Below, piece after piece: positions 1-64,000 of a stretch of DNA of 64,000 nucleotides (positions are counted from its first letter, which is position 1; each line of letters opens with the position of its first letter). The stretch covers positions 128,001 to 192,000 of the forward strand of contig CAWALK010000012.1 in assembly GCA_963782915.1 (NCBI GenBank). Reading direction: 5' to 3'. The stretch is from an uncultured archaeon. Its GTDB lineage: Archaea > Thermoproteota > Bathyarchaeia > Bathyarchaeales > Bathycorpusculaceae. The notes below the pieces were generated by a model, which had not been told where the DNA came from, searched no databases, and saw nothing but the letters and a program-made list of their open reading frames with translations. The position numbers were made by a program, and so were the translations under genes.

Positions 1-603
1 AGCTTCTTTTTGGCTTTCGCGAGGAAAATTGAGTCCAAGCCCCTTATGCGAAGGCTTGCCAACCCAAACAATCGTTACCATCGCCAACTTTGCCGAAACC
101 TCCGCTACAAACACTGCTAAAAACGCAAACAGCGGATTAAATGAGCCACGAACAACCCAGAATAAACCATAAAACGCTAAACCCTCAACAGCCAACGCCA
201 AAACTGCGCCGCCATAAGTTACTGTCCATTCGTGAGCCTTCATTTTGCGGTCATGTAGGTTGCGGATGCCGATTGCGTTGCCAAGGTCGATTAATCCGTC
301 GAAATGCTGCAATCCAGTCATGACCAGCAGGAAAGCCACGGTCATCGCCGCTGGAATCAAAGCGCCTAAAACCGCAGTTGGCAAAGCAATGTAAACGTTG
401 ACTAAACCCAGCAGGAAACCGACAATTGCGCTGGAAGCAACGAAGTACAGTCCTGCCAGCAACCCAATTAAGCCTCCGATTATTGGGAAAAGATACATGT
501 TAGAGGCGGTTGTGAAGATGAAGTCTTCTTTTCCTCCAACTGGGATTATGGTTAGGAAAGACAGCAAATCCTTGAAAACTTTTATAGCTTTCATCGCCGA
601 CAT
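1..603 (-). CDS. CobS-family membrane protein (second, divergent paralog); runs off the window edge
   Basis: Not in the ORF track. Manual translation from ATG 603: MSAMKAIKVFKDLLSFLTIIP...MYLFPIIGGLIGLLAG...MTGLQHFDGLIDLGNA...AEVSAKLAMV, collinear with CobS at 9513 (LLSFLTVFP, AFPLIGAFLGLLAG, MTGLHHTDGLLDFGDG, ELCAKLGMV). Probable frameshift near nt 35. Confidence 0.85.
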   Translation of the reverse strand, partial: MSAMKAIKVFKDLLSFLTIIPVGGKEDFIFTTASNMYLFPIIGGLIGLLAGLYFVASSAIVGFLLGLVNVYIALPTAVLGALIPAAMTVAFLLVMTGLQHFDGLIDLGNAIGIRNLHDRKMKAHEWTVTYGGAVLALAVEGLAFYGLFWVVRGSFNPLFAFLAVFVAEVSAKLAMVTIVWVGKPSHKGLGLNFPRESQKEA

Positions 604-660
604 ATACCTACCAACTTGCCTGTATATAATATAGGCTTTATCGTCTTTGGGGGATGCAAA

Positions 661-1587
661 ATGGAAGGGAAAAAGATACTGGTTACTGGCGGCGCAGGCT
701 TCATAGGCTATCACCTGTGCACGAAACTGTCAAAATTAACAGATAACTTGACTATTTATGATGATTTATCCAGCGGCAAAATGGAAAACGTCAAAGATGT
801 ACCATCCGCCAAATTCGTCAAAGGCGACATCTTAGACCAAAAAAACCTCATGGCTCTACCCAAACAGGACTTAATCTATCACCTAGCCGCCCAAGTCGTT
901 GTGCCATATTCGATGGAGAATCCCCTTATCGACTTTGAAACCAACGCCAAAGGCACAGTATGCGTTCTGGAGAAAGCACGTAAAGACGACGCAAAATTGG
1001 TGTTCGCCTCAAGCGCAGCAGTCTACGGCAACCCCACCCAACTACCAACCACCGAAGACTATGGTTTCCACCCATTCTCATGTTACGGATTATCCAAAGT
1101 TGTCGGCGAAGAATACTGCCAAATGTACCGTGAACAATACGGCCTAGACATAGTCGTTACACGCTTCGCCAACGTCTATGGCTTAAGATGCCATGGCGTC
1201 ATCCATGACTTCCTAGATAAACTAGCCAAAAACCCCGATAAACTAGAAATTATCGGCACAGGGCAACAATCAAGAGACTTAGTCCACGTTTCCGATGTGA
1301 CGGATTTGCTGGTTACCGTGGGTCAACTGGATAAAGCCAACGGCGAAACATACAACGTCGGCTATGGCACAACCATAAAAATAATTGATTTAGCAAAAAT
1401 GATGCTCCAAATCCTTGGCTTGCAGAAACGAACAGTTGTTACTACAACAGGTGTTTCTTGGCAAGGTGACATCAACACCATCTGGTTTAACAACCAAAAA
1501 GCCCGCAAGGAACTGGGCTGGAACCCCAAAGTTACGCTTGAAGAGAGCATTAAGGAAGTCATCGCTGACAGGAAAATAAAAATATGA
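661..1587 (+). CDS. NAD-dependent sugar-nucleotide epimerase/dehydratase (extended SDR)
   Basis: TGGAGFIG, FASSAAVYG and YGLSK (YxxxK) motifs; ATG 661 preferred as start. Confidence 0.92.
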   Translation: MEGKKILVTGGAGFIGYHLCTKLSKLTDNLTIYDDLSSGKMENVKDVPSAKFVKGDILDQKNLMALPKQDLIYHLAAQVVVPYSMENPLIDFETNAKGTVCVLEKARKDDAKLVFASSAAVYGNPTQLPTTEDYGFHPFSCYGLSKVVGEEYCQMYREQYGLDIVVTRFANVYGLRCHGVIHDFLDKLAKNPDKLEIIGTGQQSRDLVHVSDVTDLLVTVGQLDKANGETYNVGYGTTIKIIDLAKMMLQILGLQKRTVVTTTGVSWQGDINTIWFNNQKARKELGWNPKVTLEESIKEVIADRKIKI

Positions 1588-2468
1588 ATGCTTCCTCGCC
1601 CGCACGAGGATTAATTGCACTCTTAAGGCTTCCATATTGGCTCATGACAGGCGGCTTATCGCTATTAACAGCGTTCGCCATCCAAAAAGACCCATTGAGC
1701 ATGAGCATACAAACCGCTTTACTGATTTTCTTCTCTATGGCATTCATCACTTCAGCGGGGTTCGCCATAAACGATTATTTTGACCGCGAAAGCGACGCAG
1801 TAATCAAACCCAAACGCCCAATCCCAGCAGGCGCATTATCACTCAAACAAGTCATAGCCGTTTCTGGTGTGCTCTTTGCTGTTGGTTTGGTGATGTCTGC
1901 TTTCATTAACTGGCTTAGCTTCGCAATCATCGCCGCTGATTCAGTGGTGCTTCTGCTATACTCATTTTTAGTTAAACGGAAATCAGGTTTCGTTGCTAAC
2001 GTTGTCGTGGGCATACTAACAGGAACAGCTTTTCTGTATGGACAAGCCACAGTCAGTGTACCACCCACAATAAGCTTGATTTCTCTAAGTCTATACCCGA
2101 TTGCGTTTGGCACCATCGGCGGCAACGTCCTACGTGACATCCTCAGTGTAGAAGGCGACTCAAAAGTTGGGTATCCAACGTTGCCCCAAAAAATCGGCAA
2201 CTACAACGCAGCCAAAGTTGGCGCAGTCTTTTTCCTTTTAACTGGGTTGCTTGCTCCATTGCCGTTTTTCATCGGTGACTTCACCGTTTACTATTTGCCC
2301 TTGATTCTCCTCTGGAGCGTACTGCTAATTTACTCATCTATATGTTTGATAACTTCAGGCACAACGGTGCAGAACATACGTAAATATGAGCGCATCGTAA
2401 CCATGTCCATGATGCTGCTACCCTTAGCGTTGATAGTGGAAGCAATCGTTGGAGGCTTAATCCTTTGA
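1584..2468 (+). CDS. UbiA-family prenyltransferase, digeranylgeranylglyceryl phosphate synthase-like
   Basis: INDYFDRESDAVIKPKRPIPAG and RDILSVEGDSKVGYPTLP motifs; multiple TM helices; ATGA overlap with the upstream gene. Confidence 0.88.
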   Translation: MNASSPARGLIALLRLPYWLMTGGLSLLTAFAIQKDPLSMSIQTALLIFFSMAFITSAGFAINDYFDRESDAVIKPKRPIPAGALSLKQVIAVSGVLFAVGLVMSAFINWLSFAIIAADSVVLLLYSFLVKRKSGFVANVVVGILTGTAFLYGQATVSVPPTISLISLSLYPIAFGTIGGNVLRDILSVEGDSKVGYPTLPQKIGNYNAAKVGAVFFLLTGLLAPLPFFIGDFTVYYLPLILLWSVLLIYSSICLITSGTTVQNIRKYERIVTMSMMLLPLALIVEAIVGGLIL

Positions 2469-3937
2469 GTGAAACCAAAAGCATCTGTCCCGAATGCCAG
2501 AAAAAAATAGACGCCCAACTAGCCAACCAAAATGGCAAAATCCAAATTACCAAACAATGCCCCGAACACGGCGAATTCAAAGCCACACATTGGCAAAGCC
2601 AACCCATCTTTGACCACATGAAAAAGTACGATCAATTCCAGTACCTCGGCGACTTAAACGCACCAAAAAACCCAGAAGGTTGCCCATACGTCTGTGAAAC
2701 CTGCCATAATCATGCGTCAGGAACAGTCATCGGAGTAATCGACGTAACAAAGCGCTGTAACTTCCGCTGTGCAGTATGCTTCTCAACTTTCCCAAATCAA
2801 GAATCCACCGATTACGAACCCACCAAAGAAGCACTCATAGATATGCTAGAGTTCGCGGCGAAAGCTAACCCTAAACCGCCAGCAATCTTGTTCAGCGGCG
2901 GTGAACCGCTTGAACGGGAAGACATGCCTGAAATCATCGCTGCCGCACATCGCCTAAAGTTCATGACGATTTTAGCGACCAACGGCACTCACTTGATTAC
3001 TGATGAAGGTTTAGCTAAGCGGCTAAAAGATAACGGTTTAAACATTGTTTACTTGTCGTTTGATAGTTTCCATGAAGAGTTCAACAAGAAGATTCGTGGG
3101 CGTCCTTTGGTGGATATGAAGCTTAAGGCTCTTGATGTTTGCCGCAAGCACGACATGGAAGTCATCTTGGTTAATACTCTGATGAAGAGCCTTAACGATG
3201 AGGAAGTCGGTGACATGATTCGGTTCGCCGCTAAAAACACCGATATCGTCAGAGGCTTAATTTTCCAGCCCATAGCTTTCACAGGGCGGGCAACAGAGAA
3301 TCCTTTCCGCGAGAACTTCCGTGAATGGAGCTTCGCCGAAGACGTCGAACGGCAAACTAATGGCGAAATCAAAAGCACAGACCTCTACCCAATGTCGGTT
3401 ATGACTTCGCCGATTAAAATCATGCGCCAATTCATGCAGAAACCTTGGCCACTATTCAGCTGCAGCCCACAATGCGGTATCGTGAACTGGGTTTATGTTT
3501 CGCCCCATACGGGCAAAATGTATCCGATTAACCGCTTCGTAAACTTCGACCGCTTCTTCAACAGTATCCGCAAAACCGCTGAACATGCAGAATCTAAAAA
3601 CAAAATCCAACTGCTGGCTCCACTGTTCATGGGCGCAATGATTTCAATGAACATGCTGCTGGTAACCAGAGAAGTCGGCACCTTCACCTTGATGAAGAGC
3701 ATCCTGTCAATGCATATGGACCCAACATACAAGTCACTGGGCAAAATCCGCAGACGCATCTTCCTATTGGGCTGCATGGCGTTTATGGACAGCTACAACT
3801 TCGACGTTAATCGCGTTCGCAGATGCGTTGTCCACTACATCACACCAGACAAGAAGATTATTCCATTCTGCGCCTACAACAACGTGCATAGAGTGGCGAT
3901 TGAGAAGGATTATGCAACTAGGCAAAAGAAAGCCTAA
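2465..3937 (+). CDS. tes: Radical SAM protein of the tetraether lipid synthase (Tes/GDGT-MAS, MJ0619) family
   Basis: N-terminal CPEC...CPEHG, GCPYVCETCHNH, CNFRCAVC SAM motif, SGGEP, C-terminal MAFMDSYNFD..RVRRCVVHY..IPFCAYN. Confidence 0.85.
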   Translation: MSETKSICPECQKKIDAQLANQNGKIQITKQCPEHGEFKATHWQSQPIFDHMKKYDQFQYLGDLNAPKNPEGCPYVCETCHNHASGTVIGVIDVTKRCNFRCAVCFSTFPNQESTDYEPTKEALIDMLEFAAKANPKPPAILFSGGEPLEREDMPEIIAAAHRLKFMTILATNGTHLITDEGLAKRLKDNGLNIVYLSFDSFHEEFNKKIRGRPLVDMKLKALDVCRKHDMEVILVNTLMKSLNDEEVGDMIRFAAKNTDIVRGLIFQPIAFTGRATENPFRENFREWSFAEDVERQTNGEIKSTDLYPMSVMTSPIKIMRQFMQKPWPLFSCSPQCGIVNWVYVSPHTGKMYPINRFVNFDRFFNSIRKTAEHAESKNKIQLLAPLFMGAMISMNMLLVTREVGTFTLMKSILSMHMDPTYKSLGKIRRRIFLLGCMAFMDSYNFDVNRVRRCVVHYITPDKKIIPFCAYNNVHRVAIEKDYATRQKKA

Positions 3938-4010
3938 GCTCTTTTCGTTTTTCTCTTCTATTTCCAACTTTTTACCTTTTCAGGAGTAGATAGTTTGGTT
4001 CTTAAGTGTA

Positions 4011-4108
4011 CTACCTACCTCAAGTGTATACCCCCTCCCCTCTTCTTCAAAGAGTATAGCAGAAGAGGTTTGTTGCTCTCCAGAGACTCCCCTCCCCCTA
4101 TTTGAAGG
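4011..4108 (+). repeat. Dispersed repeat, module C (two tandem units)
   Basis: CTACCTACCTCA (also at 37769), CCCCCTCCCCTCTTC, then TTGCTCTCCAGAGACTCCCCTCCCCCTATTTGAAGG. Confidence 0.7.
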
Positions 4109-4114
4109 GTAAAA

Positions 4115-4615
4115 TTAGTTTATGACTTTAATGTTAAGCACGCAGTAATCCTGCGTAAACACGTAAGCAGAGCCGTCGCGTTGCCAGAGTTCAAAGACGA
4201 CAGTGTAGGTTCCGACAGTGTTCTCTGTTATGGTAACTGACTTCTCGTATGTATCGCCGTTTTTCAGGTTGAAGTCATAGGTGTTGACTGGAGCAACTGC
4301 AACTCCTTCATTTGGGGTTACGATAAAGCTTGTTGTAATCTTGGTTCTTACTTGATAGCCTTGGGTTCCGTTCATATGGCTTGTTACATCAACGTAGACA
4401 CTAAAGGTGCTGTTCTGGTTGGCAACCAAGACTTCTGGAAAATTGTTAGCTTGCTTTTGATTATCAAGCAAATAAATAGTATTATATTCTTCCGCTGGAG
4501 GTCTCAACCAAACATAGTAACCTGCAAAAACGCATCCCACAACGACTAAGGCAATAAAAACGGCAACTGCAACGCCTTTCTCATCGTCTAAGCCGATTCT
4601 TCTTCCAATGCCCAT
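4115..4615 (-). CDS. Membrane-anchored protein, DUF1616-like
   Basis: One N-terminal TM helix, EEYNTIYLLD...ANNFP, C-terminal VFELW; start taken at ATG 4615, overlapping the GT2 gene end. Confidence 0.6.
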   Translation of the reverse strand: MGIGRRIGLDDEKGVAVAVFIALVVVGCVFAGYYVWLRPPAEEYNTIYLLDNQKQANNFPEVLVANQNSTFSVYVDVTSHMNGTQGYQVRTKITTSFIVTPNEGVAVAPVNTYDFNLKNGDTYEKSVTITENTVGTYTVVFELWQRDGSAYVFTQDYCVLNIKVIN

Positions 4616-5318
4616 AACAGACCCTAAACGTTTTCGCATCCAAGAATCCCCTAAATAATGTGCTAAATATCTGAATCCCCGATTTAAATGGTTTAAGCTT
4701 CGTTTCCCCATAAGTACGAGGCTTATACGTGGTTGGAATCTCAACCATATTGTAGCCTTCCCTGGCAAATTTGATAAGCATCTCAGTGGCAAACGCCATG
4801 TCAGTTTCCTTAAACTTTACACTGTCGTATTTGTCGCGAGAGATTGCGCGGAAACCCGATTGGGTGTCGCTTAAAAATTGGCTGTAGAAGAAGTCGTAAG
4901 TGTAAGTTATGACTTTGTTGCCTAGGAAGTTTAGGAAGCCCATGGCTTTGTTTGGGTCATACATGCGGGTGGCTAAAACCATGTCTGCATCTTTTTCGAG
5001 CAGGCGGTTCACGAGGCGGTCGATGTGTTTGAATTCATAGGTGCCGTCTGCGTCAACCATGATTAAGACATTGCCCTTCGCAGCTTTCATACCAGTTCTT
5101 AAGGCGACTCCATAGCCGCGCCTTGGTTCAATGATGAGCCTGCAGCGGTTTGTGTCTTTAACGATTTCGATGGTGCCATCAGTCGAGTTACTATCAACAA
5201 TAATAATTTCCTTTGGATAACTCGTGTACCTATCGATTGTGTTGATAGCTTCTAGTATGGTGCCAGCTTCGTTAAGCGTTGGAATGACAACTGAGACCAA
5301 TTCGACTTTTGACGTCAT
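4581..5318 (-). CDS. GT2 glycosyltransferase (dolichol-phosphate glycosyltransferase-like)
   Basis: VSVVIPTLNE, VDSNSTDGT, RGYG, DADGTY, DTQSGFRA. Confidence 0.9.
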   Translation of the reverse strand: MTSKVELVSVVIPTLNEAGTILEAINTIDRYTSYPKEIIIVDSNSTDGTIEIVKDTNRCRLIIEPRRGYGVALRTGMKAAKGNVLIMVDADGTYEFKHIDRLVNRLLEKDADMVLATRMYDPNKAMGFLNFLGNKVITYTYDFFYSQFLSDTQSGFRAISRDKYDSVKFKETDMAFATEMLIKFAREGYNMVEIPTTYKPRTYGETKLKPFKSGIQIFSTLFRGFLDAKTFRVCYGHWKKNRLRR

Positions 5319-5363
5319 CAGCTAACTTCCACTTCAAAGGGTTATATTGTTTCCGTCACGATG

Positions 5364-6530
5364 TTAAATAAGCTCTTCGTATATCTCCGCAAGCCTTTCA
5401 ACGTTTACATCCCAGCTAAACTGTGTTTCGACCATTGCTCTGAGTTCAGCTTTGCGTGGGCCAAAATCTATGTCTGCAAAATCAAAGATTGCCTGCGCGA
5501 GCAGTTCGGGTTGATTGGGCGGCACCAGTTTGCCGTATTGGTCGAGTAGGATTTCTTTTATGCCTCCAACATCGGTGGCTACTACTGGTAATCCGCATGC
5601 CATGGCTTCCATAGCAACCAACGGCAAACCCTCACCAGATTTAGAGGGCAACACAAACAAGTCCGCTGCATTATAGTATGATGGCAAATCTGCGTCACTA
5701 ACAAAGCCTGCGAGCTTAAAATTAGCGGCGATTCCCAACTGGGCAACCTGCAACCTCACATTTTCCATGTCTGGACCCTTGCCGACTACTAAGAACATGA
5801 TTTTGCGGTTCTTTTTGATGGCGATGTTTGCACAATCAAGCAATGTGTCGACGCCGTTCTTGTACACCAGCCGCCTAACAGTAAAAACAACGATGGCGTC
5901 GTGTGGGATGCCAAGTTTTTTGCGCATCTCTTCACGTTTTCCCGGAATCGTTTTAAAGCGTGCAATGTCAACGCCGTTGTAGACGACTTTTATTTTGCTC
6001 GGTTTAGCGCCTAATCTTAGGACGTAGTCTTTGGTGGCGCTGCTTATTGCTATGATCTTGTCTGCGGTTCTTAAGTTCTGTTTTCCCACAGACAAGTCGT
6101 TTACCAATTCAACTTGGTCGAAAATGTTGTTGTAATCGATGAAAGTGTTGTGTTGGGTGAGGACAAACGGTTTTTCATAGAATTTTGCCAGTTTTCCGGC
6201 TGCAAGAGAGGTTAGGTATGGGTGTCCGTGGGCGTGGATGATCTGGTTATTTTTGATTGATTTGGTAAAGGTTGGGAAACTGCCCACGGTCGGAATCGAG
6301 TATGGAATGCCTAATCGGAAGCCTGTGTTGAGGGATTCATAGCATTCAACAGGTACTCCATCAACCTTGTAGTGGCTGGGTGTGCCGATTCTGTTAGTTA
6401 CAACCATGGGCTGGTAGTTTTTGTGTTGCAGTCGCTTGCTCTGCTCGTTAACGACCTTTTCTATTCCGCCGACATGTGGCAGAAAAGTGTGGGTGACAAT
6501 GCAGAGGCGAGTTTTAGCCATGGAAGCCAA
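5364..6530 (-). CDS. GT4 glycosyltransferase
   Basis: HVGGIE, YNGVD, EGLPLVAMEAMACG (ExxxxxxxE). Confidence 0.92.
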   Translation of the reverse strand: MASMAKTRLCIVTHTFLPHVGGIEKVVNEQSKRLQHKNYQPMVVTNRIGTPSHYKVDGVPVECYESLNTGFRLGIPYSIPTVGSFPTFTKSIKNNQIIHAHGHPYLTSLAAGKLAKFYEKPFVLTQHNTFIDYNNIFDQVELVNDLSVGKQNLRTADKIIAISSATKDYVLRLGAKPSKIKVVYNGVDIARFKTIPGKREEMRKKLGIPHDAIVVFTVRRLVYKNGVDTLLDCANIAIKKNRKIMFLVVGKGPDMENVRLQVAQLGIAANFKLAGFVSDADLPSYYNAADLFVLPSKSGEGLPLVAMEAMACGLPVVATDVGGIKEILLDQYGKLVPPNQPELLAQAIFDFADIDFGPRKAELRAMVETQFSWDVNVERLAEIYEELI

Positions 6531-6581
6531 CGACTTAACCGTCAGCCCACAGTGTATTAAAATTTACGGAAAAGAAAGAGT

Positions 6582-7064
6582 TTAGCAGGTTGTGCCTGTG
6601 GCTTTGAGGGCTTTGGTGTACATGTTGGATGAGGCACCTGCAACTAACGCGCCGATGGCGTCGTTGGTTAATGGTGGTAGCTCTTTTAGGATGCCGGGTT
6701 TGGCTTGGTCGAAGCGTACGAATTCGAACATGCCTTTGGAGCCGCCGATGTAAGTGGCGATGGCTATGCCGATGAGTTCATCCGCAACTAAGCCGGGTCT
6801 GCCCATAAAGCGTTCTATTGTTAAGCCTGGGATTCGGCCGTTTTGTGCTTCTTCTTGGGCGTGGAAGGCTGCGACGATGAGGGTTGAGACGTTTACGTCT
6901 GTTAGGATGTCGAGGAATTCTTCTTTGAGAAGTTCAGTGGCTTTTTGGGGGGTTTCGATGCCAGGGTGCGGTACGTACATTTCAAGGGCGCTGTCAATAA
7001 GACTTTGGAGTGAGATGCCTCTGGCTTCGAGGTAGGTTAATAGTGGCGGTATCTGGTCTTTCAT
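6582..7064 (-). CDS. cobZ: Archaeal alpha-ribazole phosphatase CobZ (PgpA-like)
   Basis: DVNVSTL, ADELIGIAIATYIGG..GMFEFVRFDQAKPGIL; next to cobT/cobS/cobY. Confidence 0.75.
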   Translation of the reverse strand: MKDQIPPLLTYLEARGISLQSLIDSALEMYVPHPGIETPQKATELLKEEFLDILTDVNVSTLIVAAFHAQEEAQNGRIPGLTIERFMGRPGLVADELIGIAIATYIGGSKGMFEFVRFDQAKPGILKELPPLTNDAIGALVAGASSNMYTKALKATGTTC

Positions 7065-7216
7065 GGGGTTCAGCCTTAGCGTTATTTGGAGTTGTTTGTT
7101 TTAAGTGTTGTGAAGAGGTTCACCGTAATACTTAGCATTCAACATAGCCAACGCTGCCTTTTTGAAGCTATATTTTAAACTACAATTTTAAGCTAAACCG
7201 ATTGGTGAACAGGGTG

Positions 7217-7381
7217 CTAACTTGAAGCAGCTAGCTCTTCTCTCGTTGGATATTTAACGCGAGCCACCTTGAAAATGAGTGTACAATTCTCGCATCGATA
7301 GTATTTTAGCGAGAAGTATGGGTTTTCATTTTGCTGATCTAGCTTGGCATTCTCTTTTCGACATCTAGGACATTTGACCAT
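7217..7381 (-). CDS. Small zinc-ribbon protein
   Basis: MVKCPRC...YRCENC; the start could instead be at 7486. Confidence 0.5.
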   Translation of the reverse strand: MVKCPRCRKENAKLDQQNENPYFSLKYYRCENCTLIFKVARVKYPTREELAASS

Positions 7382-7733
7382 TTTGCTAAGCCTTTTCGAG
7401 AACTTTGACGTAATTGCTACGATAAAAGGATTTTGTGCATTATTGGAGGAATTTCCCTGTTGAGCCATTATTATTTTGCGGTTCATTTTTTGGACCCTAA
7501 GGAACTCGCCGTTTAGTTGCGTTAGCTGTGTGCTATTCCTAGGAATCGAAATGCTTATATGAAAACGTTGGATAAACCAACCAGCAGTCCGTGTGGTAAT
7601 TTGCTAAACATAAAGAAAAACTCGATTGTATCAGCCAAAGATTTAGCTTTAGTTGAGTGTTCTGGCTGTTTGGCAAGTAAAACCTTATTTTCCTGTTTAA
7701 CTGTTTCTAACCAACCAGGAGGAAAAAAACTAG

Positions 7734-8404
7734 ATGAAAGTTGTAGCTTCATGGAGCGGCGGCAAAGACAGCTGCTACGCATACTACCTTGCCAAAGCGC
7801 AAGGCCACCAAATCCTATCATTATTAACTATGATGATGAGCGAGGACAAATCAAACTTCCACATGATACCCTCAGGCATCCTCGACGCACAGGCAGAAGC
7901 CATGGGCGTGTCCACTTAATTAAAAAGACCACTTCAGCAGCCACCTATGAGGCTGACTTCAAAGCGGTACTATCCGAATGCAAAGCCAAAGGCGCAGAAG
8001 GATTAGTCACAGGCGACATCTACGAAGTCGCAGGCCACGAAGAAGGTTGGCTTGAGCGTGTATGCAAAGAAATCGGTTTAGTAACCGTCAAACCGCTTTG
8101 GATGGGAGACACCAAACAAATCTATCTTGATTACCTCAAAACCGGTTTCAAAGCAACCGTCGTACGCACCAACAAAACCCTCAGCTTAGACTGGCTCGGA
8201 CGCGTATTAGACCGCAAATTCTACGACGACATCTTGGCACTCGGCGACGTTGACCCATGTGGCGAAGGCGGCGAATACCACACCGTAATCACCGACGGAC
8301 CCAACTTCAAACAAAAAATCGAGTTCCTAGAAACCGAAAAGAAAAGATTAGAGAATGGCTTTGGATACTTAGATATCAAGAAATGGAAAGTAACTCCAAA
8401 ATAA
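7734..8404 (+). CDS. PP-loop ATPase, diphthine-ammonia ligase (Dph6/DUF71) family; frameshift near 7915
   Basis: WSGGKDS in ORF 7734..7919 continues as VTGDI...PLW...DPCGEGGEYHT in another frame. Confidence 0.85.
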
Positions 8405-8415
8405 GGTAGAATCCC

Positions 8416-9505
8416 ATGGATGTCTTAATCGCCAACAACGAACTCAAAGCAAAAGCCTTCCTTGATGAGATTGAAGGCAAAAAACCCCTATTCATCGCAA
8501 CAATCGCCACAACAGAAACCGGCAAAATCCCCGGTTTATCTGCAGCTGGCGCAAACCCAGACTTCACTGACTTCACTCCTCCGGCAGATGCCGAGTTGTT
8601 GCTGCTTGGAAAATGCAGATCCATCCAAGGCGTCCCCATTACTCCCGACGGAATTCCGACACCGGCCCTGATTACGACTTCTGCGTTGCATTTAGCCGAC
8701 ATTCCAGTGCTGATTGTTAACGGTGGAGTTAAGGTTAAACCTCAAATTCCCTACATTGACGTTAACGGCAGCCCAGGACGCGACATCAGAACAGGCGATT
8801 CAGTGGATAATGTCGAAGAAGTCATTGAACGTGCTAAAGTTGTCGGTGAACAGTTGGCTAAAGTGTCGGATTACCTGGTTATCGGCGAAAGCATCCCCGG
8901 CGGAACGACGACAGCGTTGGGTGTTTTGACGGCGTTGGGTGTCGATGCAATGGGCAAAGTCAGCAGCACCTTACCATTAAATCCGCATAATTTGAAGGCA
9001 GAAGTAGTTACGGCAGGTTTGAAAGCCGCTGGCGAGAAATTCGGTAGCTTCAAAGGTGACCCAATCAAGGCAGTTTCCGCAGTCGGTGACCCTATGATGG
9101 CTGCGGTTGCCGGTTTAGTTATCGGCGGAAGCAGGCAGGGGCCTGTTTTGATGGCTGGCGGAACCCAAATGACCGCAGTCCTCGCAGTAATCAATGCATT
9201 AGAGCCTAAAGCGCTCTGTAACGTTGCAGTCGGCACCACACGATGGGTAGCAAAAGACAAGACCTCCGACATCTGCGGCATCACCAAGCAATTCTGCGAA
9301 GTCCCCGTCTTAGCTGCTGACCTTAGATTTTGGTCCTTCCCAATATCCGGGCTTACAAATCTACGAAACAGGGCTCGTAAAAGAAGGCGTCGGCGCAGGC
9401 GGAGCCTCAATCGCAGCCATGGCAAAGACCGGCGGAGCAGTTACCAAGCAAATTCTTCTTAAGGAGATAGAGCGTAACTATGCCTCACTGATGAACCTAA
9501 AGTGA
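8416..9505 (+). CDS. cobT: Archaeal nicotinate-nucleotide--dimethylbenzimidazole phosphoribosyltransferase; frameshift near 9325
   Basis: IPGLSAAG, TPPADAE, GESIPGGTTTA, AGGTQM; the shifted frame gives YETGLVKEGVGAGG and a stop at 9505. Confidence 0.88.
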
Positions 9506-9512
9506 GACACGC

Positions 9513-10292
9513 TTGGTCGTTAAACAGCTAAAAAACCTCTTATCTTTCTTAACCGTTTTTCCAGTCCAAATGGATAAGGACTTGCTTACTGACTGCGCCA
9601 AAAACATGTGGGCTTTCCCATTAATCGGCGCATTCTTAGGCTTGCTCGCTGGCTTGTTTGGTTGGGTTGCAACCATATTTTTGCCCAGCTTAGTCGTAGG
9701 CGCATTGGCTCTGGCGTTGCTGCTTTGGATGACTGGGCTGCATCACACTGATGGTTTGCTGGATTTCGGCGACGGCGTCATGGTACATGGCACCCCCGAA
9801 AAGAAAATCGAGGTTATGCATGACCAACTCACAGGTGCAGGCGCAATCGGCTTAGCACTCATGACCTACATCGTCACTGCGTTTGCGTTTGCTTCCCTCG
9901 GCGGAAACCAGAATATCTTTGGTTTTAGGGTGCCCTTGATTCTTCCTGCGTTAATCGTTATCGAGTTATGCGCCAAGTTGGGTATGGTTGTGGCTGCCCG
10001 TGCAGGCCGATCAGTGCATCAGGGCATGAACTCATCTTTTCTCCAAGCAATGCATGGAAGCGGCGGAAACTGGCGTCTCGCGTTAGCGTTGGTGATTTCG
10101 TTTGCAGTTGCGTTACCTTTGCTGGGTTTAGGCGGCATCTACGTCGTCTTAGCCGCTGTCGTTACTGGGTTAGTGATGGTTGGGGTTGCACATAGGAACT
10201 TTAACGGCGTCACAGGCGACGTGTTCGGCTCAACCAACGAGTTAACACGCATGGTTTGCGCTGTGGTGTTATTGGCGGTGGTTGCATGGTAA
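9513..10292 (+). CDS. cobS: Adenosylcobinamide-GDP ribazoletransferase
   Basis: LSFLT, GLHHTDGLLDFGDG, MHD..TGAG, GVTGDVFG..NE. Confidence 0.93.
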   Translation: MVVKQLKNLLSFLTVFPVQMDKDLLTDCAKNMWAFPLIGAFLGLLAGLFGWVATIFLPSLVVGALALALLLWMTGLHHTDGLLDFGDGVMVHGTPEKKIEVMHDQLTGAGAIGLALMTYIVTAFAFASLGGNQNIFGFRVPLILPALIVIELCAKLGMVVAARAGRSVHQGMNSSFLQAMHGSGGNWRLALALVISFAVALPLLGLGGIYVVLAAVVTGLVMVGVAHRNFNGVTGDVFGSTNELTRMVCAVVLLAVVAW

Positions 10293-10907
10293 CTGCGTTG
10301 GTTATGGCTGGTGGCAAAGGCACCCGCATGAAGCTCGCTGAAGAGAAGCCGCTTATCAAAGTCTGTGGCAAACCCGTGATTGAGTATGTGCTTGCTGCAT
10401 TGAAGAGACGCTAAAAAAATTGATCAACATAATCGTGGCTACATCCACTACTACGCCAAAAACTACGGCGTTGATGAAGCACTCGGCGTCCAAGTTATCC
10501 AAACTCCAGGTAAAGACTATGTTTCCGACATGGGCTACACGGTCCAAACGCTCAAGTTCGGCGTTTTCTTAGCAATCGCGGCTGATTTGCCATTGGTGAA
10601 GCCTGAAATGATTGATGCAGTGGTGGAACGTTATGAGCAATGCGGCAAACCTGCGCTAACGGTTGCGGTGCCGCTTGAAGTTAAAGCCAAGTTGGGCATG
10701 AGCATCGAATACAGCTTCAAAACCGACGACAACTGTGACGTGGTTCCAGTCGGCATAAACGTCATAGACGGCAGCAAACGTTACGGCGACGAATGGCTCG
10801 ACCAAGACATCTACATCCTAAACCACGAAGAACTCGCCGTTAACATCAACACAGTGCAGGAACTACAGCTGGCAGAACGCATGTTGGCTGAGAAACTTAA
10901 GAAATAG
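10286..10907 (+). CDS. cobY: GTP:adenosylcobinamide-phosphate guanylyltransferase; frameshifted between about 10400 and 10490
   Basis: ATG 10286 gives MVTALVMAGGKGTRMKLAEEKPLI; the C-terminal ORF has ADLPLV, PVGIN, NINTVQEL. Confidence 0.82.
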
Positions 10908-10910
10908 TCT

Positions 10911-10999
10911 TTTGCTCTCCAGAGCCTATCACACTCTATTTACAGCAACATAGAGGAGCGTTTGCTGCTCTGCGGACCTACCCCTCCCTTATATATAGA
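10911..10999 (+). repeat. Dispersed repeat, module C (two tandem degenerate units)
   Basis: TTTGCTCTCCAGAG... then TTTGCTGCTCTGCGGACCTACCCCTCCCTTATATATAG, between convergent genes. Confidence 0.7.
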
Positions 11000-11017
11000 T
11001 TCAAGCAGTAAGTGCCT

Positions 11018-11900
11018 TTAAGGTTCAACTTTCCGTTGCTTCTCAGCTGTAGCTTGCTGTAGAGTCTCCTTCATCTTCCTTGCATCCACATCCAGAATCG
11101 GCGATTCACAAATCATCGTTGGATGCATCCCAAAATCCAAAATCACCTCAGCCAACCACCGAAAATCAGGTCCATACTCTTTCTCATCGAGGGTATGGTG
11201 GCATTTTTCGCCTTGACTGCTAAATTCAATCGCTGAAAAGTGACAATGCATACTGCGAAGCACCTGTGTGCCAAGTTGCTCCTCAACTTTCTCGGCGATT
11301 TTACGCATGTCATCTGATGATTTGAAGGTGCCCTGATGCAGCGCATGCAGATGCCCCCAGTCAATTACCAATTGGGTGTTTTCGACTTCGCGGTTTATTG
11401 CTATGATTTCGTCTATGGTGCCAACTTGGGATTTTTTGCCCATCGTTTCAGGTCCAAGCTTCGCCTTTAATCCCCATAGACTTCATCCGTGACGACACGT
11501 CTTTGAGTTCAGATATGCAGGTTTTTAGAGCGTAGTCTTTGTCGAATTTGCCATAGAAACCCGTGTGGAACACCACTACGTAGGCGTTCATCCAGTCCGC
11601 TGCGGTTACGGCTCCGAGTATGCGTTCTTTGCTGGCTTCAACGACTTCTTTTTTTCCTGAGAGGTTGATGAAGTAGCTGCCATGCATGCTGAGTTTAACG
11701 TCGTTTTTAGCGGCTTCTTCTCCGAGTTTTTGGGCATCTGCCTGTTTTATCTGCGGCTTAGCACCCCAACGGGAAGCCTGATACTCAAAAGCGTCCAGTC
11801 CCTCCTCATGAAGTAGCCTTGGAACGTCGAATGTGGTTGCGCCCATTAATCGGAACATGGGTGGTACGCCTGCGGGTCCAAAACGGGTATGCTCAGACAA
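11018..11900 (-). CDS. Endonuclease IV-like TIM-barrel protein; frameshift near 11455
   Basis: RFGPAG, SMHGSYFINL, VFHTGFY, (E)TMGKKSQVG, IDWGHLHA, HCHFS, ICESP split over two ORFs. Confidence 0.85.
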
Positions 11901-11950
11901 TTATAATCCCTTGCAATTTAGGTTGCCAAATCAATCATTAAGGTTTTCTC

Positions 11951-12733
11951 TTACAACAAGCTCACAATTGTTGGGATTGCGATGAAGAAGTGCATGTAAA
12001 CCGCTATCGCCAAAATCGCAATTGTAATTGCCAGCAGGGCGTAGTCGCCTTTGTGCAGTTTTAGCAAATAGAGGTTGGTGCGTTTTTTGCTTGCACCCCA
12101 TGCACGGGACTCCATGGCTTCGGCTAATTCGAGGCTTCTGCGGATGGCGCTGACGATCAATGGGATGAGTACGGGTATGTAGTTGCGGATGCGTTTCATT
12201 AAGCCGCCTTTCTCGAGTTCGAGTCCTCGGGCTTTTTGGGCATCCATGATGGTTTGGGCTTCCTCAGCCAAAACTGGCACAAAGCGGACGGCTGTGGTAA
12301 AGGCGAACGCGAATTCATATGGCACCCGTGACTGCTCAAGTGCTAAGCCTAAGTGGTCGGGTGAGGTGGTTAGGAAGAAGACTGAGAAGGACTCGACCAG
12401 GACGACGAATCGCAGAGTCATCGCTGCAGCAGATTCCACAGCAGCTGGAGTAAGGGTGTAACCTTGGGTGAAGAAGGTTGTGCCAATGTTTATGAAAAAG
12501 ATAAATGCTGCCAAAAAGGCTGCTCCACGCAGCGAACGCAACCACTGCTTCTGAACCCTTGCCAGAAACACAAACGGCAACTGCATCAAAAACAGGGCAA
12601 GCAACGGGATGATTTGGGTGAAGATGATGGCTACTATGAAGATGGCGATGACATAGACGAATTTTATTCGTGGGTCCAAGTTGTGGATTGGGCTGGATAC
12701 TTTGCGGAATTTTAAGCCGTCAAAAACGCTCAT
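11951..12733 (-). CDS. ecfT: ECF transporter transmembrane component EcfT
   Basis: LDPRIK, AQKARG and AMESR motifs. Confidence 0.92.
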   Translation of the reverse strand: MSVFDGLKFRKVSSPIHNLDPRIKFVYVIAIFIVAIIFTQIIPLLALFLMQLPFVFLARVQKQWLRSLRGAAFLAAFIFFINIGTTFFTQGYTLTPAAVESAAAMTLRFVVLVESFSVFFLTTSPDHLGLALEQSRVPYEFAFAFTTAVRFVPVLAEEAQTIMDAQKARGLELEKGGLMKRIRNYIPVLIPLIVSAIRRSLELAEAMESRAWGASKKRTNLYLLKLHKGDYALLAITIAILAIAVYMHFFIAIPTIVSLL

Positions 12734-13554
12734 CTGCCCAATCGCTCCTTAGTTTTAAGCAGTAGTGCTTTAGCTTCGTAAATGTCAATGATGTCTTTTG
12801 GCAAACCCAACGATTCCAGTTTGGTGAATACCTGCGCTATCTGAGGCAGCACAATCGAGGACAACTCTAGCATGGCTGGGTCGGTTAGGATTTCTTTTCC
12901 TTCGCCGTCCGCAACGATTTTGCCCTCTTTCATTAGGATGACACGGGGATTGCATTCCGCTACAAACTCCACGTCGTGGGTGACTGCAACTACGGTTTTC
13001 TTCTGTGTCTGCAGCTGCATGATGAATTGGCGAAGTATCTCTTTCTGCTCATGGTCCTGCCCGATGGTGGGTTCATCCAAAATCAACGTTTTCGGATCCC
13101 AAGCCAGCACTGATGCTAAGGCTACACGTTTGCGTTCTCCGCCGCTGAGTAGGAACGGCGAGGTTTTGCGGTACTGAGCAATCGAGAGTAATTCAAGCGC
13201 CCATGTAACCTGCTGTTCGATTACTTTAGGTTCGAACCCGAAGTTTTTGAGTGCAAAAGAGATTTCTTCTTCAACGGTTTCGCTGAACAGTTGATGGTCT
13301 GGATTTTGGAAGACGAAGCCGACGTTTCTTGCTAATGCTGCAACGCTGGATTTGGTGGTTGGTACCCCATCTATCTTAACTGTGCCCATCGAGGGTTTCA
13401 GTAAGCCGTTGAAGTGTTTGACAAAGGTGGATTTGCCTGCGCCGTTCTGCCCCATGATGGCGACGAATTCGCCGTCTTTAATGGTTAATGAGACGCCTTT
13501 TAGGGCTTCAACTTTGCTGGCGTAGGAGTAATGGACGTTTTCGGCTTCAATCAT
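12730..13554 (-). CDS. ecfA: ECF transporter ATPase
   Basis: GQNGAGKST, FQNPDHQLF, LSGGE, LDEPT. Confidence 0.92.
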   Translation of the reverse strand: MIEAENVHYSYASKVEALKGVSLTIKDGEFVAIMGQNGAGKSTFVKHFNGLLKPSMGTVKIDGVPTTKSSVAALARNVGFVFQNPDHQLFSETVEEEISFALKNFGFEPKVIEQQVTWALELLSIAQYRKTSPFLLSGGERKRVALASVLAWDPKTLILDEPTIGQDHEQKEILRQFIMQLQTQKKTVVAVTHDVEFVAECNPRVILMKEGKIVADGEGKEILTDPAMLELSSIVLPQIAQVFTKLESLGLPKDIIDIYEAKALLLKTKERLGR

Positions 13555-14402
13555 TTCGGCGAGAGTGCCTCCAGTAGTTGTTCTGCCAGCTCTTCGGATG
13601 AGAGTGGGGTTTTGTCGCCTAAGTTGAAGCCTTCTTTTTTAGCATCTGATAGAGCAAAGTTGCCTTGGGGATGCCGACGCCGATTAAACGGGTTTCCTCA
13701 TTGTTCAGTATCTGGCGTGGGTCGCCTTCTAAGCCGAACTGTGCCCTGATCCATAACGATTAGGTGGTCAGTGTATTTGGCGGTTAAGTCCAATCGGTGC
13801 TCGACGAGGATAACGGTGATGCCCTGTTCTTTGTTTAATCGATAGATGACTTCGAAGATTTTCTGTGCACTAAGGGGGTCCAGAAAAGATGTTGGTTCAT
13901 CGAGCACAATGATGTCGGGTTCCATCGCCAACACAGATGCAATCGCCACCCGCTGCTGCTGTCCACCGCTGATTTCGTGGGGGGAGCGTTCGCGGATGTC
14001 GTAGATGCCTGTTTGGTTAAGTGCCCAATCGACTTTTTTGCGCATTTCCGTTCTGGCTACGCCGACGTTTTCTAAGCCGAAAGCAACATCTTTCTCGATG
14101 GATAGCGCAAAAAGCTGGTTTTCGGGGTTCTGGAACACTAAGCCAACATGCTTCGCCATCTCATACGTGTGATGCTCAAGCGCGTTAATGCCAGCCACCG
14201 TGACTTCGCCTTTAACTTCGCCCTGATAAAAATGCGGAACCAAACCGTTAAAGCAACGGCACAAAGTTGTTTTGCCACAGCCACTTGGACCCGTAATCAA
14301 AACAAACTCGCCCTTCTCTATCTTTATGTTCACATCATGGATTGATGGTTTTGATGCGCCAGGATAGGTGTAGGTGAGGTTTTTGATTTCTATTATAGCC
14401 AA
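13551..14402 (-). CDS. ecfA: ECF transporter ATPase; C-terminus frameshifted
   Basis: GPSGCGKTT, FQNPENQ, ISGGQ, LDEPT; the tail continues in another frame to the next start. Confidence 0.88.
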
Positions 14403-14561
14403 AGTTTTGTGCCTGCTACCTTAAGCGTGAAGGTTTGCTCATTTAAGCGTAACTACCCAATTTTGGATATTTTTCTGTTCTAAACCGTTTGACGTAATTA
14501 AGAATTTCCATTGAACAGTCTATACAGGTCTAAAACCTCTCAACACCTCTAAACAGGGGTG

Positions 14562-15557
14562 CTACTCGGTTTTAGCTATTTTCTGCTGCAACAACTTGAG
14601 GCACTGTTTGAGGGCATCCTGAATTTCGCCTTTACCGCTCACACCAGAAGCCATCGCGTGACCACCGCCAACTCCACCCAAATATTCGCCTAGTGGCGCC
14701 GCTATGTCGGTTCCTAAGTGGATTTTTGCGCCTTCGTTGAATTGGCGTACGCTTCGTAGGCTGATTTCAATTTTACCGTTTTTCTTGCCTGCAACCGCGG
14801 ACATATGTGCGCCTAAATCTACGAGTGCTTTTGCTGCGGGAGCTTGGAAAGCACTGACATGTGATAGGGCGATTATCCAGCCATCGACTTTAACGATTTT
14901 AGCACGTTTACATGCTTTGAGTTTGGCAACCCGTTCAGAGGGGTCAATTGGCAATGCATACTGTGCCAGCGTCTGCTGAGCATCAATCCCTTCAACCACC
15001 AACTTCGCAACAATCTCAAAAGTTGGCGAATTAGCCAACGCAAAATGGCGTGTATCAAAAGCTATACCAACAAACAATGCTTTTGCCTCGTTGAGGGTTG
15101 GTCTTACCTCTGCTTCGGCATAGAGGCGATAGATTAATTCACAGTTCGCTGCTGCTTTATCGTCGACAAAGCAGAGTTTGCAGATTTGCATGGTTTCTGC
15201 GTTTGGTGCGTGGTGGTCGATGATGATTTTTGGGGCAGGCGACTTTTTGATGGCATCGGCAACTTCGTCAAGCTGCTCAATAGTGTTCATGTCGAGTAGT
15301 ATGATGGCTTCTGCTGAGTCAATGTTAGGCTTCAAATTAACAGTTATAGGCAAATTATCAAGAAGCGTCTTAGACGGTTTATTGATGCCTTGTGGGCAAC
15401 CAATCTCCACTACCATGTTGGGTAGAAACCGCTTTAGCAATCCCTGCAAACCATAAGCTGAACAAATCGCATCCGCATCTGCACTACGGTGACAAAGCAG
15501 TAGAACAAAAGAAGCCTGCTGCTTCTCCAAAAGCGCAATTAATTCTTTGAAACTCAT
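14562..15557 (-). CDS. DHH/DHHA1 phosphoesterase
   Basis: HRSADADA, IDHH, GGGH motifs. Confidence 0.9.
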   Translation of the reverse strand: MSFKELIALLEKQQASFVLLLCHRSADADAICSAYGLQGLLKRFLPNMVVEIGCPQGINKPSKTLLDNLPITVNLKPNIDSAEAIILLDMNTIEQLDEVADAIKKSPAPKIIIDHHAPNAETMQICKLCFVDDKAAANCELIYRLYAEAEVRPTLNEAKALFVGIAFDTRHFALANSPTFEIVAKLVVEGIDAQQTLAQYALPIDPSERVAKLKACKRAKIVKVDGWIIALSHVSAFQAPAAKALVDLGAHMSAVAGKKNGKIEISLRSVRQFNEGAKIHLGTDIAAPLGEYLGGVGGGHAMASGVSGKGEIQDALKQCLKLLQQKIAKTE

Positions 15558-15844
15558 TTTAGTTTGCTCAAAAAGTTTTCAGTAGCCCGATGCGCTTCAG
15601 AAACCGCTGCTTTAACCAAAGCCTCCACATCCACCTCTTTAGTTGTCTTAAGCAAAAGAAGATTGATTTCGACTGTGACGCTGACGGGTTTGGTTCCTTC
15701 AACTTCAACAGAGATTTCTAAACGGTCAATATCTTTGCTGGAGACTTTGGATAGGATATGTTTGCGGGCTGCATCCTCGGTGGTTTGGCATAAAAGTTCG
15801 ATTTGCTCGGTGGATAGCTCTGGAAAGCCGAGCTCACCCATCAA
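15554..15844 (-). CDS. DUF3194-like protein
   Basis: Size, sequence pattern and conserved position after prefoldin beta. Confidence 0.65.
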   Translation of the reverse strand: MMGELGFPELSTEQIELLCQTTEDAARKHILSKVSSKDIDRLEISVEVEGTKPVSVTVEINLLLLKTTKEVDVEALVKAAVSEAHRATENFLSKLK

Positions 15845-15860
15845 GCATCAAGTCCCCTGT

Positions 15861-16235
15861 TTAAGAGAGGGGTTGACCCGAGACTGGGCTTAGGTCTTCT
15901 TGTAGTTTAGTCTGTGATTCTTTGACTTGGCTGCGTATGCGTTCTTCTTGGCGTGCGATGACTGTGCTGCGTGTTTCAAGCAGGGATTTGCGTTCGGTTA
16001 AGCTTTCGATAACCTTTGCTTTCTCTGCTTTTACGAGTAGTGAACCGGCGGCGCTGTAGATGACTGCGTCGTCTGCGGTTTTTGCCAATTCAGCGAGGGT
16101 TTGGTCTACCTCAGATTTTTCCATGTCAACTTGTTGTTTCTGTGCTAGGATGGATTGTAGTGTCTGTTGTAACTGTTGGAGACGGAGAAGCCTTTCTTGA
16201 ACGTTAGGCGGTAACTTGGATAATTCGTCACTCAT
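15861..16235 (-). CDS. pfdB: Prefoldin beta subunit
   Basis: Coiled-coil with QQLQQTLQ...IYSAAGSLLVK. Confidence 0.92.
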   Translation of the reverse strand: MSDELSKLPPNVQERLLRLQQLQQTLQSILAQKQQVDMEKSEVDQTLAELAKTADDAVIYSAAGSLLVKAEKAKVIESLTERKSLLETRSTVIARQEERIRSQVKESQTKLQEDLSPVSGQPLS

Positions 16236-16292
16236 GTTTTATTCCTTCCGTACCAGAAATGGGATGTGCTCTTAATTAAGGATTTCCAACTC

Positions 16293-16420
16293 TTTTTTCT
16301 ATAGTAGTTGTTGGCGAAAAGTTGCTATACACAACAACAACCAGCTGGTTGTGCTGTGGTTTGCTTTTTTGGTTTTGGGTTTGGTTTGGGTTGCTGGTTG
16401 GTTGTGGCGTATTTTGCAGG
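16293..16420 (+). repeat. Dispersed repeat, hairpin module A plus decayed module B
   Basis: TTTTTTCTATAGTAGTTGTTG-N18-CAACAACAACCAGC, matching 37610-37660; the downstream G/T-rich tract ends in GGTTGTGGCGTATTTTGCA. Confidence 0.8.
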
Positions 16421-16475
16421 CAAATATGGAAGGGGGTGGTGGCTTTTGAACATGTTTTTCTTTGCGAAAGAAAGC

Positions 16476-16527
16476 CTTATATGGATAAATATGTAACGCT
16501 TACAATGTAAGCTGTTAGTGGCTTACA
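16476..16527 (+). promoter_or_regulatory. TATA box followed by a palindromic operator array
   Basis: CTTATAT at 16476 after an A-rich BRE-like run; TGTAA-CGC-TTACA 16492-16504, GCTTACA-A-TGTAAGC 16498-16512, extra GCTTACA at 16521. Confidence 0.6.
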
Positions 16528-16538
16528 AGAATTGCAAA

Positions 16539-17024
16539 ATGACCCTAAGCTTCGGATACCTAACACCCAAACAAAAAGCCATCTGGGACCTAAAAAGCAG
16601 CGGACTCCAAGAAGCCCACATCGCCAAAAAACTAAACATCACCCGCCAAACCGTCCACAAATCCCTCGACATAGCCAACCTCAAAATCGAAGACACCCTC
16701 CAAGAAATCGCCAAAATCAACAAAATCGACATCGAAGCAATCAACGCTCACAGGGGATTCCTCAAAGGATACAGCAACCACTTCAAAACCTCAGCTTTTG
16801 TAACCTTCTCAGCCAAGAATGGTATCCAAGTATGGTACAAACATGAAGGCAACTGCGAAAAATGCAAAAAACAAGAAATATGCAGAAACACCCTGCTATC
16901 CGAAGCCAAAGACCGCAATTTCCTGCTACTAGATGAGTCAAGCAAAATTTTGCCATCCAAACTCGCCGAAGCACTATTCGCTAAAATAACAGGTGAAGAA
17001 AATGAGCATACGAAAAAGAATTAA
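16539..17024 (+). CDS. HTH transcription regulator (sigma70 region 4-like) with a Cys/His C-terminal domain
   Basis: LTPKQKAIW...EAHIAKKLNITRQTVHKSL; WYKHEGNCEKCKKQEIC. Confidence 0.8.
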   Translation: MTLSFGYLTPKQKAIWDLKSSGLQEAHIAKKLNITRQTVHKSLDIANLKIEDTLQEIAKINKIDIEAINAHRGFLKGYSNHFKTSAFVTFSAKNGIQVWYKHEGNCEKCKKQEICRNTLLSEAKDRNFLLLDESSKILPSKLAEALFAKITGEENEHTKKN

Positions 17025-17625
17025 ACATCTCATTGATTATTGCCCGCAACCCCAAATGCCCTTAACGACAAGACTGAAACGTCACTCTCTACCAATTGCT
17101 GCGGCAGTTACAGCCATGCTTGTTCTTTCAGTTACAGCCTCAATATTTTACTCAGGTCTTGCATCATACACATCTCCGCCTCCAATCATTAAAGAACCGA
17201 ATGCTTCTTTCTACGAGTTAGCATATGCCAAGGCAACAAACGAGCAAAAAGAAGAATTAGACAAAATTATTGCTGACAAGAGCATTGGTTTGCCAGGCGA
17301 ATGGAGACGAGCCGTTCTTATCGTCATCGGAGACCTGCCAAAAGATCAGCCCAGATTAACTGCTGAACAGGCAGGGAAGTTATATGACAGTAAAGACGTG
17401 AGCGCCCTAGAAAGTGAATTCAACAAAATTGCAGGTGCACCAGACTTTATTGGCGGTAGCGGAATTGGGCGGTCTATTTACTATCTAAACGACAATAGAA
17501 CAGAAGCCATCTATGTAATGGAAGGCGATGCATTTCACGTAGTATTTAATGACGATGGAACTCAAACAAGATTACCATTAGGCACTCAGACGCTTCCTTT
17601 TGGTCCAAGTCCTTATCAAAAATGA
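17002..17625 (+). CDS. Single-pass membrane protein with an N-terminal YCPQP motif
   Basis: MSIRKRIKHLIDYCPQP, one TM helix, C-terminal soluble domain; overlaps the HTH gene. Confidence 0.7.
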   Translation: MSIRKRIKHLIDYCPQPQMPLTTRLKRHSLPIAAAVTAMLVLSVTASIFYSGLASYTSPPPIIKEPNASFYELAYAKATNEQKEELDKIIADKSIGLPGEWRRAVLIVIGDLPKDQPRLTAEQAGKLYDSKDVSALESEFNKIAGAPDFIGGSGIGRSIYYLNDNRTEAIYVMEGDAFHVVFNDDGTQTRLPLGTQTLPFGPSPYQK

Positions 17626-17727
17626 CTACGTATTGCTGAAGGTGCAATTGTTCTGAATAGCGTTGGGTTGCTTTGTAAAGTGTAACTGCTATTGTAAATA
17701 AATTTTAGCGGTAGTTATTTCAAGAAG

Positions 17728-17746
17728 TATGTATACATAATGTATA
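17728..17746. promoter_or_regulatory. Probable VapB autorepression operator
   Basis: Overlapping palindromes TATGTATACATA (17728-17739) and TATACAT-A-ATGTATA (17732-17746) just before vapB. Confidence 0.55.
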
Positions 17747-17758
17747 GGTGCACGGGCA

Positions 17759-17995
17759 ATGGCGAGACAAATTTCCGTATCAAACGAAGTGTACGAGCTC
17801 CTCCTAGAACGAAAAGGCAACAAGAGTTTTTCGCAAGTAATCAAAGAAAGCATTCGCGCAACAAAGAAAAAAAATGATATTATGAAATTCGCGGGCGCCA
17901 TGAAAGAAGAAAAAGAAAAAATGCAGCTACTAAAAAAACAGGTTGCCGCTGAAAGAGAAGCCAACTACGGTCGAACATTCGATATGGAACAATGA
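17759..17995 (+). CDS. vapB: VapB-family antitoxin
   Basis: MARQISVSNEVYELLLERKGNKSFSQVI; ATGA overlap with the PIN gene. Confidence 0.85.
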   Translation: MARQISVSNEVYELLLERKGNKSFSQVIKESIRATKKKNDIMKFAGAMKEEKEKMQLLKKQVAAEREANYGRTFDMEQ

Positions 17996-18366
17996 CGTTA
18001 CTTGACACAAGCGTTATCATAGACTTCCTCGCTGGCGACCAAAAAATAGTTCCCATAGTACAGAAACTCGCCGACCAAGACAGCATAAAAACCACCAGCA
18101 TTACAGAATATGAACTGCTAAAACATAAAACAAAATTGAAAAAGCAACTCGCAGAAGAATTCCTCTCTGAGATAACCGTTTACCCCTTCGATTCAGCCGC
18201 CGCCAAAGAAGCAGCCAAACTCTTCGAAGAGCTACGCTATTCCGGAAGAATGGTTAATGAGAACGATTTGCTCATTGCGGGAATCGCAATTGCCAACAAC
18301 GAAGTATTGCTAACCAGAGACCAAAAACTCGGTAACGTCGGCAAAAAGAACATAATAATCGTGTAA
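17992..18366 (+). CDS. vapC: VapC PIN-domain toxin
   Basis: LLDTSVIIDFL, SITEYEL, NDLLIAGIA, LLTRD. Confidence 0.92.
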   Translation: MTLLDTSVIIDFLAGDQKIVPIVQKLADQDSIKTTSITEYELLKHKTKLKKQLAEEFLSEITVYPFDSAAAKEAAKLFEELRYSGRMVNENDLLIAGIAIANNEVLLTRDQKLGNVGKKNIIIV

Positions 18367-18423
18367 CTGCTAAAATTCTACTTTTGAAAAGGTTGTTGTA
18401 GTGGTTTTAACCTGCCTTTTGTT

Positions 18424-19714
18424 TTAGATGGTTTGGTTCCAGTAATAAACCGCTTTATATCCCGCTGTTGCCACTGGGTACGCTGGGTCCTCGTAGACAA
18501 TGTCAAGTTTAGTGCCGTATTGCACAAGCAGCTTGTACATGTTGTTGGCGATTTGGTCTGTTTTGTCGTCGGTATGCCAGAATCCCCAGATGGTATCGTT
18601 GGGGTTACGCATGCCCCAGCCGTAGTTATGCGGGTAAAACTAACGCTGCTTCTGCCTTGCTGTTGTCTTCATACTGTTTGCTATGCGTGTCCTGCCAGAA
18701 TTGATACAACGCCATGAAATGCTCATCAGTCATGGCTTGTGCGGTGTTGGTAGCGTTTTCGTCTTTGGCGTAATTAAATATCATTATGTATTTGGCGCCA
18801 GCTTGGTAAGACGCCAACATTTGGTCATAAATTTCTTTTGCGCCATCTAAGAAGGGCACATCATCATACTTCCATGTAATCATGGCACCCCACTCCTTGT
18901 CCTGCAATCGAGCGGCGCCTTTCACTTGAGCTATTTGCTGGGCGACACTGGCGTTCCAGCCAAGCTCAGTAAGCATGACATCATAACCGCCGAGGTAATC
19001 CCACCAGTATAAGCCATAATCAGACGTAAATGAGGTCACGTTGTTTCTGTTTAGCTCGCCTAGACCCAGGATACCAACTTAATACCTGATTAATGAAGAA
19101 ATTAGCTTCCATATCATAGTTATCAGGTGTCGAATTAGTATCCCTGTAAAACTTAAGCTTGGTTTCTATATCCTTAAGAGCTCTCATGGCGGGGAAATCA
19201 GAATTTGCGAGGTTATCGCTAGCGTTACTAAAAAATTGAGCCCATGAACCATCCAACTGAATACCGCCCACTTCGTCGTTGTAGTACATACCCAGAAATT
19301 TGTCGCCCCAGCGTTGGGTCCAGTTCCCTTTTATGTCAGTTAGGTTAGCATCCCAGAACCAAGTAGTAACATTCCTCTCACGATCACTATTAATTCCTAA
19401 ATTAACGATTATGTTAAACCGTTGGCGGTAGCATAATCACATATTTCATAGACAGCCGTTTCGTTCCTACTTAGTAGGCTTCTGCCTGTGTCTAGTACGA
19501 AGAGGTTGGTGTAGTTTTTTGTGCGGTCGATGAGAGCTTTGGCTTCGGCGGTGGTGTTTCCGCAGAAGGCTATGCCGACATAGGGGTTTGAATCTATGTA
19601 TGTTTGGCTTTCACTTCCGCTTAGAAGCAAATGGACGCCGAATACTGAAACCGTCAGGATTGCTATGAGGAGAATTGCGATCAAGAGCTTCCTGACATGT
19701 CGAAAGCCACTCAT
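18424..19714 (-). CDS. Secreted/membrane-anchored hypothetical protein split over four ORFs by frameshifts
   Basis: ORFs 19409-19714 (N-terminal TM), 19020-19289, 18626-19039 and 18424-18612 abut on one strand with continuous aromatic-rich coding sequence. Confidence 0.65.
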
Positions 19715-19806
19715 GACTTTTCCTTACACGTGACATCATAGTTTCCTCCGCTTATAGTTTTGCCAAGAACACCCCCAAATCAGAATTCTCCAAAACAAGG
19801 CAGGGT

Positions 19807-19824
19807 TGTTCCAGCGCTGGAACA
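19807..19824. promoter_or_regulatory. Perfect 18-bp palindrome between divergent genes
   Basis: TGTTCCAGCGCTGGAACA. Confidence 0.5.
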
Positions 19825-19884
19825 GTTTGTTCCTTGTGTAGAACTAAAAGTCGCCTGTCAAATAGGATTGTGTGATGATGTATC

Positions 19885-21067
19885 ATGGGCAAGGTTGCAG
19901 CAGTATTCTTTGTCGCTTGTTTAGTGGTCTCATGTATGATTATGTTTCAACCAGCAAAGGCTGATGCACATGAAAATATTGTGATAATTGTTCCAGACGA
20001 TTTTCCCACAATTAACCAAGCAATTCAAAACGCCATTGACGGCGACACAGTTCTAGTTAGACAGGGCATGTACAACGAAACTTTAGTTATCGACAAAGCA
20101 ATCACTCTAAGAGGCGAAGATACAGACAGCACCATCATAAATGGCGACAAGGCAGGGTACAGTCATTCATATCACCCATGACAATGTCACCGTCACAGGC
20201 TTAACAATAATCTATTCACAAATCCACAACAAGCCGCATACCTATTTTACGCATGATTTCCCTGCCGACCCGCCGAATGGGGCGATTGGGGGCGCCTCAT
20301 TGGGTGGTCTAACAAAAAATTCAGTCTTTTTCTATCGAGGTACGGACTGGCGACTAGCAGGAATACACCTAAACAATGTCCATGACTGCAGCATAGTCGG
20401 GAACAGAATAACTGATTGTGGAGAAGGCATATGGCTCTACAGTGCAGTAAACAACAATATCTCAGGTAACCTTTTTGACAGAAACGATTACGGCTTACAA
20501 GTTCAGGTCTCATCTAACAATCTGGTTGTCGGGAACACCTTCCAAAACGGCGGCGGAGGCATATGGTTCTGGAACACCGATTATCGAACGGAAGACTGGC
20601 TAAAACCACTAAACTATACCGACGGCGTTCACTACCTGAACAATCGCTTCTACCAAAACAATTTTATCGATAACATAAAAGCCCTCGAAAAACAAACAAT
20701 GACAAAAGCCTACCAGAACATTTGGGACGACGGCGAAAACGGCAACTACTGGAGCGATTATAACGGCACAGACTCCAACGGTGATGGCATAGGCGACAGT
20801 TCGTACCCGATAATTGGTGAATATTGGACAGGCACGACTTGGATAAACGGCGTTTGGGTAGACCAAGTCTGTGGCGAAGACCGCTATCCGCTTATGGTGC
20901 CCTTTGACATAAGCAGCATAGTGTCCACAGCATCCCCCTCCCCTTCATCTATAGAGGAGCAGCCAACCCAGAATCCTGTTAGCCCCGCTACAATCGAGTA
21001 CATAGCTGCGATAGCGGGCATAGCAATCATCGCAACACTAATTATTTACTTCAAAAAGCACAGATAA
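19885..21067 (+). CDS. NosD/pectin-lyase-like beta-helix surface protein; frameshift near 20150
   Basis: Signal peptide, VPDDFPTINQAI..GDTVLV, GI.L...NN.I repeats, GNYWSDYNGTDSNGDGIGD, C-terminal TM followed by YFKKHR. Confidence 0.85.
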
Positions 21068-21140
21068 TAAGCTCTAACCTTTTTTTGTGAAGTCTTTTTA
21101 AGCACCATAAACACTAAAGCAACCTCTGGGGAAGAAGGAT

Positions 21141-21512
21141 TTGGAACGAGCTAACGTCGTAAAAGAAGAAATTCAACAACAGGACACAAGATTCCTAGCA
21201 GTCTATGTTGAAGCAAAAAACAGTATCATGATTATGCTTAGTGAAAAAGAGGATAAACTGGGCACTATGGCTATTGCGGTTCCCAAACCCCGCGACATGA
21301 TGGGTTCAGTTACTTCTTCGGTCCTAATCGGCGACAAACACATCATTTCAGCGCGTATGTTTGCTGAGTATGTGGCGGCGAAGAAGGGGAAAATCGCTAT
21401 GGTCTCAGTTTATTTGGAGAATATCAGTGAGATTCAGGCTCAAGAATTTTTTATGCACCTAATCGATAAGGTGTTAAAGTCGGAAAGCAAAAAAGAGCCG
21501 ACAGCAACCTAA
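21141..21512 (+). CDS. Hypothetical protein resembling proteasome assembly chaperone 4 (PAC4)
   Basis: KLGTMAIAVP...SSVLIG...SARMFAEYVAAK...MVSVYL pattern; recognised from memory only. Confidence 0.5.
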   Translation: MERANVVKEEIQQQDTRFLAVYVEAKNSIMIMLSEKEDKLGTMAIAVPKPRDMMGSVTSSVLIGDKHIISARMFAEYVAAKKGKIAMVSVYLENISEIQAQEFFMHLIDKVLKSESKKEPTAT

Positions 21513-21524
21513 TTTTGCTGCGCA

Positions 21525-22025
21525 GTGAACGGAATGATTCGAAAGCTTTCAAACGCTGACTTCCCAACTATTTTTGAAATCGTAAACGACGCCGCAGTAG
21601 CTTACAGGGGCAAAATCCCCGCTGACTGCTATAAAACCCCCTATATGCCCCAAGAGGAGCTCGAAGAAGAAATCGAGGAGGGCGTACAATTCTATGGCAT
21701 CACTGTAAACGGCGTCTTAGCGGCAGTTATGGGCATTCAATCCGTCGGCGATGTCACCCTCATCCGGCATGCCTACACCCTCACCAGCTACCAACGACAA
21801 GGCCTCGGCGAACAACTACTCAACCACCTGCTTGGATTAGCCAAAACACCGCGGATTCTGGTCGGCACATGGGAAACAGCGCCCTGGGCAATCCGTTTCT
21901 ACCAAAAACACGGCTTCGTACTACTTTCAAGGGAAGAAACAAATAAGCTCCTAAAGAAATACTGGCACATCACAGAGCGCCAAATTGAAACTTCCGTTGT
22001 GCTTGAACATAAAAAGGGCAATTAA
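21525..22025 (+). CDS. GNAT acetyltransferase
   Basis: YQRQGLGEQLL, AIRFYQKHGF. Confidence 0.9.
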   Translation: MNGMIRKLSNADFPTIFEIVNDAAVAYRGKIPADCYKTPYMPQEELEEEIEEGVQFYGITVNGVLAAVMGIQSVGDVTLIRHAYTLTSYQRQGLGEQLLNHLLGLAKTPRILVGTWETAPWAIRFYQKHGFVLLSREETNKLLKKYWHITERQIETSVVLEHKKGN

Positions 22026-22034
22026 AAAAAGGGC

Positions 22035-22592
22035 TTATTTTGCGTATGTTCCGAACAGTTCTGCCATAGCCAACACATGATTATCCATTGCCCGCAGCAC
22101 TTGACCCTTAGCTGCGCTTGAATCCAAGTTTAACATTGTATCCAATGCATAAACTTTGAAGTAGTATGTGTGGGCACCACCAAGTGGGTCAGGTGCGCCG
22201 TATTCGTTTCTGCCCCAACCGTTTCTCCCCTGCACACCTACCGCAGAATCTTGGCTAATCGAAGCGTTAGGCGCTATATTCCACATTACCCAATGATTCC
22301 AAGACATCATAGGCATCGGATCATCCACAATCACCACTAAGCTTTGGGTTTCCTCAGGGACACCTTGAATATCTAGGGGCGGGTTGATGGCGTCGCCTTG
22401 GGAAGTGTAGATTTTGGGGATTGCTGTGCCGTTTTCGAAAGCTGGGCTGGTTACTTCCATTGAAGCTGTCGGGTAACCGTTCTTAAAAGCTGGCTCCAAG
22501 TTGCTAAAATAGTTTAGAGCTGCAAAAGCCGCTATCCCAACAATAAGCACTGTTGGAATGGTGACTAAGAGAATTTTAATCCATTTCTTCAT
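22035..22592 (-). CDS. YbhB/YbcL (PEBP) family protein with N-terminal anchor
   Basis: TSPAF..G..IP, VDDP, HWVMWNI, HTYYFKVYALD. Confidence 0.9.
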   Translation of the reverse strand: MKKWIKILLVTIPTVLIVGIAAFAALNYFSNLEPAFKNGYPTASMEVTSPAFENGTAIPKIYTSQGDAINPPLDIQGVPEETQSLVVIVDDPMPMMSWNHWVMWNIAPNASISQDSAVGVQGRNGWGRNEYGAPDPLGGAHTYYFKVYALDTMLNLDSSAAKGQVLRAMDNHVLAMAELFGTYAK

Positions 22593-22712
22593 GTTCTCTT
22601 TTCCTTCAAGCAACAAAGCATTCGACGCAAAAAGATAACTTTTTTGGCAAAAACTCGGGCAACCGCCTCATTCTTTAAAAATGCCCAACGCCATTCACAC
22701 TTGAGTGCAGGC

Positions 22713-23771
22713 ATGAAGCAAACCCTCCTCATCAAAGTGGACCCCCAAAACCCAGATGCCCAAAAAATAGCGGCAGCCGCAGAAATAATTAGGTCTGGCG
22801 GGCTAGTTGCTTTTCCAACCGAGACCGTTTACGGATTAGGCGCAGATGCACTCAACGGCGACGCAATACTGAGGCTATTTGAGGCTAAGAAGCGTCCGCT
22901 GGATAATCCGCCGATTGTGCATATTGCTGATGTTTCTGAGGTTTATCCGCTTGTAGCCGAGGTTCCCGCAAACGCTGAATTGTTGATGAAGCAGTTCTGG
23001 CCTGGACCCTTAACGATGGTTTTCAAGCACTCAAGCAACGTGCCAAAAGAGACAACGGCAGGTTTAGATACCATCGCCATCCGCATGCCTAAACACAAAG
23101 TAGCCCTCGAATTAATCAAACAAAGCAGACGCCCCATTGCGGCACCAAGCGCAAACCTCTCAGGCAAACCCAGCCCAACCACCGCCCAGCATGTCTACGA
23201 AGACCTAAACGGGCGCATAGACGCCATAATCGACGGCGGAGCCGCAAACATCGGCGTAGAATCCACCGTCGTCGACTTAAGCAGTGACCCACCCATGCTG
23301 CTAAGACCCGGCGGTACACCCTTTGAGGCGCTAAAGGCGGTGCTTGGTGATTTGCGGTTGCATCCGTTTGTGCAATCTGAGGTGGAGTTGTCGTTGGAAG
23401 AAATTCGCTCACCTGGCATGAAGCATAAGCATTATGCGCCCAAAGCACAGGTTATCCTCGTTGAAGGCAGCGTTGCAGCCATTGAAGGCAAAATCGAGGA
23501 ATTAGTTGCAAGTTACAAGTTAAAGGGCTTAAAAATTGGCGTGTTAGCAACCGATGAAACCATAGCTGCCTACAAAGCTGATGTTGTCAAATCAATGGGC
23601 AGCCGCCACAACCTCTCCACAGTCGCCCAGAGCCTATTTCGCCTCTTGCGTGAAGTTGATGCCGAAGGCGTCGATGTCATATTAGCCGAATCTGTGCCGT
23701 CCGAAGGCTTAGGCTTAGCGGTAATGAATCGGTTACGTAAAGCTTCAGGTTACCACATCGTCAAAGCGTAA
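22713..23771 (+). CDS. sua5: L-threonylcarbamoyladenylate synthase Sua5
   Basis: FPTETVYGL, KKRPLDNP, FWPGPLT, APSANLSG, PGMKHKHYAP. Confidence 0.95.
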   Translation: MKQTLLIKVDPQNPDAQKIAAAAEIIRSGGLVAFPTETVYGLGADALNGDAILRLFEAKKRPLDNPPIVHIADVSEVYPLVAEVPANAELLMKQFWPGPLTMVFKHSSNVPKETTAGLDTIAIRMPKHKVALELIKQSRRPIAAPSANLSGKPSPTTAQHVYEDLNGRIDAIIDGGAANIGVESTVVDLSSDPPMLLRPGGTPFEALKAVLGDLRLHPFVQSEVELSLEEIRSPGMKHKHYAPKAQVILVEGSVAAIEGKIEELVASYKLKGLKIGVLATDETIAAYKADVVKSMGSRHNLSTVAQSLFRLLREVDAEGVDVILAESVPSEGLGLAVMNRLRKASGYHIVKA

Positions 23772-23772
23772 T

Positions 23773-24672
23773 TTATCTGCGGATAAACGACAGCAGTTGA
23801 TTTAACTCAACAGTGGCGACGCAGACTACGCTGTCGGCAGCCCCGTAATAGAGAAAAACCTTATCGCCAATCATCACGTTGCCACAGCTAAAAACCACAT
23901 TGGGCACTTTGCCAAACCGTTCATAATCCTCTTTAGGAGACAAAATCGGTGTTTTCGAGCGATAAAGCACCCGCTCTGGGTGATCACTATCAAGCAGCAC
24001 AATCCCCAACGAATACAGCCGCTCAACGCTAACGCCATGATAAATTACAAGCCAGCCTTCATTGATTTTCATCGGTGTACCAGCAACGCCGACTTTCCAG
24101 TTATCCCAACCTTCAGCCGCTGGAGTCATAACCGACATTAAATCGCACCAATGCGCTAGGTCTTCGGAGTATGCTATGGTTAGGTCTGGTTCAATTCGGT
24201 TTAGCATGACGTAGCGGCCGTTGACTTTTTGGGGAAAAATTACTCCATCCTTGTTTCTGATGCCTGGAAAGGGAAGATGGCGGTTGGTCCAGTTCCATTT
24301 TCTTTCAGCAAAATCATTCTGGGAAATGGTTGTTAGGGCGATCTGGTAGACTTGCAAGTGGCTGTATTCGCGCAGCGCCGTGTAAGCCATGATTAATTCG
24401 TCGTCTATCTGGGTTATTCGGGGGTCTTCGCAGCCGTCTTTTTCGCATTCAGCTCTGGGTTCATAGATTGGATTTGGTAAACGTTCATCGATGTTTAAGC
24501 CGTCGGTGGATGATGCATATCCGATTCTTGAAATATTGTCGTTACCCATAGCGCGGTAGAGTAGGTGTACTTTGCCGTTTAGGTAGACGGCGGCTGTGTT
24601 GAAGACTTCCCTTGATTCCCACGGGTGCTCTTCTATGGGGCGAAGAATCGGGTTACCTCTAAAGCGTTCCAT
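23773..24672 (-). CDS. GH130-family glycoside hydrolase/phosphorylase
   Basis: NPIL.P, VFN, LYRA, GCEDPR, NKD, VPNVVFSCG, YYGAAD. Confidence 0.9.
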   Translation of the reverse strand: MERFRGNPILRPIEEHPWESREVFNTAAVYLNGKVHLLYRAMGNDNISRIGYASSTDGLNIDERLPNPIYEPRAECEKDGCEDPRITQIDDELIMAYTALREYSHLQVYQIALTTISQNDFAERKWNWTNRHLPFPGIRNKDGVIFPQKVNGRYVMLNRIEPDLTIAYSEDLAHWCDLMSVMTPAAEGWDNWKVGVAGTPMKINEGWLVIYHGVSVERLYSLGIVLLDSDHPERVLYRSKTPILSPKEDYERFGKVPNVVFSCGNVMIGDKVFLYYGAADSVVCVATVELNQLLSFIRR

Positions 24673-24681
24673 GGGCTATTC

Positions 24682-25095
24682 CTATATTGCGTTTGCTGAC
24701 GGAGTTTTAATCCCGAGTAACTCGTCTAAAAATGCTCTAATCGAGAAGAGCCCGATGAGTTTTCCAGTTTGGTCTGTTACTGGTAGATGGCGTACGTTAT
24801 GTGACATTATTAGGCGTTTAACTTCATCGAAGGAAGCTTCCAGCGAAATCGTGACAACATGGCGGCTCATCACTTTGCCCAGGGTTTGGTCTAAAGCGAA
24901 CTTGTTTGCTATCAATCGAATTGCATCTCGCTCGGTGAATATGCCGATGCATTTTTCTTCATCATCAACCACAACAATTGAGCCCACATGCCTGTCATTT
25001 AAGAGCTGTACTGCATCCTGTATTGACAAGTCTTCTTTTGCAGTGATGACTTTTTTACACATAATGTCTTTTACTCTGAGCATAGGCTCACACAT
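24682..25095 (-). CDS. CBS-domain pair protein
   Basis: VKDIM, GIFTERD, RHLPV. Confidence 0.9.
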   Translation of the reverse strand: MCEPMLRVKDIMCKKVITAKEDLSIQDAVQLLNDRHVGSIVVVDDEEKCIGIFTERDAIRLIANKFALDQTLGKVMSRHVVTISLEASFDEVKRLIMSHNVRHLPVTDQTGKLIGLFSIRAFLDELLGIKTPSANAI

Positions 25096-25126
25096 ACTAA
25101 GCCTCCAAAAAACGATTGATTATTCT

Positions 25127-27403
25127 CTACTTTAATTGAGGCGGTTTCTTGTTTAAATCTTCTTCTGAAGCCAAAAGCCCCTGATTTATCTCCTCTATCT
25201 TTAGCCGTGCAAGCAGATACGATACGGAGGATTCGCCACCTTGATTTCTGTTCACAAAATCCTTCGCTAAACCATCATAGCAGCCTCCAGTTTCAGCGTT
25301 ATACATGGCGATTTTGCGGCTGTTTTTACCAATAAACCACCCGAACACCGCGTTGGCGGCATCAAGGTACTGTTTGTCTTCGGTGGCGTAGTATCCATCC
25401 ACTGCCGCTTCAACCATCGCTGCTGCTTCAAGCGGCTGCTGATCATACAACGGGCGATTTCCACCACGCTTATACCAGCCATCATTGCCGATAGGCACAA
25501 ACACACCATCGATCATCTGCGTTTTAAGCAGAAACTCCATAGAATCCTCTGCCACATCGAGGAACTCCTGTTTCCTAACCATTGAGTAAGCCAAAAATAA
25601 CGCCTGTGGCAATCTGGCGTTATCGTAGATTAGGTGTGATTCAAACCATCGCCAATCCTCCTTTGATGTGTCTTTGAATTGCTGAACCAAACAATCGCCA
25701 AGTTTTTCAGCGCTGACTTTAAGGCTACCGTCGGGGATGGCTTGATAGTACTCATATAATCCTGCTAAAGCGGCTGAGTAGAAACGAAGCGACGTGGATT
25801 TGAAAACCCATGGTAATCCCCGGTCAAAGATGTCTTTGGCAACCAATCGCATATCATTAAGTATTGAGGAGTTAATTGTGCAGCCGCATGCCCAAAGCGT
25901 TCGCCCAGCAGAATCCGGTGAACCATCAATGTCAAGGTAAGTTCGTCCATAGCTTAGGTAATTGTGGAAGTTGCCGTCAGGTTTTTGCATATGATTAAGA
26001 AACGCCAAATAGACATGTACCAACGAATTCATGTCGGAGTCATTTGTGAGTCTATGATATTTTATTGCTGCAACTAAGGCTCGGGCGTTATCGTCAGTTG
26101 TGTAGCCTTCTCCACGTTTAGGAATGCAGAATTTGGCATGTTGAAAAAGTCCTGTATCATCGGTGAAAGCTTTCAAGTAATCAATTTTTAGAGGGGGTAG
26201 TCTGGATGGCCAATTCATCTCCGATTGCTTGGTTAATTCATCAAAAAGTTTAAGGTACTTTTTGGCGACTAGGGGCCAAATGAATTTTCTACTATAAATG
26301 TAGGCTTTCTGTTCGAGAGAGCGACGTAGCTTCTGGTTCTCGATGATTTCTGTTACTTGCTCCGCGATGGAGTCTGAATCGTTGAATTTGCAGAAAACTC
26401 CCCGTCCTTCACCTAAGGCTTCTTTTGCGTGAAGATAAGGTGTGGATACCACGGCTTTTCCAGCTGCCAACGCATATGACAATGCGCCGCTGCTTACCTG
26501 ATTGGGCGACACATAGGGTGTAACGTAGACGTCGGTTGCTTGAAGATACTTGTATAATTCAGGTTTTGAGAGGAAACGGTTTAGGAACCGTACGTGACCT
26601 TGCACTCCAAGGTTTTTCGCCATTCGCAGAAGTGAGTTTCGATAGGCTTCTCCTTCGTTCTTCTTTACCTGTGGATGCGTTACACCCAACACGTAATAGA
26701 TTAGTCGGGGTTCTTTTTTAACGATTTTTGGAAGTGCCTCAATGACGTGTTCGATTCCTTTGCCCTTGCTTAGTAAACCAAAAGTTGAGAGTACTACTCG
26801 GTTCTTTAAGCCCAAATCAGGCTTTACTTTGTCGCTTGATACCAATTGTAAATCAGGGCAGCCATGCGGAATCAGCCTTACTTTTTTGGCTGGAACACCA
26901 TATTGCCTGACCAACGTGCGGGTAGTTTCATTTAAAACGACGATGGCTGCGCTCTTGTCCACCACATCAGTGAAAACTTCTTTGGTTTTATCTTCAAAAT
27001 TAGGCAGAACAGTGTGAAGGGTTGTTGCAACGGGCCTCTTTAGTTTGTCGAGAAATGAGCAGATGTATTCTCCTGATTCTCCGCCGAAAATGCCGAATTC
27101 ATGCTGTATATTGACTACGTTTACGGGTGATTGGTTGAGGAAATCCGCCATTAACACGTAGTCTTCAACGAAGTCTCGACCGATTTTATGTTCAAAACCC
27201 TCATAAGCTGGCTTAAAGAGGCGTCGTCCATCGATAGAAATTACCCTTTGGTCCTTTAACGTATTGAGTTGACTTATGGAGTTGACCAAATCCGAAGTAA
27301 ATGTTGCTATGCCACATTTTCTTGGCGGAAAGGTGCTCACATAGGCAACTTCTTTGACGCTAGTCAGCGTAGGGGTGCCTAGAACATAATTTGCCAATAA
27401 CAA
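25127..27403 (-). CDS. GT4 glycosyltransferase fused to a C-terminal glycosidase-like domain
   Basis: PPRKCGIATF, QHEFGIFGG, SSGALSYA; then DDTGLFQHA..GYTTDDNARAL, YDNARLP, DQQPLEA, NQGGES. Confidence 0.88.
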   Translation of the reverse strand: MLLANYVLGTPTLTSVKEVAYVSTFPPRKCGIATFTSDLVNSISQLNTLKDQRVISIDGRRLFKPAYEGFEHKIGRDFVEDYVLMADFLNQSPVNVVNIQHEFGIFGGESGEYICSFLDKLKRPVATTLHTVLPNFEDKTKEVFTDVVDKSAAIVVLNETTRTLVRQYGVPAKKVRLIPHGCPDLQLVSSDKVKPDLGLKNRVVLSTFGLLSKGKGIEHVIEALPKIVKKEPRLIYYVLGVTHPQVKKNEGEAYRNSLLRMAKNLGVQGHVRFLNRFLSKPELYKYLQATDVYVTPYVSPNQVSSGALSYALAAGKAVVSTPYLHAKEALGEGRGVFCKFNDSDSIAEQVTEIIENQKLRRSLEQKAYIYSRKFIWPLVAKKYLKLFDELTKQSEMNWPSRLPPLKIDYLKAFTDDTGLFQHAKFCIPKRGEGYTTDDNARALVAAIKYHRLTNDSDMNSLVHVYLAFLNHMQKPDGNFHNYLSYGRTYLDIDGSPDSAGRTLWACGCTINSSILNDMRLVAKDIFDRGLPWVFKSTSLRFYSAALAGLYEYYQAIPDGSLKVSAEKLGDCLVQQFKDTSKEDWRWFESHLIYDNARLPQALFLAYSMVRKQEFLDVAEDSMEFLLKTQMIDGVFVPIGNDGWYKRGGNRPLYDQQPLEAAAMVEAAVDGYYATEDKQYLDAANAVFGWFIGKNSRKIAMYNAETGGCYDGLAKDFVNRNQGGESSVSYLLARLKIEEINQGLLASEEDLNKKPPQLK

Positions 27404-27549
27404 ATCACGTCATAAATAGGAGTTCTGGCTGTCTTTAAGCGATTGTGATTGTACTTTGACTAGTCACAAAGGCATTTTTGGAAGCTTTTTTGCATGAGGT
27501 TTATATTTTTCGATGCCTAGTGAAGTGGTTCAAGAAGGGAGAGGGGTTT

Positions 27550-28443
27550 ATGAAACGTTTTGAGCATAATCCCATATTAGAACCAATCAGGTCTAACTCT
27601 TGGGAAAATAGGTCCGTATTTAATGCGGCGGCAGTCTACTATGATGGTTTAGTCCACATTGTCTATCGTGCACAAGGTACAGACATGGTCTCGAGACTGG
27701 GCTTAGCAACATCCAACGACGGATTCACCATAAAAGAACGATTTGACACACCAATTTTTACGCCACTCAACCATGCGGAACGCGACGGCACTGAAGACCC
27801 ACGCTTAACCGTAATCGGCGACCAAGCCATCATGGCTTACACGGCATATCGAAACCACGATTTTCCAGTAATCTTCCAAATCTCATTAACATCTATAGAT
27901 ATCAAAGACTTTGCCAAACAAAACTGGAACTGGAAAGAACGAACTCTACCATTCCCAGGCGTACGCAACAAAGACGCAGTAATATTACCGGGAAAAGTCG
28001 ACGGCAAATACGTAATGTTCCACAGAATCGAACCCAGCATATGTGTTTCTTATTCAGAGGATCTTAAAAGATGGCACGACTTCAAATCCATCATGGAACC
28101 ACGGGACAAGATGTGGGACAGTGTTAAAATCGGTGCCGCTGGAACACCCATTGAATTAAACGAAGGCTACCTATTCATCTATCACGGTGTGGACGAAAAG
28201 AAGCATTACTCACTCGGCGTAGCTCTACTAGACAAAAGTAACCCAGAAAAGATACTTTACCGCTCAGACAAACCAATCTTGACACCCAGTGAAGGCTATG
28301 AATGCGTAGGCGACGTACCCAACGTGGTATTCAGCTGCGGCAACGTACAACTCGACGACCAAGTCATCGTTTACTATGGCGGAGCAGACAGCGTACTTTG
28401 CGGTGCAAGCTACGAATTAAACGAATTACTTCCCAAAAAATAG
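27550..28443 (+). CDS. GH130-family glycoside hydrolase/phosphorylase (paralog of 23773..24672)
   Basis: Same motifs (GTEDPR, RNKD, VPNVVFSCG). Confidence 0.9.
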   Translation: MKRFEHNPILEPIRSNSWENRSVFNAAAVYYDGLVHIVYRAQGTDMVSRLGLATSNDGFTIKERFDTPIFTPLNHAERDGTEDPRLTVIGDQAIMAYTAYRNHDFPVIFQISLTSIDIKDFAKQNWNWKERTLPFPGVRNKDAVILPGKVDGKYVMFHRIEPSICVSYSEDLKRWHDFKSIMEPRDKMWDSVKIGAAGTPIELNEGYLFIYHGVDEKKHYSLGVALLDKSNPEKILYRSDKPILTPSEGYECVGDVPNVVFSCGNVQLDDQVIVYYGGADSVLCGASYELNELLPKK

Positions 28444-28698
28444 GTTAGTAATCGATAACTGCTTAAGATGTTGGTTCTCTTAAGCAACCACTTTTTTGCC
28501 TAAATATTTTGTTTTTGTATAGTTTTGCTGTTGGCGTAGAATTGCAGTCACATATTTTTAAATCACAGCCGCCTAGTCAGTTATGTTGTAAACCTATCAT
28601 AAGTCACTGCTTAACTCCTAAGCGATGACCAAAGGCCTCAAAATACGGCTAACTCAATTTTTCCTCATTCAATGGCTGATTGATAGGGAGGTGAAGAT

Positions 28699-29274
28699 AT
28701 GTCAAAAGTTTACAAACACGAAACCGAAGACGAAACAAAAAAACAACCTGACTACATCGAAGACTTAACTTCAACTTCAAGAGACATGAGAAGCGTAGAT
28801 GAACGCAACTACTCGGAAGAGACCTTGCAGGATGAAGCAGCACAAGAAAGCGATGATGATTGGGTAGAGAAGAATCAATCGCCATTGACAGGGCATATAT
28901 CTGGAACGATGGAGGAGCTTGAACGAATCCAAAGCTCACAAACGATGACCAGCGATGAAGTCCGTGAATGCCTAAAAGATTCACTTGATTGCTATCAAAG
29001 CTGCACAGAAACAACCATGCGTTGCCTATCTATGGGCGGCAAACATGCAGAACCCGAGCATATCAACCTGCTCATGGACTGCGCAAGAATCTGCAGTACC
29101 AACGCCGATTTCATGCAAAGGAACTCAACATATTATCCCCAAACATGCGGCATAACCGCTGACATATGTGATGAATGCGGAGACAACTGTGACAGGTTTG
29201 ATGAGGACTTCATGAAGGAATGCGCCAGCGTTTGCCGACGTTGTGCGGAGTCATGCCGTGAAATGGCAAGATAA
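28699..29274 (+). CDS. Cys-rich four-helix-bundle copper storage protein (Csp/DUF326-like) with acidic N-terminal extension
   Basis: Repeated CxxxC/CxxC: DCARIC, ICDECGDNC, ECASVCRRCAESC; GGAGGTGA upstream. Confidence 0.85.
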   Translation: MSKVYKHETEDETKKQPDYIEDLTSTSRDMRSVDERNYSEETLQDEAAQESDDDWVEKNQSPLTGHISGTMEELERIQSSQTMTSDEVRECLKDSLDCYQSCTETTMRCLSMGGKHAEPEHINLLMDCARICSTNADFMQRNSTYYPQTCGITADICDECGDNCDRFDEDFMKECASVCRRCAESCREMAR

Positions 29275-29330
29275 ACCAGTTTTCTACTTACCACTATTTT
29301 CTTGAGTGGTTTGGAGGTGAAGTATTTTTT

Positions 29331-29807
29331 ATGCAGGAAGAGATGAGAAAAGAACAAGACAAGTTAAGGGATAACGCAACAATCTATGATATACTAAAGA
29401 TTGAACATAAAGACGTCAAGAAACTGTTTAAGCAAATCATCGATGAACAGCGTTTCCAAGAAAATATTTACACTCAGATTAAAACTGCGCTGACGCTTCA
29501 TTTGGCTGGAGAAGAAAAATTTTTGTATCCACGCTTAGAAAACAACGCGGAAACCAGAGTGCTTGCCCTAGAATCCTATGAAGAGCATGATTTAGGAAGA
29601 AAAATCATCAATGACATTGACAATACCTCCGACATGGATGCCAAATATGCTAAAGTCAAAGTGTTAAGTGAAGCCATCAACATGCACGTGAAAGAGGAAG
29701 AAGATGAGCTTTTCAAGAAGGCCAAACGTGTGCTGTCTGATGAGGACGAACGGATGATTGCCAGTCAGTTCTTGAATGAGAAAATGGCGAATATGCCCAA
29801 GATGTAA
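29331..29807 (+). CDS. Hemerythrin/HHE cation-binding protein
   Basis: EHKDV, HLAGEEKFLYP, EEH, HVKEEEDELF. Confidence 0.88.
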   Translation: MQEEMRKEQDKLRDNATIYDILKIEHKDVKKLFKQIIDEQRFQENIYTQIKTALTLHLAGEEKFLYPRLENNAETRVLALESYEEHDLGRKIINDIDNTSDMDAKYAKVKVLSEAINMHVKEEEDELFKKAKRVLSDEDERMIASQFLNEKMANMPKM

Positions 29808-29876
29808 CCTTGCGTTGCCCAGGTTCCCTTTATTTTGAACTTTTCCAATCATTTTTTCATAAGGAAGGTGATATTT

Positions 29877-30035
29877 TTGCCTCCAAGAGGCGTTGAAAAC
29901 CCAAAACGCGAAAGACAATATGAACACATCAAAGAATCTGAGCTTAAGCGCGGCGTATCTGAAGAGGATGCCAAGCGTATAGCTGCAGCGACAGTGAATA
30001 AGACCCGTCGAGAAAAAGGTGAAACTAAAAGCTAA
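29877..30035 (+). CDS. Small basic protein (KRERQYEHIKES...AAATVNK family)
   Basis: TTG start after GGAAGGTGA; motif I recall from bacterial small stress-locus proteins. Confidence 0.7.
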   Translation: MPPRGVENPKRERQYEHIKESELKRGVSEEDAKRIAAATVNKTRREKGETKS

Positions 30036-30118
30036 CCTGAGGCTTATCTGCTTGTGGATTATGCCCCAACCAAACTACAACTTAAAACCAGTTTAGAAAA
30101 GTCATTAGTATAATGCAT

Positions 30119-30165
30119 TGGTTGTTGTTGAGTAAAGGGCTACCTTGGCAACAACTACTATAGAA
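30119..30165 (-). repeat. Dispersed repeat, hairpin module A
   Basis: Reverse strand reads TTCTATAGTAGTTGTTG-N18-CAACAACAACC. Confidence 0.75.
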
Positions 30166-30312
30166 TTAACCACAAAATCAAACGCTTTTTTCCCTAATTG
30201 ACCGTACCTTGTTGGCTGATTATTACCCAGAGCGCTGGGAAAAACTTATATCTACTGTTAGGATTGTTCAATTCCAGTTTATACTCAAAAAAATCAAATT
30301 GGTGAAGATGTT

Positions 30313-31992
30313 ATGTCACAAGGTGGAGGAAACATCCCCGTTCTAGTATTAAAAGAAGGCACAGGTAGAAGTACTGGCCGCGAAGCTCAAAGAAGTAACA
30401 TTATGGCTGCAAAAATCGTTGCTGAATCAGTAAAATCAACGCTTGGACCATGCGGCATGGACAAGATGCTCGTTAACAGCATGGGCGACGTTGCAATAAC
30501 CAACGACGGCGCAACCATCATGAAGGAACTTGATGTACAGCATCCAGCGGCAAAGATGCTTGTTGAAGTCGCAAAGGCACAAGATAACGAAGTCGGCGAC
30601 GGAACAACAACCGCAGTCATTCTTGCAGGTGAATTACTCGCAAAAGCCGAAGGCTTACTCGATAAGAATATTCACCCAACCGTCATCATAGAAGGCTACA
30701 AGAAGGCAAGCGAAAAAGCACAAGAAATCCTACAAACCATCGCTATGCCAGTTGCATTCGAAGACGAAAAAACACTCAAAGAAATCGCAATCACATCCAT
30801 ATCAAGCAAAAGCATCAACGTAGCTGAAGATCACTTCGCAAAAATCATCGTTGACTCAGTCAAACAAGTTTCCGAAAAAGTCGACAACAAATATGTTGCA
30901 GACATCGATTTAATCAAAATCGTTAAGAAACACGGCAAAAGCCTCGACGAAACCGAACTAGTCAAAGGCATGGTTCTTGACAAAGAAATCGCAAGCAGCG
31001 GCATGCCCAAATTGGTTGACGGCGCAAAAATCGCATTACTCAACGCTAAACTCGAAATCGAAAAAACCGAGTTCGACGCAAAAATCAACATTGAAAGCCC
31101 AGACCAAATGAAAATGTTCCTTGACGAAGAAGAACGTATGCTAAAAGAAATGGTTACCTCAGTCACCAAATCGGGTGCAAACGTTATCTTCTGCGAGAAA
31201 GGCATCGACGACATGGCACTTCACTTCCTTGGAAAAGCTGGCGTTATCGCAGTTAAAAGCGTCAGCAGCAGCGACATGGAAAAACTCAGCAAAGCAACAG
31301 GCGCAATGATTGTTGCATCTGTTAAAGAGTTAGCTCCAGCCGCGTTGGGTCAAGCTAAACGTGTTGAAGAGGTAAAAATCGGCGACGACAAACTCCTCTA
31401 CATCCGCGACTGCAAGAACCCCAAAGCCGTAACCATCGTTATCCGCGGTGCATCAAACCACGTCATCGACGAAGCAGAACGCAGCCTACACGACGGCTTA
31501 TGCGTTGTCCGCAACGTAATCGAAGACGGCAAAATCGTTGCAGGCGGCGGCTCACCCGAAGCTGAACTCTCAAAAGCCCTCAAAGCCTTCGCAGTACAAG
31601 TCGGCGGCAGAGAACAACTCGCAGTCGAAGCTTTCGCTGAAGCAGTCGAAGAAATCCCCTTGACCCTCGCAGAAAACGCAGGCTTAGACCCCATAGACAT
31701 CATGGTTGCACTCCGCGCTCAACACGAGAAAGCAGACAGCAAAACCTTTGGCATCGATGTCAACACAGGCAAAATCGTTGACATGCGCACCAAAATGGTT
31801 GTTGAACCCCTTCGCGTGAAGCAGCAAGCCATTAAATCAGCCACAGAAGCCACCAACATGATACTGAAGATCGATGATTTAATCAGCATCAAAGGCGGCA
31901 AAGGCCCCTCAATGCCTCCAGGAATGGGTGGCATGGGCGGTATGGGTGGCATGCCTCCAGGAATGGGCGGTATGGGCGGAATGCCCTACTAA
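30313..31992 (+). CDS. ths: Thermosome (group II chaperonin) subunit
   Basis: [24 protein letters not shown]-terminal GGM repeats. Confidence 0.97.
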
Positions 31993-32068
31993 GCCAAAAA
32001 CTTCTTTTCTTTTATTATTTTTAATTTTAAAAAATAGACTTATAGTGGCTTGTTATCAAAAAATTTGG

Positions 32069-32305
32069 TTATTTAAAGCCTATTTTAAAGCTCTTAAGCT
32101 GTTTCTGCTTGCCCTTCTTTGTGATATAGTATTTTCCGTCTTGGGTTTTACCGATTAAGCCGCCCCTCTCCATTACGTCAAGGACTGCACCGAATTCTAA
32201 GATGTCTGTGGCGGATTCTTTGTCGTAGGCTTTCTTTTCTTTTAGGGTGGTCTCTATTTTACAGCATGAACTGATAATGATGCCTTCACTTTCAATTTGT
32301 TCCAT
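32069..32305 (-). CDS. Small hypothetical protein, possible winged helix
   Basis: LDVMERGGLI...YYITKKG pattern; ATG 32305 after a purine-rich stretch. Confidence 0.45.
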   Translation of the reverse strand: MEQIESEGIIISSCCKIETTLKEKKAYDKESATDILEFGAVLDVMERGGLIGKTQDGKYYITKKGKQKQLKSFKIGFK

Positions 32306-32452
32306 TGGTTTCCCCTCGGATAACAAGTAAGATTGTGGTTGTTTTTGGTTGATTAGGCTTATGAATCCAGACTCTATATCGCCAATAGCTAACGAGTCCC
32401 CCTTTATCCAAAACACTTAAGCCTCAAAGCAACAATCTCTTAAGAGAACAGC

Positions 32453-33184
32453 ATGAAGCACGTAAAGATTTCAGCGTTTGACCTCCCCGACGCATGGTTC
32501 AAAGCCCTAAATGCTATCTGGAAAGAAGGCGACATTTTCCCCGTTGGCTTCGGCTCTGAGGAAACCGAAACCAAAAAACTCAACTTAACAATCGAAATCG
32601 AGCACCCAGAAAACCGTCCGCTTGTCAGCGATAAAGCTCCATGCGACTTCAAATACGTGCAAGGCTACGCATTAGAATACCTCTGGTGCGGTGAGAAGAA
32701 AGAGGATGAAACCTACACCTACGGCAGCCGTCTCAATGATCCAGTTAACCAAGTTGAAGAAGCGATTAAGCGGTACATCGAGGAGCAACGGGATCGCCAA
32801 GTTACCATGGTTATTAGGCGTCCCGAAGATATAATGAAATTTGATGCTAACGGGCACAAAAGTGAACCGCCCTGCCTCAGCTTAATTGATACTGAGGTTC
32901 TCGATGGTCAAATGCACCTAACTTGCTATTTCCGCAGTTGGGACGCATTCGGCGGTTTACCAGCAAACATCGCTGGGCTGCAGCTTTTCAACGAAGCTTT
33001 CGTTGCAGAAATCAACGAACGCGGCAACCTATCCCTAAAAACAGGAAAACTGATTTTCCACTCTAAAAACTGCCATATCTATCAGCGCCAATACAACCTA
33101 GTAAAAGAACTGTTGGAGCCCAAAGACAGCGCTAAGAGTACTAGATTGGCAAAAACGATGAAGGAAAATGGGGTCCAGAGTTAA
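32453..33184 (+). CDS. thyA: Archaeal thymidylate synthase (ThyA-type)
   Basis: YTYGSRL, PPCL, FRSWD, GLPANI, HIY. Confidence 0.85.
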   Translation: MKHVKISAFDLPDAWFKALNAIWKEGDIFPVGFGSEETETKKLNLTIEIEHPENRPLVSDKAPCDFKYVQGYALEYLWCGEKKEDETYTYGSRLNDPVNQVEEAIKRYIEEQRDRQVTMVIRRPEDIMKFDANGHKSEPPCLSLIDTEVLDGQMHLTCYFRSWDAFGGLPANIAGLQLFNEAFVAEINERGNLSLKTGKLIFHSKNCHIYQRQYNLVKELLEPKDSAKSTRLAKTMKENGVQS

Positions 33185-34550
33185 CTTCCTTCTTTATTGG
33201 GTAGCCAAGGTTTGTCCAAGCGGTCATGCCTCCAAGTACATTACTTAGGTTAGTGTAGCCTGCCCTTTCTAGGATGCTAAGTGCGATGCTGGTTCTGTTG
33301 CCGACTGAGCATGTGATTGCGATTGGCTCATCTTTGGGCAATGTACCTGTTTTCTCTGGCAGATCGGCGAAATGAATCAGTGTTGCGCCTTCGATGTAGC
33401 CGTCTTCTGTCCATTCATGCGGCTCCCTAACATCTAAAAGCGTTATCTCGTCTTTGGAGAGCTTTGTTTTGAGTTCAGTTGAGGATATTGTTTTGAAGCT
33501 GCGAATGGGTCTTCCTGCTTCCTGCCAAGTATTCATGCCGCCGCAAAGGTAACCGCACATGTTATCAAAGCCTAATCTGCGAAATCGGGGAGTTGCAACA
33601 TCGATGTCTTCTTGGCGTTCATGCACAAAGACGATGTATTGGTTGGTATCCATGAGCCAGCCTGGATAAACGCTGGTGCCGCCCAGCCACATGCTCAGCG
33701 AGTTAGGAATATGTGAACCTGCAAAGGCGTAAGGTAAGCGGGTGTCGATGATTATCATGTTTTGTTCTTGCATTTCTTCCTCAAATGCAGGTAGCAGCAT
33801 TGGTCTGGGATACGCCATTTCGGTTAGTAACGGTGGTCCATTGAGGTTGAAATCTTCCATACGTTTGAAGTAACGTGGTACAACCAAGTTTTCGCTCGTG
33901 GATTTTTGGATGAATTCTTCTTTGTCAAGTTGGAGATATGGGTTCGTTCGTTTTTCGTATCCGATGGTGGTGGGTTCTTGTCCGCTGATTCCGCTTCCGC
34001 AGATGCTGCCAGCGCCATGCGCAGGATAAACAAGCACACTATTACCAAGAATCAGTAGCTTCTCGTTTAGGCTATCATAGAGTTTTTCAGCTTGGGTTGG
34101 CTGTGCCTGTTTGCCGTAAAGGTCGGTGCGCCCAACAGAACCTGCGAAGAGGGTATCGCCCGTGAAAACCATCTGCGGCTCCGAGCCTTCAAAGGTTATG
34201 TAGCTTAGCGATTCGTTTGTGTGCCCAGGGGTGTAGGCGGTTTTTATTTTTGTGTTGCCAACGTTGAGGGTTTCGCCATCCGATAGGTTGTGTTCGCCAT
34301 ACTTGAAGGGCAACTCGTTGCTGTGGGCGATTTCTGCTTCAGTCATGTTTTGGAGCTCCAGCGAGCCTGTGACGTAGTCTTCGTTTCTGTGGGTTTCGAG
34401 TATGTATTTGATTTTGGTGCAGTCATGGGCGGCGAGTTGGGTGTAGATTGTGCAGTCGCGGCGTGGGTCTATGACGGCGGCTTCGTCTCCGCTGGTTAAG
34501 TAGTAGCTGTTGTGGGCTAAACCCTCAGATTTGACAACTTTAACTTTCAT
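33141..34550 (-). CDS. MBL-fold hydrolase with two rhodanese domains (persulfide dioxygenase/sulfurtransferase-like)
   Basis: ETHRNEDY, TPGHT, FTGDTLF..GRTDL, PAHGAGSICG, LDVRE, CSVGNRT. Confidence 0.9.
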   Translation of the reverse strand: MKVKVVKSEGLAHNSYYLTSGDEAAVIDPRRDCTIYTQLAAHDCTKIKYILETHRNEDYVTGSLELQNMTEAEIAHSNELPFKYGEHNLSDGETLNVGNTKIKTAYTPGHTNESLSYITFEGSEPQMVFTGDTLFAGSVGRTDLYGKQAQPTQAEKLYDSLNEKLLILGNSVLVYPAHGAGSICGSGISGQEPTTIGYEKRTNPYLQLDKEEFIQKSTSENLVVPRYFKRMEDFNLNGPPLLTEMAYPRPMLLPAFEEEMQEQNMIIIDTRLPYAFAGSHIPNSLSMWLGGTSVYPGWLMDTNQYIVFVHERQEDIDVATPRFRRLGFDNMCGYLCGGMNTWQEAGRPIRSFKTISSTELKTKLSKDEITLLDVREPHEWTEDGYIEGATLIHFADLPEKTGTLPKDEPIAITCSVGNRTSIALSILERAGYTNLSNVLGGMTAWTNLGYPIKKEVNSGPHFPSSFLPI

Positions 34551-34559
34551 GTTGATCGC

Positions 34560-34982
34560 CTAATCGGTCCAGTCCAGCAGCCGCCGCTCGCCCTTCAAAG
34601 CTTGAATCTCCGTTACATCCTGCACCACTTCCACCGTACCCAAATACTTGCCCTCCGCATCCCGCACAGCGAAAAACCGAATAAAAATCAAGCGTCCATG
34701 CGAGTTTATCCAGAATTCAGCGGCGTTTTTGGTGCCTGACCTAAATGATTCGGTTATCCTGTTTACTGTGTCTAAGCTTTTGGATGGGTGGCAGTTTTGC
34801 ACTTTCATGCCTATGACGCCTTTGGTGCGTAGGAAAATCATTTTGGGTGGGTTGTTGAAGTAGCGGACGGTGTCAGTGTGGTCGATGAAGGTGATTTCGA
34901 TTGGAAGTGTGTTTAGTAGGGGGTTTAGGATGGTTTGGGTTAAAGCTCCGAAATCAAACTGGACACTGTTTGGTTGAGACAA
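34560..34982 (-). CDS. Stand-alone PAS-domain protein (DUF438 C-terminal-like)
   Basis: LPIEITFID, VQNCHP, EFWIN, YLGTVEVVQD. Confidence 0.85.
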   Translation of the reverse strand: MSQPNSVQFDFGALTQTILNPLLNTLPIEITFIDHTDTVRYFNNPPKMIFLRTKGVIGMKVQNCHPSKSLDTVNRITESFRSGTKNAAEFWINSHGRLIFIRFFAVRDAEGKYLGTVEVVQDVTEIQALKGERRLLDWTD

Positions 34983-35091
34983 AAAAATATTCCTCTACAT
35001 TAAACTACAGATTGTTTGTGATTTAATCCTTTCCAAAAATGCAATTAACCCTTAAAAGTGCAGGTTCCCTAAAGTTATTCGAGACACGTTT

Positions 35092-35634
35092 ATGGGTCGC
35101 AATTTGGCGTCTTGGAACCTGCTTGAGGATATGATGCTTGAACTCAAAAGATCAGGAGTAACAATTCCCGATAAAGTCATTGAAGACCTCCGTTCAGTCC
35201 AATCCCTGATAAAATTGGGTTGTATGCCCGGCAGCGGCGATGCAATCCAGAAAGCGGAAGCGTTGATGGGGAATGTGGAGGCTTTTGTGGTTACCGAGGG
35301 GCAGAAAATGTTTGGGGAAGAGAAGGTTGACGTGTGGCTTAGGCGCTTAGAAGAGGCTAATATGGAAGTCTGCGAACCCACTGGGAAATCAGTTGTGGTT
35401 GGGGATAAGTTTGTGACGGGTGTACCACGCGACCAAAAATGGGTCAGGATTGAACCGATAGGTGATATTACAGCCGTGAAGGTTGAGCTGATTGCCAAGG
35501 AACAGAACTTGCAAGTGAAAACTCAGCCGGATGGGAAACTTGTGGTTTATGGGCAACCGGAAAACCTCAAAGCCTTCCTCAAAAAAATGACCGCTGAAAA
35601 GCCAAACCATAAGCGCCATGTTTCCACAATATAG
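35092..35634 (+). CDS. DUF2096-like protein
   Basis: W..L..M..EL...G..IP..V..DLR pattern. Confidence 0.6.
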   Translation: MGRNLASWNLLEDMMLELKRSGVTIPDKVIEDLRSVQSLIKLGCMPGSGDAIQKAEALMGNVEAFVVTEGQKMFGEEKVDVWLRRLEEANMEVCEPTGKSVVVGDKFVTGVPRDQKWVRIEPIGDITAVKVELIAKEQNLQVKTQPDGKLVVYGQPENLKAFLKKMTAEKPNHKRHVSTI

Positions 35635-35745
35635 CGTGATGGCAAACAAGCAATTGCAATTGCACCCGAAAAACAAGCCTCACCCAACAAACCCCTAATC
35701 GAAACAAAAAAAACCTCAACAAATGCATGGGTACCTGCCTTGGAA

Positions 35746-35800
35746 GCCAGCATTTGTCCGGCCTATAAATAAGGGAGGGGACATATGTGAAAGCAATAAC
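35746..35800 (-). repeat. Dispersed repeat, module C
   Basis: Reverse strand CCCCTCCCTTATTTATAGGCCGGACAAATGCTGG versus CCCCTCCCTTATTTATAGACTAACAACTGCTGG at 37791. Confidence 0.78.
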
Positions 35801-35908
35801 GTCTGCTGATTTTTCGGCATTGTCTATTGAAAACAAAATGGCACTATCGCTTCGGGGCTTCGATATGTTTTTACGTTTAAGCCCTCTCTCCTACAAGTGT
35901 GAGCTGCC

Positions 35909-37138
35909 ATGATTAGGAAACTGTTTACGTTTGAGGAAGCTAAGCGCGCTATTGAAGCATGTTTTAAGCCGGTATCGTTGGGTGACGAAGAAACTGTGTT
36001 GCTCGAAGCCTTCAATCGTGTGCTTAGCGAAGATATAGTTTCGCCTTTTGATATTCCGGGGTTTAACAGTTCACGTTTGGCCGGTTACGCGGTGAGGGCT
36101 GCGGATACGGTTTTGGCAAATGAGGATCAACCGGTATCTCTTACTGTCTCTGGCAGTTTAACCGTCGGCGAAACACCCAAACTCGCCCTCGCCAAAGGTG
36201 AAGCCGCCGAAGTAGCCGCAGGTGCAGTGCTTCCGCAAGGCGCAGACGCAGTCATCGCCATCGAAGACGCTGAACGCGAAGACGACACACTCCAAATCTA
36301 CAGCCCAGCCACATCAGGCGATAACATGCGTGTGCAGGGTTCAGACATAAAAGCCGGCTCTGTGGCGCTCAAGAAAGGTCAACTGTTGGGTTCAACAGAA
36401 ATCGGGGTCTTGGCAGCTTTAGGTTACAAGCAGTTGAAGGTCCTAAAAATTCCGATGATCGCGGTTTTATCCATCGGTAACGAAGTCACCGAACTCGGCA
36501 AGCCCCTTTCGCCCGGTAAAAGTTATGATTTGAACTCTTACGGTTTAAGCACTGCTGTTATGGAATGCGGCGCTAAACCCGTCTATTTCGGTGTAGTTCC
36601 CGAAGATAAGGCGGCTATCCAGCGGGTTTTAGCTGCTGCGGTAGCTTCCACTGACATGGTTATAGCCTGCACCGACAACCCCGACGTGGCCGAAATCGTT
36701 GATTTGCTGGGCAAACCCGGCATCGTCGTCAACGGTATAGCAGCAAAACCCGGGAAATCAACCGCAGCCGCCTTCATCGGCGACAAACCGGTCTTTCTAT
36801 TACCCAGCAACCCCTCCGCTGCATTATTGATGTATCAACTATTCGCTCGGGTGCTTGTGCAGCGTTTAGGCGGCAGACCAACCGCAGGCTTAAAAGCAGT
36901 CAACGCATATGCCGGCTCAAAAATCTTCAGCGCCAAAGGCAGCCGAACCTTCACTATGGTGCAGTTGCAATTTGATGAACAATGCCGCTTAATCGCCCAA
37001 CCCATCGACGCTGCAGGTCCTGTTTCAGCTTTGGCGTGTGCTGATGGGTTTGTGCAGATAGAAGAAAACGAGCAATTCTTAGATGTTGACCAGGAAGTTA
37101 CGGTTATGCTGCTGCGGGGTTCAGCCGCAAAAGCTTAG
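35909..37138 (+). CDS. moeA: Molybdopterin molybdenumtransferase MoeA-like
   Basis: RVLSEDI, GYAV, PQGADAV, SIGNE, KPGK, LPSNP, ADGFV. Confidence 0.88.
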   Translation: MIRKLFTFEEAKRAIEACFKPVSLGDEETVLLEAFNRVLSEDIVSPFDIPGFNSSRLAGYAVRAADTVLANEDQPVSLTVSGSLTVGETPKLALAKGEAAEVAAGAVLPQGADAVIAIEDAEREDDTLQIYSPATSGDNMRVQGSDIKAGSVALKKGQLLGSTEIGVLAALGYKQLKVLKIPMIAVLSIGNEVTELGKPLSPGKSYDLNSYGLSTAVMECGAKPVYFGVVPEDKAAIQRVLAAAVASTDMVIACTDNPDVAEIVDLLGKPGIVVNGIAAKPGKSTAAAFIGDKPVFLLPSNPSAALLMYQLFARVLVQRLGGRPTAGLKAVNAYAGSKIFSAKGSRTFTMVQLQFDEQCRLIAQPIDAAGPVSALACADGFVQIEENEQFLDVDQEVTVMLLRGSAAKA

Positions 37139-37139
37139 C

Positions 37140-37487
37140 TTACTCATTTCTTTTAAGAAGCATCTGTACCGTGAATACCCAGGCAAGCACCAGATAGGGC
37201 AGCATCAATGCTGTGACTAATAGGTTGCTAAAGCCCACTGAATAGAGTGTGACGCCTGAGAACACAGTGATTGTGACTAACATAATGAAAACCAGCCATG
37301 GCGCCCAAGCACGCTTAGTAAACAGGCTATAAGCGGTTATGAGGCTCACGATGCCTAAAAAGCCCATGTGCGGTGGAAAACCGGTGAATGGCAGAAACGC
37401 AAGGAGCAGGATGCCTGTTACAGTGTAGAATGCTATGTTTGCGAGTTGGATGCGGTTGAAGCTTTTGAGTTTGGTTGCTATGGACAC
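37140..37487 (-). CDS. Hypothetical 4-TM membrane protein
   Basis: Hydrophobic ORF with archaeal promoter-like sequence upstream. Confidence 0.65.
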   Translation of the reverse strand: MSIATKLKSFNRIQLANIAFYTVTGILLLAFLPFTGFPPHMGFLGIVSLITAYSLFTKRAWAPWLVFIMLVTITVFSGVTLYSVGFSNLLVTALMLPYLVLAWVFTVQMLLKRNE

Positions 37488-37609
37488 GGTTGGTTCGCCT
37501 TTACCTTTAGCAGTAGGGGTTAAATTAATAAATTTACCCTATTTTATCCAAAATGATGGTGTCTGCGAATGTGGACTTGACCGAAAAACGCTCTTTTTGT
37601 CTAAAGCGC

Positions 37610-37930
37610 TTTTTTCTATAGTTGTTGGTGAAAAGCTGCTATACACAACAACTACCAGCAGGCTTAGTTTTGGCGTCTGTTTTTAGTGAGGCGTTGGTGG
37701 CAAGTTGCAGACTGGTTGCGGAGACTTTTGCAAGCAGATCAGTTCGGCTACACCTTAGGTTTAGGGACCTACCTACCTCAGAGCACCTACCCCCTCCCTT
37801 ATTTATAGACTAACAACTGCTGGGTTGGAGCGTTATGGGTTTGTTGTTTGTTAGGCGGGGGTTTGGGTTGATGTGGGGTTGTTGGGTTTTGAAGTGGTTT
37901 TGTATGCAACTGTTTTGGGTTTGGTTGATG
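37610..37930 (+). repeat. Most complete copy of the dispersed modular repeat (modules A+B+C); MITE/REP-like or ncRNA
   Basis: Contains hairpin A (37610-37660), B (37661-37735, near-identical to the reverse of 59826-59900) and C (37769-37823). Confidence 0.8.
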
Positions 37931-37947
37931 CTTCGCGTACCGAAAAA

Positions 37948-38367
37948 TTACTGCAAGTCATTTCTTTTCATGAACTTCTCAAGTAATCCCAAAAAAGTCC
38001 GTTGCTCCTCAACCGTTAAATTAGCCATGTGCTTTTTAACATAGCCAGCGAGTACTTCTTCTTTTGTTTGCAGCCACCTTTTGCCTTTCTCAGTTGGGAC
38101 CACATAGGTGTTTCTGCGGTTAGCCTCATCTTTCACACGCAAAACGTACCCTTTCTTCTCGAGATTGTCAACGTAGCCTGAGGCGGTGCTTTTTTTAATG
38201 TCAAACATCTCGGATATGTCGGTCACTTGGAGTTTTTTTAGGTGGGCGTTGTAGAGGATGGCGGTGGCGATGGGGGATAGGTCGCTTTTTCTGCCTTTTT
38301 GGAGTCCGAGTGTCATGCTGACGGCTTCGTGTATGAGGTTGAGGGTGCGCTGGAGTTCGGTTTCCAT
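37948..38367 (-). CDS. MarR-family regulator
   Basis: KSTASGYVDNLEKKGYV.R..DEANRR...PTEKG. Confidence 0.9.
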   Translation of the reverse strand: METELQRTLNLIHEAVSMTLGLQKGRKSDLSPIATAILYNAHLKKLQVTDISEMFDIKKSTASGYVDNLEKKGYVLRVKDEANRRNTYVVPTEKGKRWLQTKEEVLAGYVKKHMANLTVEEQRTFLGLLEKFMKRNDLQ

Positions 38368-38407
38368 GTGGTTATGTTTGGTTGGGTGGTATAAAAGATG
38401 TGTGTAT

Positions 38408-38454
38408 AGTTAGGTTAGGCTAAATATTTATTAAACAGTTAGCATAAGCTAACT
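38408..38454. promoter_or_regulatory. Probable MarR operators
   Basis: AGTTAGC-ATAA-GCTAACT (38437-38454) and a degenerate copy AGTTAGGTTAGGCTAAAT (38408-38425) in the divergent promoter. Confidence 0.6.
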
Positions 38455-38471
38455 ATTCGGGCGAGTAACCA

Positions 38472-38891
38472 ATGAACAAACAACACAAAATCCTCCTACT
38501 ACGAATCAGCTTCTGGGTAGGCGCCATAATCGACGGCTTCGTTGCAATACAACTACTAATACCCAGTTTCTGGGCTTCCTTTAGCGGCTTAACAAGCTAT
38601 ACACCAAGCGCCACACTCAGCTTTGGGCTCATCATTGCAAGCTCGCTGATGTGGGGTTGGACTGGGCTGCTGATTTGGGCAGATAGAAAGCCACTGGAAA
38701 GAAAGGGCATCTTGCTTTTGACAACATTTCCTGTAGTTTTTGGTTTGGCAGCAAACAACATTTACGCAACTGCATCAGGACTGATAATGCTTCAATCTGT
38801 GCTGGTGCCACTGGCGATTCAATGCATACTAACCGCTCTGTTCCTGTACAGCTACATCAACGCCCGAAAAGAAACCCCGTCTGGCCAATGA
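38472..38891 (+). CDS. Hypothetical membrane protein
   Basis: Four TM segments; LMWGWT.LL.WADRKP.ERKG. Confidence 0.75.
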   Translation: MNKQHKILLLRISFWVGAIIDGFVAIQLLIPSFWASFSGLTSYTPSATLSFGLIIASSLMWGWTGLLIWADRKPLERKGILLLTTFPVVFGLAANNIYATASGLIMLQSVLVPLAIQCILTALFLYSYINARKETPSGQ

Positions 38892-38942
38892 CGAATTTAA
38901 TCGTCAAAAAACCTCAAAAGCTAACAGCCACCACTAACACCT

Positions 38943-39505
38943 ATGAGCGGCATCGATTCACTCCACAAAATTCTAAAAGACCCAACCCGCAGAAAAGCCA
39001 TCCTCCTACTGAACGACGGCAGCCTAACCTACACTGAGTTAATGGATAAACTGGACATTATCAGCACGGGCACACTAAACTATCACCTTAAAGTCCTTGG
39101 TGACCTTGTTGAAAAGGATGAAACGACCAATACATACTGGCTAGCCGTGGCAAGCTTGCTTATCAGGTTTTAACACAGTTTCCAGACCAAAGCCAGCCCC
39201 TGCAGGATAAACGAATATACAAAGCATGGATAGTAATGACCGCTGCATCTGTGTTTATGGCAGTTATCAGCTGCTATTACCTCCAGATACCGCCTTTTAG
39301 AACAGCAGTGATGGTAGCTGTTTTGCTTATCACAACTGCCTTCGCATTTTACATAAGAATAAAACCGGTTTCAAGGGTTACATATGGTTTGAAAAGTTTC
39401 GTTTCCACGTTTACCTTATGTGCCGTGTTTTTTTTGCTGGTTTTTGCCTTCATGAAATATTCTGGGCTAACGACGATTAATGCTCCAATCGTCGGCCTAT
39501 CTTAG
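38943..39505 (+). pseudogene. ArsR-like winged HTH fused to TM helices, interrupted near 39140-39175
   Basis: LKDPTRRKAILLL..TGTLNYHLKVL, then a stop, then a hydrophobic ORF; real lesion or sequencing error. Confidence 0.55.
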
Positions 39506-39698
39506 TTTTAATGTATTAACTGCAATGCTAATGCACTTTGCTTTCCGAAGGATTTGCAGGTGAGAAAGAAGATGAAGATACGCAATTCCAAGAATAAAAC
39601 CGTAGATTTCCAATAAATGCGCCTAAGAAATGCTACTTTTATGCGCAATTGGTATTTATAGCCAGACAAACCATAGTTCCAGAATATTCTCTGGCAGG

Positions 39699-40375
39699 GT
39701 GAAGGCACACGCTAGACACAAACTATAGCACAGACAGTCCTGGATACCTTAAAGGGAACGCTGCCCCTGCCTAAACTCGTTAAAATCGGCGCAGACCCGT
39801 ACCAGACGCTGGTTGTTACGATTATTTCTCAGAACACCGCCGACACCAACACTGAACGTGCCTTCGAGAGCTTATCTAAGCGGTTTGAAATAACGCCCGA
39901 AGTGCTTGCGAAGGCAAACATCTGTGAGATTGAAGAATGCATTCGAGTCGGCGGATTATACCAAAGCAAAGCCAAAACCATCCAAACCGCATCAAAAATC
40001 ATCCTTGAACGGTTCGGCGGAAACCTAAACCCCATCCTGTCCCTGCCAACCGAAGAGGCAAGAAAAACCCTCATGGAGATGCCTGGTGTGGGACCAAAAA
40101 CCGCCGATGTCGTGCTCCTATTCTCGGCGAATAAACCAACAATCCCAGTAGATACGCACGTTAACCGTGTTTCAAAGCGATTGGGTTTAGCTCCTCCAAA
40201 AGGCGGCTATGAAGCTGTCCGTTTAAGCCTCCAATCACTCTTCCAACCCAAAGACTACGCCTCAGTTCATCTGCTACTGATTGCGCATGGCAGAAAAACA
40301 TGCAAAGCCCAAAAACCCCAATGCCAAACCTGCCCCATAAACAGCAGTTGCCCATCCAACGGAGGCATACAATGA
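39699..40375 (+). CDS. nth: Endonuclease III; start region frameshifted
   Basis: DPYQTLVVTIISQNT upstream of the listed ORF, PGVGPKTA, VDTHV, C-terminal CKAQKPQCQTCPINSSC. Confidence 0.9.
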
Positions 40376-42320
40376 GCAAACCAGTGGTAAAGTTACCCCC
40401 AGAAGTCATGGAGTACTTCCCCTACAGCGCCGCACGCCCCCACCAAGACGAATTCATAACCACAGTCAACCAAGCCGTCAACGACCGCAAAAGCGTCCTC
40501 ATCGAAGGCAGCAACGGCTTAGGAAAAACAATCTCGGCCCTGTCCGCGGTATCTGCCGATTGCGATGAAAAAGAACCTCAAGGTTCTCTACGTCGCCCGC
40601 ACCCATCGCCAACATGACCGCGTCATCGACGAATTGCGAATGATTTACAAGATGCGCCCAATCACAGGCGTCATCTATCCGTGGACGCAACGAAATGTGC
40701 CTAAACGTATTCGCCGCCAAAGGCGCATTCGACTCAAAATCACTCATGGAAGTCTGCGAACTCCTCAAATCAAAAGGCAGATGCCCATACTACAAAAACG
40801 TAGAAAGCCGCACCTACGAGTACATTTCACTTCAGCAGCAAGTAGCCAGCAAACCCTACATGGGCTCTGAAATCCTGCGGGTATGCAAGAAAAAAGAAAT
40901 CTGCCCCTATGAACTCGTTAAAGGTGCAGTGCATGACGCACGAGTTATCGCGTTGAGTTACCTCTATGTTTTTGACCCCCAAATTCGAACGCCGTTTCTC
41001 AAGAACTTGGAGACGGAACTTTCAAAAATCATACTTGTAGTCGACGAAGCCCATAACCTGCCAGAAACCGCTGTTGACATCTCAAGCAGCCAACTTACCC
41101 TATTCATTTTGAGGCAGGCGGAAATGGAGGCTGAACGATTCGGCTACAAAGACATCGAAGAATTCACCCATTTCTTCCGCAACGAAATGGACAAATTAAC
41201 CGACAAAATCAGCAAAGAAGAAATAATCTCACCCGACCGCATCCTCGAAATCATAGAAAAACAGGGCGGCATCGCTAAACCACGCGAATTCTTCATCCAC
41301 ATGCATGAAGCAGGCATCGCCATCAAAAAAGCGCTGCTTGCAGAGGGCAAAAACCCCCGCAGCTATATCAATGCCATGGCTGATTTCCTCAACAAATGGT
41401 TAGACACCGTTAACGATAATTCCTACATTAACGTAGCCAGCAAATATTACAGTCGAGACGGCAATAAATCGGCTAAACTAGAAATTGTAGCGTTAGACCC
41501 AGCTAAAATAACTGAACCCGTCTTCTCCTCAACCTACGCCAACGTAATCATGTCAGGAACCCTTCAACCTCTTGAAGCATACGCACGCATCACTAAACTT
41601 CCTGAAAGCACAGTGCGATTCTTAGCGCCTTCACCGTTCCCCAAAGAACACGTTTTCTCAGCGGTTTGCCTAGGCGTTTCCACTTCTATGGATTCACGTA
41701 CCCCCAAAATGTATCAAACCATGATTGAACGCATAAACGAAGTCGTAAACAGCACCCCAACCAACACAGGCATCTTCACAGCATCATTCCAAGTCCTAAA
41801 CGCCCTATTATCTGAAGGTTTAGAGCAGCAACTGCTAAAACCACTGTATTGCGAAAAAAGCGGAATGACCTCCAAAGACAACGAGAAACTGGTACATGAT
41901 TACAAAGCATGCGGCGACAAAGGCGGCGCAGTCTTTTTGGGCGTTCAAGGCGGAAGAACCTCTGAAGGCGTAGATTTCCCAGGTAACCAAATGAATTCCG
42001 TGATTGTTGTGGGAGTACCATATGCGGAGCCAACACCCCGCGTCAGAGCACAAATAGATTATTACGAGGACCGTTTCTCTGGCAGAGGAAGAGAATACGG
42101 CTATATTTTACCTGCGATGAAAAAGGCTTGTCAAGCAGCTGGCAGACCTATACGCACCCTCGAGGATAAAGGCGCCATAATCTTCCTAGACTACCGATTC
42201 TCAAGTGCTTACACGAAAAGCTTCATACCTTCGTGGGTAACAAACGGCATGAAAACCCTACCCGATAAATCAGGCGTCTTAGCTCAAGAAGTCAGAAACT
42301 TTTTCAGTAATCAGGCTTGA
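40372..42320 (+). CDS. xpd: XPD/Rad3-family helicase; frameshifts near 40550 and 40675
   Basis: FPY..RPHQ, GLGKT, RTHRQ, Fe-S cysteines, DEAHN, SGTL, SEGVDF, QAAGRPIR. Confidence 0.9.
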
Positions 42321-43400
42321 ACTTCCTGAAGCTTCCTGTCCAAAATAACTTTTCCAAACACAAGACGCATGGGCTTTGTAGAAACAGCGGTCTCTATTTT
42401 GAGGGTGCGTCTGCCAACGTTTATGGCACGTAAAACGCCGATGCCCAGAAATTTTGTGCCGCGACCATACAAGCCAACGAGGATGCCTTTTTCTGGTTCC
42501 TGAGTTTTAGGTACTCCGTTGCGTGGCTCCACGATTATTTGGCTAACGGGGATGCATTGGAGTTTGGATTTTTTGAGGTATTTTGCGTAGGTCATTTCAC
42601 GGATGGCTTTGCGTCGTTCTGGAGTTCGTAAACTCAGCGACTCTGAGGGTTCGATGGTTATTACTCCGCCTCCGCCTAAATAGGACATGATGGCTTCGAG
42701 TTCATCTTGCTTTTGAATGCCAACGACTACGTTGGGTTTGAGTTCTTTAATCAACCCTAACTTGTACCTTAATGCTGCGTCGCCGCTGATGAATCCATCA
42801 GTGTTGATGATGATATAGTCAACTTGTTTCTGGTTTAACTCGCTTATCATGCAGGTTAAGCCTTGAATGGTTTTAGCAACCGTGTTAACGGGTGATGTGA
42901 CGCCTACAAAGTAGCCGTTTTGGAACCTTAAATTGCCCAGTTCAGTCACGGGTTTAGGTGCAACTGCATAAGAAACGGTGGCTGAGGGTCCAATGTCTGA
43001 TTGCCCTAAGTCGCCATCTAAAACTGCAACGCTGCGGTTGTTTTCCATGAGTTTGTTTAGCATGTATGTGCAGAAGCTGCTTTTCCCCACATCGGAAGCC
43101 CCTAAAACCATGATGATTACAGGTTTTAGTTCTAATCCCTGTACGGTTTGGATGGGTTTATTCCATGACTGTGGAATTGTGTTGCCTTCAACTTCTGTAA
43201 TAGCTGCATTTGCGCCTAACAGTACATTGAGAACTGCAGGTTTCAGTGGCATAGAACGGTTTGCGTTTATCTTTTCGGATTACTACACGTTGCTCTGCTA
43301 TGAGTGGTTTACCGAATACTTCCACTTTTCCAGACAAGATTTGTACGGATGCTGGACCATCCACCAGTAGAGTTCTATTGGGTTGTACTGTTTGTTGCAA
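42311..43400 (-). CDS. Clp1/Grc3/Nol9-family polynucleotide kinase; frameshift near 43250
   Basis: LLVDGPASV N-terminal domain, GASDVGKSS, DGDLGQSDIGP, INTDG, R..RR..RE. Confidence 0.88.
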
Positions 43401-44025
43401 GTGCTTTCCTCCTAACCAATACGCGTCCAGTCCTGCCAGCTATACGGATAGCGGAAGATATATGCCTAATCTTTCTGCTATGCGCAGTAAGGGGTCGATT
43501 GGTTCCTGCTTCACCCACCACTTCAAACACAACTTCTGCTGGCAAGGCATCGTCGAGGTCTTGGAGTAGCTCTCTATATACAGGTACACCGTTTCCAATC
43601 TTAACCGAAACGCTGGTAACTGAGAAGTTAACGGTCCTTATTATCTTAAGGATACTGTTGACTAATTCGCGGCTGTTATAGCAGTTGCCTTCTTCAATAA
43701 CTTTTCCATCCGCCAACACAACTAACCCAATTGCCACCCCGGGGTCTATGCCGACTAAGATTTTTTCATATGTTTCTTTACCTAAAAGCAGCTTTTTAAC
43801 CTCAACCATTAAACAATCCAACTCAGCCGCATCATGGAAAACAAGCACTTTTCCATACTTTACCTTGTCTTTTTCCTCTTCAGTTGTAATAACCAGTTTA
43901 GCCCGCGGAGGCACAGATTCGCCGGGAATCACACTTACAAAGTTAATGTCGTTTTCTTTGAGCGCGTTAACTATCTGAAAGTAAGCTCTACCCTGCACCG
44001 TTGCAACCGCAACTTTTCCCTTCAT
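43375..44025 (-). CDS. Hypothetical protein with RNase H-like (YqgF-like) domain
   Basis: VGIDPG.AIGLVVL, VKIGNG, VGEAGT. Confidence 0.6.
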   Translation of the reverse strand: MKGKVAVATVQGRAYFQIVNALKENDINFVSVIPGESVPPRAKLVITTEEEKDKVKYGKVLVFHDAAELDCLMVEVKKLLLGKETYEKILVGIDPGVAIGLVVLADGKVIEEGNCYNSRELVNSILKIIRTVNFSVTSVSVKIGNGVPVYRELLQDLDDALPAEVVFEVVGEAGTNRPLTAHSRKIRHISSAIRIAGRTGRVLVRRKALATNSTTQ

Positions 44026-44100
44026 AAACCATCCTTAGAGTATACGTTTAAGTGCAAAACAAATTATTATCTTCCAACTAATAATGCTTGACGTGAAAAC

Positions 44101-44790
44101 ATGGCGCAAATCTCGACCGGCTGCAACTGCATCGATGGCAAAATCGGCGGAGGCATCAACCCGGAAACCATCATGCTCATCTACGGCGAACCCGAAACAG
44201 GCAAATCAACCTTTGCCCTGCAATGCGCCGTCCAATGTGCGCTCCAGAAAGGCAAAGTGCTCTACATAGACTGCGACAACACGTTTTCAACCGAACGCCT
44301 CGCCCAAATCGCAGGAAACCGCTTCAGTGAAGTCGCCGAACAAATCGTACTGGTTAAGCCCCGAGATTTCCGCGAACAAACCGCCGTTATTGACCGAATA
44401 GAAGACTATACTGTTAACGTTGGCTTAATCATAGTGGATACTTTCACTTCACTCTACAGCGCAAAAGCCGCAGAATCCCCCAAAGCATACAAAGATAACC
44501 GAGAATTAAACCGCCAACTAGCCCTTTTAGCGCAAACAGTTAAAACCAAAAAAATTCCACTACTCATGACAAGCCAAGTGCGCAGCGTAATAACCGAGCA
44601 ATCCTCAAGCGTTCGCCCCGTGGCAAACAGAGTTCTCAAATTCTGGGCAGACACAATCCTATTTTTAAAACCCACAGAGTATCCGCAAACCCTCAAAGCA
44701 ACAATAGAAAAAACCCCCAACCTTGAAGGCGAAGCAGTATGCTACATACAAATAGGGGAAACAGGAATAACAGATACACAACTCCACTAA
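44101..44790 (+). CDS. radB: RadB-like RecA-family ATPase
   Basis: ISTGC..ID..IGGG, YGEPETGKST, IVDTFTSLY, TSQV. Confidence 0.85.
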   Translation: MAQISTGCNCIDGKIGGGINPETIMLIYGEPETGKSTFALQCAVQCALQKGKVLYIDCDNTFSTERLAQIAGNRFSEVAEQIVLVKPRDFREQTAVIDRIEDYTVNVGLIIVDTFTSLYSAKAAESPKAYKDNRELNRQLALLAQTVKTKKIPLLMTSQVRSVITEQSSSVRPVANRVLKFWADTILFLKPTEYPQTLKATIEKTPNLEGEAVCYIQIGETGITDTQLH

Positions 44791-44808
44791 ACTGCGGTTG
44801 ACCCCCTG

Positions 44809-45327
44809 ATGGATATCGCCCTGCTAATAGTTGAAGCCTTAAAATTCATCTTTCCCGCCTACTGCGCCAACGGCACACCCGTACTCGCCGGAGGAGGCAA
44901 AAAAATGGATTTCGGCAGAAACTTTATCGATGGCAAACGCATCTTCGGCAACAACAAAACTTTTCGGGGTTTCTTCTTCGGCTGGGCAGTCGGCTTCTTG
45001 GTGGGGATACTTGAAGGCTTTATTTTCGGCTTCGAAAACTATCCGGTCCTGTTTAGCATATTGATTCCTTTGGGTGCACTTTTGGGTGATTTGACGGGTG
45101 CATTCATTAAGCGTAGATTAAGCATTCAACCGGGCGGGTTGTTGCCTATTGTGGACCAGATTGACTTCGTTGTTGGCGCTGTGGTGTTTGCGTTGCCGCT
45201 GGCTTTGACTGGTTTGTTTGTGTTGACTTGGCAGGTTGCGGTTGTGGTGTTAGTGATTACTCCGCCGATTCATCTGCTGACTAACTTTGGTGCTTACAAG
45301 TTAAAGTTGAAGAAGCATCCCTGGTAG
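44809..45327 (+). CDS. carS: CDP-archaeol synthase
   Basis: PAYCANG.PV, DGKRIFG..KT.RG, GDL.GAFIKRR, DQIDF, KKHPW. Confidence 0.93.
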   Translation: MDIALLIVEALKFIFPAYCANGTPVLAGGGKKMDFGRNFIDGKRIFGNNKTFRGFFFGWAVGFLVGILEGFIFGFENYPVLFSILIPLGALLGDLTGAFIKRRLSIQPGGLLPIVDQIDFVVGAVVFALPLALTGLFVLTWQVAVVVLVITPPIHLLTNFGAYKLKLKKHPW

Positions 45328-45437
45328 AACTAATGCCTAACTGAAAAAATACTTGTTACAGTTTAGCTATGTGCGATAGTACTGTAAAGTTAAAACGCAA
45401 AAATTAAGTTATTAAAAAATAAAAGAAAAGAAAACTT

Positions 45438-45857
45438 TTAACCGGATTTAATTATAACCGCGGTTTCAAGGAACAGATACGATAACAGCACAAATGTGAC
45501 ACCGATAACCAGAAGCATGTAAGCTTGTCTTGGTTTATAGGCGCTCTTTGTACTCTGATAGATTGAAAGTAAACCTACGAAACCCATCACATAGAGTGTC
45601 ACGGATATGATTGTATCAGAGACGAATTGAGAGCTTAATCCCGTGGGATCAAGGAAATAGAATTTGCTTCCGTCATAATATGATGGAATGGGCTTTTCTA
45701 TTAATGTGTATAAGCCGCCTCCGAAGAGGAAAATCGCGTAAGAAAGACCCAATATTGTGATCACGGTTAATGCAGGTGCGTTAGTTGATAATCTACGGAA
45801 CCATCGGCTAAGCGAGAACGACATGTTTTCGGAGCTCTTCTTTATTTTTCCAGACAT
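45438..45857 (-). CDS. OSTC/DC2 (OST3/OST6 C-terminal)-like membrane protein
   Basis: FLFGGGLYTLIEKP...QFVSDTIIS..LYVMGFVGL...LLVIGVTFVLLSY parallels eukaryotic OSTC as I recall it. Confidence 0.7.
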   Translation of the reverse strand: MSGKIKKSSENMSFSLSRWFRRLSTNAPALTVITILGLSYAIFLFGGGLYTLIEKPIPSYYDGSKFYFLDPTGLSSQFVSDTIISVTLYVMGFVGLLSIYQSTKSAYKPRQAYMLLVIGVTFVLLSYLFLETAVIIKSG

Positions 45858-46072
45858 TCCTGTTCCTCTTCCTCAATTAGATGCTTTGCTACTTCTTTAG
45901 CCCATAATCCAGTTAATGAATTTTTCTGAATCTCACCTAAATAATCCGTCCAAGATAGGGGAGATGCCTTCTGCCACGCCTTGAATTTTTCCAGTACATT
46001 CTGGTATGCCCTTAAATGAAGCGGGCAGAAACCGTTTTCTTCTGCTTCTCTTGGACAAATCTTGCACTTCAA
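45842..46072 (-). CDS. Small Cys/His zinc-finger protein
   Basis: TTG overlaps the topA stop; CKIC...FCPLH. Confidence 0.65.
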   Translation of the reverse strand: MKCKICPREAEENGFCPLHLRAYQNVLEKFKAWQKASPLSWTDYLGEIQKNSLTGLWAKEVAKHLIEEEEQECLEK

Positions 46073-48141
46073 GGTTTTACTGCTCCTTTGGTTGGGCATT
46101 TTGGGTTTAAACATAACCGCCAAGGCTTCCTACCCCGCATATACACAGCCACTATCGGTGCATGGCAGCTTATGCAGGCATTCGCTAACGGTTTAACTAT
46201 GCCTGTCTGCGGCAGGGGATATGCTGTGTTGCATTTGCCGTTGAAGTAGTTGGTGCAGCCTACAAAACGTTTTCCTGACTTCTTAGAAGTAATAATAATG
46301 AGTTGGCCCCCGCAAGTGGGACATATTCCGACCGTTTTCTCCTCCAATCTCCCGCGTTGCAATGCTTGGCTTAACTGGGCACCGATCGCGGCTTCTTTAC
46401 TTTTCAATTCAGCCGTAACTAGCGTCAGCGTTTCTGTGGCATTCTTCAATACATTCTGCTTGGTTTCTTTGCCTTCTTGGATAGCCTGCATCCTCTCCTC
46501 CAAACCCCTTGTCATCTCCGAAGAAACCACAACAGGACAATACTTCACAAGAACCTCCGTAACTTCAAAGCCCAAATCACTCACCGACAAGCTGTCTGTT
46601 CCCTGCAAATACTTCCGATCCTGCAGCGTTTCTATGGTTGATGCCCGAGTGGCTTTTGTTCCGATTTCTTCTTTCTCCATTTTTAGCAGCAAACTGCGGG
46701 GATTATATCGTGGAGGAGGCTGCGTGAAATGCTCTTTTAATGAAACCCGTTTCACTTCAACAGGCTGGCCCTCAGTTAGAGGCGGTAAAGTGTCATCCTT
46801 CACTTGAACATATGGTCGATAATACTTGAACCAGCCCTCCATCAATGTGCGTGCTAAGCTGAAGCGGAAGGGGTTGCCGTTGAGGCCGATGGTTACGTTG
46901 ATGCTTTGGCGTATGGCTGGTTCACCGAAAACAGCTAAAAACCGCTTAATTACTAGGTCGAAGAGGTTTTTTGATGCGGTATCTAGGGGTTTTTGCGGTA
47001 AATTTCCTGTTGGGTAGATTGCTGGGTGTGCGGGGTCGCTTTTTTTGCCTTCGTTTGGCTTTAGATTGGGTTTTGCGAGGAGTTCTATGGTGTGTTTTGT
47101 GTAGTTTGGTGCTTTGCCTAGTTTTTTGAGTATATTTTTGTAGCCGATTGTAGGCGGCAGTTTTTGGCTGCTTGTTCGTGGATAAGAAATCAGGGCGTCG
47201 ATGTAGAGGTGCTGAAGAATAGTGGAGGTACGCATGGGTGTGTAGCGGAATAGTTTGTAGGCTTCGCTCTGGAGGCTTCCAAGGTCAAAAGGCACAGGCG
47301 GATTCACCCCGAATTCGCTTACATTTACTGACTCTATTTTGCCCTCTTTGGTTTTAGCGGCTTCTTTTAGCGCTGTTGCTTCAGCATGGGTCTCGAGGGT
47401 TTTTTCATATTGCACATCAAATATTGTGCCATTTATGGTTATTTTCGCGGTTAAACTCCAGTACGGCGTGGGAACGAAGCATTGGATGTCTTTTTCTCGT
47501 TCCTCCAAAAACCGAAGTGTGGGTCCCTGTACCCTGCCAGTGCTCAATGTAGCGTATTGTCCGCTGCTGTTTTTTGCGGCTTGAGTGAGCGCCCGAGACA
47601 GGTTTATTCCGTAGAGCCAATCAACTTCATGTCGAGTTAACCCTGCTTCCACGAGTGCAAAATCGAGTTTAGGCAGCAAATGCCCATAGGATTCTTGCAG
47701 TTCCTCCGTTGTTAAGGTGGAGTATTTCATCCGTTTGGCTTCTTGCTGTTTTTCTCCGCATGCATATTTCAGAATACTGTAACCTATTATGCTGCCTTCA
47801 ATGTCGTAGTCGCAGCCATCAACAAACCCTGAGGCGTCTTTTGCTAATTCAGAGATAACTTTTAGCCAAACCCGAATCCTCGATGCCTTCCGTTCTGCTA
47901 GATATCGTGGTACCCATTGGTAATCAAATACGGGGTAATCCCGTTTGCCCTTCTGTTTGCTTGTGATTGTGTAGAGGTGCCCCAATGCCGGAACAACAAC
48001 TATTTCTCCGTCTCGATAAGCCTGATAGTAGGGGACACCGTTTGAGAGGATTTTTTGGGGTTTTCCTTCTTTGTCTAGGGCGGTGGCTATTCGGTTTGCT
48101 GCATCGGGTTTTTCTGTGATGATTAGGGTGTATTTTTGCAA
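46069..48141 (-). CDS. topA: DNA topoisomerase IA
   Basis: ITEKPDAA, DYDIEG, STGRVQ, SYPRT, AHPAIYPT, C-terminal zinc ribbons. Confidence 0.96.
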   Translation of the reverse strand: MQKYTLIITEKPDAANRIATALDKEGKPQKILSNGVPYYQAYRDGEIVVVPALGHLYTITSKQKGKRDYPVFDYQWVPRYLAERKASRIRVWLKVISELAKDASGFVDGCDYDIEGSIIGYSILKYACGEKQQEAKRMKYSTLTTEELQESYGHLLPKLDFALVEAGLTRHEVDWLYGINLSRALTQAAKNSSGQYATLSTGRVQGPTLRFLEEREKDIQCFVPTPYWSLTAKITINGTIFDVQYEKTLETHAEATALKEAAKTKEGKIESVNVSEFGVNPPVPFDLGSLQSEAYKLFRYTPMRTSTILQHLYIDALISYPRTSSQKLPPTIGYKNILKKLGKAPNYTKHTIELLAKPNLKPNEGKKSDPAHPAIYPTGNLPQKPLDTASKNLFDLVIKRFLAVFGEPAIRQSINVTIGLNGNPFRFSLARTLMEGWFKYYRPYVQVKDDTLPPLTEGQPVEVKRVSLKEHFTQPPPRYNPRSLLLKMEKEEIGTKATRASTIETLQDRKYLQGTDSLSVSDLGFEVTEVLVKYCPVVVSSEMTRGLEERMQAIQEGKETKQNVLKNATETLTLVTAELKSKEAAIGAQLSQALQRGRLEEKTVGICPTCGGQLIIITSKKSGKRFVGCTNYFNGKCNTAYPLPQTGIVKPLANACISCHAPIVAVYMRGRKPWRLCLNPKCPTKGAVKP

Positions 48142-48277
48142 CCGCTTCTCTACCTAGCTGACATTCAGAAACTGAATTGTCAATTAAAAGCTTTACAGTA
48201 CATGCTAAGCGAGTTAGAGCTTAAAGTTTTTAGCAACTAATAAATACGCCATACAGAATAAATATGCGGGGAATTTG

Positions 48278-48454
48278 ATGCCGCAACGAGTCATTTGTCA
48301 CGGTTGTCAACATATTTTGTATGAGGGCGCTGAACTCAAGCCTCCGGATGAAGTTATTCAGGACTGTGGGGGAAAATGCCCAAAATGTGGCAGAAAACTT
48401 TCATTGTTGCCCCTTGACGTTGAAGTTAAACCTATTATTAAACCCCGTAAGTAA
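48278..48454 (+). CDS. Small zinc-ribbon protein (58 aa; not in the ORF track)
   Basis: MPQRVICHGCQHILYEG...GGKCPKCGRKL. Confidence 0.8.
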   Translation: MPQRVICHGCQHILYEGAELKPPDEVIQDCGGKCPKCGRKLSLLPLDVEVKPIIKPRK

Positions 48455-48774
48455 ATATTGAAAACAACGGGTTCCTTCTGTTTTAATTTGTATAGCGCTT
48501 TGTGAAAATGGATTTGATGCCCAAAAGCAAGTTTATCCTCATAATCGGTTACTTGCGCAAAAGTGGGTTTTAGAATATTTTAGTATCAACTTTGTTTAGT
48601 TTCGATTGTATATCTCCAAGGAACAGTTAGGATGGACACTTTTTAAACAAAATACCCCTGCCTAAACAATTACAAATGTTAGAGCCGATTTGGGTCAGGT
48701 TTGGAAAGCCATAAATAAATCTCCAATGTGTAAAATAGTACAATCGCAATATACATGGAAAGAGATGGCTTAAA

Positions 48775-51037
48775 GTGGGGGAAACAGTTAAGGAACGTCT
48801 TGGCAAAAGCCTATCAGTTTTTAACAGGTTTGGTATACAGGTAAGCCACGGTACAATCATTGCCACCGCAGCATTACTTTTGATCCTCTTCGTAGCGTTT
48901 ACCATACGCATATTACCGCTCCGTTGGGAAAACCTCTCGGCAGGTACATCATTACTCAACGAGTTTGACCCCTACTACCAGTTGAGTATTACTCAGCATA
49001 TGCTAAGCAACGGGTTACTTTCACCCTACACTGAGCCCTGGATTAACGCCATGAAATGGTTCCCAGATGGCTTAGACATGTCTACTTCACTTCCGTCTCT
49101 ACCAATGACGGCTGCTGTACTATTCAGTATAGCCTCAGTTTTCGGTAAAATCGATTTAATGACTTTCGCTGCCATAATGCCAGCATTCATGGCTGTCATC
49201 GCATGTTTGGTGCTTTACTTCGTAGGCAAAGACATGGGCGGCAGAACAGTCGGTTTATTCTCAGCCCTATTCCTCGCGTTAGCGCCCTCATTCTTACAGA
49301 GAAGCTCATTGGGCTTCTTCGACACAGAAATCCCCGGTGTCGTCGGGTTAGTATTGTTCATTTTCCTATTCATGCGCTCCATGGATGGTGGCCGTTCACT
49401 TAAAGCATCATTATTCTATGCAGTTGGCGCCGGTTTATCTTTGGCGTACTTCATCGCCGGTTGGGGTGCAGCATACTATGTCATTGGTTTAGCATCCCTC
49501 TTCGTCTTTGTACTGGTTATGCTCAAGCGGTACAACCCAAGAATGCTCGTTAACTACAGCATAATCTTCGGCATTGCACTCATGATCGGAACCAAGGTTC
49601 CTTATCTAGGCCTGAATTATCTGACTTCAGCTGCAATCCTTCCAGTAGCGGCAGTATTCCTCGTGCTAATAATAGCCGAACTCCTGCGAAACAACATCTC
49701 AATCAGAAGCAAAATGACCATGGCAATCGCCGCATTAGTAGTAATAGTCGGCGGCTTCACTGCTCTATGGGCAACCGGTTCACTTAGCAGCCTCGCAGGC
49801 AAATTCGTATCAGTAGTCGACCCCTTCATCAGGTCAGCTTCACCACTCATCGATTCAGTAGCTGAACAGAGAATCTCTGCATGGGGCAACCTCTACATCG
49901 AATTAGGCATAAGCATACTATTCTTCCTCGTCGGTCTCTACTTCACACTGCGAAACCCAACCAACAGAAACGTCTTCCTGTTACTCTTCGCGGCAACCTC
50001 ACTATACTTCGCAACTTCAATGGTGCGTCTACTCGTACTCTTCGCGCCAGCATTCGCAATAATCGCAGCCATCGGCATAATGGGTTCAATAAAACCATTC
50101 TTTGCCCTACTAAAAGAGGCACCACACACCCTTGCGAAGTCCAAACGCAGAATGCCACGGGTAAGCAAAGAATACAGCGGCATCGCACTGCTAGTAATAT
50201 TCATGATGCTCGTGTCAAGCTTTGCCTTCTCACCCCAAACAGGCGGCACACCAAGAGCAGTAACACAAGCATACGTGCCTACTGCAATCAGTGCTTCAAG
50301 TCTTCCTTTGGGCGGAAACGGCCTTAACACTAACGTTCCAGCATGGCTCGACGCGATAAATTGGTTCCATCAGAATTCGAAGCCATCAGAAGTTACCGTC
50401 ATGTGGTGGGACTACGGAAACTGGTTAAGTGACCTTGGAAACGTAACGTCCATGGCAGATAACACTACAGTTAACAGTACAAAGATCGCTGACGTAGGCT
50501 TCGCAATGATGGCCAACGAGAACCAGAGTTTAGCTTTGCTCTCAAAGTACGGTCAAGACCGCGTCAAGTACATCGCTGTCTTCACAGTCCTCGGAATCGG
50601 TACAAGCAACGGCCAAACTGTTTTGTATCCAGCAGGCTTCGGCGACGAAGGCAAATGGGTCTGGATGGCAAGAATTTCAGGACAAATGCCTCAAAGATAC
50701 GTTGACATGGGCTTGATCAGTGCAGCCGACATGTGGACTAACGAAACATCATTCGGCGCAATATAACCAAAATCAATGGCAATGGAACGACCGCGGAATG
50801 AACAGCACAGTCGAAGAACTCATGTACTATGCCCAAGCCAAATATGCCGAAACAATAAATGCGCAAGGCCAATACCAACTCCAAATGGACCACACAGCCT
50901 CAATGCCCACATACTTCAAAGAAGCATACTTAGCAGGCCTAAACATAGCACCAAACCAATTCAGCGGATTAATCCCAATAGTAGCAATCTACAAGATTGA
51001 TTGGGCAGCATACAACGCAGCAAACGGCATAAGTTAA
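48775..51037 (+). CDS. aglB: Oligosaccharyltransferase AglB/STT3; frameshift near 50760
   Basis: EFDPYY, GFFDTE, SVAEQ, WWDYG, DNTT, DEGKWVWMARI. Confidence 0.95.
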
Positions 51038-51053
51038 GCAGGAAGCGGCTCGA

Positions 51054-51917
51054 GTGTTCCCAAAGGTTCCCGACCAACATAAAGTTGGTCGACCCTTAAT
51101 CCCCAACGGTTTAGGCGTTTTTTACGTCCTATTCACCACCGTTTATCTTTTCTTGGTTTATTTCCTCCAGCGCGGTCCTGGGTCTGAACCTGTCTCCGCA
51201 GCTTTCACCCTTGCTGCATGTGTCTTGTTCGGCGGCTTCATGGGCATGATGGATGACTGGATAGACCTAAAATGGCGCTACAAAGCCTTCATGCCGTTGA
51301 TTGCGGCGTTACCATTGATTTACTATGCACAAGTGTTTGGCGCCAGAACCAGCATTTCAGTTCCCTTTGTTGGAACAATCGATTTCGGCGCAGCCTACTT
51401 CTTCATAATAATTCCTTTAATCGTTATGATAGTAACAAACACCGTTAACCAGTTAGGTGGCTTAAACGGGTTAGAATCAGTTTGCCCCGCCATAGTCATC
51501 GCGGGGTTAATGATTTTCTCGCCGAACTGGCTTCTCATGCTTGGACCACTGCTATTCTGGATAGTGCTCGCCGCCCTAAACGTTTCCGGAAAAATCTTTG
51601 TAGGCAACACAGGCTCCTTTGCCATAGGCATGACTATTGCTTCCTTCGCGATTATTTCCGACATGAAAGTTAACCTGATCATTTCGATTATACCCTTCAT
51701 ATTCAATTCAGCGATTATTCTGCTCTCAGTTTTCTTTGTGCACAAAAAAGCAGCCGTAACCTTCGATGGAAAGAAACTGTGCTCGGATAGCCGAAAAAGC
51801 TTAGTAACGATCATAACGTATCATCGGCCGTTAACTGAGCGCCAAGTTGTAATCGTCATCTCCTGCATAGTGGCAGTGTTCGCATTGATGGGTTTGCTGA
51901 TTCAGGTATTATCTTAG
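51054..51917 (+). CDS. Polyprenyl-phosphate GlcNAc-1-phosphate transferase (Alg7/AglH, MraY superfamily)
   Basis: DQHK..RP.IP, GMMDD..DL.WRYK, NTVNQLGGLNGLE, IFVGNTG. Confidence 0.85.
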   Translation: MFPKVPDQHKVGRPLIPNGLGVFYVLFTTVYLFLVYFLQRGPGSEPVSAAFTLAACVLFGGFMGMMDDWIDLKWRYKAFMPLIAALPLIYYAQVFGARTSISVPFVGTIDFGAAYFFIIIPLIVMIVTNTVNQLGGLNGLESVCPAIVIAGLMIFSPNWLLMLGPLLFWIVLAALNVSGKIFVGNTGSFAIGMTIASFAIISDMKVNLIISIIPFIFNSAIILLSVFFVHKKAAVTFDGKKLCSDSRKSLVTIITYHRPLTERQVVIVISCIVAVFALMGLLIQVLS

Positions 51918-52069
51918 TTTTTGCAGTGTCCCCCGAAAGGAAAGGGGTGTTCCTATCAAACCAACCCATCAACACAGCCGTTACCTTTGGCATATCCGTC
52001 GTCGTAATCTCGACGGCTCTACTTGTTTGCTTCAAGAAGTACCAAAAAAGCAGAAAAATTAACCTTTGA

Positions 52070-52107
52070 CCCTTTAAATAAGGGGAGGGGAGGTCTCTCT
52101 GAGCAAT
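52070..52107 (-). repeat. Dispersed repeat, module C
   Basis: Reverse strand TTGCTCAGAGAGACCTCCCCTCCCCTTATTTAAAGG versus TTGCTCTCCAGAGACTCCCCTCCCCCTATTTGAAGG at 4073. Confidence 0.75.
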
Positions 52108-52114
52108 CGCGTGG

Positions 52115-54862
52115 TTAAGCGCCTAAGAAACTTGCAAGCCGCGTTAACCCAATAATCTCCTCAAAGTTCAAGCCTAACGCATCAAGCACCTGATCAAACG
52201 TTGCTTGCAGGTATGCGATGTATTTGTCAGTGTCGATTTCATTTCTTGAGGCTAACTCCACTGGTTTGACGCGTTCTTTGTTGCTGCTTACTTTAACGAA
52301 GCTGATAAGGTCGCCTGCTCGGAGTTCTTTGCCGTTCTTCTGGAGCATCAACGCTGCTTTAACATGTTGTGGCGTAGTTTTGGTGTAACTTGCTAAATCG
52401 TCGCCTAAGACCACGTGGAAGGCTAATTCGCTGTTGTCTGTCCATTCTCGGCGTTTAATTACGTTGTAGCGTTCGCGGACTATGGCGGCGATGTCTTTTC
52501 GGGCTTTCTCGAAATCTTCAGGGTTCTTAACTTTGGCAAGCCGCTCCTTCATCTGATTGAATGCGCCTTTGATAAAGATGGGAATATGCTTTTTCTTGCC
52601 AGTTAAGCCTTTAACATCCACTGTGCCGTCTTCGAGGACGCCAAGGTAATTTTTTTTGCGTGAACTAAACACTGCATACCGATAGGTCTTATCAACGTCG
52701 ATGCCCATACCCAATTCATGTTCGGTATAGTGGACTACGTCTTCGATTTGTTCTTTGGTTGGGTTTTTGAGGAATAAGCTGTCGGTGTCGCCGTAGAGCA
52801 CTTGGATTCCTACAGTTTTGGCGTGGTTGAGGATTTGGGTGATGCTGTAGCGTCCGATGGCTGCAGTGGCTTCGGCGACTGGTGGGCAATAGAGATCGAA
52901 GCTGTCTGCGCCAAACACGCCGTAGCTGGCGTTTAAAATGACTTTTAGCGCGCCTTGTGTGATGCCGTACCAACTGCGTAATTCAGGCGGCAATGACTTG
53001 TCTTTGGCTCGGCTTTTGTACCAGCGCACACGCAAATCACGCAGTGATCCAATCAGCAGGCTTTCGAGGGCGCGTTTTTCTGTGCATACCCAGTGCTGCG
53101 TATCTGGGATTGTGTGTTTTTTGCATCCTGGGTGGTTGCAGCAAATGGATTGGTAACCCAAATTCCAAACTTTGATGATTGATGGGTACAGGCTGGGAAA
53201 GTCCATAACGGCAACGTTAAAGTGAACACCCGGGGTTGGTTCCACGACGATTGCGCCTTTGTATTTCTTGCCTTTGATGACGGCGGTTGTGCTGGTTTTG
53301 CCTTTTTTGGTTAAGATGTCTTCCGCATTTGGGATTAGGTAGCCGCGTTTGCGGTGTTCACGATGCATAAAGTTGCGTATCCATCGACTGACGCCCTGTC
53401 GGCTGACATCTTCCATGGGCATGCTGGCGATTCTGGCTAAAACCAGCATCAGCTTCATGGCGGAATCGTTTTCGTGGCTGGTTAATTTGTAAGTGATTTC
53501 GCTGTCGCGTAGGCAGTAAGCGGCTAATTCGCTGTAGTTGAGGTCGCCGAATGCTTTTTCCAGATGGATTTTTTGTGTGCCGATTAATGCGGTGCCGACA
53601 TCGTCTAAGCTTACGTCTTTGTATTTGCCGCCGTAAGCATAGATTTGCACACTGCGGTTGAAGAAGAATTTGTAGAGGTCGATGTGGATGCCGTATTTGA
53701 GTAGGCAGACGCGTTTGCCTATGTCGATGGGAATCTCGCTTTTCCTAAAGCCCAAGTTGTAGGCACGGTGTGCGAGGTAGCGGAGGTCGAAGTCGTCGCC
53801 GTTAAAAGTTAAAATGAATGCGTAATCGTTTAGGACATCAAAGACTTTGCGCAGAAGTATTTCTTCGGACTCGCAGAATTCGACTTCTAAGCCTTTGGTT
53901 AATTCTGGGTCGCCGTCTTCCATGCCTTCGCGTTTGAGTACGAGGATTTTTTTGTCGCCGTCGCTGCTATAGATGGAGCAGGCGATTACTGGGCATGCGC
54001 CTTCCCGTGCGTCGGGTACTCGTTTGGTTAATGGGGAGTAGACTTCGATGTCTATGGCTGCCCGTCGGAATTGGGGTGCCGGATACTCAAGCAGTTGCGC
54101 CCACATCTCAGCGTATTCGCGTTCCTCTTCTGTGCAGTCTTTGAAGAGTTGGCGGATTTCTGTGAGGTTTTTCTGTGCAGACTCCACAACTACGGGTACA
54201 AGGCTGTTGTCTTTTACCTCATAAATCATGCCCGGCTGCAACTGTTTGTCGTAGATGTATGATTGGTAATACTTGATTTTGGATTCCCAAATTTTAGCGT
54301 CGCTATCTTGAATTTGGGTGCCGAAGACGCGTGGGTAATCTTCTGGGATAATGTCTCGGATTGTGCCGCCGGGTCTGCCGCCGATAGCTAATGGGTCTTT
54401 GCAGATGATTTTTGTTACTTCGATCGGTTTATCGTTAAGAGGGTCAAGACGTTTTTCGGTTACGAAACTGTCGAAGCCTTCGTGGCTTTTAACCCGCTCA
54501 AAACGTTCCATATCCATTTGGGGGATGCTCGTTAAGCAGTAGGGTAGGTGTCCTGTGTTGTCATACCAGAAGTAGATTTGTCCTGATTCGGGCTCGTAGA
54601 GTTTGACTACGGCTTTTTTAAGTCGCCCATCGTATGACGCTGATACAAAGTATGATGGTGGCAGGTTTGCCGGTGAGACTGGCGGGAATGGTTGGCGCTC
54701 CCGTTTCTTGCGTTTAACAACCGGAACTTCGGGGATAGGTGCTTCTTCAGCTTTAATTTCAGCTTGGGTTTCTGGTTTGGGTTGCGGAGCTTGCGCTTTA
54801 ACCTCTTCTTTGACTTGAGGTTTAGCTGGTTGACTAAACCATTTGTCTAGAGTGCTCGCCAT
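52115..54862 (-). CDS. polB1: Family B DNA polymerase, PolB1 type
   Basis: YDNTGH.PY N-terminus, DIE, FNGDDFD, YKGA, DFPSLYPSII, NASYGVFG, YGDTDS. Confidence 0.93.
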   Translation of the reverse strand: MASTLDKWFSQPAKPQVKEEVKAQAPQPKPETQAEIKAEEAPIPEVPVVKRKKRERQPFPPVSPANLPPSYFVSASYDGRLKKAVVKLYEPESGQIYFWYDNTGHLPYCLTSIPQMDMERFERVKSHEGFDSFVTEKRLDPLNDKPIEVTKIICKDPLAIGGRPGGTIRDIIPEDYPRVFGTQIQDSDAKIWESKIKYYQSYIYDKQLQPGMIYEVKDNSLVPVVVESAQKNLTEIRQLFKDCTEEEREYAEMWAQLLEYPAPQFRRAAIDIEVYSPLTKRVPDAREGACPVIACSIYSSDGDKKILVLKREGMEDGDPELTKGLEVEFCESEEILLRKVFDVLNDYAFILTFNGDDFDLRYLAHRAYNLGFRKSEIPIDIGKRVCLLKYGIHIDLYKFFFNRSVQIYAYGGKYKDVSLDDVGTALIGTQKIHLEKAFGDLNYSELAAYCLRDSEITYKLTSHENDSAMKLMLVLARIASMPMEDVSRQGVSRWIRNFMHREHRKRGYLIPNAEDILTKKGKTSTTAVIKGKKYKGAIVVEPTPGVHFNVAVMDFPSLYPSIIKVWNLGYQSICCNHPGCKKHTIPDTQHWVCTEKRALESLLIGSLRDLRVRWYKSRAKDKSLPPELRSWYGITQGALKVILNASYGVFGADSFDLYCPPVAEATAAIGRYSITQILNHAKTVGIQVLYGDTDSLFLKNPTKEQIEDVVHYTEHELGMGIDVDKTYRYAVFSSRKKNYLGVLEDGTVDVKGLTGKKKHIPIFIKGAFNQMKERLAKVKNPEDFEKARKDIAAIVRERYNVIKRREWTDNSELAFHVVLGDDLASYTKTTPQHVKAALMLQKNGKELRAGDLISFVKVSSNKERVKPVELASRNEIDTDKYIAYLQATFDQVLDALGLNFEEIIGLTRLASFLGA

Positions 54863-54986
54863 CCCATTTTTCCCTTAGCCCCAGTATGGTACATTGACCC
54901 CTAAAAGCGTTTACTGAATAAAACCGATAGAACATCCTGTGGTTTTTAGCGAAATAGGCCCAGCTTTTTTGTTGTTTTAGGGCTTT

Positions 54987-55163
54987 TTATTCGGTGTAGT
55001 AACCGTTTAAGCCGTTTAGCACCGATTTTACGCGTGGCTTATGGGTCTTGTGAATGTGGCTATCGACTTCTGTTTTGGTGTCAAATATTTTGCCGCATTC
55101 GGGACACATATATTGCCCTGCTCTTGTTTGAGGGGTGCTTCGGCGTTTAGTTATTTGACTCAA
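54987..55163 (-). CDS. Small C2H2 zinc-finger protein (58 aa; not in the ORF track)
   Basis: YMCPECGKIFDTKTEVDSHIHKTH. Confidence 0.75.
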   Translation of the reverse strand: MSQITKRRSTPQTRAGQYMCPECGKIFDTKTEVDSHIHKTHKPRVKSVLNGLNGYYTE

Positions 55164-55243
55164 ATTCTAATAACTCCCAGTTTTAATTAATAAAAAGGGA
55201 AAAGATGCATAACTTAATGTGTGCAACATTAACTGTTACGCAC

Positions 55244-55387
55244 TTATTCGTCTTCGTGTTCCTTGCCTTCTTCGATGAGTTCACGGACACGTGGACCACC
55301 TTTTGCGCCGCCTTTCTTGCCTGCTTCCTGTACGGTCATTTTTCCTTTTTCCATGTCCATGTCTTCATCTCTACGCTTTTTCGACAA
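55244..55387 (-). CDS. KGG-motif (GsiB/Em-like) hydrophilic stress protein (47 aa; not in the ORF track)
   Basis: GGAGGTGA then TTG; MSKKRRDEDMDMEKGKMTVQEAGKKGGAKGGPRVRELIEEGKEHEDE. Confidence 0.8.
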   Translation of the reverse strand: MSKKRRDEDMDMEKGKMTVQEAGKKGGAKGGPRVRELIEEGKEHEDE

Positions 55388-55545
55388 ACATGTCACCTCC
55401 GTTGTTGGAGCTTGCCATAGAACACATGGACTCTAGCAGGATTGAAAACTTGATAAAGATATGTGGCTGTTAACATGCAGTAACAGTAGCCCACGTTGAA
55501 GTCCTTATTTAGGGGCATTGCATTTGGTGTTGTTTGTGATTTAAT

Positions 55546-56893
55546 TTGTTGCGGGAAGCTTGGACAATCGCCATAGAAACATTAAGTTGGATAGAAATGC
55601 GCAGACTCAACGAGCGCTCAGCATTAGCAAGGACAATTAAGCAGCTCGGCGCTAAAGACCCAAGCGCTATCCGCTATGCATACGGCTTAGTAGTTGAAAC
55701 TACAAGGCGAAAGAACATAATCGATAAACTAGTCAACAACGTCGTTGACCCCAAAAAAATCGGTGAATACGACCTTGGCATCCAATCTTTCCTAAGATTA
55801 TACGTTTACCAAACACGCGTCGTCAAGAACTGGGGTAAATATAACCTCAAAGAAGCAGACAGCATCGCAAGCTTAGGCCGAGCCATACTGGGCTGGGAAG
55901 CTATGCGGGAAATCGAACCCTACATAGGCTTCCTGTTAACTCGCCAGTTATCCACCATCATGGAGACCACTAGCGAAGAAGAAAAAGTCGGCTTAGAAAC
56001 CTATCATCCAACATGGTTTGTAGAGTACTGCTTCAAACTATTCGGCAAAGAAGAAGCAGTCGCATTCTTGAAAGGCAGCCTCAACCCGCCACCAACATAC
56101 ATCCGCCTAAACACCCTAGCGGCATCCGAAGAAGAAATCCTCTCCAAACTTGAAGCAGAAGGCATTAAACTAGAAAAAGTTGAGCAACTAAAATACACTT
56201 ACAAACTAACCGAATTCAAAACAACCCTGAATAATTCGCCAAGCCTCAAAGCAGGCTTATTCTACGTACAGGACAAAGCCAGCTGCTTCGCAACCCAAGC
56301 CGCAAACCCACAGCCAAACAGCACCGTCTTCGACCTCTGCGCCGCCCCAGGAGCAAAAACCACGTATCTCGCCCAGTTAATGCAAAACCAAGGCACCATA
56401 ATCTCAGTGGATTTCTCCGCTAAACGCATGAAAACCTGGCAAAAAGAAATCGCCCGCATGGGAACCAAAATCGCTGAGCCAGTCGTTGCTGATGCACGGG
56501 TGTCTGTGCCTCTTGTCGGCGAAGCAGACCTGCCTAGTGTTGGATCCGCCCTGCACAAGCTCAGGCGTCTTTGCCAAGCAACCCTCCGCAAAATGGCGAT
56601 TAAGCCCCAAATCCATCGCGAACATGTCGGAGCTCCAGTACAAAATAATCGATAACTGCGCAGACAAAGTCAAAAAAGGCGGTTTCCTGACCTACTCAAC
56701 CTGCAGCGTAACCGAAGAAGAAAACGAAGGCGTAATCGAACAATTCCTAACAGCGCACCCAGACTTCAAACTCGTCGAGATAGAACCTAAAATCGGCATG
56801 CCAGGGCTCCGCGGCTTAACACAGTGCCAACGCCTCTACCCACATATACACCACTGCAACGGCTTCTTCACAGCAAAACTACAGAAAAATTAG
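55546..56893 (+). CDS. RsmB/NOP2-family m5C RNA methyltransferase; frameshift near 56530
   Basis: VQDKAS, DLCAAPGAKT, LDPPCTSSG, YSTCS..EENE. Confidence 0.9.
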
Positions 56894-56955
56894 AATCTGC
56901 CCTATCTTTTATGAACACGGGAATCCCCCGTTCCCCAAAATTTGGTAAGGTGATT

Positions 56956-57153
56956 ATGCGGATGGAAAACCCCAAATTAATCCAGTTAATCGTCACGTTG
57001 ACAGGTCTGGTTGGCGGAGCCTATCTTTTAGCCATCGCTAATCCACCCATGGATTTCTATTATCTTCTACCGATTTTTGCTATGCTAGGCATAATCGTAG
57101 CCAGCGTTGGATTCGTCATAGTGCGCCAAGTAATCAAGGAACTCTCTGCCTAA
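56956..57153 (+). CDS. Small two-TM membrane protein
   Basis: GGTGA upstream of the ATG; two hydrophobic helices. Confidence 0.55.
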   Translation: MRMENPKLIQLIVTLTGLVGGAYLLAIANPPMDFYYLLPIFAMLGIIVASVGFVIVRQVIKELSA

Positions 57154-57729
57154 GCCGAAGAAAAATCGCCCAAGTGTTCTCTGTGGCGTCTCTTTAACAT
57201 ACAGTGGATAAGTCACTTTTGTGCCCTCCACATGAGCGGCTTCGCTTAATTCATGAGTTATCGTGTCTGTTTTGCTTATAATATGCAATACCCTAACACG
57301 CCGCGCCACCAAAGCATCAGAGATGAGGTTTCGGTGGCATTTCCAGGGCAACGCCTCCGCACACATCAACGCCACACAGTTCTCCCGTGCCAGCACCACA
57401 ATTTTTAGGAGGGCATCGGTGAATTCTTTAGTTTGCATATAATCCGCGTATCCCCGAAAACTAGGGTTCCGTAATCCGAGGTTGATGCTGTTGGCTTTGG
57501 GGTGGCGTAGTCCGCCGATTTCTGGTAAATGTATGTATTTTATGCCGAGGGGTTTGAGATGGTCGGGGAGGGCTTCTTTGTTGAATTGGGGGTTATGCCG
57601 TGAATGCGGGGCAGTGCGGACATCTATGAGTAAGGTGACTCCGTAGGTTTGCAGTAACTCGGTGAATTCTTCGAGTGTGCGTGTAGAGTGCCCAATGGTA
57701 AGCACTGTTATGTCTGGTTCCTTACTCAA
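57085..57729 (-). CDS. DUF488-family protein
   Basis: TIGHS, DVR..P.S, LMCAE..PWKCHR; C-terminus may be frameshift-extended. Confidence 0.88.
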   Translation of the reverse strand: MSKEPDITVLTIGHSTRTLEEFTELLQTYGVTLLIDVRTAPHSRHNPQFNKEALPDHLKPLGIKYIHLPEIGGLRHPKANSINLGLRNPSFRGYADYMQTKEFTDALLKIVVLARENCVALMCAEALPWKCHRNLISDALVARRVRVLHIISKTDTITHELSEAAHVEGTKVTYPLYVKETPQRTLGRFFFGLGREFLDYLAHYDESNAGYDYA

Positions 57730-57845
57730 ACCTAAACCTCAAATAGAGATAACTGTTGCGTTAGGATATAAGAATCAAACTATAAAACGCGAGTATAAGG
57801 CAATTTGACAGATTTGCTCGCGCTCGAAATAGTTCTCGTGCAACT

Positions 57846-58367
57846 TTAACGCTTACGTTTAAGAAACACTGCCAAAGCAGTTACAGCTAACGCCAAAAAA
57901 GCGACAAGTAATGGAGCAGGGAACTCAGGAATTGCTGCTTGAACAACAACATCGCCATGCATTCCATAAATCTCATCAAAGAAATATTGGCTTACATAGC
58001 GGTAGTTCCCTGGGGTGTCGACTGTGAATGTCACCGAACCGTTTGACTGACCTTGAATCGGGTTACTATCTGACCCAATTTGTGCACCCCATAGCACTTG
58101 GTCATCAGTATCTACAATAGCCCATGTGTGAGGACCACTTCCAATGTTGTGCAAAATTACCGTCACAGTTTCGCCAGAAGTAAAGACCATTGTTGGTCCA
58201 GGTATAAGCATAGTAGTATCATTGTTCCCAAACCCCATTTTTGTGGTTGAAGTAGCGGATTCGCCCGCGTAGATTTCGTAGGTTGCAGCGTTAGCGGTTG
58301 CCAGAGAAGCTGAGCCTGCCAAGATTAAGAACAAGAACACTGCCACTGAAAGTAGTGGTTTTTTCAT
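57846..58367 (-). CDS. Secreted cupredoxin-fold protein with PEF-CTERM-like anchor
   Basis: Signal peptide, PGP...GETVTV, PHTWAI, PGNYRY...GMHG, IPEFP + TM + KRKR. Confidence 0.75.
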   Translation of the reverse strand: MKKPLLSVAVFLFLILAGSASLATANAATYEIYAGESATSTTKMGFGNNDTTMLIPGPTMVFTSGETVTVILHNIGSGPHTWAIVDTDDQVLWGAQIGSDSNPIQGQSNGSVTFTVDTPGNYRYVSQYFFDEIYGMHGDVVVQAAIPEFPAPLLVAFLALAVTALAVFLKRKR

Positions 58368-58576
58368 TTCTTACTTTTACCCTAGAGCTACTTCAGGCTT
58401 GAGTCTCTAAAGTATTTGTTACAACATCAAAACAACTACATACTAATAGAGTTATTTGATAATTTGGAAAGAATCAAACAGGCGGTTTACAACAGAAATC
58501 TTGACAAGGCTTAGTCAAGAAATCTATACAAGAACGCTTTTATCCAGAAAACGCGAGCATAAACTTAGGGCTGTTT

Positions 58577-59465
58577 ATGAGGAAAGTATCTTGTTTTATC
58601 ATAATTTTTACCACATTACTATTGCTAACATTTGCTGGACCACAACTTGTCAATCAAGCAAAGGCAAATCCCTACATGTACTTCCCCCATGTTACCGAGA
58701 TTTCACCGCCACCAGGAACACACGCGCCAATAATTAATATTCATACACCACAAAACGGCTCGTCTTATCCAAGAAATAGTATCCCCTTAACTTTTGAAGT
58801 AATTATTCCCCAGACAAATGGGAATAAATCCTTGGATTCTATACTGAAATTATACTATATTACCAGTTGGGAACCAAACAAAGTCGTAACAATTGACGGC
58901 GCATTTGAAGATAACGCTTCATTACTCAATAAACTTGTATAGTGCACTTGGCGGTGACCTCTCCGTCACCGTTTATGCAGTCGGCTGGGGTGAGTATGAA
59001 ACAAGACATCCCGTGCTGACGGATGGCTATATAATGAATCATTATTACAACAACTTTAAAATGAACAGTTCCTCGACAGTGAGCTTCACCCAAGACTTTG
59101 TTCCACCAAAAATCGCTGTTTTATCTCCGCAAAACAGTAGTTATGACAATTCAGATATTGATTTGAGTTTGACTTCTAACGAAGCGCTTTCTCATATTCT
59201 GTATTGCTTGGACGGTAACCAAAATCAAACTATAGCAGGAAACGTGACCTTAACAGGCTTAACAAATGGGGCACATAACGTAACCTTTTATGCAGCTGAC
59301 TTGGCTGGGTATATGGTTGCTTCAGAAACAACGGATTTCACTGTGACAGAAGGGTCAGAGCCTTTTCCAACAGTGCCTTTCATTGCAGTAATAGGAATAG
59401 TGCTGATGGCTATTGTGGGTTTAGTGTCTCTTTTGCTTTACAGAAGGCATCGGAAGCCTGTTTGA
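58577..59465 (+). CDS. Surface protein with Ig-like domains and C-terminal TM anchor; frameshift near 58925
   Basis: Signal peptide, two P.I....PQN.SY repeats, LTNGAHNVTFYA.D.AG, EPFPT + TM + RRHRK. Confidence 0.75.
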
Positions 59466-59675
59466 TTCTGCGGTTCTACCCTTATTATACCAACCTATCC
59501 TCTACCACGCCACCATTATCCGAAGATCAAAAAATTTATTCATTGTGATTGGCGTCTCGGCAGCAGCAACCCAACACGAACCATGAACTCTAAACATAGC
59601 CGTCTACAAAGCCCATTGGAAGAAGAAGAGTAAGGGAGGTTACGCCATTATCTTCTACTAGAAACTAAATGATCC

Positions 59676-59727
59676 GTTAGTTGTTGTTGTGTATGAGGTT
59701 TTTGGCAACAACACACTGTAAAAAAAG
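59676..59727 (-). repeat. Dispersed repeat, hairpin module A (degenerate)
   Basis: Reverse strand TTTTTTACAGTGTGTTGTTG-N16-CAACAACAACTAAC. Confidence 0.7.
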
Positions 59728-59825
59728 CAACAAACCTGTTTGAGCTTCTAATGAAGGGATAGCTACAGTTCAGTACTGAGCCCTATTGTGTTACTTTATC
59801 AGATATCAAAACAACCTCTGCTATG

Positions 59826-59952
59826 GTTGCAAAATCCACAACCAGCCTGCAACTTGCCACCAACGCTCACTAAAAACAATCACCAAAACTAAGCCTGTTA
59901 GGTTGTTGTTGTGTATAAGGCGTTCTCAGGCAACAACCACTATAGAAAAAAA
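59826..59952 (-). repeat. Dispersed repeat, modules A+B
   Basis: Reverse strand TTTTTTCTATAGTGGTTGTTG-N19-CAACAACAACCTAACAGGCTTAGTTTTGG...TTTTTAGTGAGCGTTGGTGGCAAGTTGCAG, matching 37610-37735. Confidence 0.88.
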
Positions 59953-60127
59953 CAAATACCCCAAAGACCACTTAAGCATCAGAAATAGGCAGTCAAACAC
60001 TCAAAAACCAAGCTACACATCATCAAACAGCCGCAATATGCGTTTTCCTTTAATAGGAAAGGTTTTTAGTATAGTTATTATATGAGACTGTGAAAAAGTA
60101 GACAGTCTAAAGTGAGGTTAACACATT

Positions 60128-60856
60128 ATGTCCGTATTTGCAGCACCAGGAGCATATGACCGTGCAATAACAGTTTTCTCACCTGATGGACGACTCTTCC
60201 AAGTAGAATACGCTATGGAACTCGTCAATCGAGGCGCCACAATCGTCGGCATTCAAACCTCAGAAGGTTTAGTACTGGGGTCAGAGGAAAACATAGAAGT
60301 CCTCGAAGAAGCAGGCTACTCATGGAAAATCTTCCGAGTAGACGATCACATCGGAGCAGCCATCGTTGGCTTAAGCTCAGACGCAAGAATCCTAATAGAT
60401 CAAGCACGAATCTATGCTCAAAGTAACAAATTAACATACGATGAACCCATCGACCTAGAAGTCGTAACAAAAAGAATATGCGACATCCAACAAATGTACA
60501 CCCAACACGCAGGTGTACGACCGTTCGGTGTCTCCATAATCTTCGGAGGAGTCGACAAAACAGGTCCACGAGTCTTCGGAACACACCCAAGCGGAACATA
60601 CAGAGGCTACAAAGCCACCGCATTAGGTGCAGGCAGAGAAACAGTCCTTGCTATTCTAAAAGAAGAATACAAAGAAGACCTCTCACTTGACAGCACCATA
60701 AAATTAACCGTCAAATGCCTGATAAAAGCTCTTGAAGCACGCCAACTACCACCCAGAATCAAAATCGCCATTATCCCAGCAGCAACCAAAAAAATGGAAA
60801 TGCTAAACGACAACACCGTCGAAGGATACATCAAAGAGCTGGGTACAAGCAAGTGA
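60128..60856 (+). CDS. psmA: Proteasome alpha subunit
   Basis: YDRAITVFSPDGRLFQVEYA, RPFGVS. Confidence 0.97.
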   Translation: MSVFAAPGAYDRAITVFSPDGRLFQVEYAMELVNRGATIVGIQTSEGLVLGSEENIEVLEEAGYSWKIFRVDDHIGAAIVGLSSDARILIDQARIYAQSNKLTYDEPIDLEVVTKRICDIQQMYTQHAGVRPFGVSIIFGGVDKTGPRVFGTHPSGTYRGYKATALGAGRETVLAILKEEYKEDLSLDSTIKLTVKCLIKALEARQLPPRIKIAIIPAATKKMEMLNDNTVEGYIKELGTSK

Positions 60857-60863
60857 CATCGCA

Positions 60864-61550
60864 ATGAGCGAAAAGTTCACAGTAGCACGCTTAACCAGAG
60901 AAAACGAACACTTTGAAATCCTAGTTAAACCCAACAAAGCACTCGACTACCGAAACGGCAAAACCTCCTCAATAACCGAGGTTTTAGCCGCCGAAATGAT
61001 TTTTGCAGACGCAAACAAAGGCACCAAAGTATCCGAAGAAGCAATGAAAAAAGCCTTCAAAACCACAGATCCACTCAAAATCGCAGATGAAATCCTCCAC
61101 AAAGGAACCCTGCAATTAACAACCGACCAAAGAAGAAGAATGGTCGAAGACAAAAAACGCCAAGTAATCGACTTCATAGCACGACAGGCAGTTGACCCAA
61201 AAACTAACCTGCCGCATCCACCCATGCGCATCGAAAACGCGATGGAACAAATCCGCTACCCCATAGATCCCTACAAATCAGTTGATGAACAAGCAAAAGA
61301 CATAGTCAAATTATTAAGACCAATTTTACCACTTAAAGTTGAGCAGGTAAAGGTTGCAATTAAAATCCCCACTCAATACGCCGCCAGAGCTTACGGCACC
61401 ATCAAAACTTTGGGCACCATCAAACGTGAAGAATGGCGCGGTGACGGCTCATACTATGGCGAACTGGAATTACCCGCAGGCATGTACGCTTCATTGCTAA
61501 CCAAACTGGGCGACGCAACCAAGGGAAGTGGAGAAGCAAAAATAATCTAA
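60864..61550 (+). CDS. sdo1: Ribosome maturation protein SBDS/Sdo1
   Basis: FEILV, QLTTDQRR, PHPP.RIENAM. Confidence 0.95.
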   Translation: MSEKFTVARLTRENEHFEILVKPNKALDYRNGKTSSITEVLAAEMIFADANKGTKVSEEAMKKAFKTTDPLKIADEILHKGTLQLTTDQRRRMVEDKKRQVIDFIARQAVDPKTNLPHPPMRIENAMEQIRYPIDPYKSVDEQAKDIVKLLRPILPLKVEQVKVAIKIPTQYAARAYGTIKTLGTIKREEWRGDGSYYGELELPAGMYASLLTKLGDATKGSGEAKII

Positions 61551-61580
61551 GTAATATGAAAACCACATACAGGTGATTTT

Positions 61581-62303
61581 ATGCCAACATTCTTTGAAAA
61601 AAAACAGCTCGTAACGCCCGGAGAATTACTCGCAGAAGGCGACTATCTACCCGGCGAAAACACATTTGTTGAAAACAGCAAGATTTACGCCTCAAGGATC
61701 GGACTCGTAGACGCAGACAACAAAAAAGTCAACGTCGTAGCACTCAGAGCATTTTATGTGCCAAAAATGGGTGACATCGTAATAGGTACAGTCATCGAAG
61801 TAGGCTTCAACGGCTGGACCGTCGACATTAAAGCACCCTACACAGCAATGCTTCGTGCCTCAGATGTACTTAGCAGACCCTTCAAACCACAAAACGACGA
61901 GTTATCTGCAGTCCTAAACGCAGGCGACTTAATCGTTGCCAAAATCGCTTCCTACGACCGCGCACACGACCCCCAATTAACAGTCGGCGAACCCGGCTTG
62001 GGCAAAATTACACGCGGCCAAATCCTAAGAGTGACACCTACAAAGATTCCACGCATCATCGGACGCAAAGGCTCCATGATCTCCATGATTAAACAAGAAA
62101 CCAACTGCCAAATCATCTTAGGCTTAAACGGTGTCATCCTAGTCACTGGCAAAACTCCGGAAGAAGAGGAAGTTGCCATTGGAGCAATCCGAAAGATTGA
62201 GGAAGAATCACACACAAGCGGCTTAACTGACCGTATTACCCAGTTATTGAAAGAAAAGAAACCAACAACAACTACACCACAAGTGGAGGAAACACAACAA
62301 TGA
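61581..62303 (+). CDS. rrp4: Exosome subunit Rrp4
   Basis: [27 protein letters not shown] (S1+KH). Confidence 0.95.
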
Positions 62304-63034
62304 ACGATAAATCAGAAAAACTAATTGACAAGAAAGGCATCCGCGGCGACGGAAGAAAAGCGGATGAACTTCGCCCCGTAAGACTTGAAGTAGGCGTACT
62401 TTCGCAAGCTGACGGCTCAGCCTATATCGAACACGGCAAGAACAAAATTTTAGCCGCAGCATTCGGTCCAAGAGAAATGCATCCAAAACACCTTGCACAA
62501 CCAGACAGAATGGTTCTACGCGCAAGATACCACATGGCACCCTTCTCTGTACCGGAAAGAAAATCTCCTGCACCATCCAGAAGAGAAGTTGAATTAAGCA
62601 AAGTCATAAAAGAAGCATTAGAACCAGCGCTGTTCCTTGAACTCTACCCAAGAACCGGTGTAGACGTCTTCGTCGAAGTATTGCAAGCTGACGGAGGAAC
62701 AAGATGTGCAGCTATCACCGCCGCAGCCCTCGCAATTGCCGATGCAGGTGTTCCAATGCGCGACTTAGTCGTTGCATGCGCCGCAGGCAAAGTAGAAGAC
62801 ACAGTAGTCTTAGACCTCTATGATGCAGAAGACAAATTGGGCTCAGCAGACGTTCCAGTTGCTTACATGCCAAACTTAAACGCTGTCACACTGCTACAGA
62901 TGGACGGCATCTTGGCACCACCAGAATTCGAGAAAGCAGTCAGCATGGCTATGGAAGGATGCAAGAAAATCTATGCAATGCAGAAGGAAGCATTGAAAAC
63001 AAAATACATGGTTGTTAAAGAGGCTGAAGAATAA
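62300..63034 (+). CDS. rrp41: Exosome subunit Rrp41
   Basis: DGR..DELR, ADGSA, YHMAPFS..ER, QADGGTR. Confidence 0.96.
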
Positions 63035-63825
63035 TGTCATCACTAATAACTAAAGTAAAAATAAAGCAAATTGAGCAGCTTCTAGAAAAAGGCTCACGCC
63101 TTGACGAAAGAGGCTTACTTGATACCCGCGAAATCAAAATCGAACAAGGCGTCATCGAAAAAGCAGAAGGCTCAGCCCGTGTTTTCCTCGGTAAAACCCA
63201 AGTTCTTGTCGGCGTCAAAGTCGAAACCGGAGAACCATTCCCAGACACACCAAACGACGGCGTCATGACTGTTAACGCAGAACTCGTACCACTCGCACAT
63301 CCAAGCTTTGAACCGGGACCACCAGACGAAAACAGCATCGAATTAGCCCGTGTTGTTGACAGAGGCATCAGGGAATCACATGCCATCGACACAGAAAAAC
63401 TCTGTATCGAAGCAGGCAAAAAAGTCTTCGTTGTCTTCGTCGACGTATACATCCTTAACCACGATGGAAACCTAATTGATGCAGCCGCACTCGCAGCCAT
63501 GGCAGCACTCATGAACACAAAAATGCCAAACTACGAAATAAAAGACGGCGAACTAAAAATCAAGCAAGGCTACACACCACTGCCAATGAAGAGCCACCCA
63601 ATAACAGTCACCGTAGGCAAAATCAACAACAAACTAATCGTTGACCCTTGGATTGAAGAAGAAACCGTTATGGATGCACGCATAACCTTCGCATCAAACG
63701 AGGAAGGTAACATCTGTGCCATTCAGAAGGGTATGTCTGGCTATTTCACACCGCAACAGATTTTAGATGCCTCAAAGATTGCTCTGGACAAAGCAGCAGA
63801 ACTGCGCAAGAAACTCAATTGGTGA
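63034..63825 (+). CDS. rrp42: Exosome subunit Rrp42
   Basis: KAEGSA, FEPGPP, ELARVVDRGIRES, DGNLIDA. Confidence 0.96.
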   Translation: MSSLITKVKIKQIEQLLEKGSRLDERGLLDTREIKIEQGVIEKAEGSARVFLGKTQVLVGVKVETGEPFPDTPNDGVMTVNAELVPLAHPSFEPGPPDENSIELARVVDRGIRESHAIDTEKLCIEAGKKVFVVFVDVYILNHDGNLIDAAALAAMAALMNTKMPNYEIKDGELKIKQGYTPLPMKSHPITVTVGKINNKLIVDPWIEEETVMDARITFASNEEGNICAIQKGMSGYFTPQQILDASKIALDKAAELRKKLNW

Positions 63826-63832
63826 AAATAAG

Positions 63833-64000
63833 TTGCCTAAGATGAAGAAAGTCGGTCCAACTCGAGGTTTAGGTGTACGTTACGGTTCCACAGTTAGGAA
63901 ACGCTATATCAAAGTAATGACTGAGCTCAAAAAGCCACACAGATGTTCACAATGCGGTTTTTCACGTGTTAGACGTGTAAGCGTCGGCATTTGGAGCTGT
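63833..64000 (+). CDS. rpl37ae: 50S ribosomal protein L37ae (truncated by the window edge)
   Basis: KKVGPTRGLGVRYGSTVRKR...CSQCG...RVSVGIWSC. Confidence 0.93.
   Translation, partial: MPKMKKVGPTRGLGVRYGSTVRKRYIKVMTELKKPHRCSQCGFSRVRRVSVGIWSC

Follow-up and report, generated by a model that had tools for sequence, protein, structure and literature searches.

An accessory CobS subfamily encoded beside isoprenoid-lipid genes in two families of Bathyarchaeia

In the Kennedy pathway, a nucleotide-activated phosphate ester is joined to an alcohol to form a phosphodiester. The formal chemistry predicted for the CobS paralog considered here (CobS') resembles that of CarS and the CDP-alcohol phosphatidyltransferases: an NDP-activated phosphate ester plus an alcohol would give a phosphodiester plus NMP. 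There is no sequence relation to these enzymes, as CobS' matches only PF02654 at E≤0.01 and has no match to PF01066 (CDP-alcohol phosphatidyltransferase). The closest described system is CobS itself (PF02654/TIGR00317), of Salmonella and archaea, with which CobS' shares (i) the fold family and the character of a polytopic membrane protein, (ii) the HxDxxxD and GxxGDxxG..NE motifs, and (iii) a position directly ahead of a CobY-type guanylyltransferase gene. For Salmonella CobS, the available text of PMC8092220 gives D82A, D86A, D89A and D229A as null and all three Asp residues of HxDxxxDxxD as needed in vivo.

A divergent locus beside the standard cobamide genes

The window, meaning the whole 64,000-nucleotide stretch of archaeal DNA analysed, opens inside cobS'. 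Primes mark the copies that accompany this gene; the features are:

1-603, minus: cobS' (CobS paralog), first 603 nt, ATG at 603-601
604-660, no strand: cobS'/SDR-UbiA'-Tes' divergent intergenic region, 57 bp between the ATGs at 603 and 661
623-642, minus: conserved A-rich + TATAT element (GATAAAGCCTATATTATATA, cobS' sense strand), ∼30 nt upstream of the cobS' ATG
661-1587, plus: SDR, NAD-dependent epimerase/dehydratase family, 308 aa (PF16363 191 bits, PF01370 184 bits)
1584-2468, plus: UbiA' prenyltransferase, DGGGP-synthase-like paralog by family profiles, 294 aa
2465-3937, plus: Tes' radical SAM enzyme, tetraether-synthase paralog, 490 aa (NF045702)
4115-4792, minus: DUF1616 membrane protein, ORF start overlapping GT2
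4581-5318, minus: GT2 glycosyltransferase, AglJ / dolichyl-phosphate hexose transferase-like
5364-6530, minus: GT4 glycosyltransferase, following the module presence/absence pattern
6582-7064, minus: CobZ-like alpha-ribazole phosphatase of the standard cobamide set (TIGR03161 139.9 bits, cut-off 152.5)
8416-9462, plus: archaeal-type cobT, sole genome copy, one-base insertion near 9321
9513-10292, plus: standard cobS (PF02654 136.8 bits, TIGR00317 152 bits)
10286-10907, plus: standard-locus cobY, two one-base insertions (about 10407 and 10424)

The arrangement described in the first-pass annotation is all present in the sequence: the 57-bp divergent spacing, an overlapping SDR-UbiA'-Tes' operon (4 bp at each of the two junctions), GT2 and GT4 beyond it, and a second, canonical cobS at 9513 within a cobT-cobS-cobY cluster spanning 8416-10907. 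The true DUF1616 start probably lies further downstream than the ORF start. On the other side, cobS' runs with an ATGA overlap into a gene for a CobY-type NTP transferase, whose product meets PF12804 (66.8 bits) and falls below the cut-offs of NF045495 (96.1, cut-off 250) and TIGR00454 (124.6, cut-off 174.7). The A-rich + TATAT element, read as BRE/TATA-like, recurs in 77/80 related loci; in 66 of these its distance from the ATG is 28-31 nt. One 206-nt RNA-library contig covers the intergenic region, which is no proof of transcription.

The operon had been described as encoding an epimerase, DGGGP synthase and Tes. The genes are there, and UbiA' and Tes' are accessory paralogs, not the housekeeping copies. 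The SDR scores under every NCBIfam equivalog cut-off. DGGGP synthases give the best family matches to UbiA', which has the first Asp-rich motif, NDxxDxxxD; its second motif reads RDILSVEGD and it scores below both equivalog cut-offs (NF009521 164.1 vs 296; NF009523 171.9 vs 269). With the genome's housekeeping DGGGP-synthase-like copy it shares 30% identity. Tes' resembles Tes/GDGT-MAS in its N-terminal zinc ribbon, CxxxCxxC motif (CNFRCAVC in the translation) and full-length alignment, with 460 bits against NF045702 (cut-off 450) and 60.9 bits against PF23545. It differs in being a second copy confined to module-bearing genomes, 78-92% conserved within the genus and 38% identical to another Tes in the genome (670 bits) that probably makes GDGT by joining two archaeol tails. 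Look-ups in ESM Atlas (Tes') and among cluster members returned generic names only. Tes' is not Gms, since Gms is homologous to AhbD and not to Tes (PMC11186832, PMC11214058); the neighbouring 480-aa AhbD-like rSAM-SPASM protein may be Gms-like. No support was obtained for the module as a butanetriol (BDGT) pathway; the available text of 10.1101/2025.10.20.683597 places an extra methyl on the glycerol backbone.

In this assembly an extra single base at window positions 33-34 breaks the cobS' frame. Intact relatives encode 280-283 aa and read ...HKGLGSIFLAKAKKK... at the site, and the extra base is absent from their contigs. The gene is also cut by the window start, its ∼250 3'-terminal nt (encoding GGVSGDMIGATNE) lying at G000:C12:127751-128000. 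That cobS' is a genuine pseudogene here, through a real insertion, is somewhat unlikely and would be compatible with any reading of the family. The frameshift is one of six insertions, and the other five are confined to cobT, cobY and a cobT-adjacent ORF, with 15 further genes in the 30-kb stretch free of them, a pattern that suits decay, as does the split or truncated state of CbiZ and of the cobD on contig C1. Yet all six are single-base insertions clustered within 10.5 kb, neither deletions nor stop codons were seen at their sites, in other long-contig assemblies, from relatives, the split hits fall in different genes, and the CobS' family is strongly constrained. The six are probably consensus errors; none of the public sequencing runs searched for the source stretch contains it (best share 0.15).

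CobS' within the CobS family

Whether the paralog forms its own clade had been posed as a check, and in the CobS phylogeny CobS' does stand apart, with 31/31 tips, SH-aLRT 99 and a stem length of 0.36. Its identity to the genome's own cobS product is 40%, and the motif changes first noticed are real: QHFDGLIDLGNA vs HHTDGLLDFGDG, and AHEWTVTYGG vs MHDQLTGAG. When 67 CobS' sequences were compared with 135 standard CobS drawn from many lineages, D106 was found replaced by Asn in 67/67 (Asp in 133/135 standard CobS), D122 by A/V/E (lost in 67/67; Asp in 130/135), G126 by T/S/N (lost in 67/67; Gly in 134/135) and M120 by Ala in all 67 members. Retained are H97, D99, D103, E165, K169, D254, N260, E261 and R264, together with the GxxGDxxG motif (G253 67/67, D254 66/67, G257 67/67) that in Salmonella holds the essential D229. 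CobS' is therefore a separate, strongly conserved CobS subfamily, in which most family-invariant residues are kept and three are changed. Every member reads HxDxxxDxxN, lacking the third Asp of the motif, at the position of Salmonella D89; the Salmonella change was D89A, not Asn, and the mildness of an Asp to Asn change counts against an altered function.

PF02654 (gathering score 23.2) matches the N-part of CobS' with 62.5 bits and its C-part with 38.1 bits; against TIGR00317 (cut-off 110) the intact relatives P0004, P0121 and P0133 score 113.1, 103 and 101.7, the genome's standard CobS 152. Annotation pipelines label the paralogs ‘adenosylcobinamide-GDP ribazoletransferase’. The model has a mean pLDDT of 81.7, with the catalytic loop (96-125) under 50 and an extra ∼25-30-residue hydrophobic insertion, a further difference from CobS, modelled within two helices at about 90. 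A PDB search gave no sequence relative, and Foldseek with the CobS' model zero matches at E≤0.001.

Conservation and co-inheritance of the module

Conservation of the linkage to the lipid genes in relatives had also been named as a test, and the linkage holds across two families. SDR, UbiA' and Tes' accompany cobS' in 77/80 named loci, the other three being cut by contig ends, and a cobY-type gene is present at 79/80. Within the genus the pairing with SDR-UbiA'-Tes' is found in 19/19 loci; in other genera UbiA', Tes', CobS' and CobY occur together in 20/20. The SDR is missing from three of these 20 and so is not an obligatory head-group supplier, contrary to the role first given to the epimerase. 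The eight loci of the second family have a different gene arrangement, and L064 is rearranged too; in the second family CobS' has thus stayed close to UbiA'/Tes' despite the rearrangement and protein identities of 39-49%, whereas standard cobS is 47 kb away. In family f1 the module adjoins cobZ-cobT-cobS-cobY. One subclade has the two CobY types swapped between cobS and cobS', which suggests that they are interchangeable.

Presence and absence follow the same lines. In one set of 401 class genomes, CobS' occurs in 79, each belonging to family f1 or f7, and is absent from all 279 genomes of other families; Tes' occurs in 76, every one among the 79, and the CbiB' type in 78, 75 of them among the 79. 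A finer comparison of 16 module-bearing with 28 module-less genomes gives 16/16 vs 0/28 for each of UbiA', CobD' and the module-type rSAM-SPASM, and 15/16 vs 0/28 for GT4. G413, of the same genus, has none of these genes and retains the standard cobT/cbiB/cobD/cobS/cobY cluster; only in G366 (92%-complete) does CobS' occur with no standard CobS. The gene is thus part of an accessory module specific to two Bathyarchaeia families, in which CobS' is co-inherited and co-located with second UbiA', Tes', AhbD/Gms-like radical SAM, CbiB and CobD copies and with glycosyltransferases. CbiB' is the sole copy in genera g23 and g24, as is CobD' in G200, G347, G040 and G398, where they probably serve ordinary cobamide salvage.

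Since the genome has a standard CarS and two CDP-alcohol transferases (PF01066), the module is an addition; replacement of either is ruled out. TIGR00313 (cobyric acid synthase) gave no hit in the assembly, which is 93.5% complete, but the organism is not concluded to be only a salvager because, according to the available text of PMC11697101, Bathy-6 MAGs have B12 pathways that are nearly complete.

Possible products and their meaning

Because of its own clade, conserved linkage and lost essential residue, the best reading of CobS' is a new function connected with isoprenoid-lipid genes, as first proposed; the NDP-sugar head-group route proposed with it was not supported. There is about an even chance that CobS' works in a second line of loop assembly, where the acceptor comes from lipid and glycosyl enzymes instead of CobT and the product is a lipid conjugate linked through a phosphodiester. 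CobS' would keep CobS-type chemistry, with a hydroxyl attacking a GDP-activated phosphate ester made by the CobY-type enzyme, GMP departing and a phosphodiester forming. The acceptor would be other than CobT-derived alpha-ribazole phosphate: a hydroxyl, most simply of a sugar, on an isoprenoid ether lipid or glycolipid from UbiA', Tes' and GT4/GT2. The two operons would be co-expressed from the ∼50-bp divergent region with its one conserved TATA-like element.

Two donors seem about equally plausible. With adenosylcobinamide-GDP the product would be a corrinoid anchored to a lipid; with a small GDP-amino-alcohol made from the CobD' product, the reaction would be a Kennedy-like head-group step. 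An NDP-sugar had been suggested; a GDP-activated corrinoid is a possible alternative, because a CobY-type gene and a second CbiB and CobD travel with CobS' and CobT stays single. The specific outcome that GDP-activated adenosylcobinamide is joined to a sugar or alcohol hydroxyl of an isoprenoid (tetra)ether glycolipid that UbiA', Tes' and GT4/GT2 produce, giving a membrane-anchored corrinoid, is quite unlikely.

Against the best reading, island genes can co-vary without a common product, the SDR is absent from some loci, CbiB' and CobD' stand alone in some genera, CobY types are swapped, P0004 is still above the TIGR00317 cut-off and the present cobS' copy is frameshifted. Several of these points suit a second cobamide synthase in a duplicated nucleotide-loop set (CbiB', CobD', CobY', CobS') that would use another lower ligand or linker, with the lipid and glycosyl genes as mere island neighbours. 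The four paralogs are still recognisable members of their own families, and the sole copies, the CobY swap and the f1 position beside cobZ-cobT-cobS-cobY fit it as well. It is nevertheless unlikely: nearly all standard CobS keep the Asp that CobS' has lost, a residue essential in Salmonella (PMC8092220), the loci and genome examined show neither a second CobT nor another gene for lower-ligand activation, the lipid genes stay close through rearrangement while standard cobS lies far off, and the single shared promoter region is conserved. Bacterial surface polymers receive phospho-amino-alcohol groups from nucleotidyltransferase/phosphotransferase pairs. By analogy, CobS' and the CobY-type enzyme might add such a group to a dolichol-linked or S-layer glycan (GT4/GT2/DUF1616) rather than a membrane lipid, which would use the AglJ-like GT2 genes, the module-patterned GT4 and an amino-alcohol phosphate from CobD', and is very unlikely in that UbiA', Tes' and the Gms-like radical SAM, as strict in pattern, are left unexplained and no flippase or oligosaccharyltransferase is seen among the annotated loci.

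The literature searched contains no description of the cobS'/lipid-gene arrangement. CobS is commonly viewed as a single-function enzyme; the CobS' subfamily is altered at a residue essential for that function, has no cobT partner, and is inherited only alongside duplicates of the enzymes for attaching and coupling archaeal isoprenoid chains. If the lipid-tied reading is true, Bathy-6-type Bathyarchaeia, abundant inhabitants of soils, peat and guts, would produce a phosphodiester-linked lipid, or a lipid-bound cofactor, that has gone unrecognised, with consequences for interpreting archaeal lipid biomarkers and for genome-based prediction of cobamide producers. It would also bear on why cobamide loop assembly is membrane-bound, and a membrane-anchored corrinoid, if that is the product, might be used by the many B12-dependent, membrane-acting radical SAM enzymes whose genes lie nearby.

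The cobS' locus and its conservation

The divergent CobS paralog (gene cobS', protein CobS') is separated by 57 bp (604-660) from an oppositely oriented trio of genes, in which neighbours overlap by 4 bp each. The trio encodes an NAD-dependent epimerase/dehydratase family protein (SDR), a UbiA prenyltransferase (UbiA') and a radical SAM protein resembling tetraether synthase (Tes').

Genes at the cobS' locus (window coordinates)
ATG 603-601, continuing past the window start, minus strand: cobS' ORF, CobS family (PF02654, 58.4 bits)
661-1587, plus strand: SDR, NAD-dependent epimerase/dehydratase family
1584-2468, plus strand: UbiA prenyltransferase (UbiA')
2465-3937, plus strand: Tes-like radical SAM protein, Tes' (NF045702, 460 bits; cut-off 450)
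beyond Tes', minus strand: DUF1616 membrane protein, GT2 and GT4
9513-10292: standard cobS (TIGR00317, 152 bits)

Past GT4 the order is cobZ, a conserved ORF, cobT, standard cobS and cobY. The conserved ORF (window 7559-8404; ~225 aa in relatives) always lies directly upstream of cobT, in genomes without the module included. At its other end, cobS' runs into the next gene, its stop codon overlapping that gene's ATG; the product is a CobY-kind, MobA-like NTP transferase of 206 aa (TIGR00454, 124.6 bits; NF045495, 96.1 bits; both below cut-off). CarS, the CDP-archaeol synthase (PF01864, 147.7 bits), is in the same window at ~44824-45324, 40 kb from the module.

The first-pass annotation had proposed that the paralog may attach a head group or unusual backbone to ether lipids, and the linkage to lipid genes behind that proposal is conserved across relatives. 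Within the genus, the arrangement of cobY-type gene and cobS' facing SDR, UbiA' and Tes' is unbroken in 19/19 loci. Among 80 named loci of at least 53% identity, which share some contigs with the 19 and are not additive with them, the trio is present in 77 (the other three are truncated by contig ends) and the cobY-type gene in 79, the last being cut. In 20 further loci from other genera, UbiA', Tes', CobS' and CobY are all present in 20/20 and SDR is missing in three. At L157, L159 and L164, from three genera of the same family, UbiA' faces cobS' directly. In the second family with CobS' (f7), nine loci (L064, L146-L153; proteins 39-49% identical) have the co-directional order GT4-(GT2)-DUF1616-SDR-UbiA'-Tes', then 2-5 kb, then cobS'-cobY; in the f7 genome G040, standard cobS is 47 kb away from the module. 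At L064, the gap from Tes' to cobS' contains an oppositely oriented pyridine nucleotide-disulphide oxidoreductase gene (11189-12619).

The region between cobS' and the trio spans ~47-57 bp; in 77 of the 80 loci it includes a conserved element, A-rich sequence plus TATAT, that precedes the cobS' ATG by ~30 nt. The metatranscriptome library of run X20 contains a 206-nt contig (4 mismatches; L001 2090-2295, window 590-795) that spans this divergent region and both gene starts.

The genes also co-occur. In one 401-genome sample of the class, CobS' is found in 79 genomes, 68 from family f1 and 11 from f7, and in 0/279 from other families. Tes' is found in 76, all inside the CobS' set; in the three CobS' genomes without it, cobS' abuts a contig end or the assembly is fragmented. 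The second CbiB type (CbiB') occurs in 78 genomes, 75 of them in the same set. Further genes were counted in 16 module-bearing and 28 module-less genomes, picked from the CobS'/Tes' results: UbiA', the second CobD (CobD') and the module-type AhbD/Gms-like radical SAM/SPASM protein are each in 16/16 vs 0/28, and GT4 in 15/16 vs 0/28. G413, a single-contig genome of the same genus, lacks all module genes counted and retains standard cobT, cbiB, cobD, cobS and cobY, clustered.

The radical SAM/SPASM gene and a DUF362 gene are kept next to the module in both families (here L065 10851-13236, G000:C12:122851-125236). The 480-aa AhbD-like product, with a 120-aa N-terminal extension, is possibly an enzyme like GMGT synthase (Gms); a ~510-aa homolog, 41-45% identical, is present in many module-less genomes. 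CbiB' upstream of the module is flanked by four B12-binding, BchE/HpnJ-like radical SAM genes (L167 4301-13468 and L065 2904-4334; G000:C12:102-116 kb), all below their cut-offs.

The CobS' subfamily

Databases contain over 100 proteins of 276-283 aa with 71-96% identity to CobS', all of them named as ordinary CobS or not at all. After clustering at 50%, the subfamily comprises a few clusters (271, 218 and 136 bits), below which the continuum of standard CobS starts. A 104-protein CobS tree groups all 31 tips that carry a GN[AV] signature into one clade, the paralog's own (SH-aLRT 99, stem 0.36).

The motif differences quoted in that annotation are correct. Across 67 CobS' and 135 standard CobS sequences, D106 (D in 133/135 standard) has become N, and M120 A, in 67/67 CobS'; D122 (D in 130/135) is A, V or E; G126 (G in 134/135) is T, S or N; and W123 is found in 66/67. 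H97, D99, D103, E165, K169, G253, D254, N260, E261 and R264 are retained. A hydrophobic insertion of ~25-30 residues after the second helix is confidently modelled as helical. In Salmonella CobS (PMC8092220), the motif is 80-HxDxxxDxxD-89, its loop is proposed by the authors to bind AdoCbi-GDP, and function in vivo is lost in D82A, D86A, D89A and D229A and weaker in M104A. Unlike the Salmonella enzyme, CobS' has no equivalents of D89 and M104.

Frame breaks in this assembly

The window corresponds to G000:C12:128001-192000. On the full contig, cobS' is split over two frames: the N-terminal part ends after an out-of-frame tail, and the C-terminal part, containing GGVSGDMIGATNE, lies in a different frame. 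Intact relatives (280-283 aa, 96% identity) have ...KPSHKGLGSIFLAKAKKK... at the break, where the window carries one extra base (33-34). Compared with intact orthologs, C12:112-142 kb contains six single-base insertions, all inside 10.5 kb. Of these, cobY and the ORF preceding cobT carry two each, cobS' and cobT a single one each.

Insertion sites relative to all relatives compared (window coordinates)
33-34
~7908-7915
~9321
~10407
~10424

The 15 other genes in the 30-kb stretch have none. Because these differences are insertions only, and other long-contig relative assemblies show split hits in different genes, consensus error is the probable source. Decay, by which this genome's cobS' would be truly dead independently of how CobS' functions, is the less likely explanation. 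A search of public sequencing runs found none that contains this stretch. CbiZ, the adenosylcobinamide hydrolase (G000:C12:70647-71217), is likewise split across two frames, and the cobD copy on contig C1 (L166 6498-7322) is truncated.

Second copies and the proposed reaction

A separate contig carries a 670-bit Tes, 38% identical to Tes'. Of four UbiA genes (heme O synthase, DGGGP-synthase-like, UbiA' and one divergent), the DGGGP-synthase-like one outscores UbiA', at 30% mutual identity; CarS and two CDP-alcohol transferases are also found. CbiB and a CobD-like protein are each encoded twice: the CbiB pair (332 and 275 bits) is 39% identical and the CobD-like pair 34%, and one member of either pair lies 10-20 kb upstream of cobS'. 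CobT has a single copy. A profile search of this assembly gave no match to TIGR00313; CbiZ is present.

CobD' adjoins cobY in 9/9 f7 loci and is at most 10 kb away in most f1 loci, several of which have CbiB' immediately after cobY. Each of the two occurs in some genera without a second copy (CbiB' in g23 and g24; CobD' in G200, G347, G040 and G398), and both probably retain their ordinary jobs. In one same-genus subclade, the second CobY type (CobY') and CbiB' follow standard cobT-cobS, and the standard-locus CobY type follows cobS' (L171 8079-13265; L172 8895-11364; L173 9727-12220); this swap suggests that the two types are interchangeable.

The duplicated line has all loop-assembly steps save the acceptor-making CobT, whose place is taken, across the shared promoter region, by SDR-UbiA'-Tes' and glycosyltransferases. 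This substitution points to a lipid or glycolipid acceptor, and there is about an even chance that CobS' retains CobS chemistry and acts on one. That it is simply another cobamide synthase, with neighbours unrelated to its function, a reading compatible with the CobY swap and at odds with the unduplicated CobT and the conserved linkage, is rather unlikely. Decoration of a glycan, which would suit the glycosyltransferases and leave UbiA' and Tes' unexplained, is very unlikely. Among the titles and abstracts searched, none describes a link between a CobS paralog and Tes or UbiA genes.

For a CobS' acting on lipids, two donors may be considered. AdoCbi-GDP, unchanged from CobS, is favoured by the apparent interchangeability of the CobY types and by CbiB' and CobD' being sole copies in some genera; a smaller donor, such as a GDP-amino-alcohol derived from the CobD' product, is favoured by the changes falling in the loop proposed to bind AdoCbi-GDP. 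With evidence on both sides, neither is preferred. CobS' would join its GDP-activated donor, by CobS-type chemistry, to the hydroxyl of an isoprenoid lipid or glycolipid, and a sugar hydroxyl would be the closest match to the native ribose 3'-OH.
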